From Epiperipatus broadwayi (lineage: Eukaryota > Animalia > Onychophora): DNA of 64,000 nucleotides. Where the stretch lies: assembly GCA_028023455.1 (NCBI GenBank), contig JAQFVV010000003.1, forward strand, positions 14,198,001 through 14,262,000. Reading direction: 5' to 3'. Both the position numbers and the translations under genes were made by a program. The notes below the pieces were generated by a model. That model was not told the origin of the DNA. It did no database searches and saw only the letters and a list, made by a program, of their open reading frames with translations. Of the stretch, positions 1 to 64,000 are shown piece by piece (positions within the stretch are counted from its first letter, which is position 1; each line of letters starts with the position of its first letter).

Positions 1-1713
1 TATGTTAGATGAGTAAATGAAGATTATTCAATGAAATAAAAACTTGCTAGAGAGAAAGTAGCTTGAGAATAGATTGAAGATAAATTATAAGTTGGGGAAG
101 GACATGAAATGGACTGGTAGGTAGATACTTTCCAAGTTCGGAGAAAATATCAGGTTTAAAGGAGCTGAAGATAGTGTTTGGGTTATTAAGATGATTAAAA
201 GAATCCTCATGATGTAGAATATTTATAAATGATGGTACAATTTTCAAATTTTTATTTAAGGTTGACACAAATTTCAACATTTTATTTTGTGAATCTAATA
301 TTCTTGACAAGAGTAATTATGCACTTCACAAAGTGAACAATATTTTTTAAAAGTAATGGTTATCTTAGTTTTAGATTTAAATTCTAGAAGTGATTTGGAT
401 TTTTAACTATATCAAGTGTTACTAACAGTAGTGATGTTTTGTTGGTTTTATATCTAATATTGTAATAGTAAATGTGATGTATGTGTGGTAGATATCAAGA
501 TAAAATGGCAATTTAATTATTCGGTATAAGACAAAGATCTCTCATAGAAGAACAATGAACAAAGCATTAATTATTATAATTGCCTGTTAGTGAGCATTTA
601 AACATATCTCCATCCTTGTATTATTCTCTAGCTAAGAATAGCTAAATATCCCTTTACAGACCCATATTGGATGTTTAATTGATTTGGCAGTGAACTCCTA
701 CCTGAAAGAAAAATTCTACACTTTTATAAATTTCATGTAGCTGGAATTCAAATTCAGGTTGTGGGCGTAATAGGAAGATACCCTAAAATTTCACCAAGAG
801 ATTTTGGTAAAGGTTCATATATTTTGGTTTTCAGTCTGAAGGCAAATATCTCAAAATCTATGTCTAAAGATGGAATTAAGCAGTTTTTAGATATTGATGG
901 AACTATTAGTTAATAGGATAATATGACCAAATATTGCAGTTTATCAATTTTCCAGTTAATTTTAAAATTTAAATATTTAACTCTATTGCTTAATATGAAG
1001 AAACTTATTACCGAGTAAAATTATGCATAAAACTCATGTAGGCACGCAAGCCCCCACATATTGCGAATTACAAATTCATTGCTCTCATTCGCGAAATCAG
1101 TGTCAAAAATATAGATTTAATCACTTGAAATTATCTTCAGAATCTTTTTGCTATTTTTTTTTTTAATTTTATATATAAATATTTTTGCATCGATTATTTC
1201 TCCTCTTTATTACCCCCAACCCATTTTTTTCGGTACACATTTTCTTTCTATAAACAGTTATTGTTTTTAAAGTAATAAAGTAGTTATGTTTTATGAAGAA
1301 TATTTCTGTACTGATTTGAAAGTTAATGCAATAGATAAATATTTTTAAATTTTCAGATTGGTTTTATTTTGTAAAGAATGGGAATGTTTGGAAACACATC
1401 CATAATAAAAGATTTTTATATATTTCAGTGCGCACACTCTTAACTTTAATTAATTTTTTCCTAAATACATAGATGCAGTTTTTTAACAGATTTTTTTTTT
1501 TTTAAAGATGTAAGCTTGAACGGATTTGCTATTCTCATTGTTGCTAGGTGGCAATAATAGAGAAAAAGGGGGGGGGGGGATGTTTATCAGGAATTAAGAT
1601 GAATGAGCCAGAAGGCAGACAGGTTTGGCTTCGGATTAGATCCTCAGCTCTCCAACCAAATAAATTTAATCTTTTGTGTTGGAAAATTATCAAAGCTTGA
1701 ACATTTGCTTCTG

Positions 1714-1800
1714 ATTGGTCATTTGACTGGGTGGGTCATCATATTATCGGGAGATGGAGATGCTATAAATAAGACGCTTGTTAGGATTCATCGTGCAGTT
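1714..1800 (+). promoter_or_regulatory. Candidate Pol II core promoter (reverse CCAAT, TATA box, Inr-like)
   Basis: ATTGG at 1714-1718, TATAAATA at 1764-1771 and an Inr-like GCAGTT at 1795-1800, in roughly canonical spacing; a strong donor AAG|GTAAGA follows at 1828/1829. Confidence 0.5.
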
Positions 1801-1822
1801 TTGTTGGGAATGTCACAGTGAA

Positions 1823-1828
1823 ATGAAG
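1823..1828 (+). CDS. Possible 2-codon first coding exon (Met-Lys), phase-compatible with the HMGA exon at 6178
   Basis: ATG AAG|gtaaga gives a phase-0 donor, matching the phase-0 acceptor at 6177/6178. An upstream ATG TCA CAG TGA at 1810 weakens the call. Confidence 0.3.
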
Positions 1829-4330
1829 GTAAGAAGACAAATGATGGTTTTGATTAGAAAAATATATATACATTTTATATTTTCCCCAAATTCATTATAA
1901 TTGAATGTTATATATTAATGATTGAAATATATAATCGAGATACACTATACATATTTTGATTTTGCATTTAATATAATAACTGGGGTTTAATTTAGATATT
2001 TCAGTACTTCTAAAATTAATATATTGTATGAATAATCACATTTTATTTGTGGATTGTTAAATCATATTATATAAAAATATTTATGTCTATATATTCGTAC
2101 ACAAAGCAAATTTTATATACTATATATGCCTTAATTAGCATTTACCTTTGTTCTGGGTCCCACAAGTCCTTTGTTCCATTTTACAAAGGATTGATAATGA
2201 AAAATTTCATCCTGCTAATTTTTTTTATTTCAAATTTGAGTAAGATTAAAATTTAATATTTTCAGAACTCTTTAGATATTTTCTGATTTATTATTATAAT
2301 TTTTTTAAAAAAATGATCGTCTGTAGTGCACCTATCTTTGTGTTGCGACATCTGATATATTGTTTTTGCAGCAGATGTGTTTCTTAAACTGCTTTGTGTT
2401 ATAAATACAATTATTGCATCCATCTCCTTCTTAACAGATTTGATTGTTATATTTTACAGTTTGAAATCATTTTTAATACATTATATATATATATTCTTTG
2501 CCCGAAGACAAGTGAAAGTAATTATGGAATAGGGTATGTGTTATCAAGTGATATGATCATTGCCTGGATTTATTATTGCTTTTTAATTCTTCAATTAACA
2601 CTATTTGTAACATATCCCATTTAGAGCTGCATCATAACTTGATAAGCCATTTGCCTCATTTATATGCATAAAATTGGTAATTGCAAATAATTACGTTTGT
2701 GCTTGTGCATATATATTCTCAAATAAAAGTTGGCATTTATGTTTATTTTCAAATATAAGATATATACTATAATCTTTTTTTTTTTAAAAAAAAATAAACA
2801 AACAATTACATGTTGCAAACATTGTCAGCCCATTCGCCAATATTTTTTCACAAAAGTTTTTTCCATGCTTTTCTGCTCTTCAATGGCATTCTCCGATTAC
2901 TAATCTATTCTTGCTATATGCACAGTATTTCTTTATTAAATATTTATAAGACATTCCAATTTAGATTCTAAACATTTATGTTTTTTAATTTTTATTTCCC
3001 AATATACTTTTTTTATACTTTATTCACTTGTAGTTGTTCAAAGTCCATGCTACACAACCATATCTCAAAATAACTGGATACATTGATTTAATGAAATATA
3101 AATAATGCACTCTTGTAATTGTCTGCTATATATATATTGTGGGTGTAAATATCCATGTACTAACTGCATAAAAAGATGCATTATTTTTATTTATTTTGTT
3201 GTCCTTTATTGTGTGAGGTTTTTTTAAAGGATTAATTTAGATTCTTAATAAGATTATTGATTTTATTATAATGTTTTTTTATATTTAGTCATAGCACCTT
3301 AATGCCTATTAAATCCAGTTGCCTTCTGGTAGAGAAAACTCCTCATTGTTAAGAGATTTTCAAAATAAATATGAATTTGTGCTATCATATATGGAGTGAA
3401 AAGTTTCATTTTTCTAGTATAAAGATTGAATATCTTACCTTGTCTTGTATCTATGATTATTCAATAAATTTTCTTTTATTGTTTCAATATACTGATAGAA
3501 TATTCCGGTATAATTTAAATAGATTTATTATTTATAGTGTAGATTTTGTAAAAAAAAATCCAATTCAATTTTCTAAAGCAGGAAATTTGATTTATCAGGT
3601 TTATTTCTTTTTTTAAAACATCTTCATTGATTTCAATCGAGGGAAAAAAAATCCAGTTTAATCAACACAACATCATTGTTGTGATATATATAAAGTTTTG
3701 CACTTTATTATAATAAATGCCATTTTTTTTAATTTTCTGTTTTGATTGGCTAACAATATTCAAGGCTTAATTTTATTTGTGCGTGTGTGTGGGGGGTTAA
3801 TTCAAAAAACACCCACAAATGAAACACCTGGAGAGGAGAAAATATCACTTAAAATATGTTCTGTACCAATCTATGATGTTACTAATTGTTATTTGTATAG
3901 CATTTGGAAATGTATAAAAGTATAAATAGAGTTTACGTTTTTATAAAAATATTTAATAATTCAAAAATGATGGAAATAACTACTAACTACAAACAAAATA
4001 AGATTAAAATTGTATTCTAAAACATGTGATATTGTTTGCATGAAGGTTTGTGTTGATAGCATTTTAGTTATATGTTGGATTATTTCCATCATTTAACATT
4101 AAGTATTGAATGTAAAAATTTGTAAACTTTTAAAATTTTTAAATTAGATTCAACTATTAATAATAGCACACAGGTTAGTATATATTTATATAGCATTTCG
4201 AGTGATATTATTCTCATGAAGAAGAGATGAGAATAATACTAATCGAAATATTGTGTATATAGTAAATATGTGTACTATTATTAACAAGTAGAAAATTTAA
4301 ATGAAGTTTAAACATTTTTGTAAAGATATT

Positions 4331-4650
4331 CATCAGCATCAACCATTATCAATACACTGCACGATGAAAGTTTCTCCAAGTTCAATCCATCTTCTTCCGA
4401 TCTTTAGCTTGTCTTCTCCACATGACCCCTGCACATTTTCTTATTTCATCCATCCATCTCACATATGGTCTTTTTCTGGGTCTTTTACAATCTCTTGGAA
4501 TCAAGTTTAAGATTTCAATTGTCCATCTATTATTATCTCTTCTAGCAATATGTCCAGCCCAACTCCACTTCAGTCTTTTAATTTTGTTAGTGAGGTCAAT
4601 AACACCTGTTTGTTCTCTTACCAATATATTGTGTTTTCGATGTCTTGTTA
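4331..4650 (-). mobile_element. 5'-truncated RTE LINE fragment (3' end plus tail)
   Basis: ORF 4382..4672 (LKWSWAGHIARRDNNRW...KRPRKRPYVRWMDEIRK) closely matches the C-terminus of the full-length RTE at 51477-51812, and the 3' tail is shared. Confidence 0.9.
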
Positions 4651-6177
4651 CATGATGGAAATAGTCCAGCATATAAGTATAACATAATATCTTGATACTC
4701 TGTGCAAATAGAGAAGAAAAATAAAGTGTTCCCAGTAGCTATTATAGTAAATTAAAAAAACTATGTAAAATATTTTTATATGATTCAAAAAATTAGGTTT
4801 AGTCTTATGAATTTTAACAATATAGCTAGGATTGATTTATTCGGTTATATTCTATAGTGATAGAATGCTTCTAGTCATATCAATGCACAAGCATGTAGGC
4901 ATGGATTTTAGAGGAAATAAAATATTATTTCTTTATTTAAAAAACATAATCTGAATTCTGAATATTCAAGCTGGTGTCTCAAAATTTCATTAGAATTTTA
5001 ATATAGTATATTGCATGTTTATGTAAAACATGATGCTACTTGATAAGAATCAGAAAAAACATCCAGCTACATCTATATAATTATAATATTGGTTTTGATT
5101 GCAGCCAATATAAGCCAGATAATTGTTAGATTTGCAAATTTGGAGACTAGTGATATGGCATATATTAAGATTCATGCTTTTGTTACATTCTTTATTAATA
5201 TATATCATTAATTTTTAATATATAATTAATAGCATTTTGCAACTAGAAAAATATATTTTTAAAAATCAAATAATGAATTCAAATTTTGAATAAATTAATG
5301 GGATTTTGAATTATTATATTAAAGTTCTAAATAGTTTGAAGCCTGAAAAACAAATATAATTGGTTATTGTAGAGAAATAACCATTATTAATAAGAATGGT
5401 AATAATATCACTATTTCCAAGTAAAGTAATAAATTTCATCCACATATTATTTGAATAAAAATTTTTTTTTTACTACACTTTTGAAATGAAAAGATGTAAT
5501 TATTCTGTTTTTTATTATATGATTTTTATTAATTTGATATATCTGTATGTTTCTGTCTGTACATCCACATTTTTGAAATTTGTTCCGGCTAAGAATTTTT
5601 TTTTTGGTTTTAACAAAATAATATATAAAAAGTTTTTTTTTAAATAATGCTTTTATGTAAACAGTATTAGCTAGCTAAAAAGTTGAAAAATAAAAGCAAT
5701 TTGATTAAAAAGTAGAAAAAATTGAATCTCAATTAATTTTCCATTATTGGAAAATATCGAAGATCTTAAAAATCTAGTCTTGTTATAAAAAAATTGGAAA
5801 TTGTAGGAATATTGTCATTTCATAAAAGCATTTAAATGAGCCCTTTTTGATTTTTATGATTTATTTGAACCTCAAATGTCTTTTTGAAACAACTATATTT
5901 CTGCAATTTCAAAATGTTTTATAACAAGTCTAGATTATTAGGATCTCTGATATTTTCCAAGAATGAGTAATTAACCAAGATTTAATTTCTTTCTATTTTT
6001 TAGTCAGATTAATTTGTTATTTGGCTAGTACTGTTTACATAAAAATATTAAAAAACATTTTTTTTACATATTTTTTTATATAATATACTGAACTACTCTA
6101 TTTATAAAATAAACAATAATTCATTGGGGGAAAAAAGGCAAATGATTTTACAAACTTCTTTTTTATTATACCCGTAG

Positions 6178-6255
6178 GAATCTTCAGAACCTAAAGAAAA
6201 AAGGGCGCGAGGACGTCCTAGAGGCAGCAAGAATAAGTCTCCTTTAAAGACAAAG
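6178..6255 (+). CDS. HMGA: HMGA-family AT-hook protein, exon with the extended second-type AT-hook
   Basis: gtag|GAA...AAG|gttagt; 78 nt, phase 0-0; ESSEPKEKRARGRPRGSKNKSPLKTK, versus recalled HMGA2 exon 2 [29 protein letters not shown]. Confidence 0.93.
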
Positions 6256-7120
6256 GTTAGTTTCTATTTTTCATTATATATTTCTTGATAAAACAATATA
6301 CATGTATGTATATTTTTGTAATTTTTTTAACTTCATGTTCAAAAAATAAAAATAGATGGAAGTCGTGTGCCGAGAATATAACTAAGAAATTTAGATGTGG
6401 TCAATGTCGTCTACCTATAGGTATGGACTAAAGCATCATCTGTTTAGTGATAACTTAACTTTCAGGTTTAATTCTGCAATAAGTAAAATGGAAAAAAATA
6501 TCAAACTGATCATTTTCTGGTGCTCAAATATCACATGATCTCGCAAGAAATTAAATATTCTTTTATTTTTAATGAGGAATTATACCAAAAGTTATCTGGC
6601 GACTGTAAAATTCTCCAAATATTACACATTTCAGTCACAACTGACATAAATCATATTTTTAAAGCTAGGATCCATCTCATGTCTACTCATCAATCATCTG
6701 TAAATATTGTAAGGATATAAATTATAGTAACAATTTTCGCAGAAATCAATATTGCTACAAACAGTTAGGTAGGAAAGGGGAATGCATTACTTATCTTTAG
6801 GAACATACTTTTTAAATGGGCCATTTGTTTGAATGAACTATCATTCTCTTATTTCTAAAAATATTTCTAACGCAATTTTTCTGAATTGTAGTAGAATGGT
6901 TTGAAAACAGAATGTCTGTACTTATTCTTTTGTGGTCTTAACCTTTGCTAATGTCATTCATATACTGATAGAATAATATTAACCATAGTGCTGCTGCTAT
7001 CTACTATGATTTTTAAGATTGTTTTATGCATGTTTCTGATAGCAAACTTAAAACAATCATTTTATTGAACCACTGATCATCAAATAATCACCATTCTTTA
7101 AGCTTACACAAGGTGTTTTC

Positions 7121-7200
7121 ACAGTGGCAAAACTCTTCATATAGTAGCACCATTTAGTGCAAGCTAGAGTAATTCAATGGATGCAGGAAGGTTTGTGCAT
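7121..7200 (+). repeat. Diverged copy of one arm of the 11951-12201 inverted-repeat element
   Basis: aaaactcttcatatagtagcaccatttagtgcaagctagagtaattcaatggatgcaggaagg aligns with 11958-12020. Confidence 0.6.
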
Positions 7201-9427
7201 GGAGAATTTTGCATCTGAATTATTTTATTGCTTGGCACTTTCTAACAAGTTTGAGCCTCAGAAGTGATTGAGTTATTAACACCAAAACCATAAGACATTG
7301 TTACAAATTTCTTGGAAGATCCTGTGAGTAATTTTTCGAATAGCCAGTTTTTTTTTTTCATTTCTTCAGTCAGGAATATAATAAACAGAATATTTTCCTA
7401 AGTTGTATCTAAAAATGTTATATCTACATAACTATATAATCAAATTGTCTTAGGTGCAAATTAAGTTATTTGAATATCAGGTTGAAAGAGGTAGAAGTGG
7501 TTTCTAGGTATGTGGTTTCAAATCTACTGCTTCTTATTGATGAAGTATATTAGTCAGAAATTATTGTTGGGATTTGGATGTGACTATCAAGGATCCAATG
7601 ATTACTCAGTCAAAGTTAGAATCTTTGCCTCTGGAGTAGACTAAACACAATGGGGATTATTCTAAATATATAAATAATTGTTGCAAATGGATCAATTTGA
7701 GTTTTTTTTTTTTTTAGTTTAGTATCCTTTAGTGAGTAGTTTAATAAAAGGTTTAGATTTGTCACTAATTAAAAATTTGAGAGAGAAAAATATACAGTTT
7801 TGCCATTTAGACCACCCTTTTTATTTGTAATAATCATTACTGCTTTGCTATTTTGACATTAAAATTTGTTTTTAGAAAACAATTTGAAAATTAATACAAA
7901 ATTATTTTACTAAAACAAAATATTAGATAAGTAGTGGTGGATGTAATGACAAATTAAGAATGAGAAATGCAGGGACCAAACAATCTTTTAAGAAATCTCA
8001 TATTATATTGTTGTCAATTGAAATTAGATTTGAAAAAGCTAATTTATTTTGATTGAAGTATCATTTTATATAAACGGAAGATGATGTCATTTGAGTAAAA
8101 AGAAGAAATCAATTTTAGGCTTTAGATTGATGGATTTGAAAGAGAATAATAGAATAAATAGATGATGGAAGATAAGTAGAAAAAAAAAAAATTAGACTAT
8201 TATGAGGAGAAACAACAATTAAATTAGATAGTTTATTCTTAAGGTAGGAACTATGAAAGATGTGTTAGAATTGTGGGGTAAGAGAGAAATGAGAGAAAAA
8301 TTGATAGATTAGGATTAAAGCAAGGGAAGAAAGATTTGAGAAAGTTGGTCTGAGTGATGAGTCCTCTCTTTGGAAGATAACTAATGATAATGATGATCAA
8401 AGCAATGAGGAGAGAAAGAAGATAAGCAGTTATTATAGTTAGTGCAAAAATAATTGTGAACACATGTATATTAGATAATTTAAATATTTCAAATCAACAT
8501 CATCAATCATTCACAAAGAATATGAATTTTAAAAAAAGTCAGAATTATTGTGCATTTAATTGAAGGATGGAAATAGGAGTGTACAAAAAATATAGCTTAA
8601 TGCTGGAGAAAGTCCAACCATTTAAAAGTATATATATATAAAATAATCATCTAATATAAATATTTGTGTGTGTTTGTTAGTATTTTTTTTTTTTTTAAAA
8701 AGAAAAATGTAAAAATCGGTTGTCTTTTAAAAATTAATGAATAGAACTTCAAAAATATAAATAACTTTTTTTAAAAAAATATTGATATAAAACTGTATAC
8801 AAGATTCTATAATGAAAATTAATTAATAATACATTTAATGACTTTTTTTATAAAACATTTTACATCAAGTTCGTTGTTTTAAAAAAAGTGTTTTTTTTTT
8901 TAAAGTAAAAATCAATATTTTTAATTAATACAACTATTCTCTTTTAATTCTGAAACATAAATTTTTATTGTAAATAGCTAAAATCATTTTATTAACTTCA
9001 TTAAATGGGCTGTGTATTAGAAAGATTTTTAAATAATAAAAAATTTGAAATTTAAGCATCATTTTACTCTTATTTAATAAAAATGCTAAATTAAAATATA
9101 ATATTAAGTACATTTTTTTTTAAAAAAAATAAAAACCTTTTAATGTATGTTGAATGATTTTTTTAAAAAAAAACTCAAACACCAGTAACATAGTGAATGT
9201 CTCTTCATTAAAAATAATTTAAACAAATGTGTATTTTTAAACAAACATTTCGATTTATGATTATACTTTTGGAATGATTTTTATTTAATTAAAGTTTCAA
9301 TTTAGTTAATAAATGTAAGCTCAATTAATTAAATAATTTTTATACAGAATTTTCACCTCATTTACATAATTGTTGATATGTAATATTCGAATTCAAGTAT
9401 AATATATGTACTTAAGTTTTAGATGTA

Positions 9428-9735
9428 ATTAGAGAGGATTTGAACAGACTTTGAAGCTCTTTTCAACCACCCATTTTATTTTATATAACTGATACACATA
9501 ACCACACACATGTGAAAAAGGTAAATGATTTCCAATATACATATTTTGCACTGAACTAGCACTCATCAGTTGGTCTGGATCATCATCTCCCATCCATATA
9601 TATATAATCAGTGCTCAGTTTATATTAAGATAGCAAATCCTCAAACTTGAATGGACTGACTTCAATCCTCTTGACTTTTCAGCCATTCATATCATTGAAA
9701 ATCTGATGATGGAATGTTCAAAGCCCTTGTTCATG
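9428..9735 (+). mobile_element. Degenerate copy of the ~350 bp MITE family (also 15355-15632 and 23873-24222)
   Basis: Shares catcagttggtc..gat, tatattaagatagc.aatc and cattgaaaatctgatgat with the 23873-24222 copy; the right end is missing. Confidence 0.7.
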
Positions 9736-11950
9736 GCAATAATTGTTGATATGTATGTTTTTTTTTCTTCTGAAATTGAGATTGTTATAATAAAAATTGA
9801 TGTTTTAGAATAAAAAGAGTAAGTCATTACTTTAAATCATTGATTTTTAATTCATAAAAAACTTTTTTACAAAAAATTTGACAAGATTTTTTTGCAATAA
9901 AAAACATTAAATGTGTAGCAAATTAATCTTCATTATAAAATCTTATATTATACTTTTGTATTAATATATTTATAAAGTATCACTAATTCTTGAACAGTTT
10001 TTTTTGCAAAGTGGGGGGGGGAGGGTTAAGGGTATATATATACTCAGTAAAACATTTAATTTGAAGTCAAAATCAAAAAAAATTTTGAATTGATTATTTG
10101 AGTTATCTAAAGATTTAACTCAAAATTTAAAAAAAGATGTAGGTTGTTGGAGGAAGGGTTAAATTAAAGTTTCATTTTTTTGTTTTTTAGGCTTAAGGGT
10201 TATTACTTTTATTTTATTCATTTTTTTCTATTTAGAACTATTTACCTTTATTTCTGGAATTCTGTTGACAATAATTATTAAACCTAGATTTTACAGAAAG
10301 TTTTGTTCTGAAAGTGTTAACTGTTTCATTTGACTTGTAATTTATACATTCATTAAATATTATATATTTGTGATTTGAAATTTTATATTTTTGTATCCTT
10401 TTTTTTCTATCAGATATCTTTAATTCACCTTTTTAAAATGTAATTTAATAAAGAACCTGTAAATGAACAGTTTTTAAATTGTATTAAAACAGGCCAAACT
10501 CTCTATATGTATATTGGTTTTTAAATTGTAATTATTGATAATATTTATTAATAATTTATTTTACATAATAATTAAAATACCAATTATTTTTTCATTTTTT
10601 TTTTTATAAGTTTAGGTTTTTATTACATTCCTGATAGGAAAAAAAAAAGCAAATATTCAAAATTTCTGAATATATAATTATAATACAATAAATACATTTT
10701 CTTATACAAATACACTCCAAAATTGGATTTGAATATTTATTTTCTAATTCATTAAAACATGCTTTTTTTTTTTCAAAGATTCTTTTTAGAGAGAACTTTT
10801 TGGTTTTTTTCCTTTCATTTCACAGAGCATTTTTAACTTTTTAAATGTCTGTTAATTATTGATAGACTGTATTAAATTGCCATTTTTCTTAATTGTCAAT
10901 TATGGTGAATGTCATTGATTTCGCTTGTCTTTTTTTCTAAAAAATAAATATTTTTGAATAAAAATCTACATCTGACCACAGTATTTTTTAAAAAAAGAAT
11001 TTAAATCAATATATTGTGAAAAACAATCACAAATAGGTATATGTTTTTTTCTTTCAAAATCTAACTCAAAAAAATCAATATGCCCAATGCTTTTGCAGGT
11101 ACTTTCTTATGCTGACAACTAGAAACTACCAATCGGCAACTTTAAGGATAAAGAGTCTGCTTCTTTGAAATTCTGCTTCTTTGAAACAATGTAGGTATTA
11201 TTTGAAGAAAACAAAAATGCTGACTTCTTCAGTCCTGATGAGATATGTGAAGAAATTTTAAAATATGCTTGCTATATATGTTGGCTTCAAAAATATTGGA
11301 ATTTTTTTAGAAATATTTATTATTACCTCTGTTGTATTGAGATCTAATCTTCATAAATGTTTTCTTCCTGCTTTTTTTTTTTTATTAATTAGCAGGTTGG
11401 CAAAAAATATATTTGATATTATCAAGATGAGAAAATTAATGATACAGATATTCAGTCTTAATGTTATATTTTTTGTAATTTAGTTGTTTCAGTAGTGATT
11501 ATCTAATTTCATTCATTAATTAAATTATTACTTACATTTAAATATATTTTTTTGTATGTATATTGTTCCTCCCCCTTCCTCCCACACACATATATGAGAA
11601 GCACGTATATGAGGATTTGCTGCAGCCATTTTATAAAACTTTTTACATTATAGGATATTTATGTTACAAAGATAATGTCATTCTCATGAAGATAAAATGG
11701 TGATTCATCTTAAGAAAAAAAAAAGTATTGTACAAGATATATTAATTATGTAATTAAATATAAACTTAGATGATATAAATAATAAATTGCACTTATAAAA
11801 ATAGAAAATATGCCATTAATTTTATTCAGTATCCTTGTACTGCAGTGACACATTGAAGGCAGATATTTTTATTGCTAACAAAAACAATTTATTAAATCAT
11901 TAAACATCACATGATCACCATTTCTTATTCTTGCTCATAATTGTTATTAA

Positions 11951-12201
11951 AACAGGTAAAACTCTCTATACACTAGTGCCATTCAGTGCAAGCCAGAGTA
12001 ATCAATGGATGCCAGAAGGGTTGTGCGTAAAATCCCTATCTAATGCCTATTCATCCAATATCCCCAGACTAGTTTCTAGCTTGTGGCTTTCGTCAGTGGG
12101 GAGGCTTGGATCTGAGAGCACTGCACCCAGAGCCTTCTGACATCCATTGATTACTCTGACTTGCATTGAGTGGCACTACTGTATGGTGAGTTTTGTCTGT
12201 T
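11951..12201. mobile_element. MITE-like element with ~69 bp inverted arms flanked by TTAA
   Basis: 11951-12020 (aacaggtaaaactc...tcaatggatgccagaagg) is the imperfect reverse complement of 12133-12201; TTAA at 11947-11950 and 12202-12205. Confidence 0.65.
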
Positions 12202-13178
12202 TTAAAAACAATTTATGCAAAAAAAAATTTAATTTAGCTCATAATTAAAAATAAACTGTCTATATACAAAAATAAAGTATATTAAAAATAAATCTAAAAT
12301 ATAATTTTTATTTGATATTCTGTATCTATAGAAATTTTTATTTTCCTTCAAAGTATTTTATGTATTTCATTCTAAAAAGTGTAAACAATATTGGTAAATT
12401 AATCACATTAGTAAAATTATACTAATCAATTGTATATGATATATTTTTGATTTAATTTTTATTTAATTGGACTGCATTTTAATAAAAAAATATGGCTACC
12501 ACTGATTTTTTGTTCTCAAACAATATTGCAAAAAAAAAAAAAAATCAGAACATAATATAATAGTGTAATAAAAATAAATGTTTTTTTTTTTGTCTGTTTT
12601 ATTTTAATGAATTGTGATTGAAGGGTATATCAATCTCATCCAATATACTAAATTAAAAAAAGTGACTATAAAATGTAAAAGTATCATTAAGCGAAAAAAA
12701 ATTCACACCTGTAATGTGCTTATTATATAGAATATAGATTAGTACTTTATTTTATTAATAATTGCTTGGCAAAATGGGCATTCATTAATAGTTACTTTTT
12801 TCAATTTTAAGTTTTATGATTTTTTTTTTATCTAATATTTAATGTTTATTGTATATAATGTAATGAATTTGATTTTTTTTGTCTAAGAAACCATTATAAC
12901 TCTTATTTTATTTTATGATTTTTGATTTATGTGATAGTATATTACAGAATCAGTTGCTTTCACCTGAGGTAAAGTTGATATAAGATAATTAAGGCTTTTA
13001 CTTAAAAAAATAAAAAAATGTTAATAGCATTATGTTATAATATGGATATAGTAATTAGAATCTTACCTCAGTCAATTTTATATTTTTTAATTTTTAGGTA
13101 TATTAGGTTTCTGTTTCTTAAACTCAGAATCATATAAATACATGCGTGCTTACTTATACAGGAAAATGTAAACAAAAA

Positions 13179-13596
13179 TGAGAAGGTTGCTTTGACAGCA
13201 GTGAGAAATATTGATTACTATCTTTATTGCGAATGTTTAGGTGGTTACTGGTTGGTTTCTAATGATTACATAATTATCCCATTTAGATTTAAGCATTATT
13301 TTACTTATTATTTAAATAATACATGAGCAATTTAAAAAGTATTGCAGTTTGTAATGTTATAATTGACTCTTTATTTCATATTTAAAGAGATTTATTTAAA
13401 CTTCATTGTATCAATATTTCATTCTCTGTGGTCAAGTTGCAATCTTTAAGTGACCATATATATTCAATGGACCATTAGTAAGAGTGGATTTCCATTCTTG
13501 CTATTAAAAGGTGAGAAGGTTGCCTTGACAGCAGTGAGAAATATTGATTACTATCTTTATTGTGAATGTTTTGGTGGTTACTGGTCGGTTTCTAAT
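13179..13596 (+). repeat. 85 bp direct repeat (13179-13263 and 13512-13596)
   Basis: tgagaaggttgc.ttgacagcagtgagaaatattgattactatctttattg.gaatgttt.ggtggttactgg.cggtttctaat occurs twice, 333 bp apart. Confidence 0.85.
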
Positions 13597-15354
13597 AGTT
13601 ACAAAATACTTAATATAGAACTTTGTTTCAAAATATTGAATATAGAAAGTGCTAGCTAAGTTTGTCATTATTTAGTCAAAGCATTATGGTATAGTGGTAG
13701 TGCTTATATCTTGGGGTTCAAATCTAAGTTAGATAAGATTCAAACATTTTTTCAGATTTTAGTCAGGCTTAGAATATTTTTTTCAGATAGGTGATCAGTG
13801 GTCATTCGTAGTTAGAAGATGCAATGATGGTAAAGGTGCTAATGCTTTATTAATCATTGTTGCTTTATAGGGGGAGGAGTGCTGTTGGAGGAAATTTTAC
13901 AGTGAGCAATTTAAAAAATGTTTTATGTAAGAAAATGATCAAAATAAAAGTAAAATAAATGGATATGATATAACTAAAGTAAGCAATAAAAAATACAATT
14001 GCTTGATTATAATAAGCCAATCTTATGTTTATAGAAGATAAAAAGAACAAGTATTGAATTTGTTGAGTTATAATTATTTGAAATTGTGATGTAATTATTG
14101 ATGTATCTATATTTATAATAAGATATACTTGTATTGCATATTTTTATAGTAATTGCCATTGGTCAATGTGAAAGTTTAGAAATAGAACCGAGTTTGGGAA
14201 GATCTTTTGCATTATATATTAAGTAGTTGGACATCACCACAGTGGTATTAAAATTCTGAATTAGGAGAGAATTCTAAAAGAGCTAAATTAGAGAAAATAA
14301 ATCATAATTATTATTGTAAGAAATTATGCTAGATTTTGGGCAGAATAAGCTATGATTTTTTGGACCAAGTAAGCACAAGTTAATTGGAAGTGTAGTTTGA
14401 AAATAGCATATTGAAAAGAGATGATGACTTGGGTCACCTAATTTTGTGAAGATTTAAAATTGTGAATTTGTTAATAAAAATGTTTAGTTTATTTGTTCTT
14501 GTATGTGTTTGTTTAAAAATGATTTTAGTGATAATTAAGAATGTGTGTACATATATGGTTTTAAAATAATTAGATTTCAAATTAAATTTGAATTACCTTT
14601 CTTGTCACAATATCTCCTTTATTTTGAGACATTTTGTGTAACATCAAAGAAAATGTTTATTTAAATGTGGGTAGTAACATTGGTCATATTATAAGATATT
14701 TCATTTGAAAAAATGTATACAGCAATATTTGTAAGGATTGGTGGTAAAAGAAGCAGACCAGCAATGGTTGATAAATTCCTATATCAAACACTTGAATGTC
14801 TATCAAAATAGTACATTTTAAGCTTTACAATAGCAGTAATATAGCCATTTCATTGACTTGTTTGTGGGCTTAATTTATAACTCAAGAAATACAATAACTG
14901 GAATTATATCAAATGATCGAATGAAGTTTACAATTTTTTTTTTTTTTTAACCACTGGATGTCTTTATGCTGATATGAAAACCAAGTAGATAATAGATCAT
15001 TTTGGAAAAATGCTATATTCATATTATCATCAGAAGTCAATGCCAGTTTAACAAGCAATTTATAATAATGCAATAGTAATATTTATAGGTGTATGTATAT
15101 TATGTATAGATATATGATTCATTGATTTTTAAATTGAGAAAGGATTGGCAAATATCTATTGATAGTTATGCAATGTGGAAACGAGAGATGTTGATTTGGG
15201 GAATAAAGTTAAAAATGTTGAAGATAACGGAAGCTTATTGAAAGAAGTTAAGAATATAATTAGAAAGAGAACGAAATTATAATTTTAAGAGACCGGATCA
15301 ATGTGTTTCAAATAGGTAATTTAAAATTAAGCTTATTCAATCTTTTTATATATG

Positions 15355-15632
15355 CGAGTTTTTGAGCGTTCAATCGTCAGATTTTCAATGGGATGGACGG
15401 TTGGAGTGGATTGAAGCCTGTCCATTAAAGTATGAAGATTGGCTATCTTAATATATATTTGAGCACTTATTGCATATATGTGTAGAGATGATAATCTGGA
15501 CCAACTGATGATTGCTGGTTTAGCATGGTATACGTGTATTGATTATTTATCTTTTTGACATATGTGTGTTCAAGTATATCAGTGTTATGAGATAGAGTGG
15601 AGAGCAGTGGGTCTGTGCTCATATACCCTAAA
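15355..15632 (-). mobile_element. Reverse-oriented copy of the ~350 bp MITE family
   Basis: The reverse complement contains catgctaaaccagcaatcatcagttggtccagatta and tatattaagatagccaatcttcatactttaatggacaggcttcaa, identical to parts of 23990-24100. Confidence 0.8.
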
Positions 15633-16904
15633 TATTAAAAACTGAAACAAAATAAAACTATAAATAAGATTGTTATTATGCAATCATACCTTCATTTAAA
15701 AAAATCAGAATTATAAGAGGAAATGCGTAATCGTAAACAGTAAACATTAACCGAGGTTAGGAACTTTTAATTTAATATTTATATATGAAAATATTAATTT
15801 TCAAAATATTTCAAACTGTAATTCTCTCACCATGTGATTGAGGGAAAAAGATTTATTAAAAAAACGCGTTGTGATCGACAGGTAGATCGCTATCGACGGG
15901 ATTAATAGTAGTTTATATCTCGCATTTTGCTTAATTCGTTGCTTGGAGTCTTTTTTTTTAATGGCTTCCCAAGCCTTTCTTAAATACTCTTTTCTGATAA
16001 TTTTAGTACTAAGGTGTGACTATTTAGACCACCTGAATCGAGTTTTAGTAATAAATTATTTATTATTTGAAACAATGATTTTTTTTTTTGTAGGTGTGAT
16101 TTAAAAATGATCAAAAAAGATTGGGGGGGGGGGCTGTTATTTTATTTTTCAGCCTTTTATATTGACCTTAGAATGCAGTTGTATTAAGTAGTTGTTGAAT
16201 TGGCCTTTTTTTTCGATCGAAGTTCTAAGGGGCTTAGTTGAATAGTTAAATCTGTTTGAATTGATAATTGGAAGCAAAGCTGAATGCTATATGGTTGAAT
16301 TACCTTGGAGATAATGAACCTCTAGGTTTTCTCCCTCTATAGTTCCTCCCCCAAGTCTTTTTTTATTACTGCCTTGAAACTAGAAGCTTATTAACCTAAA
16401 ACATAAATCATGACCGGCAGTTGGAGTTTAGAATTGATGAATAGTCTAGTTCATCTGAAGTTCAGCCTAAATGGATTCTTTTGATGTTGTATAAATTAGA
16501 CCATGTTGGACTGCTTTTATAAATTCACTCCCAAGAGTTTGTGTGTATACATATCAGATTTAAGTACAATGATTTGATTTGTTATCTTGGTGTGCGCAAT
16601 AATTAAGAAAAAAATATTATATCAGGAGCAAAAAATAAAAAAGCTGTATCAAGAATTTGATTTGCTACGTCATTAAATTTATTGTGGAGTTTGGGGGAGG
16701 GGGAACATAACATTGCAACAATAATGTATATATATGTTAGAACCAATAATGATGACTTATGCTAGCATTACATTTTTCATGTGATGTAACAGAAATTAAA
16801 ATATATGTATAGACAAACTTAATTATTTCATAATCACTCAACATTAATTTTTGTTTTAAATCATATTAGCTTTCGAATTTTATGATCTGTGGCCACTAAC
16901 AGAT

Positions 16905-17170
16905 ATATATACACAGTGCTTTCTTGTAAAATGGTGACTGACTCAATCTCCAAACTGCCAGCAGCAGCATCTCTGGGTCATGAGTCATAGTTTTGTATTT
17001 TTGTAAATCATCTTTAATGCTCTCCTTGTCATAGCAAACTTCTTGAAAACGTTTTTGTGACTCATAACTTTATTGCTATGCATACTTTGAAATATTTTGC
17101 GTTTCAGCAGTTGTTCCATTGTAGGTTAAGGTACAAAAAATGTACTGACACATTTCACATTATAAACCTG
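16905..17170 (-). mobile_element. Tc1/mariner relic (N-terminal HTH fragment)
   Basis: Frameshifted minus-strand peptides NGTTAET, SNKVMSHKNVFK and ESIKDD resemble the mariner N-terminus (GKSATET...GDEVMSRARVFEW...GRESIEDD). Confidence 0.45.
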
Positions 17171-17344
17171 TGGTCCAGACATCAAGCACCTTAACATTTT
17201 TCTGGTTAATACCTAATGGTCAGAAATGATGCTCTTATTGTGTCACAATGCATATACCGACAAATAAGTGAATTATTATTTTTAGCTATTATCGATACCA
17301 TGCAGAACAATCTTTCCAAATCTAATTCAATTTGTTGATTCATA

Positions 17345-18850
17345 GCTTCTTTTTTTCCAAATTATTTTAGTAAATTTTCTTATCCATTCATCTTGTATAT
17401 GGTCTTTTTCAATCTCTTGAAATCCAGTTTAAGGCTTCAATTACCTATCTACTATCTACTATCATCTCTTCTGGCAATATGATCAGCCCAGCTTTACTTT
17501 AGCTTCTTAATTTATTAGTAATTATTTGTTCTTTCATTCCCATATTTCACTTTTAATCGTTTGTTAGTCCCAGATACATTCTCCATATTTTGTTATGTAG
17601 TTTGAAGTTTTTGTGTTAATCTTCTATTAACCATTCATGTCTTAGATCCATAGCATAAATTAATGTAACTATTAAAAACTTCCCCTTTTAAATACATTGG
17701 TATATTTTCATTAAATATTAGTGTATATCTATTAAAAGCATTTCATTCAAGTTTAATTCTATGATTAATTTCATTCGTTGTGTATATTTCATCTGTTTTA
17801 ATAATTTGGCTTACGGGTTTTCAATTGTTAGCTTTTTTTAATTCATGATCGACAATCTTTATTCTGTGAAAAACCATTGAACATTACTTTAGTCTTTGTC
17901 ATTAATTCTATTTTTTTTTACTTTCATTGTTTAACTCTTGTAACATTTTGTGAAATGTTATTTGGAAAAAAAAACACATACAAAAATCTAAATCTTCATT
18001 TTTGCTCCTTATATTAATGCACTAAATATAGAACTGCTGTAAAAAGTTTTGTCGATATGAAATTTCCTGAATGTACTTCTTTATCAATGTTAATTTTAGT
18101 GATATTATTTCATCTAAATTAGTGTTGTAGAATTTTAACAAATATTTGTCCATGACATTATCTCAGGTCTATATCTTTTATGTTCCAAAGTTTTAATTAA
18201 TGTGGAAATAGTGTATAGAAGTAATGAAAGATTTGTAATTATCTTATTTTTCACCATTTCAAAATATCAATATTTAACTTCCTTTTTTCAATCATCTACC
18301 TGGTACATCTTTATTACTTAGGAATTTGGTATGTAGTTTTACTAACAATTTCTCTTATTTTTTCATCTGCTTTTTTCATCAACTACTAATCTATCTGTCA
18401 TAGTTTTAATTGCATGTCTCACGTTATTTAAAATTGCTTGGCAATTCAAATGTAATTGAAGGAGATATTTGTTTTCTTATTGTTTATTACTATATAATCC
18501 TTTGTAAAATTCTTTTATACATTTTAAGGTATACCTCTTTTTAGTATTAGGGCTATCTTCTTAGTGCTCAAGCAACTTTTCTTTATTACAAAGAATTTTA
18601 TTTCAGAATTTGAAGATTTTTATTTTCTTCTATAGCTTTCTTTGTTAATTCACTGTATTTTCTTAGGCTTTAACTTATTTTCAAACTATTTGATAAAATT
18701 CCAGATGTTTAATTCTTCTTGATGGTTCATTTTTAAAATTTTCATATTCTTTTTTCCCATCATACATTGTCCTGGTTTCACTTGGAAATTTATTGAGTGA
18801 ATTGTTGCATTTTTGTATTGTTATCTAACAAGTATTATAGTATTTTATTT
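17345..18850 (-). mobile_element. Old degenerate RTE LINE relic
   Basis: Patchy similarity to the full-length RTE, e.g. caatctcttgaaatcc, atcatctcttctggcaatatg..cagccca and ttaattctatgattaatttc; no intact ORF. Confidence 0.7.
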
Positions 18851-19129
18851 AAAGAATTTTAGCTAATTTTTTCTTAATAATAATCTTAAAATGAATGCAA
18901 ATGTAATAACTTTAATTTCAAATTTATCAGAAGTATTCAATTGTATATGAGAATCTAACTATTGTATGAGCATATATCAGCTGTTTAAATACATTCATAA
19001 GTACTCATTTTCTCTATATAATGTGTATTCTTTTTTTCTTCAGTCTACAGTTCCATTTCTTTTAAGGATTGTTTAAAATATAATTTGAGAATACTGTAGG
19101 AAACTAGAAAAGCTATTAAATGTGTGAAA

Positions 19130-20842
19130 TGTATATAAAAGAATGCCCACCCTCATTAAAATTAACAGGAACCAGATATCTGATCTTAGATCGGATTGAA
19201 TATTCATCACCAATAACCAATATGCGTATTATTAGTTAGTACATTAGCCAATGACTTACATGGACCAATAGGTGATGGTGCTTGCTCAATCCGAATGTGT
19301 ACAGTCTGGATGGGGACCTGGAAATAAATAGAGAATGTATTAAAGTAGAGTTCAGTTTATATATTACAACACAGAATGCATTAAATTATGAACTAATAAT
19401 AACTTTAAGCTTTTCGTGCTCTGAGAGTCTTGGTTATTTCAATATATCTATATATGTTATGCTACTCATACTCCTATAGGCCTGATTGGAAATTATTGTA
19501 TAGAGTCAGAACATAGCAGTTGGTGCAGTTGACAGAATAGAAATAACTTTCAAACAATAGTTATTGTCAGAGCACATGTAATCAATAAAAAGATGGACTA
19601 GCTAAGTCATAGTAAGGAATATGGCTACAGTACAATTAGGAATAGGTGAAGTCGATGTAAATAACCTTTCCAAGTGGCCCATAGATATCAGATGTATAGA
19701 GAAATATTTTATAGTTAATAAAACTAATGATGATGTAACAAAAATTGCCACATTACTTCTTTTCAGAGGATCGAGAATAATTGAGGTTGCAAACTGATTA
19801 TGTGAATCTGAAGATCCCGAGAGTCTGCCTTATAGTGAATTACTTAATTGACTTAATAATCATTTTAGCCTGGAGCCATCTAAACACATAATCTCACCTA
19901 TATTTGTGGAATAGACACCAAGTGAGGGGGGAAAATTGCAGGGATTTTGATGTAGCCATGAGAGACTTGGCAAGTGATTATGCGTATGGAGAGTACTTAG
20001 AAGAAGCATTATTGGAACAGAGCGATGAAAGGCTTCAGCAGTTATTAGCCATCTCAGACCTAATATATTCTGAGGCCATAAAAAGGGGCACGACTTATGA
20101 GTGGGTTGTAAGTAATGCTAAAGAATTCCAACAGGCTAATATGGACAGTACCAAACAAATGACAAGCAAGGCAGAAGACTCACCAAGTGAGAAAAGTGAA
20201 TGCTACCGCTGCGGAAAAGTTGGACATTTTTCACGCGAATGCAGATGAAAAAGTACTAAATGTAACAACTGGAAAAATTGGCCACCTAGCAAAGTTCTGC
20301 CACAGGATGTATCAAGTTTTGCTAAAAAAAATTCGAAAGAAAAATTGATGGAAATAAAGAAAGCAGATGCCGCCGACATCATCACCAGCCGGCATAGTTA
20401 AGGGACTACATATGTGACTCCAGAGATGCATGATGGAGTAGGGAGTAGTGAAATGTATGTGATAGAATGCCCACACTTGTTAAAAATGAACAGAAACCAG
20501 ATATTATTTGATCTTAAATCGGATTGAGTATTTATTGTCTAGAATTAATATGCATATTATTAGTTAATATATTAGCCAATGACTTAAATGGACCAATAGG
20601 TGATGATGCTCGCTCAATCTGAATGTTTACAGTCTGGATGGGGACCTGGAAATAAATAGCAAGTGTATTAAAATAGAGTTCAGTTTATATATTACAATGC
20701 AGAGTGCATTAAATTATAAACTAGTAATAAGTTTAACCTTTCCGTGCTCTCGAGAGTCTGTTGGTTATTTCAAGATATCTATATGTTATTCTACTCATAC
20801 TTCTATAGGCCTGATCACAAATTATTGTATAGGGTCAGAACA
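19130..20842 (+). mobile_element. Non-autonomous Ty3/gypsy-type LTR element: two ~385 bp LTRs around a gag-only interior
   Basis: Direct repeats ~19130-19513 and ~20454-20842 run TGT...ACA, with purine tract ggagtagggag before the 3' LTR. Interior decayed gag runs from ATG 19621 (MATVQLGIGEVD...KYF) to zinc knuckle CYRCGKVGHFSREC. No pol sequence. Confidence 0.85.
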
Positions 20843-21628
20843 TAGATTGAAACACAAATGGTCATCTTGAAATTGTATTATTTTTGTCATGTTATGATAT
20901 AATTCATTAGAAAAGCATATAATGTTAAAAAATGTTGCTTGAGGAATATACTTGCAATGAAATGGAGAGATTTCATTATTATAGTAATGAGTCATTGAAG
21001 ATATATGGTGAATCAATTTTGAGAAATGATATTGATATATGTTAGGAATCAACATTAATTTGATGGTATCTAACATCAAAATCTCTTATGGTGGAAAATG
21101 TCATTTCTTAATATCTTCACTAAATTTCATATTCAGTTTAGAGAAAAATATACAGTGATCCAATCATTAGAGGATTCAAAAACTCCATCTTGGATTACAG
21201 TGATTTATTAGCTGGTGTCATGAAGCAATTACAGTATTGATACAAATGCATTGCAGTTAACAGCATTGTCCAATATATGTAATTTGTACAATAATGTTTT
21301 AGAGCCTTATATATTTCGTAAAATTTAAATATATTTGTTTTTAATATTCAGGTGTATGTAAGTAATTATTAAGATTTCTACAAAAATTTGCTAATAGTAG
21401 TTATTTGTTAAATGTAAGTAATATTTAATTGTAAATATTGAAAAAGTTTTAGAAACTTGTGTTGGAGAGAAAAGTAAAAAAAAAAAAGTTCATTGAAAAT
21501 TTAGGTCAATTAAATTTGATTCTTCATTTACAGTATAGTGAGTTTTTAATATGTCTTTGAATGTGTCTGTGTGTGTGGGGGGGGTACCTTAACTTGCCTG
21601 AATTATATACTATTATTTTAATTTTTAG

Positions 21629-21679
21629 AAACCAGAATCATCTGGGCCTCAAAAAGGACGAGGACGTCCAAAAAAACGG
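21629..21679 (+). CDS. HMGA: HMGA exon with the last AT-hook
   Basis: ttttag|AAA...CGG|gtaag; 51 nt, phase 0-0; KPESSGPQKGRGRPKKR, the same length as recalled HMGA2 exon 3 KAEATGEKRPRGRPRKW. Confidence 0.93.
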
Positions 21680-23872
21680 GTAAGTTTTTTTTTTTTGCAC
21701 GTGTGTGTGCATGCATAATTGGAAAATCTTTTATCTTTTTTATTTGAATGAATATTTAATAACCTTAAACTTGTTAGACGATTAAAAAAGCAGATAACTC
21801 CAACTAATACTGAAGCGTTTGGTTTGTTATAAATTCATAGTAGACTATTTGAGAAATGTTTAGTTAAAACAGCAGCTTCTAAACTTAAACAGCAATCTAC
21901 TAAGATAAAATTATTATTATTATTATTTTGTCACTAAAGTACATCTTTGAATAATTGTTTTTGCAGTATAGGCAATGTTATTGGAAATGTTGTAAAGCAT
22001 ATTTATTTGAAATTTATTTTCACAAAATTTAAATAGAAGAAAATAGTAAATGCCCTATAATTAAGTTTTATTTGCTAATGTAATGAGATTTCTCCATAAA
22101 TGTGATTGCTCCATTCTTGATCTTTAGTGATAAATCTATAGTATGTTTTAAGTTAAAATTGCATATACATATTAAGTCCACAACAAAATAAATTTTGTTA
22201 TAAAGTATTTAATATGTATGTATTTAACATGCTATTGCTACTTTTTAACATATATAAATATTTAAAAATTAATATAGAATTTAAATATAAGCAAAAGTAA
22301 TTAATAAAAAAATAAAAGTTTTGTCTAGTAGACAAAAAGCCCTACATTATATGTAGCAGATAATTTTTTTAAAAAGAAAATAAATTCATGTTGCTGTTAT
22401 ATTTTTTAAAAATTATTGAACATTAAGTGGAAGGAAAAATAAGATTGCTAATTGTATTCTTTGCCAGTGAAAGTTGAAGATCATAAAATGCAAAAAAAAA
22501 ACTTACAATATCTAAATTAATATTTAAATTATCTGATTTTAAGCAGTTTTTTTTATCTAAATAACACAAGTTATTCATGATATTTTACAATAAAATAATG
22601 TGTGTAATGATTGCAATGTTAATTAAAAAATTACCCCCCCCTCCCATTAAATTTATTTTTTATACATTTTCAAGTTATGATTAAGTAGTAGAGGTGATAT
22701 TGAGTTGGTAAATATAGCAGCCTCACTGTAAATGAAAACTGCATCATATTTGCTTAAAAATTTTTTTTTTATATATATTAATCAACAATATTAAAAAATT
22801 TACAATATTTATTTTTATTTTATTTTTTACATATTTATATTTTCATTTATTCTTAAAATATATCCTTAGTATTAGCTGAGAATATATTTTTAAAAAAAAA
22901 ATACTAAAATGGTATTCTATATGTGTGTGAGATACAAATGATTGTTTTAAATTTTATTAACAATAAATGCCTTAAGTATATCTGCTGCATGATATAAGCA
23001 TAGATATCATGTTATTTTGTTGGCATATAGGATCCTAGTCAATGGATATAAAATTGTAATCTCTAAAATTAATGACCATCGTCAGATCTATTTGTCTTGG
23101 CTTTAAAGATTTTATCTTGGTGAGCCTTAGAATGTTTTTGAATTTTATCATAATAATATAAAAGTAAAAAGTGGCTGTTTAATGTAAAGTTTTGAGATAA
23201 ATAGGGAATCAGATACTGTGATTAAGTAATTACTCGATCATCAATGCTTTGTCTTTACACATTTTATTCTAGTTTCTCTAAGTATTTAAAACATTATGAT
23301 ACCATAGTTTAATATCTTTACATCATTAAGAATATTTGAATTACAAACTTTTATTAGGATCAAAGACTTATAAAAGTAGTGTGAAGCACAGGTAGAGTAT
23401 TAGATATTTCATTTATAAGAATCAATTTGAATGAATGTGGATTATATTTAGTATATTTCGGTAGTTTTATATTTTTGAAATGTGAGATAGTGATATTTAA
23501 TCTTTGAAGTGTAAATAAATTTGAAATAGTTTAATTTTGGAATAGAAAATATAATTTATATCATAGAATTGATAGGTTATTTGAAACAAACTAATATATT
23601 TTGAATAAATTAAAATTCTAGCATATGTTTGGTAGCCATTTTTTCACAACTGACCTACTATTCCCAGTTGTGTTGATTGCAAGGTAATGGGATTTTTAAT
23701 TGTTAAAAAAGATTGCTCTTCCCTTTGTTTATAATTGGTTAGGTTTGCAAACATTTAGTCAGTCATAATAACTCCACTACAAATTTTTTTATTATATTTT
23801 TTACTATAATCATGAAAGATGTCAGTTATTCTAGGTAGTCATTTTCAATTTATTTCAAAATTTTAATATATA

Positions 23873-24222
23873 AGGGATTCAAACTGAGACTTTCATTGAC
23901 CCGCAACTCTCCAAGCCATCTCATATTGCTGACCCACCTGATCTCACACATGTTGAAAAGATAAATAATCACCAATATACATAATACATGCTAAACCAGC
24001 AATCATCAGTTGGTCCAGATTACTATCTCCACACATATATACAACAGTGCTCAACTTTATATTAAGATAGCCAATCTTCATACTTTAATGGACAGGCTTC
24101 AAACTACTCCAACCCACAACTCTTCAGCCATCCATTTCATTGAAAATCTGATGATGAAACAAATGTTCAAAGCCCATGTTTGGAGAGTTGAGAGTCATGT
24201 TAAAGTCTGAGTTCGAGTCCCT
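23873..24222 (+). mobile_element. Complete ~350 bp MITE with ~45 bp TIRs, TA-flanked
   Basis: Left agggattcaaactgagactttcattgacccgcaactctccaa versus reverse complement of right ttggagagttgagagtcatgttaaagtctgagttcgagtccct; TA on both sides. Confidence 0.75.
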
Positions 24223-24800
24223 TATATATTACATTTTATATGTACAGGTGTGTGTAAGCCTGTACAGTGTATTCAAAATTTTAAGTTTTGATCATTGTCT
24301 AAGTTTGTTTGAATCAGACATTTTTAAAAAGTGCAAGAATCATGGCAAATTATAGTAATGTAAAAAGTGAATTAAGTGAAAATTGGTATTTAATTAAAAT
24401 GTCAAATTTTTGTAAATGCTTACTGTATCTTTATATAAATAGGAAAAAATGTAAATAATGATTAGTTCAATTATAAATCAGTTCTCAATTGTCCCAGTTC
24501 TTATGCTTTCGATACTACTACTTTTCTGTTGTAGCATTCATGTTAGAAGTCATAAATTTTTGGGTAATATTGTTTTGGTTGGTGTTAAACTGCTTGACTA
24601 AATATTAACCTATGCAATAATTTGTTCAGCTGTTATTTGATTGCAATTGGTTCTGCAAGTTGTATTAATCTTTAATGAATGCAGTCATCATTCTTGAGTT
24701 TTTTGATCTTTAATTTTAGTATGAGAGATAATTGAAAGATATGTGAAACGTTTATTTATTTAGAGTGCTAAGCACATTATAAGGTAAAACTGGAATAAAT

Positions 24801-24989
24801 TTAGTTTGCTCAACAGTCTATAAATCAAAACTGTTGTATATGAACATCTTAAATAATTCTCATCTCAGTTCCTTAACATTAACACTTTTTCTATTTTTAC
24901 TATTTTCTTAATTAAGGAACTGAGATGATCATCATTTAAGATGTTCATATACAATATAGTTTTGATTTATGGTCTGTTGGGCAAACTAA
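24801..24989. repeat. Long hairpin / small MITE (~76 bp arms, 35 bp spacer)
   Basis: 24801-24876 is a near reverse complement of 24912-24989. Confidence 0.85.
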
Positions 24990-25391
24990 CTTTAGTTCTG
25001 TTTTATCTAAAGATAATTATGATGTGCATGACTGATTATAGAATGTGTGAAGAGGGACTCTAAATAAACATTTTACATATCTTTTAATTATCTCTTATCT
25101 AAAATCAAAGTGTTTCATCAAAGAACAACAAAAACAAAAAGGTTGGAAAATTTTTCTCTTGTTTTGAAACTGACAATTTTCTATCAGATACTCCTTTTAT
25201 CATTTACTCAGGATTATTTCTGCAAAAAAGAAAATCTTGATATGCATTTCCATTTCTATGTATATGAATGCTATACCTATAAGTGTATATGTGCATATAA
25301 TAAATAATTTTGCTTATCATTTTTTGTAGTGCATTTTGAACCACTTCTAATCATTATTATAGCATAAAATAAATAGTTGTGGAACATTTAA

Positions 25392-25674
25392 AATAAATTC
25401 TTTAAATTTAGCACCATAGAGAACTATAGACATACTTCTGTTTTTTATTACCAATAATATTAGTATGTATAAATATATATATATAACTGCATGTGGAGTT
25501 AATTTTAATAATTGCCATTGAAAAATCTAATAAATTCTTTAAATTTAGCACCATAGAGAACTATAGATATACTTCTGTTTTTTATTATCAATAATGTTAG
25601 TATGTTTATAAATATATATATATGACTGCATGTGGAGTTAATTTTAATAAATGCCATTGAAAAATCTAATAAAT
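25392..25674 (+). repeat. Tandem duplication, ~137 bp x2
   Basis: aataaattctttaaatttagcaccatagagaactataga... starts at both 25392 and 25529. Confidence 0.9.
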
Positions 25675-25785
25675 CATATTTCATGCAGCTATAATTTAAT
25701 TTGTTATACAGTTAAGTTATATTTAAATATATGACATTTTGGATTAAAAATTATGTAACATGCTAATTTTCATATTTGTTTTTAG

Positions 25786-25881
25786 GAGACAGAGAGTAGT
25801 GACAAGGCTCCCGGCAGTGGCTCTGGTAGTGGATCAAGTGAAGAAGAAGAGGAGGAGGAGGAAGAAGAAGAAGAAAATTAA
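25786..25881 (+). CDS. HMGA: HMGA terminal coding exon (acidic tail)
   Basis: tttag|GAG...AAT TAA, phase 0; ETESSDKAPGSGSGSGSSEEEEEEEEEEEEN*, the acidic C-terminus typical of HMGA. Confidence 0.9.
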   Translation, partial: ETESSDKAPGSGSGSGSSEEEEEEEEEEEEN

Positions 25882-26871
25882 TAAGACTACTATGTTTTTT
25901 TAAAATGCCATCTCCTAACTACCAACTGCAATACTCGATCATGTAGGGTGGGTCAAATACTCAGTTACATAATTCACTCTTCTATTGTAGCTAGGTTTAA
26001 AAAAACAAAACAAAAAAAGAATTAGAGCAAAATATTAAAATTGACATACCTTACATGGTTCTGGTCTGCAGTAAACCTCATGGACCTGGCAGAATATACT
26101 GTCATAATCACATGACCAAGGGTGGCCATTACAATTTCCGCCATATTGGTGGGATCTTCGCCAGCATTTATTATTTTTTTTTGTATGTTTTTTACAAGTT
26201 ATTTTGTACATTACATCATTATTATTTCTAACCTGTTCTTGAAAGTTAGTCGCATCGTAAATTGTAATGTTGGTCCAGTGCTTGTGAGAACTTTGGTTCA
26301 TTCTTGTAAACTTCGCTGGCTTCCTGCCACATTACTATGGCTACAGATAAAACGGTTTACCATTGTTGACGTGATTTTGCCAGTTAGTTGGCTTAGGAAG
26401 GGAGGGGGGAGGGAATATATTTTCTAGCAGGAATTTTAAACTGCAAAATTCTTTTATATTTGTGTATATATATATAATTTACTTATACAGTTTCACATAA
26501 TTTTTCTTAATAACTAATTAATCTTGTAACCAAACTTAGTTATCTTTGTTTTTTTTTAATGTAATTAATTATTCAGGAAAACTATTATTAAGTGAACCAG
26601 TTCCAACATTAGATTCTGGAAGCATTGGGAACAATCTACATAGCTTTAATCAATGGTGCTACAGCGGAACGATAAACGGCCAACATCCATTTTACTCAGA
26701 CACCCATACACACATATATTTTTCAAAAGTCCTATATTATTATTGTTTTTTTAATATCGTGTAGACGTTGAAAGATTGGATTGTGTAGTATTTTGAAATA
26801 TTTTTGTATTTTATATTAAACTGCTTGATGAAATTAAAAAAAAAACAACAACTTGATTTGTCTAGTTTGAA

Positions 26872-26879
26872 CTACCTCA
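26872..26879 (+). promoter_or_regulatory. let-7 8-mer seed site in the presumed HMGA 3' UTR
   Basis: CTACCTCA in context gaACTACCTCAca. Confidence 0.7.
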
Positions 26880-27375
26880 CATAAAAACGTTCTTTAGACC
26901 CACGTGCATCTGTTCTTTCTAAAACTATCCAATATAACAGTAGAACCAGCTAATGGGTAATGCTGTGTTTTTAATTAGAAACATTTGTAGCTAACTTCTT
27001 TTATTATCTCAACCAATTTTCTGAATTTTTAAGTTAAGATCTCTAATAAAATTGTTCATGAAGGGTATTAGGATCTAAATTTTCAGTGATGTCAGCTCAT
27101 GGTTAAATTATTTGCATTTTAGATTTTTTTGTTTCCTACTTTGTATTTAAGAGACTGCTAGTGATATTTTGGAAGTTTGTTGTATTCATATTTTTACTTG
27201 TTTGTAATTCCATCATTAAAAAAAAAAAAAGGATATAAAAGCTGCCTATTTAGAAAACAAACTATCCAGTATGTCATTGTGCAGTACTTTGCTCCACTGA
27301 TGTTTACCATGTGACTTGTGCTTAATTGGAAATCATAGTTAGCTATTTTCCCACAAGGTGGCAGTATTTTGTTAA

Positions 27376-27383
27376 CTACCTCA
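27376..27383 (+). promoter_or_regulatory. Second let-7 8-mer seed site in the presumed HMGA 3' UTR
   Basis: CTACCTCA in context taACTACCTCAca. Confidence 0.65.
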
Positions 27384-27596
27384 CAGATGCATTATGTGAT
27401 GACATCCAGTTTGTTTTGTGTCCTTTTTTTTATACCGTTCTTGTATTGCATTCATCTGCCATCCAGGCATAATGTTCATTATTTGAGTACTATTTTAACA
27501 TATTCATTAAAACTATCATTAAAAAATTGTGTAATTCTTATATTTGAGATTTTTTTGTTTCGTATATAAAATTTATAATTTTCACCTTTAGTGTGT

Positions 27597-27602
27597 AATA
27601 AA
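27597..27602 (+). terminator. Candidate distal polyadenylation signal of HMGA
   Basis: AATAAA followed by U-rich sequence; a proximal AATAAA lies at 27045-27050. Confidence 0.4.
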
Positions 27603-28321
27603 AATTTTTATATTCCTTTTAAAAACAGCATTTTGTGTTGAAAATAATTTTTAAAATACTTGAATTTACTTAGCTTTAAATTCACTGCTGCTTTTTATGA
27701 TGATATAAATATATTTGCATATGATATTTGAATGGAAATTATTTGACCAATCTTAACGTTTTCATTTAAATTCTACTGATGATATATACTTCTCTAATGT
27801 ATATTTTTTAAATTAAAGATTTAAAATAATGGAAGCATTTTAATAACATAAGAAAATGTAAACTTTGAAGATATGTTCCATTACACTAAAATAGCAGCTA
27901 TTTATTCTTTTATTAGCCTTACCATCATGTACTTGGATAGATAAACTTTCAAAGATGTGTCTTTCAAGAGAATACAGTATGTATCTATAGCAATGGCTAT
28001 AGAAGCTTGCAAACTAATAAATATTACAATAAAAAAACAAAACCCTTTCCTCAGATAATGAAGAATATTAGGGGAGTAAACATTTACTTACTAATCAAAT
28101 TATCTACAGATTGGTGTTTTTGTTAGTTCTCTTACTTTCCTAGATATTTATTTACTAACCAATACTGGATGACTAGGTTGAAAGGGATATAAACTTGATA
28201 TCTGAAAAAAAAAAGTCTCATTCTAGCCTCAAACATGAATCTAAAAGCATAGCAGGAAAATAAATTATATTTTGAAGCTCTTATTTAAATTTGATGATCT
28301 AAATTATTTCTGAATGTTTAA

Positions 28322-30907
28322 ACCTGAGACTACAGTATGTGTGATACTGCTAGAAATTTTCATTGATTTAATTTCATAGAATTTTATAATTTGAACAGGT
28401 ATCCATCTTGTACTTTTCTAGCCATACCTATATTTTATAAAAATCAAATTAGTTTGAATTTTGCTCACATAATATAAATTTTGTCATTTTTTGGGGGGAT
28501 ATTTCATACAGCTATAGTCTAAACATAAGCAATTTCTTTTTGCAATTTGTTTTTTTTCCTACAAATATATTTTGTAAGTAATGTTTACAAAAGAAAAAAA
28601 TAATTATTTCATTATAATAACTAATTTTACTAAAAGCTTGATTTTTTTGTAAAAATAACTGATCATAATTTTTCCTAGAAGAATATATTCGACTAAACTC
28701 AGTTATAAGATGTATGAAAGTTTTTTAAGTGGTATTGCTGCAAAAAATTTTCATATACTTTAAATGATTTTGTGGGTCATTATGTCTTAACTACTTGTAA
28801 CTAAAAGAAAGTGTCCAACTGATCCTGGTTTTGAAGACTGATTTTTGAAGATATTAGATAATGACGATGACAATGATAGTTGATAGTGTTAATGAAAATA
28901 CAATGATGAAAAAATGTTAATAGACTTGGCAACAAATAATTCAAATAACTATGTTTGGTCTTGATAATCAATTCAAATGGTTCAAAGATCTGCTAGTGAA
29001 TAAAAGTCAAAGCTTTACCAGGATTGACAAATAATGCAAAAGCTTTAGGAGATAGTCCACATCCTGAAAAAGCATGGAATTTATTGTTTACCGATAACAT
29101 TTTGACTAAAATTGTGATGAGGACAAAACAGCATAAAATTCAAAATTATTCTCTTCTTTATGATGTGGATTTATTAAATCTGTAAGCATTTTTAAGACTT
29201 ATTAATCTATACAGAAATAAATTAGGCAATCAAAATCTTGATTCTTTCTATGTAATCTGATGAGAAATTTTTCAGGTAATTATGTCTAAAATATTTGAAT
29301 TTTTCTTTTGCTGTTTACATTTTGATAATCTGACTGATCAAAAAGTACGACTAAAAAATGATCCTGAAGCTGCCATTAGTAATTTGTTCAAAATGTTTAT
29401 TGAAAATTGCCAAAAAAATTGTTATTGAAATGCATGCTTGCATTGAGAAAATACTTGTGACCTTTAGGGGGAAATGCATATTTAAAATTTATGTACTAAA
29501 AAGCTTGGAATATATGGTATAAAAATCCTTTGCCTCACTGATGCTTTATACGATTATCATTTAAATGCTTAACCCATATTTATGAAAAAGTTCTGATAAA
29601 ACTTCTGCAGAAAATAAATGTTTTAGCATCCCATAGCAATCTGTTATTAGATGGGTGAAGCAACAGAAAGATCCAACAGAAATGTGACAATAGACAATTG
29701 GTTTAGCTCCATAGAAATGATCAGGATTGCAAAAGAGGAGACTAATTTACTTGAGAACATTGAAGAAAAATAAAACACATTTCTATAATTTTTCTACTAT
29801 CAACGTCAAGAATGGTGGAAAACAGTTTATATGGATTTCATAACAATATTATACTATTATCATTTTCTCAAAAAATATAAAGCTATACTACTAATTTCTT
29901 TCATGCATCACTAAACAATATTGACCCTAGCACTGACAAACCTGAAATGATGGCCGATTGTAATTCAAGAAAAGGAGTGGATTTATTTGATCTGCAATGT
30001 ACTAATTATTCATCTGGCAGGAAAACAAGATGTTGGTCAATAACAATTTTCTTCCAAATGTTAAATATTTCAATTGTAAACATATTCATTTAATATCGAA
30101 ATTTTAAGCAGTCAAAATTAAATATGTGGATTTTAAAAAATCATTATAGCAAAATTACTTACAAATCTATACTTAGAGGAAGACAATGTTTAACATCCGA
30201 AATGAACTTAATGTCTGTATTTTAAAAACATTAGATAGGTTCGAAGCTGCTGTCAATGACAATAATGAGAATGCAGATAACAAAAGACTAGGTAAAGAAA
30301 ACTTTCCACCAATGTCCTCCCCAAGTGAAAAGAAAACCTTTTTATATATGCAGCAGGCCAATTTATATAGAGCACATGAGAAAAATGCAACAATAAATGT
30401 TCCAGTCTGAAATAAATTATTTTAAAATTGTTTTTTTTTTTACTTATTTTAAATATTCACTTGGAACTTCAATTATATAAAATATTTTTTGCACTAAAGA
30501 TAAAATGTATATACTTAGCTTTAAAACTATCTCTAACTTTTAATTGGTACTTGAAATCAATGATTAATTCACATCACAATTTATGTTATCCATAGACGGT
30601 AAAGTTCTTAGACTATCCTAGCAATTTGCTAAACAAAATTCCAAATGTCAACAGTTGAGTGAAATTCATGGATTGAGTGGTCATATGGTATTTTTTAATT
30701 TGCATATTATGAAAACATACCTTAAAGTTACAAATGTTCTGGATGATTTTTTTTTTCTTGCAAATTATTGTATCTAGACTATTCTTGTTCCAAAATATTC
30801 ATATTCCACACAGAAAACAAGTTTTTGTTGCAAACTGATTCTCACCATATTGACATTGGGTTTTTCTATCTTTACATACATTATATATTGCACTCATAGT
30901 CTAAGGA
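28322..30907 (+). mobile_element. Degenerate piggyBac (PGBD4-like) transposon
   Basis: Fragmented motifs AW.LFTD.IL, LHFDN, FRG.C.FK.Y, YGIK, NVT.DNWFSS, KPEM, RKTR.W across ~29050-30100. Tentative ends are TTAA-acctgagactac (28318-28333) and atagtctaagga (30896-30907); the ends are low confidence. Confidence 0.8.
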
Positions 30908-31731
30908 TAAATAATACATTCTATATACATAATGTAAACATTTTATCATAAAAATGCATATCATTTTCTGCAAACAAATTTTGCATTTGATTGTTATATT
31001 TAATGGAAAATAAAATGTTTATTTAGGAAGTGTCTTCACAATAATAGAATTCGGTGAAAAGGTTGGGTAATTTTTATTTCATAAATCATTTCAAATGAAT
31101 TTTCGTAATCTCAACATTATATATATTTTTAAAGACAACAATAGAAAATGCCACTATATGAAAGTTAAAAAATACCAATGCTTATATATAAATTAGAAAT
31201 CTAGGATATAATAAAAGGTAATATTGCTATTAATATACAGTAAATTTAATACATGTCCATAATGTATGTATATAAATATTTTTGGACAATAAAATTACAG
31301 CAACATTAATAATTCTTCCTAATTAAAATAAATTTATGAATGGAAATACTTTTTAACAAATTATATTTTTCTTTAAAATCTACAGTTTAAGAACAGGACC
31401 TACTATATAAAATATTTAATGCATTCTAATTAAATATTAGTAAGGGTTGTTACAATGGAGACAGTCATGTTTTAGAAAGATAAAATTATCAATTTAATTT
31501 GTTTATCTGTTAGTAGCTCTAGCATTGAAAATATACTTATTTTTAATCATTTTTCTGAAAATCAGAAAGCTGATTAACTTTGTGAAGAAATGTAAAATGA
31601 TTAGCTTATGAAGAATGCATATATGATATTTTAAAGCTTTTGAAAAGCAGGGAACCTGATTAATGTCATCAATAACCAAAAAATTTTCAAGTGAGAAAGA
31701 AGTGATTCTTATTAGTATAATTTTATTTACA

Positions 31732-31789
31732 CTTTCAAAAGTTCAATTTTAGTTTCCAGTCTTTCAAAAGTTCAATTTTAGTTTCCAGT
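31732..31789 (+). repeat. 29 bp perfect tandem duplication
   Basis: ctttcaaaagttcaattttagtttccagt x2. Confidence 0.9.
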
Positions 31790-34700
31790 ATAAGGCAGAA
31801 AATGAATCACTGTAGAATCAAAAATTTTAAACAATGTAGGTAAATCATCTGAATTTTTATTAAGTTTATGCCTTTAGAAATTGGATCTTAATTTTCATTA
31901 AAATCTATTTTACATTTATATTTTTGATTTTGTTATATTTTTCCTGGTTATACGATTCTTTTGAATGGCAATTTTGCTCTAGGCTGATAATTTGGATCAA
32001 TTATATGTATTTTCAATATAAGCTACAACAGACGATACAATGAACCAGAATCATTTACAATTTATTATAGCAGATCCTATTATAGATTTTAAATGAGATT
32101 AGAACCCTATTGTAAAAAATTGTTTAATTTATTAAATACTCATTGTATATATTATCTGAGACATCGCTTTATAAAAATAGATAGGCCTATAGTATTTTTA
32201 AAGTACAGTACTACTTTACAATAATGACTTTTTGCTCTAACAATCTTGCTTTTAAATTATGCTTTTCAGATACTTTGGCCTAAGAATTACTTTAACCATT
32301 TCCTTTTTAGATTATCAGTGTTTGCATAACATACCTACGTGGAAAATTTCCAAACTTCTATTACATAGTAAATACTGGTTTAATCAATTTATTGAAAGTG
32401 CTTTCTCTGAGAGTTGCCTTTTGCAAATGAAAAGCTAATCAATAAGAAATGAGGATATATAATCTAAAGTATTAATTTGCATAAATGTAATTACAAAACG
32501 AAATAAATTATGATGTAAAGTTATTTTATACAAATGAAATTATAAAGAATAAATTATTTATTAAATTTTACTTCATTTAAATTAAAGTAACGGCAATAAG
32601 AAATTCCCAGGTAGATTTATTTTTTAGGAATTACATTTGACAAATATTACTGTTTATTATACAATATTTTATTGTTTTATAATTCTACTTGCATAAAAAA
32701 TGAATTTATTCATTTACATACATTTTAGGATAGGTATTTTGGAGGATAAGTACTAAATAAATTGTTTATTAACAATTTACGTTATAGTAAAAATATTTAA
32801 TTATTTCTACATATTTTAAATTTCTGGAAAGCAAAATTACTTCTTGAAAAAAAAAAAAAGGTTTTAACTGCTGTTTGTAGAGCATTTACTCATGTCCCTG
32901 TGTGTCTCATAGCTATATTATTCTAGTCACATTCCTTTAAATAAAGCTCTAAATATGTTTGAATTTTATATGTAAGATGATTAACATTTCTGCTGTTCAT
33001 TTAATTTTAAGAATTCCTATCAGTAGATTTAATTAAATTTCTAACTTGATTGATCAATTACTAAATCTGCAGTAATATATTAGTTATAATAATATTTGTT
33101 TTTAGTTTCTAAAATACAAACTAATTATTGATCAGATTAATTAAAATTTTAAAAATAAAATATGTTATAAAAATTGTTGCGGTCAACATGAAAATATTCT
33201 TTTCAGCCTATGACAAATTGCAGTTGCATATTGATATTTCTATTTATCTTCTAAAAATATTTTCTAAGAAAATCTTAATTATTTTATTATTTCTTTTGAA
33301 AAAAATTACATATTTAAACAAAGTACAAAAAAACGTATTAACTTTTCAAAATTAAAACAAAGTAGTACTTTCAAAATCAATCAAAAGTGTTCTGTGGAGA
33401 GAATAAGAAACTTCCAATCAATGCAATTCATAGGCAATGCTTTGGCATATTTGTAATAGTTTTAAATTTAAATGAAATTGATGTATTAGTTCCAGAAAAA
33501 AAATTAAGATGGCTGCTTTATGCAATAATGTTTTTTTATAAAATGAATAGAAAATCTGCAAAAGAAATGCTAGAGATAACAGCAAAAGAAAACTAATGCT
33601 GAGCAAAATAAAGTTGCATTCACTATGATTACAGGTTAATGTATATTTTCAAATTACAACTAATTGTTAATATTTACTAAGGCTGTAACCTCAAGGATAT
33701 ACATGTAAAAATGTGATAGTAGGGACCTCTACAGGTCTTAACCACAAGCTTATGTTTGGGAAGAAAAGAGGGGAACTCGTACGAAAGGGGGAACCCTTTA
33801 CTTCAATCTACTTTCTATATAAATAGGTGAAGCTCAATAAATATTTGAAAATTATTGCATAATCTAATATTTTGTTAAAAAAGAAACATTTCTTTCTAAT
33901 AGATGTCTATTTCTAATATAAATTTTGCATTAAAAATGAAATATCAAAACATTTTCATATATGAATTTTGATTAAAATTTTATGAAGACCAAGATCCATC
34001 CTAAATACATCAAAATCCACAATTTGTGAATACATTTACAATTGACTCTAAAAATCTAATTTTTATTTTATGATTATATTTTCCAAGTCTTATTTTTATC
34101 GTATGTTATCTTTATGAAATATATATTTTATCTTTTAACATCATGCAATCTAAAGTTATTGTAAAAATTACTTCAGTAATGTAATAGCCAAGTCAATAAT
34201 TGCATTCTTTACAATTATCCAAGTTATTGATTTCCTATTTAATTTCATCTTTACTCTTCAAATAAATATTTGTTTAATTACAGGTTCCACTTATTGAAAA
34301 AAAAAAGTATAATAGTATTATACAAATAGTGAGCTTCAGATAATTATGATAATACTTGCAATGCAGAAGATGAGCATCCTCACAAGAAACCCCTAGATAC
34401 TGAGAAAGGGTTAATGATGAATGCAACCCCATTCTGTCATTATTGGGAAATACTTTATATTTTTAAAATCAACTAAATAGATATGGTTATAAACTATTGA
34501 TACATTTTTTTATATAAAAATACTGATTTATAATTATGACTAAAATGTCAATAGTAGCATCTCATAATAATGACAGGCCTTTTTCACTCATGAATGCAAT
34601 ATAGCAGCAAATCCACATTATTATTGTGCAGGATAAGCAAAAAAATCACATAACTATTATTTTATTAATAGCCGTATTTCATTAATCTTTCAAAAGGGCT

Positions 34701-35669
34701 TTCCAATCTATATGCATATTTTCCTCTTCCTGTTGATTTCTTGATGCATATTAATAGCAGCACATGAAGGACTTCTTACTTTTGTATTTAGGTGATCACC
34801 TTTGTCATACAAAAAAGAATTTGTCATAGTTCTCATATTTTTTAATAAAGGCACTGAAATAGATTTCCAGTTTTTATAACAAATCTTTTTAGAGCCTTGG
34901 TTAAGACATCTAGATATTGAAATTTGATTGAGATCAAATGTAAATTGTTTTTTTCAATTAATAAGTAATAAAAGTTGCAATTTTTTTAACAGTTTATTTA
35001 CTGAAATATGTTATAAGAGGGAGGAGCTATAATGGCAAAAATTTATATTATATTAAACACTCCAATTTAGAATTTCCTTATATATATATTACATTTTTTA
35101 AAATCGTAAATATTTGCATTCCAAACTTATTTCAGACTACTTTTTTCCTATAGTTACATAAAAATATTAAGAGTTTAGATAATATAAGATTTTGATATCT
35201 ATATATAATTATAATTTCAACTTTATAGGATGAAAGATTTTTGTTCTATAAACATTAAATTATACACATAATTTTTTTCATTAGATACCAATGACATCAA
35301 GTAATGCATAAACATCTAACTGATAAATTTGAGTGCTCTGCTTTAGAATACGAATCTTTATTTTGACAATGATAATGTAAGATGTTCCAAATGTGAATGA
35401 AGAAAATAATGATGAAGAAAAAGAAAATATATAATGCCAAGTCTGCTTCCAATATACTGTACAAAATGTCATATCAAAATTGAGCCTGTTGAAAAAGAAT
35501 TCTACAGTAATTGATGACAAATACAAGGTATACTTTGATCATGAATAAATTTTATGAAATTATGGAGTATTTGAGAAAGTATTTTAGGTTTTTATATATT
35601 CCAAGTCAGATCTTAGTTTGGAGAGTCTAATGCTCTCCAAAGGGATTCTATACATATTTCTACAATGGG

Positions 35670-36400
35670 TGAGTATTGGATCATTTATATACAGATCTGT
35701 AATATTGTCATTCTGAAGAATATTTATCAAAATGCAGTGATTAAATTAGTTATACTAAGACAATATTAAGAATGATGTACAACAGGTTAATTCCATATCT
35801 CCAAAACTTTTTCCAGCAGTTTTAGAAGTATTTTGTGAATTAAAATGGGAAGCTAAAGGAGTAAAGTAAATGGAAATTAGTTAAGCAATCAAAAGATTTT
35901 GCAGATATGGTTGTTTTTGCAAGTAATATTTCAGAGCTTTAGAAAATACTACAAGAATTATCAGATGAAAGGAAGACGAAATATAAATACTAAAAAGAGT
36001 AAAGTAATGTTCAATGGATTTTCTTTGAAGAAAATAAAGATTAATAATCAGTTAGAAATTAACAAATACCTTGGCCATAATCATAGAATTAAACTTGAAT
36101 GATAGAAATAATAAGGATTAAAAATGAAAAATATAGATGAGAAAACACAGGTATTGCTGTATCATTGATGAATTGAGATTGAAATGGAACTGGGATGGAC
36201 ACTATGACAATAGATGACAGTTGAAGTCAAACTGGATCTCAAAGGATTATAGTACCTAAAAAGAGATCACAAGATATGGATGTATGAAATAAGGAAGTTT
36301 TTTAAGTGATTCAGAAAAGAGAAGCTAGAAATAAGAGAAATTGGATTAAGTTTAGAGACTCATCCTGCAGTTGATTATTAATGGTTGAAAATGATAATGA
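35670..36400 (+). mobile_element. Degenerate RTE LINE 3' half (RT to tail)
   Basis: NIKNDVQQVNSISPKLFPAVLEVFCELKWEAKGVK versus NIEKGVRQGDSISPKLFTAVLQEVFCGLKWETKGVK in the young copy; 3' end catcctgcagttgattattaatggttga matches the RTE terminus. Confidence 0.8.
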
Positions 36401-37849
36401 ATGTATTTTGCATTTTATATTGTATTTGATATCAATATTAATTTCTTTAATGCAGAACTCAATATTTTCATTATGGAAAACATCGAGTGGAGGTTTTGAC
36501 AAAGAGCATTTTTTCTTTAATTTCATAGAATGAAACAGTTGTGAGCATATGGTATATACAATATATATTTATATTAAAACAATTTATTAAATCAAAATTT
36601 TACATACAAAATTTAAGTTATTTGAAATATCCACATTTTGTTATTGCCCTTTTCACATTTAGTTATTGACTTTTACATTTATTTATGAAAAAAACCCATT
36701 AATATGAAACTTAGCACTGCATATCATTAGTTAACTTGATATAATTCTGTCTATAATAAAATTTCAAGTTCTTAAAGAATTGTCTAAATGAGAATTAGTA
36801 AGTTATGTTCAGTGCTTGAATTTAAAAGTACTTACTATTTGAAAAAAAGACATACAAGAATATGTTGCACAATAAGAAAAATTTTAAAGATTTTCTTAAT
36901 AAAGGATAGCTATCATTATCTGAATTCCAGAATGTTTTATTACTCTAATATTTTAAAAATTATATCAGTTTTTATATTCTTCAATTTCAAGTCCTCTTCA
37001 TTAATGACTTTAAAATAAGTTTTGAAATTTTAGCAGATACATCTTTGTCTATAAAAGTGAATTAATTTATGAAAAATGTTACAAGTTAATGTAATTCTAA
37101 TTTCAGAGTTTATAGAAAAGTTTGTATTAAAATTATTAAAAAAAAAAAATCTATATCCACAGTACATGTTATAGGAACATAATGCCTTTAGTTTTTTTTT
37201 TTCTAAAACTTCCAATCACATTTTCAGAAATTTAGATCAACTACTTTTTTTATAAGAGGGCATGATAATCATAATATTTTATTACAAAGTTATTCTACTT
37301 ATCTTCAGACAACAGCTTAACATTTAGCTCCTGTAGAAGATTTAGTAAAGGATCTGACTTCTATATCAGAGATGACCAAACTTTTAGATGCTGGAGGTGA
37401 CTTTTAGTGAAAGCATACCTGAGGGTAATTATATTTTTTTCAGGACTTTGAACTGGAAACCAGAAAAAAATTTGCCGGAACAGAAAAAAAATAATGGTTT
37501 GAAGTCTGTTTTTTTTTTAGAATGTACTTATGAATTGGTGTTGTTGTTTTTTTATAAGGGCTTTTTGGCTACTCACATATATTGGGCATGTTTTTAGAAG
37601 ATACTTATTTTTTTTTCTATAAAATACGAACTGTCGAAGACATTTTACTATGACTACTATTAAATTACCTCAGCTCCCTCTAGTATTACAATTTGTCCAT
37701 GTCGCTTTATAAAATATTTATGAAATTACAATTATTAAATTACCTATAAATAATTATTTTCTAAAGCTGGTCCTGAATTTTAAAAAAATATAGAGCAAAA
37801 AAAGAAAATTGTTTTAGAATTGTATTAAAATAAATTAGATGCAAACCAA

Positions 37850-39553
37850 AAAAATAATAAAATTTTTTTATTTTGCATATTTTCTCAAAATTTGGCTCAT
37901 ATGATCTTAAACTAATTCTTAAAACACAATTCCAAATGTAGATCCGATAATTGTGACCTATGTTTAGTTTTTATTGCATTTATGCAGGAAAATGCTGATT
38001 TGCACAAATATGTTGAACCAAAAAATGCATTGAAATATACAGCAACTTTCCAAATATTTGGATATTTATCCATGCTTACTAATATCCAGAAGCTTTCATT
38101 TGAAATTATTGATTTTAAATGTATATCACATTTAATATTTACTATTTCTTCTTCAAGCTCCACTGAATCTGTATATATAAATTTGTTTAATGTCATAGCA
38201 ATATCTTCAATATTGATTTTAACATTCAAAATTGTCAAATTCCTTTATGAGGAATATATTTTCAACATTTGTAGATTAGATTCTATCTTTAGACTCATCA
38301 GCCATATTTTTGAAATGTGTTAATTCTCAGTGCTTCTGTTGTATTACAAAACTTACTTAATTTTTCCTTGAATGACTTCAAAGTGCTTATCATAACTATT
38401 GTTTTACCTTGTAATTCTACATGTAAGTTTAGTTTTTCTGTAATATCACAGAAAAAGGTGAGATCAAGAAACCATTCTTTGTCATTCAGTTCTGGATATA
38501 AATCACTTTTAGTTTCCAAAAATGATCTTATTTGTGGTACAAGTTCTCTGAATCTGATTAAAAATTTTGCTCGACATAACCATCTTATGTCAGTATGTAA
38601 TAACAATTCACTATGTTCACTCTTGCATTCCTTTAGCAAATTCTGGAATTGATGATGTAACAAACTTTTTTATCTTATTTTATTAACAATTTTGAAGGCA
38701 ACATTCATAACAACATTACATTTCAATACTTTTGAACACAAGGCATGCTGATATATAATACGATAGTCCATAAAACTAGATATATCATTATCATTTTTAC
38801 ATAAAGTAAAACCAATTTTACTGCCAATCATTGCAGGAGCTCTGTCAATAGTTATTGATACTAATTTATGAATTGGGAAATTCGTTTGTACATTGTAATT
38901 CTTGAATAAACCATGAATTGGAATAATTGTTAATTTTTCTGAGTTGACATATCAAAAACCATGTGGATAAAAATACACAATTGTACAGTACCTGTATAAT
39001 CTGTAGATTCATCAAACTAGTAATAAAAAGTTACAATTGTTAATGTTTTTATGTAAAATCTCTTAAGATTTTGACTAATTTCTTCTGTCTTATGCATGAT
39101 TGTGTTTTCTGATAATGACATATTGTTAATAAAAGTCATTTCAGATTTATTTTTAAAATTTTCAAATAATATTTCAGCAGTTTTGATGAAGGCATCTTTC
39201 CATATTTGTCCATCTTCAAAGGGTTTATTGTGTTTAGTTAAGGTTTCAGCAAGTTGATGCAACCACAGCAATTTTTGAGCTTGTATTGTACTTGGTAAAT
39301 AAAATTTGTTGCATAGTGAGTTGTGTCTAGCTGTTGTAATTTAGCTTTTCTTAATGCAATGCCTAGTGGATAATCATCTTCATAATTTTTATGAGTGCAA
39401 AAATGTCTTTCAACATTGGCTTTCTTCGGTAAATCACATGCGCGCTGCAAATAATACATATACATGTTTTTCATTATAATAAAAAAATAATATTCCCATT
39501 CTTTACAATAGTGATGTTTTTATTTTTTTCACAATTGTACTTGGTTTATTCAT
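37850..39553 (-). pseudogene. Disrupted hAT transposase (GTF2IRD2/ZBED5/SPIN-like)
   Basis: ORF pieces LPKKANVERHF, LLLHTDIRWLCRAKFLIRF, DLTFFCDIT.KLN.LHVELQG and FGSTYLCKSAFS; putative ATG at 39553; multiple stops and frameshifts. Confidence 0.9.
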
Positions 39554-40972
39554 TGTAATCCTGTTGTGTATTCACTTGCCAACAAATAACAAAAAAAAAA
39601 CCAAGTCTAAAGAAAATAAACTATCACTAATAAAGATGAAAAAATATTAACCTTTAAACACAGATCACTAAAAGTTTGGCATTTACAAATTTGATCAATA
39701 AGTCTTTGATTCTAATTACTATTTTCTGTAAATTCTAATATTCACCGCTGATAATAGACTAACATCAGTCATCACTATTCTTAGACCTGACTTAAAAATA
39801 ATTACAAGTTATTTATACTCTCAGTCTTTCTCTGCACAATCCTGCTCTAGATCCTTTTTCAAAAGTCCAATATATGCAACACCATTCACAAAGAGTAAAA
39901 AAGCACCACCACTATTTTCTGCACACACTATTTATATCTATCACTTTCATATTCAGTATTCATATTATAATTGATAATTCTTCTTCAGGTTATTCCATGA
40001 TAGAATTAAGTCTTTTACCAAAATTATTCATTAAGCTTTAATTGCATATGTGCACATTACTTTCACCACAATTAGTCTTTTCGATATTAATTGTACTAAC
40101 AATTCTTTACTCTTTTGTTTAATTAGTTTTACAAATAGCTTTCTGCTCTAATTAAACAATGCTATCTTTTTTCTACAATTAATCTAACAGATATTTACTG
40201 AATTATAATTCCCATTTTATTTTATCTTTCAGCAATCTTTTTTCATTGCACTTTACTTAATTAAAATACTTTCTATATTTAACTTTCTTTCTGCACTCTT
40301 TTTTTCTGGAATAATTAAACATGGCTTTACAACTTGTACAAAATTAAAGTTAATCAATCAATATCCTCAATTTATTTTTTGATTTTTATAAAATTTTTGT
40401 TTTTTGTATTTTTTGATTCACTTGTATAATTAATAAGTAAATACGAGTAAGGAAATTTAAAACACATCCCCCTCTCCTAGTCTGGCCTCAAAAATTTGCT
40501 AGAGAGAAAAAAAAGTACATAAAAATAATATTTTACAAAAGTCCTCTATTTCTCTGCCTTGGAAAATCCCCACATTTTCTCTGCTAACAGTCTTTACAAT
40601 AATTAGAAATAAAGTTTGTTTCTTGCTTTGATATCTATTTTCTTTCATAGATAGAAAAAGTCCTGTTTTCTTTTTAAATCTCCTTGGGAATTATTTACTA
40701 GCTAGATGAAGTGTTTTAAAAAGATCACAACTTCTTTGTTTTAAAATCAGTTTGTTAAAATCCTTGTTTCTCTAGAACAAGAATTTTAGCTCTAGTGTTA
40801 CACAAAAATAACTTAATTCTTTTGAGCTTCTTCTAACTTGAGTTTATTTTTGAGATCGGCAATACCAACAGGGGTTATTTTAAATTTAACTTTTTAAATG
40901 AGAATAATTTTGAATTTTTCCTTTTATTATTTTTTATATTCAAATCAGCTCTGAATTTATCACTAATTTGTC

Positions 40973-43900
40973 GGTGCTGATATAGTACGCGCTCGGCGGC
41001 CATTTTGAATTTGGAAACACCCAAAAACACTGCTGGCACATGCAAGCGATAAATGTCATCGACTAGAAACACTAATTTTTCAAAAACGTAAAACGCCTGA
41101 GGCACTGCAATTAAAAAAGGTGGTGGGGAGGGACTACACTTAAAAAAATGGCGGGAAAACGTCACATTAAATAGCCTAAGGTGCTACTACCCAAAAAAAA
41201 AGGGCGGGAAAAGAAAAAGAAGTGAAAATTAAAAAATACTTTAAAATAAACCAAAAACGCTAATTTATATATATATAGTCATAATCAAACATTGCAATAT
41301 TTACAAAAATCCGTTAGAATATAGCGATCACTAGAAAAAATAATATAATGCTATAAATCAAACCTTACTTTAAAATAAACCAAAAACGCTAATTTATATA
41401 TATAGTCATAATCAAACATTGCAATATTTACAAAAATCCGTTAAAATATAGCCACCACTAGAAAAAATCAAACATTACTTTGAATAAACCAAAAACGCCA
41501 ATTTATATATATAATCATAATCAAACATTACTTTAAAATAAACCAGAAAACGCTAATATATATAGTCATGATAATCAAATATTGCAATCGTAAATCTCAA
41601 AAGATTAACCCTATGTTAAAGCATTTTTTAAAAAAAAAAAATCATAAATGGTATTTACCAAAACACGTTAAAATATAGCGATCATTAGAAAAATAATAAA
41701 TGCTATTTTAAAAATATCAGTCCGGTCTATCAACGCTATATACTAAATCAGTATTATAATTTTAAAAAACAATATTTAAAAACTATAATGCTATAAATCA
41801 AACATTGAGTTGTAGCGTTACATTGAATAGCCAAAGGTTATACTATGGAAAAAAAAAGGGCGGGAAAAGAAAAAGAGATGAAAATTAAAAAATACTATAA
41901 AATAAACCAAAAACGCTAATTTATATATATAGTCATAATCAAACATTGCAATATTTACAAAAATCTGTTAAAATATAGCCACCACTAGAAAAAATCAAAC
42001 ATTACTTTGAAATAAACCAAAAACGCCAATTTATATATATAATCATAATCAAACATTACTTTAAAATAAACCAGAAAATGCTAATATATATAGTCATGAT
42101 AATCAAATATTGCAATCGTAAATCTCAAAAGATTAACCCTATGTTAAAGCATTTTTTTAAAAAAAAAAATCGTAAATGGTATTTACAAAAACACGTTAAA
42201 ATATAGCGATCATTAGAAAAATAATAAATGCTATTTTAAAAATATCAGTCCGGTCTATCAACGCTATATACTAAATCAGTATTATAATTTTAAAAAACAA
42301 TATTTAAAAACTATAATGCTATAAATCAAACATTGAGTTGTAGCGTTACATTGAATAGCCAAAGGTTATACTATGGGAAAAAAAGGGCGGGAAAAGAAAA
42401 AGAGATGAAAATTAAAAAATACTTTAAAATAAACCAAAAACGCTAATTTATATATATAGTCATAATCAAACATTGCAATAGCATTTATTTAAATAATTTT
42501 TTACTAATATTTTAATAATTTAAAAAAAATTACCAGCTCTCGATCGCATGGATGGTCGTCCGTTCAGGCTAAATTTGGTTCTTTCTAGATCTCTTCATTA
42601 CTGCAATACCACAAAACATCAAATTATACTTTTAAGATTTAGGTTTATTATTTTAAAGAAGACACCAGTAAAATTAATTTATTCAGGAAATATCGCAGCT
42701 TGATATGGCCTCTTTCAAATTTATTTTTAAAACTGTCTATTTGGGTCGGTATGTATGACGTAAGATAATTTCCAAGAATTATAGTTCGGGATGGGGGCTT
42801 TGTCTTACTAAGATAAAAGAAAGTGTTAAGTTAGACTTTCAAATTTAAAAAAAACAACAACTGTAAAACAGTTCTAATGGACTTTTATGCCTCAAGCCTA
42901 ACTAGTCATGAAATGCAAAAGAGGGTTAAAATTTATTATAAAAAAATTGGGGATTTGGTTATAATAAATTAATGATTTCAAAAAATAATCGCACTGTAAC
43001 ATATTATACATCACAACTTGTACTCATATATATATATATATATATGTGCCGATACATGTATTACTTGTAAGATTTTAGTTTTAACACTTCTTATTATTGC
43101 TAATTCTGTCTATCATTCCGTTTCACCTTCTATGTATCATAGTAGGCCTGTTTGTCAAATTCAAACCCATCCCAGACCACGTGTATAATCCTATAATAAT
43201 GTACTTTGATGTATAATAACGTATGTTTACATGTATGTGCAACATCTAATATATAAATAAATATATTTATATATTAGATGTCGCATATATATACATCAAA
43301 ATACATTATTATAAGATTATATACATAACGATGTTAGGCTTGAAGCATAAAAGTCCATTAGCTGGTTTACAGTTGTTGTTTTTTTTTTAAATTTGAAAGT
43401 TTAACTTAACACTTTCTTTTATCTTAATAAGACAAAGGCCCAATCCGAACTATAATTCTTGGAAATTATCTTACGTCATAGATACCTTGTGTCAGACCCA
43501 AGTATACAGTTTTAAAAATAAATTTGAAAGAGGCCATATCAAGCTGCGATATTTCCTGAATAAATTAATTTTACTGGTGTCTTCTTTAAAATAATAAACC
43601 TAAATCTTAAAAGTATAATTTGATGTTTTGTGGTATTGCAGTAATGAAGAGATCTAGAAAGAATCAAATTTGCCTAATGGACGACCATCCATCGATGAGA
43701 GCTGGTAATTTTTTAAATTATTAAAATATTAGTAAAAATTATTTAAATAAATGCTATTGCAATGTTTGATTATGACTATATATATATATAAATTAGCGTT
43801 TTTGGTTTATTTTAAAGTATTTTTTAATTTTCATCTCTTTTCTTTTCCCACCCTTTTTCCATAGTATACCTTTGGCTATTCAATGTGCGCTACAACTCAA

Positions 43901-44594
43901 TGTTTGATTTATAGCATTATAGTTTTTAAATATTGTTTTTTAAAATTATAATACTGATTTAGTATATAGCGTTGATAGCGGACTGATATTTTTAAAATAG
44001 CATTTATTATTTTTCTAATGATCGCTATATTTTAATGTGTTTTTGTAAATACCATTTCATTTTTTTAAAAATCTTTAACATAGGGTTAATCTTTTGAGAT
44101 TTACGATTGCAATATTTGATTATCATGACTATATATATTAGCGTTTTCTGGTTTATTTTAAAGTAATGTTTGATTATGATTATATATATAAATTGGCGTT
44201 TTTGGTTTATTTCAAAGTAATGTTTGATTTTTTCTAGTGGTCGCTATATTTTAACGGATTTTTGTAAATATTGCAATGTTTGATTATGAATATATATATA
44301 TAAATTAGCGTTTTTGGTTTATTTTAAAGTATTTTTTAATTTTCACTTCTTTTTCTTTTCCCGCCCTTTTTTTTTGGGTAGTAGCACCTAGGCTATTTAA
44401 TGTGACATTTTCCCGCCATTTTTTTAAGTGTAGTCCCTCCCCACCACCTTTTTTAATTGCAGTGCCTCAGGCGTTTTACGTTTTTGAAAAATGAGTGTTT
44501 CTAGTCGATGACATTTATCGCTTGCATGTGCCAGCAGTGTTTTTGGGTGTTTCCAAATTCAAAATGGCCGCCGAGCGCGTACTATATCAGCACC
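40973..44594. mobile_element. Non-autonomous foldback element, 3622 bp, kilobase inverted arms with internal tandem units
   Basis: Starts GGTGCTGATATAGTACGCGCTCGGCGGCC and ends in its exact reverse complement; 8 bp TSD AATTTGTC at 40965-40972 and 44595-44602. Arms are ~40973-42903 and ~43336-44594. No transposase. Confidence 0.92.
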
Positions 44595-44749
44595 AATTTG
44601 TCAATGTTCATGTCAGCGCAATCGACTTCCAGAGACCTTACGATCAAGGTCGACCACAGTCGACGTCTTGGCTACCCCTGTTCTATATGATAGAAACAAG
44701 AGAAAATATCTTGCTTATAATATATTATACAATATTGAAACAGTAAGAT

Positions 44750-47240
44750 TCGTTTTCGAATCTTAAGTTTCACCTTTTTCTGTCGTCTCTCACTGACCGG
44801 TCTATCCCGCCCAAATTTAAACTTTTTGGTATCGAATTGTGTGTGTAGCAATATTAAAAATGTATAAATATATGTAGAATTCAGCATAAACACGCACACA
44901 TTTCGATATCAAATTAAAGGCAATAAATAGGGATAAAATAGTATAATTTAGATTTCTTTTAGTTATATAATTTTGTATAATTTTAATCATTTATTTTGGA
45001 TTATAAAGTTCGTATTTATTGCTTTGTTTAAATTTCGTTTAATAATAATTCTAAAAAAAATCTGATGTAATATTTAATTAAAAGTTAAAATAATCTTATG
45101 TTTCCTTTTTGTCTTTGAAATTGAAAAGCATTGGTCAGTGATAGATAATAGATTAATTAAAGAAAAATTCCCCAAAGTATAATTGGTAAATGTAAAATGT
45201 AAACAATAGAACAGCAGCTTTCTTTAATTAAAAACCAACAAAATGCATTGATTCTCCTCAGGGCAGATTAAGTAGAATCTAAAAATACCTTAACAAAAAT
45301 GTGAAAGATCAAGATAAAAAAAAGAGGCCATCTTAGACTTGCTGGAGGCATGGACTTAAACTTTAGCTTTGCTCTCGATCACTGAGAGTCTCCAAAAGAT
45401 AAAAATAATTTGTTCCTGCCCAGGGTATGACCGAGTAAAGCACCTAGATTATTCTCCATCATGGCCTATCGGATGCCGAACTTTCCATTGTCCATCATAA
45501 ATTCACCATGAAGATCTGCTGCCTGAAATAAATGAGAAAGCTGCTGCTGCCGTGAAATTAAATGAAATATCTAAATACAAGAAAGACTTGCCACTCGTGA
45601 ACTTTTGCTACTAAACAATGGACTCGGAAAACTTCTTATAAAACAGGTACCTGTCTGTGTTCAAACTCTAGAGTACTCTAATAATATGCTATAGCTATTC
45701 TTCATAATACTTATCTAAATTATAAAATGTAAAAACTATCATTTGTATAACTAAAATTGAATAATTAACCTAATGTGTAAATTTCTCTAATAATCTAGCT
45801 TACCTCATTCTATCTTTCTAGGGTACGTATTTCTAAAATCTACATTTTATCTATATTTATTATTTAATTATTGCATGCTAATAATTGTCTCAATGTTCAA
45901 AGTTTAAATCTATGATCGCTTGAAATAGTGAGTGCGTGTCAGATTTCATTAACATTACTTTCATAAATAATTTAATTTTCATATAAACCGACACGCATTC
46001 AATGCTTCATTTATTGTAATGCAGGGGTCTACAACTTCACAAATGGCTGGCATATTAGTTGCAATCATTCCCAGTTTAGATATGTTTTGTATATATTAAA
46101 TCTTAATGAATCATTCCATCAAATTACATTTCTTCGAGAGTCGCCAACGTTCTTTAGTAAATGTTGATAATGTAGGGCCGAGTTAGAAATCTATTTAAAT
46201 CTTATCATAATCGTTTATACTTATACATGTGTTACGTTTTAAAGACGCGATGATCTATTCCACCACAATATTCCGGATTCTTCAGGGTTGAAATTAACCC
46301 CAGTCGTCCTACACAAGCGGGCATAATGGGTGCTCCCGTAGGATTTGACAATGTCATGCAGCCAGCCGGCAAATTGCGACACATACCGCTTGTCCCTGGT
46401 TATGCTTATGTGACACCTTACTTCGTTGGGCCGAGGCAGAGACCAGCCCGACACTCTTATAAACCCCTTCGTGGCATTGCAGTTTCAATATACTGCCATT
46501 CCATATCGCCTTTCTAAAGCGTACCACGTGTTCCTTTACTTAATTTTATTATTCTATATATCTATATATCACTCCTCTGCATTATCTTCATAATTCACTC
46601 TCAAATAAATGTTTGCCCTTAGACATAAAATAAATATTTTAATTAAATAAATATATGTCCGCCGCTACTCTTAAATCTTACTTTAGACTCTTGCATTGCA
46701 AAGGTGTAAATTCCCCAAGGCATGCATTAGAAATACTTACTCGAGAATTTTAGGTAGCTAGATTACGCCCTCAAATAAATGAATTCCTTTTGTAAACAAA
46801 TAAAGAATGTATTCTTTAAAATATACTCATGTTGCAAATCCCGCTACTGAAGCTTTGAATCCCTAAAATATTGTTAGTAAATGATTTTATTAAAATGTGT
46901 TAATAAATAATTTTAAACTATACGTCTGCAGTTACGTTTCACTTATTCGATACCCATTCTATATATTTCCTCGATTATGTAAATATGAATGTTTAATTAA
47001 TATTATTTTGATTATTGGCTAACTCGAGAATAAAATCATGAGTCTCTTGCATATCCCTGACCACCGTGCCTAAGGAAATATTTACTAATGTTGCATCAGA
47101 TGCGTTGTTTCGTGGAACCGATAAACTATGTTCGAACTCAGTACCACGGGTGGCTTCGCTACTCGATGGTGCTGCTGTTCTGTATGGTGGTCGAATTCTG
47201 CACTATGTTTACGAGTCACACGTTTTCTGACCGTTACAAT
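44750..47240. promoter_or_regulatory. CpG-retaining island of unknown function (possible promoter or unannotated gene)
   Basis: CpG-dense, GC-richer blocks at ~44750-44910, 45420-45600, 46240-46530 and 47060-47240 in a CpG-depleted window; GC box cccgccc near 44806. Confidence 0.4.
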
Positions 47241-50200
47241 ATATGCTAGCACATACAAAGATAAAATAAATAATGCACACGTAACAAATAAGTAAAAAAA
47301 GATAATAGCAATATCAATATATTTATTATTTACTTGTAAAATCAATCCAAAGATTTGATTTTGGGTATAAAACAAAAGATAAAACATTTTTAGCATGAAA
47401 ATGATAAATTCTGCTGAAATAATTTACATTTGCAATCCTTCCATTTTTTCTTGTAGGCAAAAAAAAAAAGTGTATTTGGTCTTTTTTTTTTTTTAAAGAT
47501 ATAAATATAGAAGAGGTAATCAGCATATCATGTTTGTAGAATTTGAAGCAAATTTTGATTGACTATTATCAGATTGTGGACTAGTGATTGCACAAGGCAA
47601 TGGTAATTTCTTTTTAGATGAATGAGTATAACAGATATCTTGGACACTGATATGTGATGCAAAGCTGTTTCTAATCAAATTTCTGCATACTTTTTCTTAC
47701 ATTACAATAAACATTAATTAACAATAAAAAACATCAAGCAAAAAAAAAGGCATAAATCCACAATGTAGACATATGGTGCAAAAGGAAGCCCATATAATCT
47801 TTCTCTGTTATTTTCATAATTTGTCGCCTTTCAAGAAATAGTATTTTATAGTCCAAAAATTATAATCTATCGAATCTTCAGAATACCAGTCTGGCTGAAA
47901 ATGAAAGAGTTGTGAAAGTGCAACAGCCATAGAAGTATTTCAAATTAAAATGATGAATTATTCAATACTGTAAGAAAGTTAATTTTTTTAAAGGGCAACT
48001 GAATTGATAATAAGGGAAAAAACATCCAGGCCAATAATAAAAATCTTTTTGGAGTCATTCAATCAAAGAACTTAGCAACATTCACACAATACACAATATA
48101 TATACAGCTATATACATTTTCATTTTGTAAAAATTCACAATGTCTGTTAGAGTGAAGACATCGGCGGTAAATCTGTTGCAAATGCTAGCTTGGGATTATC
48201 AGTTGGACTTGGACTCTAGATAAAAAAAAATAAAAAAAACTTTATTAAAATGTGAAAATACGTAAACATAAAATGGCTTGTTTTATATGTTTATTTTTCA
48301 CCACATTTAAATTCTTAATGAAAAAAAGAAATACTTGATCAATATTTCAATGAAAAGATTGCCATTTTTCTATTATAACTGGAATTGGTAACAAAACAAT
48401 TATTATCCAAGAATTCCATTTTTTTAAAATTACTGTTTTGATTAATAGGAATATAATTTTTTACTTATATTACAATATATATCTTTTGTCAAAAATTTGA
48501 TATTATTTACAGGCATATCTATTAATTTATCATTATTACTGCATGAATATAAAAGCATAAATTAAAAGAAATTTCCCTCTAATCCACAGCAATCTATTGT
48601 AACATTGATTAAGTAATGGCTACTAGATGGCAGTGCTATACCTCATCCAGTGATATCACACTGCACTTCAAACAAATTAAGTAAATCACATAACTTCCAC
48701 AAGACATTTTAATCAGAACAGCATTACAGAATTTCATGTGACTGATGTCCATTAATTTACTTCTAATCTGCTCATATCAAAAATAGTTTTGTAATGAATG
48801 GCATTAGAGAACAAAAAGAAAATAATATTGCTATTATATTTCATTGGTCATTATCATAATTGAGAACACCAAAAGATTGTGTAACCCCAACAAAATTGAA
48901 AATCTTACAAATGATAATCTAGTAATTAAATTGAGTATTTTATCAATTTGCCATCTAAACTTCATTTCCATGACCTGTGTCAAGTTGTAAAGGAAAAATA
49001 AAAAATGATGTGTATTGATTGATTTGTTTACTTAGTAAAATTATATATATGTATGTGTGCAAAGCTGGTCAATACAGGCAGGGTTGTGTCTTTTTATAAC
49101 TAATAATATGTAAAAAAGTAGAATTAAGCAAACTGCAATTAACCTACGTATTCTAATTTGCATAACAATAATTGCCTAACAATATGCAAACTATCAGGGT
49201 TATCAAAAATGCTTGCAAAACTTCTAATGGGGATAATGCAGTCTAGTTATGTTTTAGAGCAGAATGAAAGCAGTTTAAGGTGTGCAGTGCAGTTGCAGAT
49301 TAGACAATTAAGAAAAGAGATGCAGTCAAATCTAATTAGACTGACCCAGAGATATGAGTGACTGGTGAGATTATTAAAATTGAGGTTGAAAAACAGTAAA
49401 TTGCTAATGAAATCACTAATGGAAAACTAACATAAAAAGATATGGAATTGAAATGATGAACTTTAAGTAAAGTGAATAGACATTTATTTGTGTAGTTCAA
49501 CCACTAGTTGAACATACTAATTTACTACTAATTTGTATATATATTATGAGTTAATAAATTCATTAAGTTATTAAAACTTTTGTGTATTGTTTTCTAAAAA
49601 ATAGCTATTGAGTGTATGGCAAAATCTGACCCTGTACATATCAATTGGCACAGTGAAAAGTTTTAAATCTATAAATATCAATTGCCACAGTTGACAGTTT
49701 TTTTAAAACCTGTGAATATCAGTCACACAGCCACCAGAAGCTGCACATATTAGCTATTAACATGGTAGTCCAATTATACCTTTTGATGTCAGCAACCAGG
49801 AACAGTGGCAGATATATGTGAATCATGTGGAAAATACATGATAATAAATAATATTACTGATGACAAGTTGAATGTTTCCATCCTACTGTGAGTGTCCTGG
49901 AATTAGCAAATTGTTTTTGCAATTCAAAGCTGCTGGAAGATAACCCATATGAGAAGTTAGTGGAAAAATCAAATGCATATTTCAAACCCATAATGTATAA
50001 ATACACAGCACATCTTGGTTTTCTTAGTAAAATGCAGTCACAAAATGAAAACATGTGAGCATGATTTAGAACTATGAAGTTTGGCAAAAAAATGTGACTT
50101 TAGAGATTATATAGAAGAGATGCTATTGGACCAGTTGTTATGGGGTATGAGAGACACGAAGCTTAGACAAATGCTTCTAAGTGAATCTACGCTAATACAT

Positions 50201-51476
50201 AAAGCTGCCATTGAATGTGGGATAGTATATGAAATTGTGTTAGATCATGTGCAAGCATTTAAAAATGTGAATGAGGTAGCGAATTCAAGTACATAGGTAA
50301 ATTCAGCAAAGCCACAGGCAATACAGAAGAATTTGATACAGAAGGCTAATGTCTGTTAATGCAAAAAGAAGAGCCATATTTGAAAGGCCATTTGTCAAAG
50401 GTTTGCAATAATGAAAGACAAATGTCAAAAGCTGATTTATCAACATGTAGTAAATCAAAAAGAGAAGTAGAAAAGAATGCCATGAACATGAGAATAATAA
50501 AGGAAAGTGAAGATATGCCAAAACTTTTAGAAGTTAATATTTGTGGACAAATAATAAAAATGTAAATAGATAGTGGGGCAGGTATAACACTCTTGTCGCT
50601 TAAAGGTTGGATAGCTATTGGCAAAAGAGCCAATAATAATATGCATATTAAAAAAACTAATTTAGTGGCAACAGATATTAATGGAAATAAGATTAAATAT
50701 TGAAGAAATGGTATTAGTACTTGTAAAAATGAATAGTCACAATAAAAATTTACTACTATATGCAATAATAAAATATATTAGTCTAATATTGAATGTAGTT
50801 GGTTCCAATCTCTCAGAATAAGCATTGGATGCTTTAAAAGTGCCAAAGTGAAAATTAATGGCCAGAATAAAATTTCAACTGCTATATAAGATGGGTCTGA
50901 CAAGATTAGTAAACTTAGAATGGATGAGAAATGACAAATGTTGCAAATTTGTAAAAAATTGCGTAAAATATAGATGGCCAAAGAAGCAACAAAATGATGT
51001 AGTACTACAAATTTGGAATGCTTAGGAAAGTGTGTCAATGTGTCACGAGAGTATTTTAATGACAGACAGTGTAGTAATTCCAACTGAGAAGAAATGTGTT
51101 CAACAACTGTTACACAAAGGACCCGGGAAATTGTTCAGATGAAGGAAGTACCTTGTTTGTATCAGTGGGGTCTGAAAATGACAAATTGTAAAAAAATGCC
51201 AAGCTTGTCAACAGTTAAAGAATATCAGCACTTCATGCCAAGTTCTGTTACAAAGAAAACTTTGGCAGAATTTACTTATGAAGTGCCAGATAAGGATGCA
51301 TATGTCTATACTAATTCCAGAAAAGGTTAAAATAAAGTATGCAAATTGTGAAATCATAAAATTTAGTTTAGGACAGATCATCTGGATTAAAGATACTTTA
51401 AGAAAAAAATGTATATCTGGGAAAACAAGCAGAATGCTATCTACCCAAATCATCATCATCATCATCATCATTATCA

Positions 51477-54424
51477 TCAACCATTATCAATCCACTGCAG
51501 GATGAAGGTCTCTCCAAGTTTAATCCATCTTCTCTGATTTTTAGCTTCTCTTCTCCACAATACCCCTGCACATTTTCTTATTTCATCCATCCATCTCACA
51601 TGTGGTCTCTTTCTGGGTCTTTTACAATCTCTTGGAATCCTGTTGAAAATTTCAATTGTCCATCTATTATCATCTCTTCTAGCAATATGTACAGCCCAAC
51701 TCCATTTCAATCTTTTAATTTTTTCAATAAGGTCAGTAACACCTGTTTGTTGTCTTACCCATACATTGCGTTTTCGATCTCTTCTTGTTACTCCCAACAT
51801 ACACCTCTCCATACTCCTTTAAGTGGTCTGAAGTCTCTGTATTGCTCTTCTATTAAGTGTCCAAGTCTCAGATCCATAAGTAAGAACTGGTAAAACACAT
51901 TTGTTAAAAACCATCCTTTTCAAACACATAGGCATATTTCCTTTTAGTATCAAGTTATTTCTACCAAAAGCACTCCAACCAAGTTTAATTCTATGATTAA
52001 TTTCCTCCATTATGTTTCCATCTGTATTAATAATCTGACCAAGGTATTTGTAACTGTTAACTTCTTCTAATTCTTCATAATCAATCTTTATTTTCATATT
52101 TTGAGCAAATCGATTAAACATTACTTTAGTCTTTTTAACATTTATCTTTAGTCCTACTTTTCTGCTAACTCCTGCAACATTTCCTGTAGCTCTGAAGCAT
52201 TATTTGCAAAAACAACTACATCATCTGCAAAATCTAAATGACTTAAATACTCTCCATTTACTTTCACTCCTTTAGTTTCCCATTTTAATCCACAAAATAC
52301 TTCTTGCAGCACTGCTGTAAAGAGTTTTGGAGATATGGAGTCACCTTGTCTTACACCTTTCTCAATGTTGATTTTTCCAGTATCATTATGTAATATAATT
52401 GTTGCTGTTGCATTTTTATAAATATTCTTTAAAATATGACAATATCCTGGATCTATACCTTGATGATCCAATGCTTTAATCACTGAAGAAATGTGTATAG
52501 AATCAAATGCCTGTTCATAATCTACAAATCCAAAACATAAAGACAACTCATATTCGTTTGTCCTTTCTATGACTTCTCTCAATACCTGGATATGATCTAT
52601 TGTACTAAAACCACTTTTAAATCCAGCTTGTTTTCTTGGTTGGTGGAAATCCAAAGTTCTCTGTAGACGAGTTGTAATTATCTTGGTAAAAAATTTATAT
52701 AAAACTGATAAAAGGCTGATAGGTCTGTAATTTCTAATATCTTCTTTGTCACCTTTTTTAAATATTAATATTATTACTGCATTCTTCCAATCTTCCAGTA
52801 CATCTTTATCATTTAGACATTTGGTATATAACTTTGCTAAAATTGTTTCTATTTCTTCACCTGCTTCTTTTAATACATCAATTATAATTCCATCATTTCC
52901 TGGAGCCTTTCCTTTCTTCATACACTTAATTGCATGTCTCACTTCTTCATTTAAAATTCTGGGCAATTCGGAAGATGTAATAGATATAGGAGGTACTTGT
53001 TCTTTATTACTATATAATTCTTGATAAAAATCTTCTACCAATTTCATGATGTCATCTCTCTTTTTAGTAATAATTCCATCTTTTTTTCTTATTGCAGATA
53101 TAAATTTCCTACCAATACCAAAATGTTGTTTAACATTTTTGAGACTTTTATTTTCTTCTACAGCTTTCCTTGCTATTTTACAGTTATACTTTCTTATATC
53201 ATTTTCAACTCTTTTCCGTACCATTTTACAAAATTCGAGATATTCAATTCTTTTTAATACATCATTTTTGTATATCTTCATATTCCTTCTTTTCTTCATA
53301 AATTCTCTAGTCTCAGTAGAAATTTTATTAGTCAATTGCTGCTTTTTTCTACCAGCTATGTTTGTTGCAGTTTTTAAAAGTGTATCAGTTATTTTCATAT
53401 TAATTTCATTCAAATCTATATCATGTTCAAAATCTCCTAACACTTGAAACCTATTTGTAAGTTCTAATTTAAATTCATTAGAATGTTTCTGAAGATTAGG
53501 AATATCAACTGTAAATATTGTTTTTCTTAATAATTTTTGTCTCTCTAGTTTTACATTAACACGTAACTTACACCTTACTAATCGATGATCACTTTCTGTG
53601 TTAAATTTATTAAGAACATTACAATCTTGAAATATGTATTTTCTGTTAGTCAAAATATAATCCAATTCTGCTGTACCTTCATTTGGATGCTTCCATGTCC
53701 ATTTCCTTTTAACATTTTTCTCAAAAAATGAATTCATAATATAAAGTTTTTAATTTTCTGCAAACTCCACAAGTCTATGTCCTCTCTCATTTCTATTACC
53801 ATAACCAAAATTACCTACAGCAATTTCATCTTTCATTTGTCTACCAATTCTAGCATTAAAGTCTCCCATAACAATTTTAAAATGTTGTTTACTCTGATCA
53901 AAAGCCTTTTGTACATCCATATAAAAATCTTCTACTACTTCATCACTATGAGAACTTGTTGGGGCATAAACCTGAATTATCTGCATTTGGTATCTGCTAT
54001 TAAGTTGTATAACTAATCTTGCCACTCTGTCTGATACACCATCAATCTCCACAATATTGTTCTTCCACTTTTTATTTATAATGAATCCTACTCCACTTGT
54101 ATTTCCAATATGTGTGCCTTTATAATAGAGTATATGTCCACTTTTTAAATCAATTGTTTCTTCTCCTTTTCTTCTAACTTCACAAAGTCCAATAATGTCC
54201 CATTTAATATAAGACAGTTCTTCTTTTAATTCTTGCAATCTTTCTTCACTTGAAAGTGATCTGCAGTTGTAAGTACCTAAATAAAAAGTCGTCATCAAAT
54301 GGCAGCCTGGGTCCGCAATCAGGGGATTCTTAGCACCCTCCGCCTTCGGCCACCAACCGCTGCCTTGGTTGGTGACTTTACAGCCTCCTGGGAATAAGGG
54401 CCATGCTTTATTTTTGTCTGTCAT
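51477..54424 (-). pseudogene. RTE APE endonuclease / reverse transcriptase ORF with three lesions
   Basis: APE motifs TYNCRSL, VYAPT, GDFNA and SDHRLV; RT motifs NYRPISLLS, QGDSISPKLF and DFADD. In-frame TAA at ~53750, a 1 nt deletion in an A-run at ~52158, and in-frame TAA at ~51819. Confidence 0.95.
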
Positions 54425-54582
54425 AATTGTATATATGTATTGGAAAAATATTTATCATTTACACAAACATTCATTCTGCCTTATCAGGCACTGAGAAGAA
54501 AGACCATGGTGTTTCTTGATCTTAAACTCAGAGGTAAAAAGCCAATAAACTCACCACGCTGGCTAATGTGTGTTGGTGAGCA

Positions 54583-54749
54583 GCCCATCCATGTTCGTAT
54601 ACTATATAAATAATCACATAGTAATAACAGCTGCAACGACAAGAACGTATGGAGTGGACATTAGGAATTTGCCCTGCTCGGTTCCTTTAAGGCCTCCAAA
54701 AGGAATCAAAGGGTTCCTTTCAGTTAATAGCAAACTCCTTTTTGCAGCC
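54583..54749 (-). ncRNA. HDV/CPEB3-like self-cleaving ribozyme at the RTE 5' end
   Basis: P1 GGCUGCA (54749-54743) / UGCAGCU (54635-54629) with a G1-U wobble. P3 ACG/CGU with L3 UUCUUGU, then GU after P1'. 10 bp P4; J4/2 CGAAC (C at 54597). P2 GUCCACUCCAU / AUGGAUGGGC. G1 coincides with the TSD-defined end. Confidence 0.8.
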
Positions 54750-55520
54750 TCTACCCAAATATGGTTAATTAAATTAGAGGATAATAGAGTAGTAACATGA
54801 CACATGAATCATATAAAAGAGTGTGTAATTGAGCCGATAGAAGTTATAAATGATAACACAGATTTGGCTACTAATCAGATTAAATTTTTTTTAAAAAAAA
54901 TAAAAACATTAAGGCCAATGTGTCTACAAATATTGAGATAGACATAGAAGAAAAATCTTCTAGGCAAGAAGATGAAGGAAAAATTCCTAGTCTAGATTTA
55001 CAGCAACCATCAGCAGGCAATGTTATGTGACTCTAGAATCAACTGCAAGTAATCTACATAGTCTAATTTGCATAACAATAATTCTCTAACAATATACAAA
55101 TTAGCAGAGTTATTAAAAATGCCTGCAAAATTTTTAATAGGAGTAAGTCAGACTAGTGATACTAGTAGAGCAGAATAAAAGCAGCTTAATATATACAGTG
55201 CAGAAAAAGTGAAATGCAGTCAAATCTAATTAGATTGACCCAGAGATGTGAGTGAAAAATAAAGTGCTTACTAAAACTGAAGTTGAAAAGCAGAATAAAT
55301 GCTAATGAAATTGTTGTGAAAAACTAAAATAGAAAATTATAGAAGTGAAATGATAAACTTTAATTAAAGTGAATAGATATTAAAAAAAGACTTAATAAAA
55401 ATAGAAATAGAGTCTAACTCTATTCATGAAGTTTAATCAGTAAGGTTGCTAATTGAACACATTAACTCACTACTCATTCATATATATATTAACTAATCTT
55501 TCTTATTGCATTGCCAAATG

Positions 55521-56250
55521 TATATCATATAATACTAAATCATCCATACACTTTACTACTGTTACACATTGCTTTATTTACCACCTTGTTTTACAGTTTT
55601 GATTGCCCAGCAATCTTCTTCAGAACTACAATATAATACAAACATATGAATATAAATATACATGAACATATAATTTACATTCTATATATACATCTTATAA
55701 TCATCATCTATTTATTACCTTTTAAATATTATATAATTTTTTTACCCTTTTTTACATTCTATATTTATTAATTAAAACTTCCTATACATATATATTCTAT
55801 TTTTATTCTTTATTTTATTTTATTCTTATTACTCTTTAAATACTTAACTCTAACTTAATATCTTTTATATTTTATATTATTATTATACATTTTACTAACA
55901 ATCAATATTTGTAATTAAGTATTTAAAGAGTAATAAGAATAAAATAGAATAAAGAATAAAAATAAAATATATATGTATAGGAAGTTTTAATTAATAAATA
56001 TAGAATGTAAAAAAGGGTAAAAAAATTATATAATATTTAAAAGGCAATAAATAGATGATGATTATAAGATGTATATATAGAATGTAAATTATATGTTCAT
56101 GTATATTTATATTCATATGTTTGTATTATGTTGTAGTTCTGAAGAAGATTTTTGGGGCAATCGAAACTGTAAATTGTAAAAGAGGGTGGTAAATAAAGCA
56201 TTGTGTAATAGTAGTAAAGTGCATGGATGATTTAATATTATATCAAATAT
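55521..56250. mobile_element. AT-rich palindromic insert (~330 bp arms) inside the second LTR copy
   Basis: ~55521-55850 is the reverse complement of ~55915-56250; the uninterrupted site is visible in the first LTR copy at a TATATA tract (~49535). Confidence 0.8.
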
Positions 56251-56379
56251 ATATTATAAGTAATAAACTTATTAAGTTATTAAAACTTTTGTGCAATGTT
56301 TTCTAAAAATAATTAATGAGTGTAAAGACTGATAGATTAGTCTGACCCCATATATATCCATAACAAACTTCATAAGAAT

Positions 56380-57990
56380 GAAAAAGAGATTGTAGACATA
56401 AACAACTGTTAAAGGAGTTTTGCTCAAGCAATTTCTGGGGAATGAATAATAATAAAGTTTGCAAACAATTGGTAGATGAATGCAGATTTGTTATATAAAC
56501 CAGCAATCAAAAAGGGGATAAACCACAAAAGAATAATAAGTCAGTCAAGACTTTCTGAATCTGAAAAGGAGTTAAAGTCAGACTGAATTTCTAACAATAG
56601 GAACCCCATCACTAAGAATCAACAATATAAACACTAGAAATGCAGGGATCACATGCCATTGTTAAGGAAAAAGAATCCATCTAATTACAAGTTGCTGATG
56701 GAAAGACATGCAGGTCCATGGATTTAAAGGGTACATGTATGAAAGACCTCACTAAATTAGAGAAAAAGTAATTATTATAATAAAAAATTATGATGATATA
56801 ACTCTACAGGGACAAGCAAGATATTGTGGATATGAAGATTAAGTGAGTTAAAGAGAATGAATACTGATAAACTTTACCAACAATAATTGCTAGGCAAACT
56901 AGTTCTTATATAAGTCAATAATCAATAAGGGTCTATCCCATCTCATAATACTAAGCGAGTCAAAAGTTTTCTGAATCTGGAAAAGAGATTGTAAGTAGAT
57001 TGGTATTTGTGAAATTGAAGGAATTAATAATCTAGAAGTTGGAAGAGCTAGAATAATATTGTTATAGCAAAAAAGGGCCACATAGCAAACAAAATTGCAG
57101 ATGGAGAGAACTGTAGATCTATGAATTTAAATGTTCAGAACCACTTTTCCTCAGAATCACAGAAATCCCAATAATTATGAGAAGACAAGTTTTAACAAAA
57201 AAATTCAAAGAAAAAATTCAGGTAATAACATAGAAATAAACAATGACAGCTAAATTACACTAGGAATTAAAATTTACAGAAGGCCTGTCAAAATAAGATT
57301 GGCAGTAGATTGGATATGTCTTTAGTAATCTAATGCATATGAAATGCACTTGTGGCCGAAGTTAATGTTACACATATCAATGAAAATTATCCTTCAAGAC
57401 CTAAGATATAAATGAAAACCAAGTTATGTTAAAAGACAAAGGAGGAGATAGCAGTAAAAGTAAATAATTAGAAATCTAAAGTATTATGTATTACTGTCTT
57501 TTATTATGAAAAATAAAACTAGGGCATTACTTAAAAGATACTGACATATTCCACTTGAAATTAAAGTGATAATAGTGAATAAGATAAAGATTAAAGCTGA
57601 AGTAAAAGGTGGATTTTTAAGAAGCAGGGATTGATTAAAATATCACCCATAGTAGTTGGAAGTAATTCAAAATGCAAGACCAATAACTTGTAAGTTACAT
57701 AAAGTTCCATATGTCCGATGTCAGAAAAATGAAAATAAAATAAATAAGTTAGTGGGAAAGTGAGGAATTGAACTTATAGAGGATGCCAATTGGTCAATCT
57801 CTATTATGGTCATTATGAAACCCAATAGTTAAATCCTTTTATATGAAGATTACAGGATGATTGTAAACAAATAATTAAAAAGAATATATACCTCATCCTT
57901 AATGCAAAATAAATCCTAGTTTTGCTGCAAAGTCAAGACATTTTGTTAAATTCGATCTTAATTCAACATATCATCAAAAACCATAGAGAG
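56380..57990 (+). mobile_element. Second, more decayed gypsy interior (gag and RT fragments)
   Basis: gag-like FWGMNNNKVCKQL (~56420-56470); RT N-terminus KVPY...ANWSISIMVIMKPN...DYRMIVNK (~57700-57880). Confidence 0.7.
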
Positions 57991-60900
57991 AAAGATCAGT
58001 CAATGAGATATATTGATGTAATACCTTTCCATTTAAAATAACATCACTACTTAAATAACAAATTCATAATCATATCAGTATAAATCATTCTTCATTTAAT
58101 GAGAAAGAATATCTTGATAGCATGAATATTGGAATTAAAAATATCTTATTTCTACCTGTTGAAAAATATTCTGAGTGAAAACAGTTTTTGGGATTCTAAA
58201 AGAGAGCAATGATATGTCTTCTGCAGAGATATGATGATATGACTTGATTTTGACAAATGATAATTACTAAGCAGAAATAGATAAGTCAATAGTTATTTAG
58301 AATTTCTTGCTGATGGTTTCTATCAAAGTTAATTTGCAATATCTTTTGTAATAATAAAAATATAAACATATATCTTACTAGATTGCAAAAAAAAAAAAAA
58401 AGATGATGATTAAGGATAACATTTGTGAAAATCCTTTTACTGATTTGAAATATTGGGAAAATTTTATGAATTGATGCAGACTGGTTTTTATTTATTTAAT
58501 TAATGTGCACACCAAATTTGAATCACCATCTATTAATTTAAAGATTAAAAGAACAAATAGTTAGAATTTTACACTAACACTACCAATGCCGCTTGGAAAT
58601 TTAACAGAAAAGCAAGTACATTTCAAATGTTATTTTTCTGCATGTTGAATCACTTTATGCAGCACAAGTGTGACATGCTGCATTTGCTAATCTGCAAAGC
58701 AAAATGACACAAGTATAAATTTATTGAGAAGGACAGAATGAATTTTTTGAAGGATAATACATATGATTAACTTTATAAACATATCTTCTACAGATAAAAG
58801 TCATTCATAAGTGTGTCTGATGATTATCATTATGCTTTATTATTATAAAAATATTTATTTAAATAAGGTATGTTGAAATATTGCATTGCAAGGTAAATTT
58901 ACACAATAATGATTAGTATATAAAACAGATTTTTTTTTTATAGGAAAATAATAATAATAGAATATGCTAACGTGGGGAACTAAGTTTAGCTTATTGATTT
59001 GAACTTCAGCATTACAAAATAAAAACATTAACAAAAGATTGTGGGTCAATAAACCAATTCAAGGAACAGTTATATATGATTGAATGAATTTATTTTTAAA
59101 ATAAAATATAATTTCTAAATTAATTTGATTTTTATTTAATATATTTGAGTTATCTGTATTTACAAACATTCATAGTTATTCTACATATTCATTGTTATTC
59201 TACATATTTTATTGGAATATATTTTTTAATCATTGAATGTGTAAAAACTCATAATTAATGTATCAAGTAACTGATCATAGTATCTATTTACCAAAGAAAT
59301 GATAAGTTCAGTGTTTTGATTGTTAACAATTTAACCATCTAGTCAATCTTTTTTAATATGAACACATGAAAATTGCTTAAAGAATCTGTTTTACGATATG
59401 TATTGTGTGTAATATAAAAAGCTATAAGATGGATATCATGAGACAATTTAATTGCTGAATCTATAATTAAAACTCTAGATATATTATGCATAAATAATTG
59501 TAAATCTATGGGCATTTTCTTTTTCAGTTTCATGGAGGGATCATTAAAATTAGAAAAATATAATTTTAATTTATAAGAATTGATGATCAAATTAGAAATA
59601 AAATAAAAGGTGATCTATTAGTTATATGGACAGACTATTAGCAAAGGAGTACACATTTATAGGAAAAAAATTGAGAAGTCAATTGCAGATTTTTTGATGC
59701 AAAATTTAAACAAAAAAATTTGGAAACATTAAATAAAATATATGGCAGTTATAAAAGTTATAGAAAATGGACAAATTAATTTGCATACACATTTGCATAC
59801 ATTATTATTTAGTAACATTACAGCAATGGTTTATAACCTATTTTGGCCATGAATATGAGGAAAAACCTCGAAAGTACTAGGCCTAGATTAATTTGATTTA
59901 ATTGTTTTTGGTTACTATTGACAGCTTCTTCTTCAGCGGGTTACATCGCTTATATATGCTAAAAGTTATAAAAGTAATATATGGCAGTTATATACAACAA
60001 AACATAAATTAAAAAAAATTATAAATACATTTTTTTGGGAATGAGTAAAGGCTGACAATTGATTCAGAAAGGCCATGTAAATTATTAGGAACCATTTCAT
60101 TGGCATATTATTTAAATAGTAAATACACTCCCATTGCTTAAATAAACTTTTAGTATGATTGGATAATTGCATCTCTTATACATTAAAGAAAACCAACATT
60201 TTATACTTTTATTGCAACATGCTAATAGCCTGAAATTGAAAAAATGCAATGTTTTGGATACAAACTACTTTGCTTATATAATTACATAGATCTGCATTAC
60301 ATGAGTAGCTATATATTTTAATATCTTCATTTTATAATAATTGTAGCTACCTTTCAGTCTTTTGGCTAGAATCTATATATATCAATCAACATCATAAAAT
60401 TATCTGTACTTTTATTTAAAATATACTGAATATGTTAAATGCAAGAAGAGATAATCATATACTGTATAGTTTAGCACAGAGAAGATGATGAACTTAAGAT
60501 AGTAATATGTAGATTGAAAGTTAAATCTATTACTTTGTGCTTACATATCAGACATCTCTAAGAAACAAAACATTTGAATATCTTCAAAAAAAAAAAAATC
60601 TCAATAAAAAAACTAATAAAAGTATATTAATATTAGGTTATCAAATAGACATAAACACTTGGTAATTATATGAACGGCATTCTGCTTACTCATAACATTT
60701 TCAACATATAATAAAATAATTGTTTGTGATTGCTTTTTCCTATACAATATAGATAATAGTAATAAGACAATAAATAAAATAAAAAATACATACAAAAAGA
60801 AAGGTAAAATAATAATAATAATAAAAAACACTCTCTTCTTATGACATTTCAAGTCTGCCATATCTATTTTCACTAGATGTGAGCTCCCAAAGGTGTTCAT

Positions 60901-61415
60901 ATATATAAAAATAGATTAATATAATATACCAAACAGAGCATCATATGATTTTTATTCATTTTCTATATTTACCATAAACAATAATTTATTCCATTTATTC
61001 TATTCTATAGCCATTCTCTAAGTTCAAGGATATTTATGGATTCCAAATAGTACAGCACAATGGATGCCAGATACTATTGCTATATTCATACACCTACATA
61101 AATTTTTAGCTATGAGTTGATTTCAGTAAAGGTATGTAACCAAATTCTTCCCTGAAGATGACCAATAACCAGAAATTAATATGGGATATGAGTACAACAA
61201 TATTACCTAGTATTCATTATTTAATTAAATTTATAACATGTGACTGGAGTAAAATTAATAGAACAAATTATTATCTCTATTTCAAAATTTTAAAATCTTG
61301 CATTTCAAACCTTGAAATTTAAAGGGTAATATTCAATAATATTTATTACAGCTTAAAGTTTCTAATTATAATTAAAATAAAATACTAGTTTTCTACTTCA
61401 CCTTTTATTAGTAAA

Positions 61416-61605
61416 TAGTTTAGATTGCGCTTTACGCAAAAAAGTGAAGCTTGTCTCAATCTTATTAAAAGTTACATAAACCAAAACTAAACTTCAGTTA
61501 AAAGTAGATTATGGAGACACAAGGTCTCTGAAAGTGCTAAGCCATATAACTTTTAATAAGATTGAGACAAGCTTCACTTTTTTGCATAAAGCACAATCTA
61601 AACTA
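61416..61605. mobile_element. 190 bp MITE with 59 bp TIRs
   Basis: 61416-61474 versus 61547-61605 reverse complement, with only two mismatches, both CG/TG. Confidence 0.85.
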
Positions 61606-62599
61606 ATTATAATTAAATAAATTATCAAAATTTATTATATCGGCAAACATAATGCTTTATAAAATCAAAAGCCGGTTTCTTTTATCTAATTTCATTAATT
61701 GTCTTGAAAATTATTTGTGTTGTTGTTTCTTTGCATTTAATTTGGTCACAGCTGTCTTTTATTTCAAGATTTTTAGATTAATAGAAGTTATTTTTTTCAG
61801 TAAAACTTTCAGTAATTTTCTTTTCTCCATTTAATTTTTTAAGACTAAATCGAAGCCTTATTGATTATAAGACCTTTTTTATTTAGTTGACCATGCATGC
61901 TTAAGATAAGAATTTTTTAAGTTGAAAATTGATATACCATAATATATTTTTCTTATGAGGAATATTTATTGATACTATGAGCTATAATTAAAAAAGGTTA
62001 TGATGAAAATGACCGGTATTGCGTAAGCAAAAATAAATAAATTATTGCACATATGTAGTGAAGAAAGCCAAACTAGATGAACAATAAAATAAATGTTGAC
62101 TCAGGATTGATAGAAAATACAACAATCTTAGACATGTTTATTATATCATATTTACAACCAAAAACAAATGCCCTAAAGTCACTTACTAGGAAAATTATTT
62201 TAAACAATAAAGTGAAAAAATGGGATTACAGCTAAATAATTAATTATTATATGATGACAAAGAAATAAAAGTTTTAACTTCCTTAGATCATTTATTAACA
62301 AGATATAAAAGTTAACAAAGTTTAGCAAAGACTGACTCTGATCACAGATTCAATGAAAACAAATGAAAATATTTTTTAGATACAACGGTATATAGTTTAG
62401 ACTCTGAAAAAAAAAAAAGGATTGATGTTACTGAATTCTGATGAAAACTTCTAAACATATTATCAACAATATAAAAATGCATAAGTGGAAATCCTCAGGT
62501 TGAAATTGTCTTGTTTTTAGACTTCTTATGAACTAATTGAATTCATTTCTAAAGCATATAATATATAAAATAATTGATAGTGAAACGGGATGATTAGCA

Positions 62600-63330
62600 A
62601 TGAGATGGATAAACTTCTGTATCATAAAAACAGATGTATACCATTGAAAGGCTAGTCAATTTAGAGAAATGCCATTTAGTGAATTATCAAAAAGTGAAAT
62701 TCAATTAATGACAACTAATAGCAATAATATAAACAGTGTGTACATATAATACTGAATTCTTTTTCTGAGATGATATAACTAGGCAACACTAAATGGCAAT
62801 AATTTGACCAACATCAGTTACAAATTCTTCAATGCTTGCACAATATTTTCTAGCAACACCTCATTTAAAGTTATATCATTAATTTAGATATAAATATCCT
62901 ATAATAGTATAAAGTATATCTTTACAAACCATAAATATATATTTAAACATGAAAATACAAAAGAAATTCTATTCACAGTAATAAATGAAATCAAAGAGAA
63001 TATGTTCAAAATGTAATTGGTTACATTGAAATCTTGAACCCAATAACTTAAGAGTTATATCAATTAATATGACAAAAAATTTAAGAAAACAGAATCCATA
63101 TATGATACAACCATGCAGTGAATCTTCAAAGAGATTAAATAATGGTTATGTAATAACAGCTATTTTTAATGATTATGAGAAATGTTTCCGAAAAGGTCTT
63201 TATTGGTTGGCAACTAGATGGGTGAGGAATATGTAAACTTGTTTGTTGAGTATAAATGTTGGATATATTGAGTGAATTCTGTAAATAATATTGGAACTAT
63301 GGGGCAAGAGTTCCATAGTTCCACTAGATA
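62600..63330 (-). mobile_element. Highly degenerate LINE relic (CR1/L2/Jockey-like)
   Basis: Scattered minus-strand peptides (VELWNSCP, DITLNEV...LKNL); their order is not clearly collinear with an intact ORF. Confidence 0.25.
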
Positions 63331-63437
63331 AAAGAATGTTGTATATTTTAAAAGTTATTTTTTCTATGTCTCCCATTATCTAAACCTCATAAATCCAGTG
63401 TTTCATTTAAATCTTCAATATATATATATATTCTTTA

Positions 63438-63641
<204 letters not shown>

Positions 63642-64000
63642 TTACAAAAGTATCATTAAAAAATGTTTATAACTTTTTTATTAATAAAAATTTTCTTAAA
63701 AATACTATCAATTCTATAATCTTGTCTATAAGGCAATGAGTTCACTTATAAATAAATATTGTAATGGTATTGAAGGTGAAGAGGGGGTGAATTTGGGGAG
63801 ATGAGAACATCATCATCCCCATAAAATCACCAATATAAATGAATAAATAGAATGAGGAAGGAGCATGAAATGAATAAAGAATAAAACTAACAATAAGTAG
63901 TTATAGCAATTATACTTATAAGCAGCATCACCATATCACCATCATTTCACCTTAATAATTAACAGCTCATCAATCATCCTTGTGACTGAATCTAAAAGAG

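Follow-up and report, generated by a model that had tools for sequence, protein, structure and literature searches.

A stretch of 64 kb (the window) was analysed, which carries on its plus strand exons of a gene for an HMGA-like protein. Two exons with an AT-hook were recognized, both having consensus splice sites. The exon at 6178–6255 (78 nt, phase 0-0, bounded by ag and gt) encodes a hook with the core RGRPRGSKNKSP, and the exon at 21629–21679 (51 nt, phase 0-0, followed by gtaagt) encodes the next hook with the core GRGRPKKR. The 51-nt exon has the same size as exon 3 of vertebrate HMGA2. In the last coding exon (25786–25881, plus strand) a Ser/Gly stretch precedes 12 consecutive Glu residues, followed by Asn and the stop codon TAA at 25879–25881. 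The architecture is therefore one AT-hook per exon, with the last exon contributing both the acidic tail and a long 3′ UTR.

The only PDB match of the exon 6178–6255 was DNA-binding domain 2 of human HMG-I/HMG-Y (2EZD, E 0.0012), and the Pfam model AT_hook gave 13 bits for this exon, which is under its cut-off of 17.4. The nearest named ESM-Atlas clusters were HMGI-C and HMG-I/Y with a score of 0.81, a value to be taken as a lead only. The exons were searched individually, and a HMMER search of the whole library with AT-hook exon 2 returned only generic multi-AT-hook proteins with GRPKGSKNK repeats, which have no acidic tail. The window holds two AT-hooks with an R-G-R-P core versus three in the HMGA family. 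An exon for the first AT-hook was not found within the window, and the start of the gene including this exon presumably lies upstream of it. As judged from these sequence features, there is good but incomplete support for considering the gene an HMGA orthologue.

An exon-like open reading frame on the minus strand (63438–63641) is oriented convergently with the HMGA gene and gave no match in Pfam. Its middle part resembles human SMIM29, a similarity to be taken as a lead only, and human 6p21 harbours HMGA1 and SMIM29 in convergent orientation. If real, a SMIM29-like neighbour would represent microsynteny supporting orthology to vertebrate HMGA. The last HMGA intron contains a tandemly duplicated segment of about 130 nt (25380–25680, plus strand).

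Transcript-like coverage was taken from Logan contigs of runs labelled 'RNA?'. Four runs aligned to the window at ≥80% likeness, all of them from relatives: X1 (organism A), X9 (organism F), X10 (organism G) and X4 (organism C), the last being more distant than the other three. In a contig of X4 the sequence of exon 21629–21679 is joined directly to position 25786, with one synonymous change. This contig thus represents spliced cDNA, which confirms the last intron and its acceptor and documents transcription of the gene in a relative. Downstream of the coding exon it continues into the UTR and ends near position 25983. Further downstream, coverage comprises five contigs of the essentially identical organism A (X1; 26054–26398, 26606–27012, 27078–27230, 27254–27429 and 27426–27547), a single contig of 1008 nt from organism F (X9; 26579–27560 and 17 more letters) and two contigs from organism G (X10; 26746–27074 and 27045–27525).

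The contig ends of these three organisms are located at 27525–27577, short of an AATAAA motif at 27597–27602 (plus strand), and the main 3′ end probably lies about 20 nt downstream of this motif; contigs as such cannot prove transcript ends or strand. Based on the contigs of X1, X9 and X10, the 3′ UTR would span 25882–27620 on the plus strand (about 1.74 kb, 30% GC). None of the four runs yielded long contig pieces in the intron region 24500–25785 or between about 27670 and 28000, and beyond about 28000 only short, highly divergent, repeat-like pieces were seen. One contig of X1 opens with the Illumina small-RNA 5′ adapter followed by plus-strand sequence, which fits an RNA of plus sense. No single contig bridges the stop-codon side to position 26054, the gap (25984–26053) being located at an A-rich run; coverage gaps coincide with homopolymer runs.

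A 101-aa open reading frame within the UTR yielded no coding homologue. The possibility that the UTR harbours a known structured RNA was considered and rejected, as there was no Rfam match at E ≤1. The segment 26040–26420 (plus strand) forms an island of about 38–40% GC that is fully identical in organism A and lacks both a protein homologue and an Rfam match; it may be a conserved UTR element. Relative to the window, organisms A and G carry a 13-nt insertion, TTTCTAGATATTT, at position 27297. Thus, either the genome of the window has a small deletion in the UTR or it differs in strain or species from run X1.

The 8-mer CTACCTCA, which corresponds to a let-7 target site, occurs at 26872–26879 and 27376–27383 on the plus strand, and an exact-motif search of the 64-kb window revealed no other plus-strand copy. 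Both 8-mers are enclosed by an identical 12-mer, AACTACCTCACA, at 26870–26881 (site 1) and 27374–27385 (site 2) on the plus strand. No further copy of the 12-mer was found in the window when up to one mismatch was permitted. The two sites are located 991 and 1495 nt downstream of the stop codon. An initial annotation of the locus had reported both positions, the common 12-mer and distances of about 1.0 and 1.5 kb from the stop, all in agreement with our search and measurements. Its remark that no other copy of the 8-mer was noticed in the window holds for the plus strand only: a third copy is present on the minus strand at 50272, within a retroelement-like open reading frame, and is irrelevant to the UTR sites. 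A let-7 gene at 50272 was rejected as an explanation for this copy because let-7-like sequence is absent there, and no let-7 gene was found elsewhere in the 64-kb window.

The same annotation had assigned the two sites to the HMGA 3′ UTR and had called for transcripts spanning both of them. At the contig level the assignment was supported, since the contigs of X1, X9 and X10 cover 26054–27577 and X4 splices into 25786. Contigs of the relatives run through both sites and end near the AATAAA at 27597. Both sites therefore very probably lie inside an HMGA 3′ UTR of about 1.74 kb.

Each site offers a Watson–Crick match to nt 2–8 of let-7 and an A opposite nt 1. In the calculated duplex nt 1–9 of let-7 are paired at both sites, i.e. 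the 8-mer and an additional A opposite nt 9, at −14.1 kcal/mol in both cases. Neither site showed 3′ supplementary pairing or any pairing past nt 9 in this calculation. An A opposite nt 9 of a miRNA is a favourable context. The local AU content around the sites is 62–67%.

For statistical evaluation the UTR was defined as 25883–27620 (1738 nt, 30% GC). The expected count of CTACCTCA in this sequence is 0.009–0.013, and the probability of at least two copies under first-order Markov models of the UTR is 4e-5 to 9e-5. Dinucleotide shuffling of the UTR produced two or more copies in 4 of 20,000 cases. The earlier estimate of about 0.01 expected copies per 1.7 kb, with a pair being unlikely by chance, was thus accurate. 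If no motif is specified beforehand, a repeated 12-mer with at least five G/C occurred in 87 of 5000 shuffled UTRs (1.7%). AACTACCTCACA is the only repeated 12-mer with at least three G/C in the UTR, and all repeated 8-mers with at least four G/C belong to this motif. The 8-mers are flanked on either side by 2 nt that also agree between the sites, and the chance probability of this fourfold agreement is about 0.007; seed pairing alone does not account for these bases.

Segmental duplication as the source of the two sites was rejected, since the sequences on either side of the 12-mer cannot be aligned with each other and the sites are not contained in a larger direct repeat. The unrelated flanks indicate that the two sites are independent and do not derive from one duplicated block. 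In a panel of about 48 widely conserved miRNA seeds, let-7 alone has two 8-mers in the UTR. From the same panel miR-29, miR-9*/79 and miR-12 have one UTR 8-mer each, which is near chance expectation. The occurrence of two sites is real and non-random. As a separate observation, the single 8-mers for miR-9*/79 and miR-29 adjoin each other at 26642–26661 on the plus strand, preceding let-7 site 1 by about 220 nt, and their count is within chance.

At site 1 the relatives A, F and G all have the same 12-mer as the window, and the closest positions that differ are 26861 and 26889. The 12-mer of site 2 is unchanged in at least one relative, organism A, whose contig 27254–27429 has no differing letter. 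The contigs of organisms F and G span site 2 without an indel; the closest one, at 27397, is a deletion of 3 nt. Divergence is 0–5% for organisms A, F and G (about 5% for F and G), and at this level a neutrally evolving 8-mer would stay intact in about 70% of cases. The intact sites are thus compatible with function and at the same time not informative. Contig collections of metagenomes and prokaryote genomes contained no copy of a conserved 27-mer surrounding site 1.

Between the two sites lies a second AATAAA motif (27045–27050, plus strand), a possible poly(A) signal whose use would retain site 1 and drop site 2. Upstream of 27045 no AATAAA is present within the UTR. One contig of X10 ends at 27074, and X1 shows a gap at 27013–27077. 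Across this proximal motif contig depth, which is a poor measure, falls about 2.2-fold (from 21.4 to 8–10 in X1 and from 152 to 66 in X10). These data give a hint of a shorter HMGA isoform with site 1 only, generated by proximal polyadenylation.

We favour the view, with a probability of roughly 0.6, that the two 12-mers contain canonical let-7 8-mer target sites through which HMGA would be repressed. In such a scenario let-7 would rise late in development or on differentiation, and let-7-loaded Argonaute would bind each site via the seed (nt 1–9) without 3′ supplementary pairing. The bound sites would recruit deadenylation and decay factors, and HMGA levels would be lowered, as is known to happen with vertebrate HMGA2. 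Use of the proximal poly(A) signal may give rise to an isoform that carries site 1 only. We infer all three elements of this scenario, namely production of let-7 by the animal, binding of the sites and the ensuing repression. Since the LET-7 family goes back to the ancestor of the Bilateria, this reading assumes a bilaterian host that kept let-7. Regulation of HMGA by let-7 at this locus is a well-supported prediction from sequence and not a demonstrated interaction.

Alternatively, AACTACCTCACA could be an element for another trans-acting factor, either an RNA-binding protein or a small RNA matching across ACCTCACA, with the let-7 seed being incidental or partial. The identity of the sites extends 2 nt past the 8-mer on each side, which is not required by seed pairing and has the above-mentioned chance probability of about 0.007, and the duplex calculation gave no pairing past nt 9; both points agree with such a factor. 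Nevertheless, the complete 8-mer of the most conserved animal miRNA, found twice in the orthologue of its classic target, would then be a strong coincidence, and the A opposite nt 9 is generally known as a favourable context for miRNA sites. We know of no factor with the motif AACTACCTCACA and regard this explanation as unlikely. About as unlikely, if anything slightly more so, is that the 8-mers are non-functional and were found by looking for let-7 sites beside an HMGA gene. Many windows were scanned, a repeated 12-mer with at least five G/C appears in 1.7% of shuffled UTRs, and conservation is uninformative at 0–5% divergence. However, the probability of two or more let-7 8-mers in the UTR is only about 1e-4, none of the other tested seeds has two 8-mers, and the hypothesis is specific for HMGA, of which genomes hold few genes.

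The sites could also lie outside the HMGA message if the region 26054–27600 belonged to a separate or antisense transcript, or if the HMGA mRNA ended earlier. This would be in line with the lack of a contig across 25984–26053, with the lack of X9 coverage at 25836–26503 and with the fact that contigs reveal neither ends nor strand. We consider it improbable to a clearly greater degree than the two preceding explanations, because the X4 contig joins the coding exon to UTR sequence as far as about 25983, no AATAAA precedes 27045 and the gaps fall on homopolymer runs. Furthermore, the adapter orientation in X1 indicates plus sense, the contig ends match poly(A) signals of the plus strand and no coding gene was found in this stretch. 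Finally, the motif could not act via let-7 in a lineage devoid of this miRNA, be it non-bilaterian or the result of secondary loss. The LET-7 family arose at the base of the Bilateria (bioRxiv 10.1101/2024.12.01.626237), and some Caenorhabditis species have no let-7 (bioRxiv 10.1101/2020.11.10.377101). Against this stands that the nearest named relatives of the RTE element in the window are from arthropods, a brachiopod and a sea cucumber, and that loss of let-7 is rare, so that this appears the least probable of the explanations considered.

Vertebrate HMGA2 is an established target of let-7 (PMC3817382, PMC4856984). Full-text searches of the literature gave no report on let-7 and HMGA outside vertebrates, and HMGA is not mentioned in a study that dealt with miRNA targets conserved throughout the Bilateria (PMC2833159). 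The predicted regulation resembles that of vertebrate HMGA2 (and also HMGA1) by let-7 in using the same seed and more than one canonical site in the long 3′ UTR of a chromatin protein with AT-hooks and an acidic tail. A further likeness to HMGA2 is that one site is possibly escaped through proximal polyadenylation. In contrast to vertebrate HMGA2, which has seven sites, the UTR described here has only two, its host looks like an invertebrate and the regulation is a prediction from sequence. Moreover, they cannot be aligned to the vertebrate sites, and common descent of the interaction is thus unproven.

Regulation of lin-41/TRIM71 by let-7, the classic pan-bilaterian case, likewise involves a target that acts in developmental timing and whose 3′ UTR has two let-7 sites. 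In C. elegans lin-41 the seed match is imperfect and the sites require 3′ pairing, whereas the sites described here are perfect 8-mers without 3′ pairing. Imp/IGF2BP is an 'oncofetal' let-7 target common to protostomes and deuterostomes, with regulation in fly and mammals. The target gene is a different one, and this case is a precedent only for such links being potentially ancient. Non-seed pairing, which is relevant for the comparison with lin-41, is treated in PMC9161110, and a triangle of IGF2BP1, HMGA2 and LIN28B is described in PMC4856984.

Few miRNA–target pairs are known to be common to distant phyla, and let-7 with its stem-cell or 'oncofetal' targets is the main example. The initial annotation had proposed a possibly deeply conserved let-7–HMGA axis. 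An axis of this kind is plausible as a hypothesis only, the relatives compared here (0–5% diverged) being too close to bear on it. The more specific notion that the let-7/HMGA link is no vertebrate invention, having existed in an invertebrate lineage that may be protostome and perhaps, by extension, in the ancestor of the Bilateria, is put forward tentatively, as we consider it somewhat more likely to be wrong than right. If correct, HMGA would join the very short list of miRNA–target pairs found throughout Bilateria (lin-41, lin-28, Imp). The let-7/HMGA switch, which controls the self-renewal of stem cells and fails in human tumours, would then be older than vertebrates and could be tested in a simpler animal. 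If the link predates vertebrates, the identity of the sites over 12 nt would furthermore point to constraint beyond the seed.

Several other elements were observed in the window. For a gag-like open reading frame no homologues were found. The best match of the RTE open reading frame had 50% identity, with a mixture of arthropod, brachiopod and echinoderm names among its matches, and the taxa given by the Atlas were uninformative. The segment 46242–46540 has about 50% GC in a window of 27% GC; it contains no tRNA and no Rfam match at gathering scores. A degraded hAT/ZBED-like transposase, consisting of several broken open reading frames, is located on the minus strand at 37912–39474.

Follow-up and report, generated by a model that had tools for sequence, protein, structure and literature searches.

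HDV-like self-cleaving ribozymes have been known in RTE retrotransposons since 2009–2011. Those located at the 5′ ends of RTEs cut at the first base of the element (PMC3774820, PMC6765202), and in one of them, drz-Agam-2-1, a structured J1/2, short linkers and a long P2 speed cleavage almost 1000-fold, the P1.2 domain, short linkers and extended P2 acting to 'pinch' P1 and P2 together (PMC4908430). The R2 elements similarly have a 5′-terminal HDV-like ribozyme that processes the co-transcript, with the cut in Drosophila at the first base of the element (PMC3774820), although R2 targets the 28S rDNA specifically and depends on Pol I for its transcription, whereas RTEs occupy dispersed sites with TSDs. 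The twister variants of Perere-3, a non-LTR element of Schistosoma mansoni encoding APE and RT, follow the same logic with a different class of ribozyme; the cut site of the 5′ ribozyme abuts the TSD, and the cleaved RNA is still translated (PMC8501958).

Here we report on the 5′ end of an RTE element in a 64,000-nucleotide stretch of the genome of the onychophoran Epiperipatus broadwayi, the whole of which is referred to as the window. A preliminary description had placed an HDV-like ribozyme exactly at the 5′ end of this element, and both the fold and the TSD support this in silico. The predicted ribozyme at 54749-54583 adds a member to a known kind, the HDV-like ribozymes of RTE 5′ ends; what is new is a pseudoknot conserved in nine RTE lineages.

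Results

The RTE element and its insertion site

The element is a non-LTR retrotransposon of 3299 bp, running from 54749 to 51451 on the minus strand of the window, with the features listed in Table 1. A perfect 11-bp TSD flanks it, with the sequences beyond differing on both sides, and the edge of the TSD sets G54749 as the first base of the element. The predicted cleavage-site nucleotide, G1, had been described as the first base inside the TSD, and this is the case, with G54749 directly abutting ATTTGGGTAGA. The nearest proteins to that encoded by the open reading frame are RTE-type 'craniofacial development protein 2-like' proteins of many animals, with no more than 63% identity, and several traits of RTEs are present, including the length of ~3.3 kb, a single frame containing both APE and RT, a short simple-repeat tail, and the TSD. 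On the basis of its domains, size, tail, TSD and nearest proteins, we assign the element to the RTE clade of non-LTR retrotransposons.

The open reading frame is interrupted by in-frame stops at 53752-53750 and 51821-51819, and by a frameshift between 52199 and 52157. The copy at 54749-51451 is dead and encodes no intact protein, and the ribozyme is thus a fossil at this locus, albeit one that may still cut transcripts crossing 54749-54583. Three further RTE fragments are present in the window, at 4330-4649, 17401-18817 and 35644-36400, all of which are 5′-truncated. These are 89%, 67–69% and 71–75% identical to the element, respectively, so that the 64 kb contains no fewer than two or three RTE subfamilies.

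Table 1. Features of the RTE element, its predicted 5′ ribozyme, and the leaders of related RTEs. Positions are those of the window unless a lineage is named; sequences are given as RNA or DNA of the minus strand.
Feature	Position	Strand	Remarks
5′ TSD copy	54750..54760		ATTTGGGTAGA as read on the minus strand; matches 51450-51440
3′ TSD copy	51440..51450		direct repeat of 54750..54760
(GAT)n microsatellite tail	51451..51479	minus	
Endonuclease (APE) part of ORF	53750..54424	minus	Exo_endo_phos domain
Reverse-transcriptase part of ORF, three pieces	51477..53737	minus	RVT_1 domain
P1 5′ strand	54743..54749	minus	GGCUGCA; predicted cleavage 5′ of G54749; unpaired in nested MFE fold
J1/2	54660..54742	minus	linker AAA 54742-40, P1.2 rod 54739-54663, linker AAU 54662-60
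P2 5′ strand	54649..54659	minus	GUCCACUCCAU; C54654 bulged; pairs with 54592-54583
P3, L3, P3′	54636..54648	minus	ACG, UUCUUGU, CGU; ACG 54648-46 pairs with CGU 54638-36
P1 3′ strand	54629..54635	minus	UGCAGCU; U54629 pairs with G1
J1/4	54627..54628	minus	GU; G54628-C54643 is the putative one-pair P1.1
P4 hairpin	54598..54626	minus	A/U-rich
J4/2	54593..54597	minus	CGAAC; C54597 is the equivalent of catalytic C75
P2 3′ strand	54583..54592	minus	AUGGAUGGGC
H-type pseudoknot	54540..54580	minus	S1 54580-54574/54556-54550; S2 54564-54560/54544-54540
Pseudoknot in relatives	L004:2451-2492		
	L013:1451-1492		
	L005:448-489		
	L006:155-194		
	L015:594-632		
	L017:207-245		
	L018:350-390		
	L019:1162-1201		
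(C)UGUAAG-loop hairpin in relatives	L018:210-345		
	L019:900-945		
	L005:400-440		
	L015:560-590		
	L016:1160-1200		

The predicted ribozyme fold

The nested double pseudoknot is complete, with all of its components in the correct order (P1 5′ strand, J1/2, P2 5′ strand, P3, L3, P3′, P1 3′ strand, J1/4, P4, J4/2 and P2 3′ strand), and each of the helices drawn in the preliminary description was found in place on the minus strand when checked against the sequence. P1 is 7 bp in length and opens with a G1·U wobble, and P2 contains 10 bp and one bulged C. L3 is 7 nt long, and its first U and sixth G are able to form a reverse wobble, a putative tertiary pair. In the MFE fold P4 has 10 contiguous bp followed by two more beyond a 1-nt bulge, and J4/2 fits the pattern C-N-R-A, in which the cytosine at the catalytic position is followed by A-minor adenosines. 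When the whole 167 nt is folded without pseudoknots the MFE is −49.5 kcal/mol, with a z score of −3.5 relative to 200 shuffles; P1.2, P2 and P4 are all formed in this nested fold.

The description of J1/2 as an 83-nt structured domain is borne out by the MFE fold, in which it has a closing stem of its own, 10 bp in length (AGGAGUUUGC/GCAAAUUCCU), and carries repeated AAAGGAA/UUCCUUU motifs. The features by which a P1.2-type domain is recognized (PMC4908430) are present, namely the rod, the two 3-nt linkers and an extended 10-bp P2, and as modelled here J1/2 and P2 together constitute a 'P1.2 pinch' architecture like that of drz-Agam-2-1.

Descriptor and Rfam searches

A descriptor was built from canonical HDV-family constraints only, but was composed after the candidate had been seen. 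It requires a 3-bp Watson-Crick P3 and a 7-nt L3 containing U1, C3 and G6, then a 7-nt P1 3′ strand ending in U and a J1/4 opening with G, three or more closing bp in P4, a J4/2 of C-N-R-A and at least 4 proximal P2 pairs, together with a perfect 7-bp P1 partner whose first base is G and which lies no more than 120 nt upstream. There is a single match in the window, at 54749-54583. Among 300 dinucleotide shuffles of the 64 kb, with both strands searched, there were no full matches and 0.01 core matches per shuffle, a result that is an upper bound on the significance because the descriptor postdates the candidate. A chance fold at 54749-54583 is very unlikely.

No HDV-family model in Rfam was matched at its gathering score in searches of 8 kb and of 216 nt. 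For the 216-nt stretch, the best of the 4227 families is drz-agam-1 (RF01787), with 16.5 bits and an E value of 0.5 relative to a gathering score of 37, and RF00094, RF00622 (CPEB3) and RF01788 (drz-Agam-2) gave no match at E values up to 10. In the drz-agam-1 alignment P2, P3, L3, P4 and J4/2 all fall in the register drawn previously, but the P1 5′ strand of the model lands on unrelated bases, because P1 here is 83 nt further upstream. The Rfam HDV models represent particular subfamilies, are blind to pseudoknots, and penalise the 83-nt J1/2; the sub-threshold score therefore speaks against these subfamilies and not against the class, and as judged by these models the sequence falls in none of Rfam's HDV subfamilies. 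The suggestion that this is a possibly undescribed family member thus stands at the sequence level, where all Rfam models are below threshold, but not for the kind of ribozyme, which was already known (PMC6765202, PMC3774820).

DNA patterns of the ribozyme core have no match in viral contigs, and protein-guided scans of viral contigs for further copies yielded nothing. Three metagenome contigs match the core pattern but share no other similarity, and we attribute these to chance. A peptide read across the ribozyme has no matching protein.

Variation among copies of the family

One DNA run and three 'RNA?' runs were examined through their Logan contigs, aligned to positions 54150-55050. The RTE family to which the element belongs is extremely abundant, with 64,306 contig pieces of the DNA run on the 600 bp from 54150 to 54749. 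The summed depth of this run falls ~1000-fold, from ~336,000 in the bin at 54739-54769 to ~400 in that at 54770-54800, placing the 5′ end of the family at, or a few bases from, G1. The preliminary description would have been refuted had other full-length copies started elsewhere, and the collapse in depth near 54749/54750 indicates otherwise. Contigs have no direction and are silent on the 5′ ends of RNAs, and the contig ends seen at G1 in the 'RNA?' runs are not taken as a sign of cleavage, since de Bruijn contigs terminate at repeat edges of any kind.

The variant tables list 40 of the 149 variant sites, per site and without linkage, and among the sites listed at least 7 with common substitutions lie in the ribozyme. 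Two of these are in P4, one at 54608, where most of the family carries the variant, and one at 54617, and they change G·U to G-C and A-U; the variant at 54700, in the apical stem of P1.2 and also the family majority, changes G·U to G-C. The variant at 54614 sits atop P4, and the indels at 54713/54714 are located within one of the internal loops of P1.2, with no common variant in P1, P2, L3 or J1/4 among the sites listed. CpG transitions account for three of the listed ribozyme variants (C54597 to U, G54637 to A, and C54647 to U). The catalytic-position C54597, which is in a CpG, is read as U in 14–33% of the family depth. The P3 pair C54647:G54637 varies at both members, each of which is also in a CpG, with the two changes at frequencies of 39% and 41% in one run, 22% and 22% in a second, and 6% and 38% in the DNA run; these are compensatory only if linked.

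This pattern of variation fits a structured RNA whose genomic copies are decaying neutrally at CpGs. The loss of C54597 in 14–33% and the decay of both P3 CpGs indicate that the genomic copies are not under selection, as expected for LINE fossils. The catalytic core, including G1·U, the C and G of L3, CGAA in J4/2 and the one-pair P1.1, is intact both here and in the majority of the family.

Near-identical 31-mers are present in runs, both DNA and 'RNA?', that are labelled as at least 16 organisms, and the family would appear to be either recent and clade-wide, or to have spread between species. There are also hundreds (at least 887) of internal 'skip' joints between family contigs within 54150-54700, which suggests that there are many internally deleted, possibly non-autonomous, derivatives that retain the 5′ leader. 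We note in addition that many of the family contigs have one extra base at 54489.

Relationships to other HDV-like ribozymes

The comparison previously drawn with the long-J1/2 ribozymes of the Anopheles drz-Agam-2 type is supported in silico (PMC4908430). Both drz-Agam-2-1 and drz-Agam-2-2 of Anopheles gambiae RTEs share with the ribozyme described here the location at an RTE 5′ end, a large structured J1/2 (P1.2) and short linkers, and the extended P2 is 12 bp in drz-Agam-2-1 and 10 bp plus a bulge here (PMC4908430). However, the P1.2 described here takes the form of a rod of 77 nt interrupted by internal loops, and no sequence similarity to drz-Agam-2 was detected with RF01788.

There is also what we take to be a likeness to the CPEB3 ribozyme, namely the L3 of the form UUC..GU, the GU of J1/4 giving a single C-G P1.1, the CGAA of J4/2, and a 7-nt P1 opening with G·U. 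The CPEB3 ribozyme differs in having a short J1/2 and in its location in a mammalian intron, at a single conserved host locus outside any retrotransposon.

A conserved pseudoknot downstream of the predicted ribozyme

An H-type pseudoknot with the core CCAAC...CCAGCGUGG begins 2 nt past the ribozyme, and is composed of S1 (CUCACCA/UGGUGAG), L1 (ACACACAUU), S2 (AGCCA/UGGCU), L2 (GCG) and L3 (UUUAU). Relatives were fetched via their endonuclease proteins, with 12 protein look-ups providing DNA for 10 loci in 9 distinct lineages, and the pseudoknot is the only stretch of the leader that can be aligned among them. A covariance model constructed from the pseudoknot itself finds it in nine lineages, those of the window element and of the eight relatives so listed in Table 1, with E values from 1e-9 to 1e-13; a diverged version is present in L016. 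The endonuclease ORFs of the pseudoknot-bearing RTE lineages are 44–62% identical to that of the window element.

The conservation is of structure as well as of sequence in S1, which is 98% paired and in which 4 of the 7 pairs are changed on both sides (e.g. CUGCCA/UGGCAG, UCGCCA/UGGCGA and CCUUCCA/UGGAAGG); covariation at this level is not attained in any of 500 shuffles, and it collapses in slid controls. For S2 the column count fails, with the register slipping between lineages, and when it is anchored by hand on the invariant CC/GG there are three covarying positions (GAACC/GGUUC, AGGCC/GGCCU, GGACCA/UGGUCC and UUGCCA/UGGCAA). The distance from the pseudoknot to the AUG is ~7–27 nt in the relatives and ~115 nt in the window family. 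The corresponding part of the window (54424-54540) contains short upstream ORFs, such as that with an AUG at 54495 in the context CACCAUGG and a stop after 7 codons. No Rfam family covers 54580-54540, and we found no description of this pseudoknot in the literature searched. Six matches to the pseudoknot pattern in prokaryote genomes are in coding sequence or terminator-like hairpins, and are considered to be chance.

The HDV-like fold was found in none of the nine related RTE lineages using either strict or relaxed descriptors, and there is no Rfam ribozyme in their DNA. The pseudoknot is thus kept where the HDV-like fold is absent, and is the more conserved half of the leader. The leader of L017 opens with GGGGGGU, 18 nt into a Logan contig, and a P1-like pair there (GGGGGGU/ACCCCCU at 19-25 and 108-114, ~90 nt apart and with G·U first) was rejected, as neither a P3/L3 nor a J4/2 of acceptable form could be drawn with it. 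Several of the relatives have in common a hairpin whose loop is (C)UGUAAG (Table 1), and its outer stem in L018 and L019 has a compensatory change (GACUAA/UUAGUC and GACCAA/UUGGUC). This hairpin precedes the pseudoknot by 40–150 nt, at the site occupied by the HDV-like fold in the window family, and matches no known ribozyme family.

Discussion

The first 167 nt of this RTE element are most likely an HDV-like self-cleaving ribozyme inherited from an active master copy of the family. The analysis shows the fold, its departure from chance, and the coincidence of G1 with both the edge of the TSD and the 5′ end of the family, whereas catalysis, co-transcription and a biological role are inferred. 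RTEs are thought to be promoterless and to be read through from host transcription, and the leader would adopt the nested double pseudoknot while still being transcribed. The P1.2 rod, the two 3-nt linkers and the extended P2 would draw P1 and P2 together, and C54597 and a bound Mg2+ would catalyse attack by the 2′-OH of the upstream nucleotide, cutting the RNA 5′ of G54749. The freed RNA would begin at G1 and act as the template for target-primed reverse transcription which, if full-length, would generate full-length copies that open with G1, inside the TSD. Freeing of the element RNA from read-through transcripts, as proposed in the preliminary description, is the presumed role of the ribozyme, and has support in silico.

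An alternative is that the 167 nt form a structured 5′ leader that derives from, or resembles, an HDV-like ribozyme but does not cleave, serving as a promoter-proximal, translation or protein-binding element, with the 5′ end of the RTE corresponding to a transcription start. The Rfam score of 16.5, below the threshold of 37, is compatible with such a leader, and the relatives that retain the downstream pseudoknot without the HDV-like fold indicate that not all RTEs have their 5′ ends processed by this fold; however, all of the core features are intact, and a start site placed precisely at G1 would be an unexplained coincidence, and we regard this as unlikely. The position of G1, both at the TSD edge and at the family-wide 5′ end, likewise argues against the proposal that A/U-rich hairpins of a 27% GC genome have simply permitted an HDV-like fold to be drawn by chance. 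P4 and part of P2 are indeed A/U-rich, like the genome, with P4 and several of the P2 pairs being A-U or G·U, and the descriptor followed the sighting of the candidate. Nonetheless, a chance fold is hard to credit given that no shuffle matches, that the independent best match in Rfam is an HDV-like family aligned in the same register, and that tens of thousands of contig pieces retain the sequence, as do runs bearing the labels of many different organisms.

We think it highly improbable that the ribozyme has been exapted by the host for cutting the pre-mRNA of a surrounding gene, as has been proposed for the CPEB3 intron. The preliminary description put the element in the same orientation as SMIM29, the pre-mRNA of which it could cut if it lay within the transcript, and the core does resemble that of the CPEB3 ribozyme, but this is one of very many copies of a dispersed repeat, it lies inside a decayed element, and nothing distinguishes the copy at 54749-51451 from the others. 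SMIM29 was not located in the window, and a membrane-protein-like ORF at 47423-47088 on the minus strand has no Pfam match and no homologue.

The R2 5′ pseudoknot binds the element's own protein. With some hesitation, we suggest that the RTE leader might be a module in two parts, a self-cleaving 5′ ribozyme and, 2 nt beyond it, a pseudoknot not described before that either enables translation of the uncapped 5′-OH RNA or binds the protein of the element.

The self-cleaving ribozyme proposed here would extend to a further lineage the use of HDV-like ribozymes for 5′ trimming by LINEs, in a host with a very AT-rich genome. The P1.2 'pinch' architecture, studied until now in just one mosquito ribozyme, would gain a second natural example. 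The family is also extremely abundant, and aligning its copies across the genome would yield a large natural mutational data set for the HDV-like fold. If the pseudoknot recruits ribosomes or the RTE protein to the cap-less RNA, then this would account for the expression of LINE RNAs that have been processed by a ribozyme.
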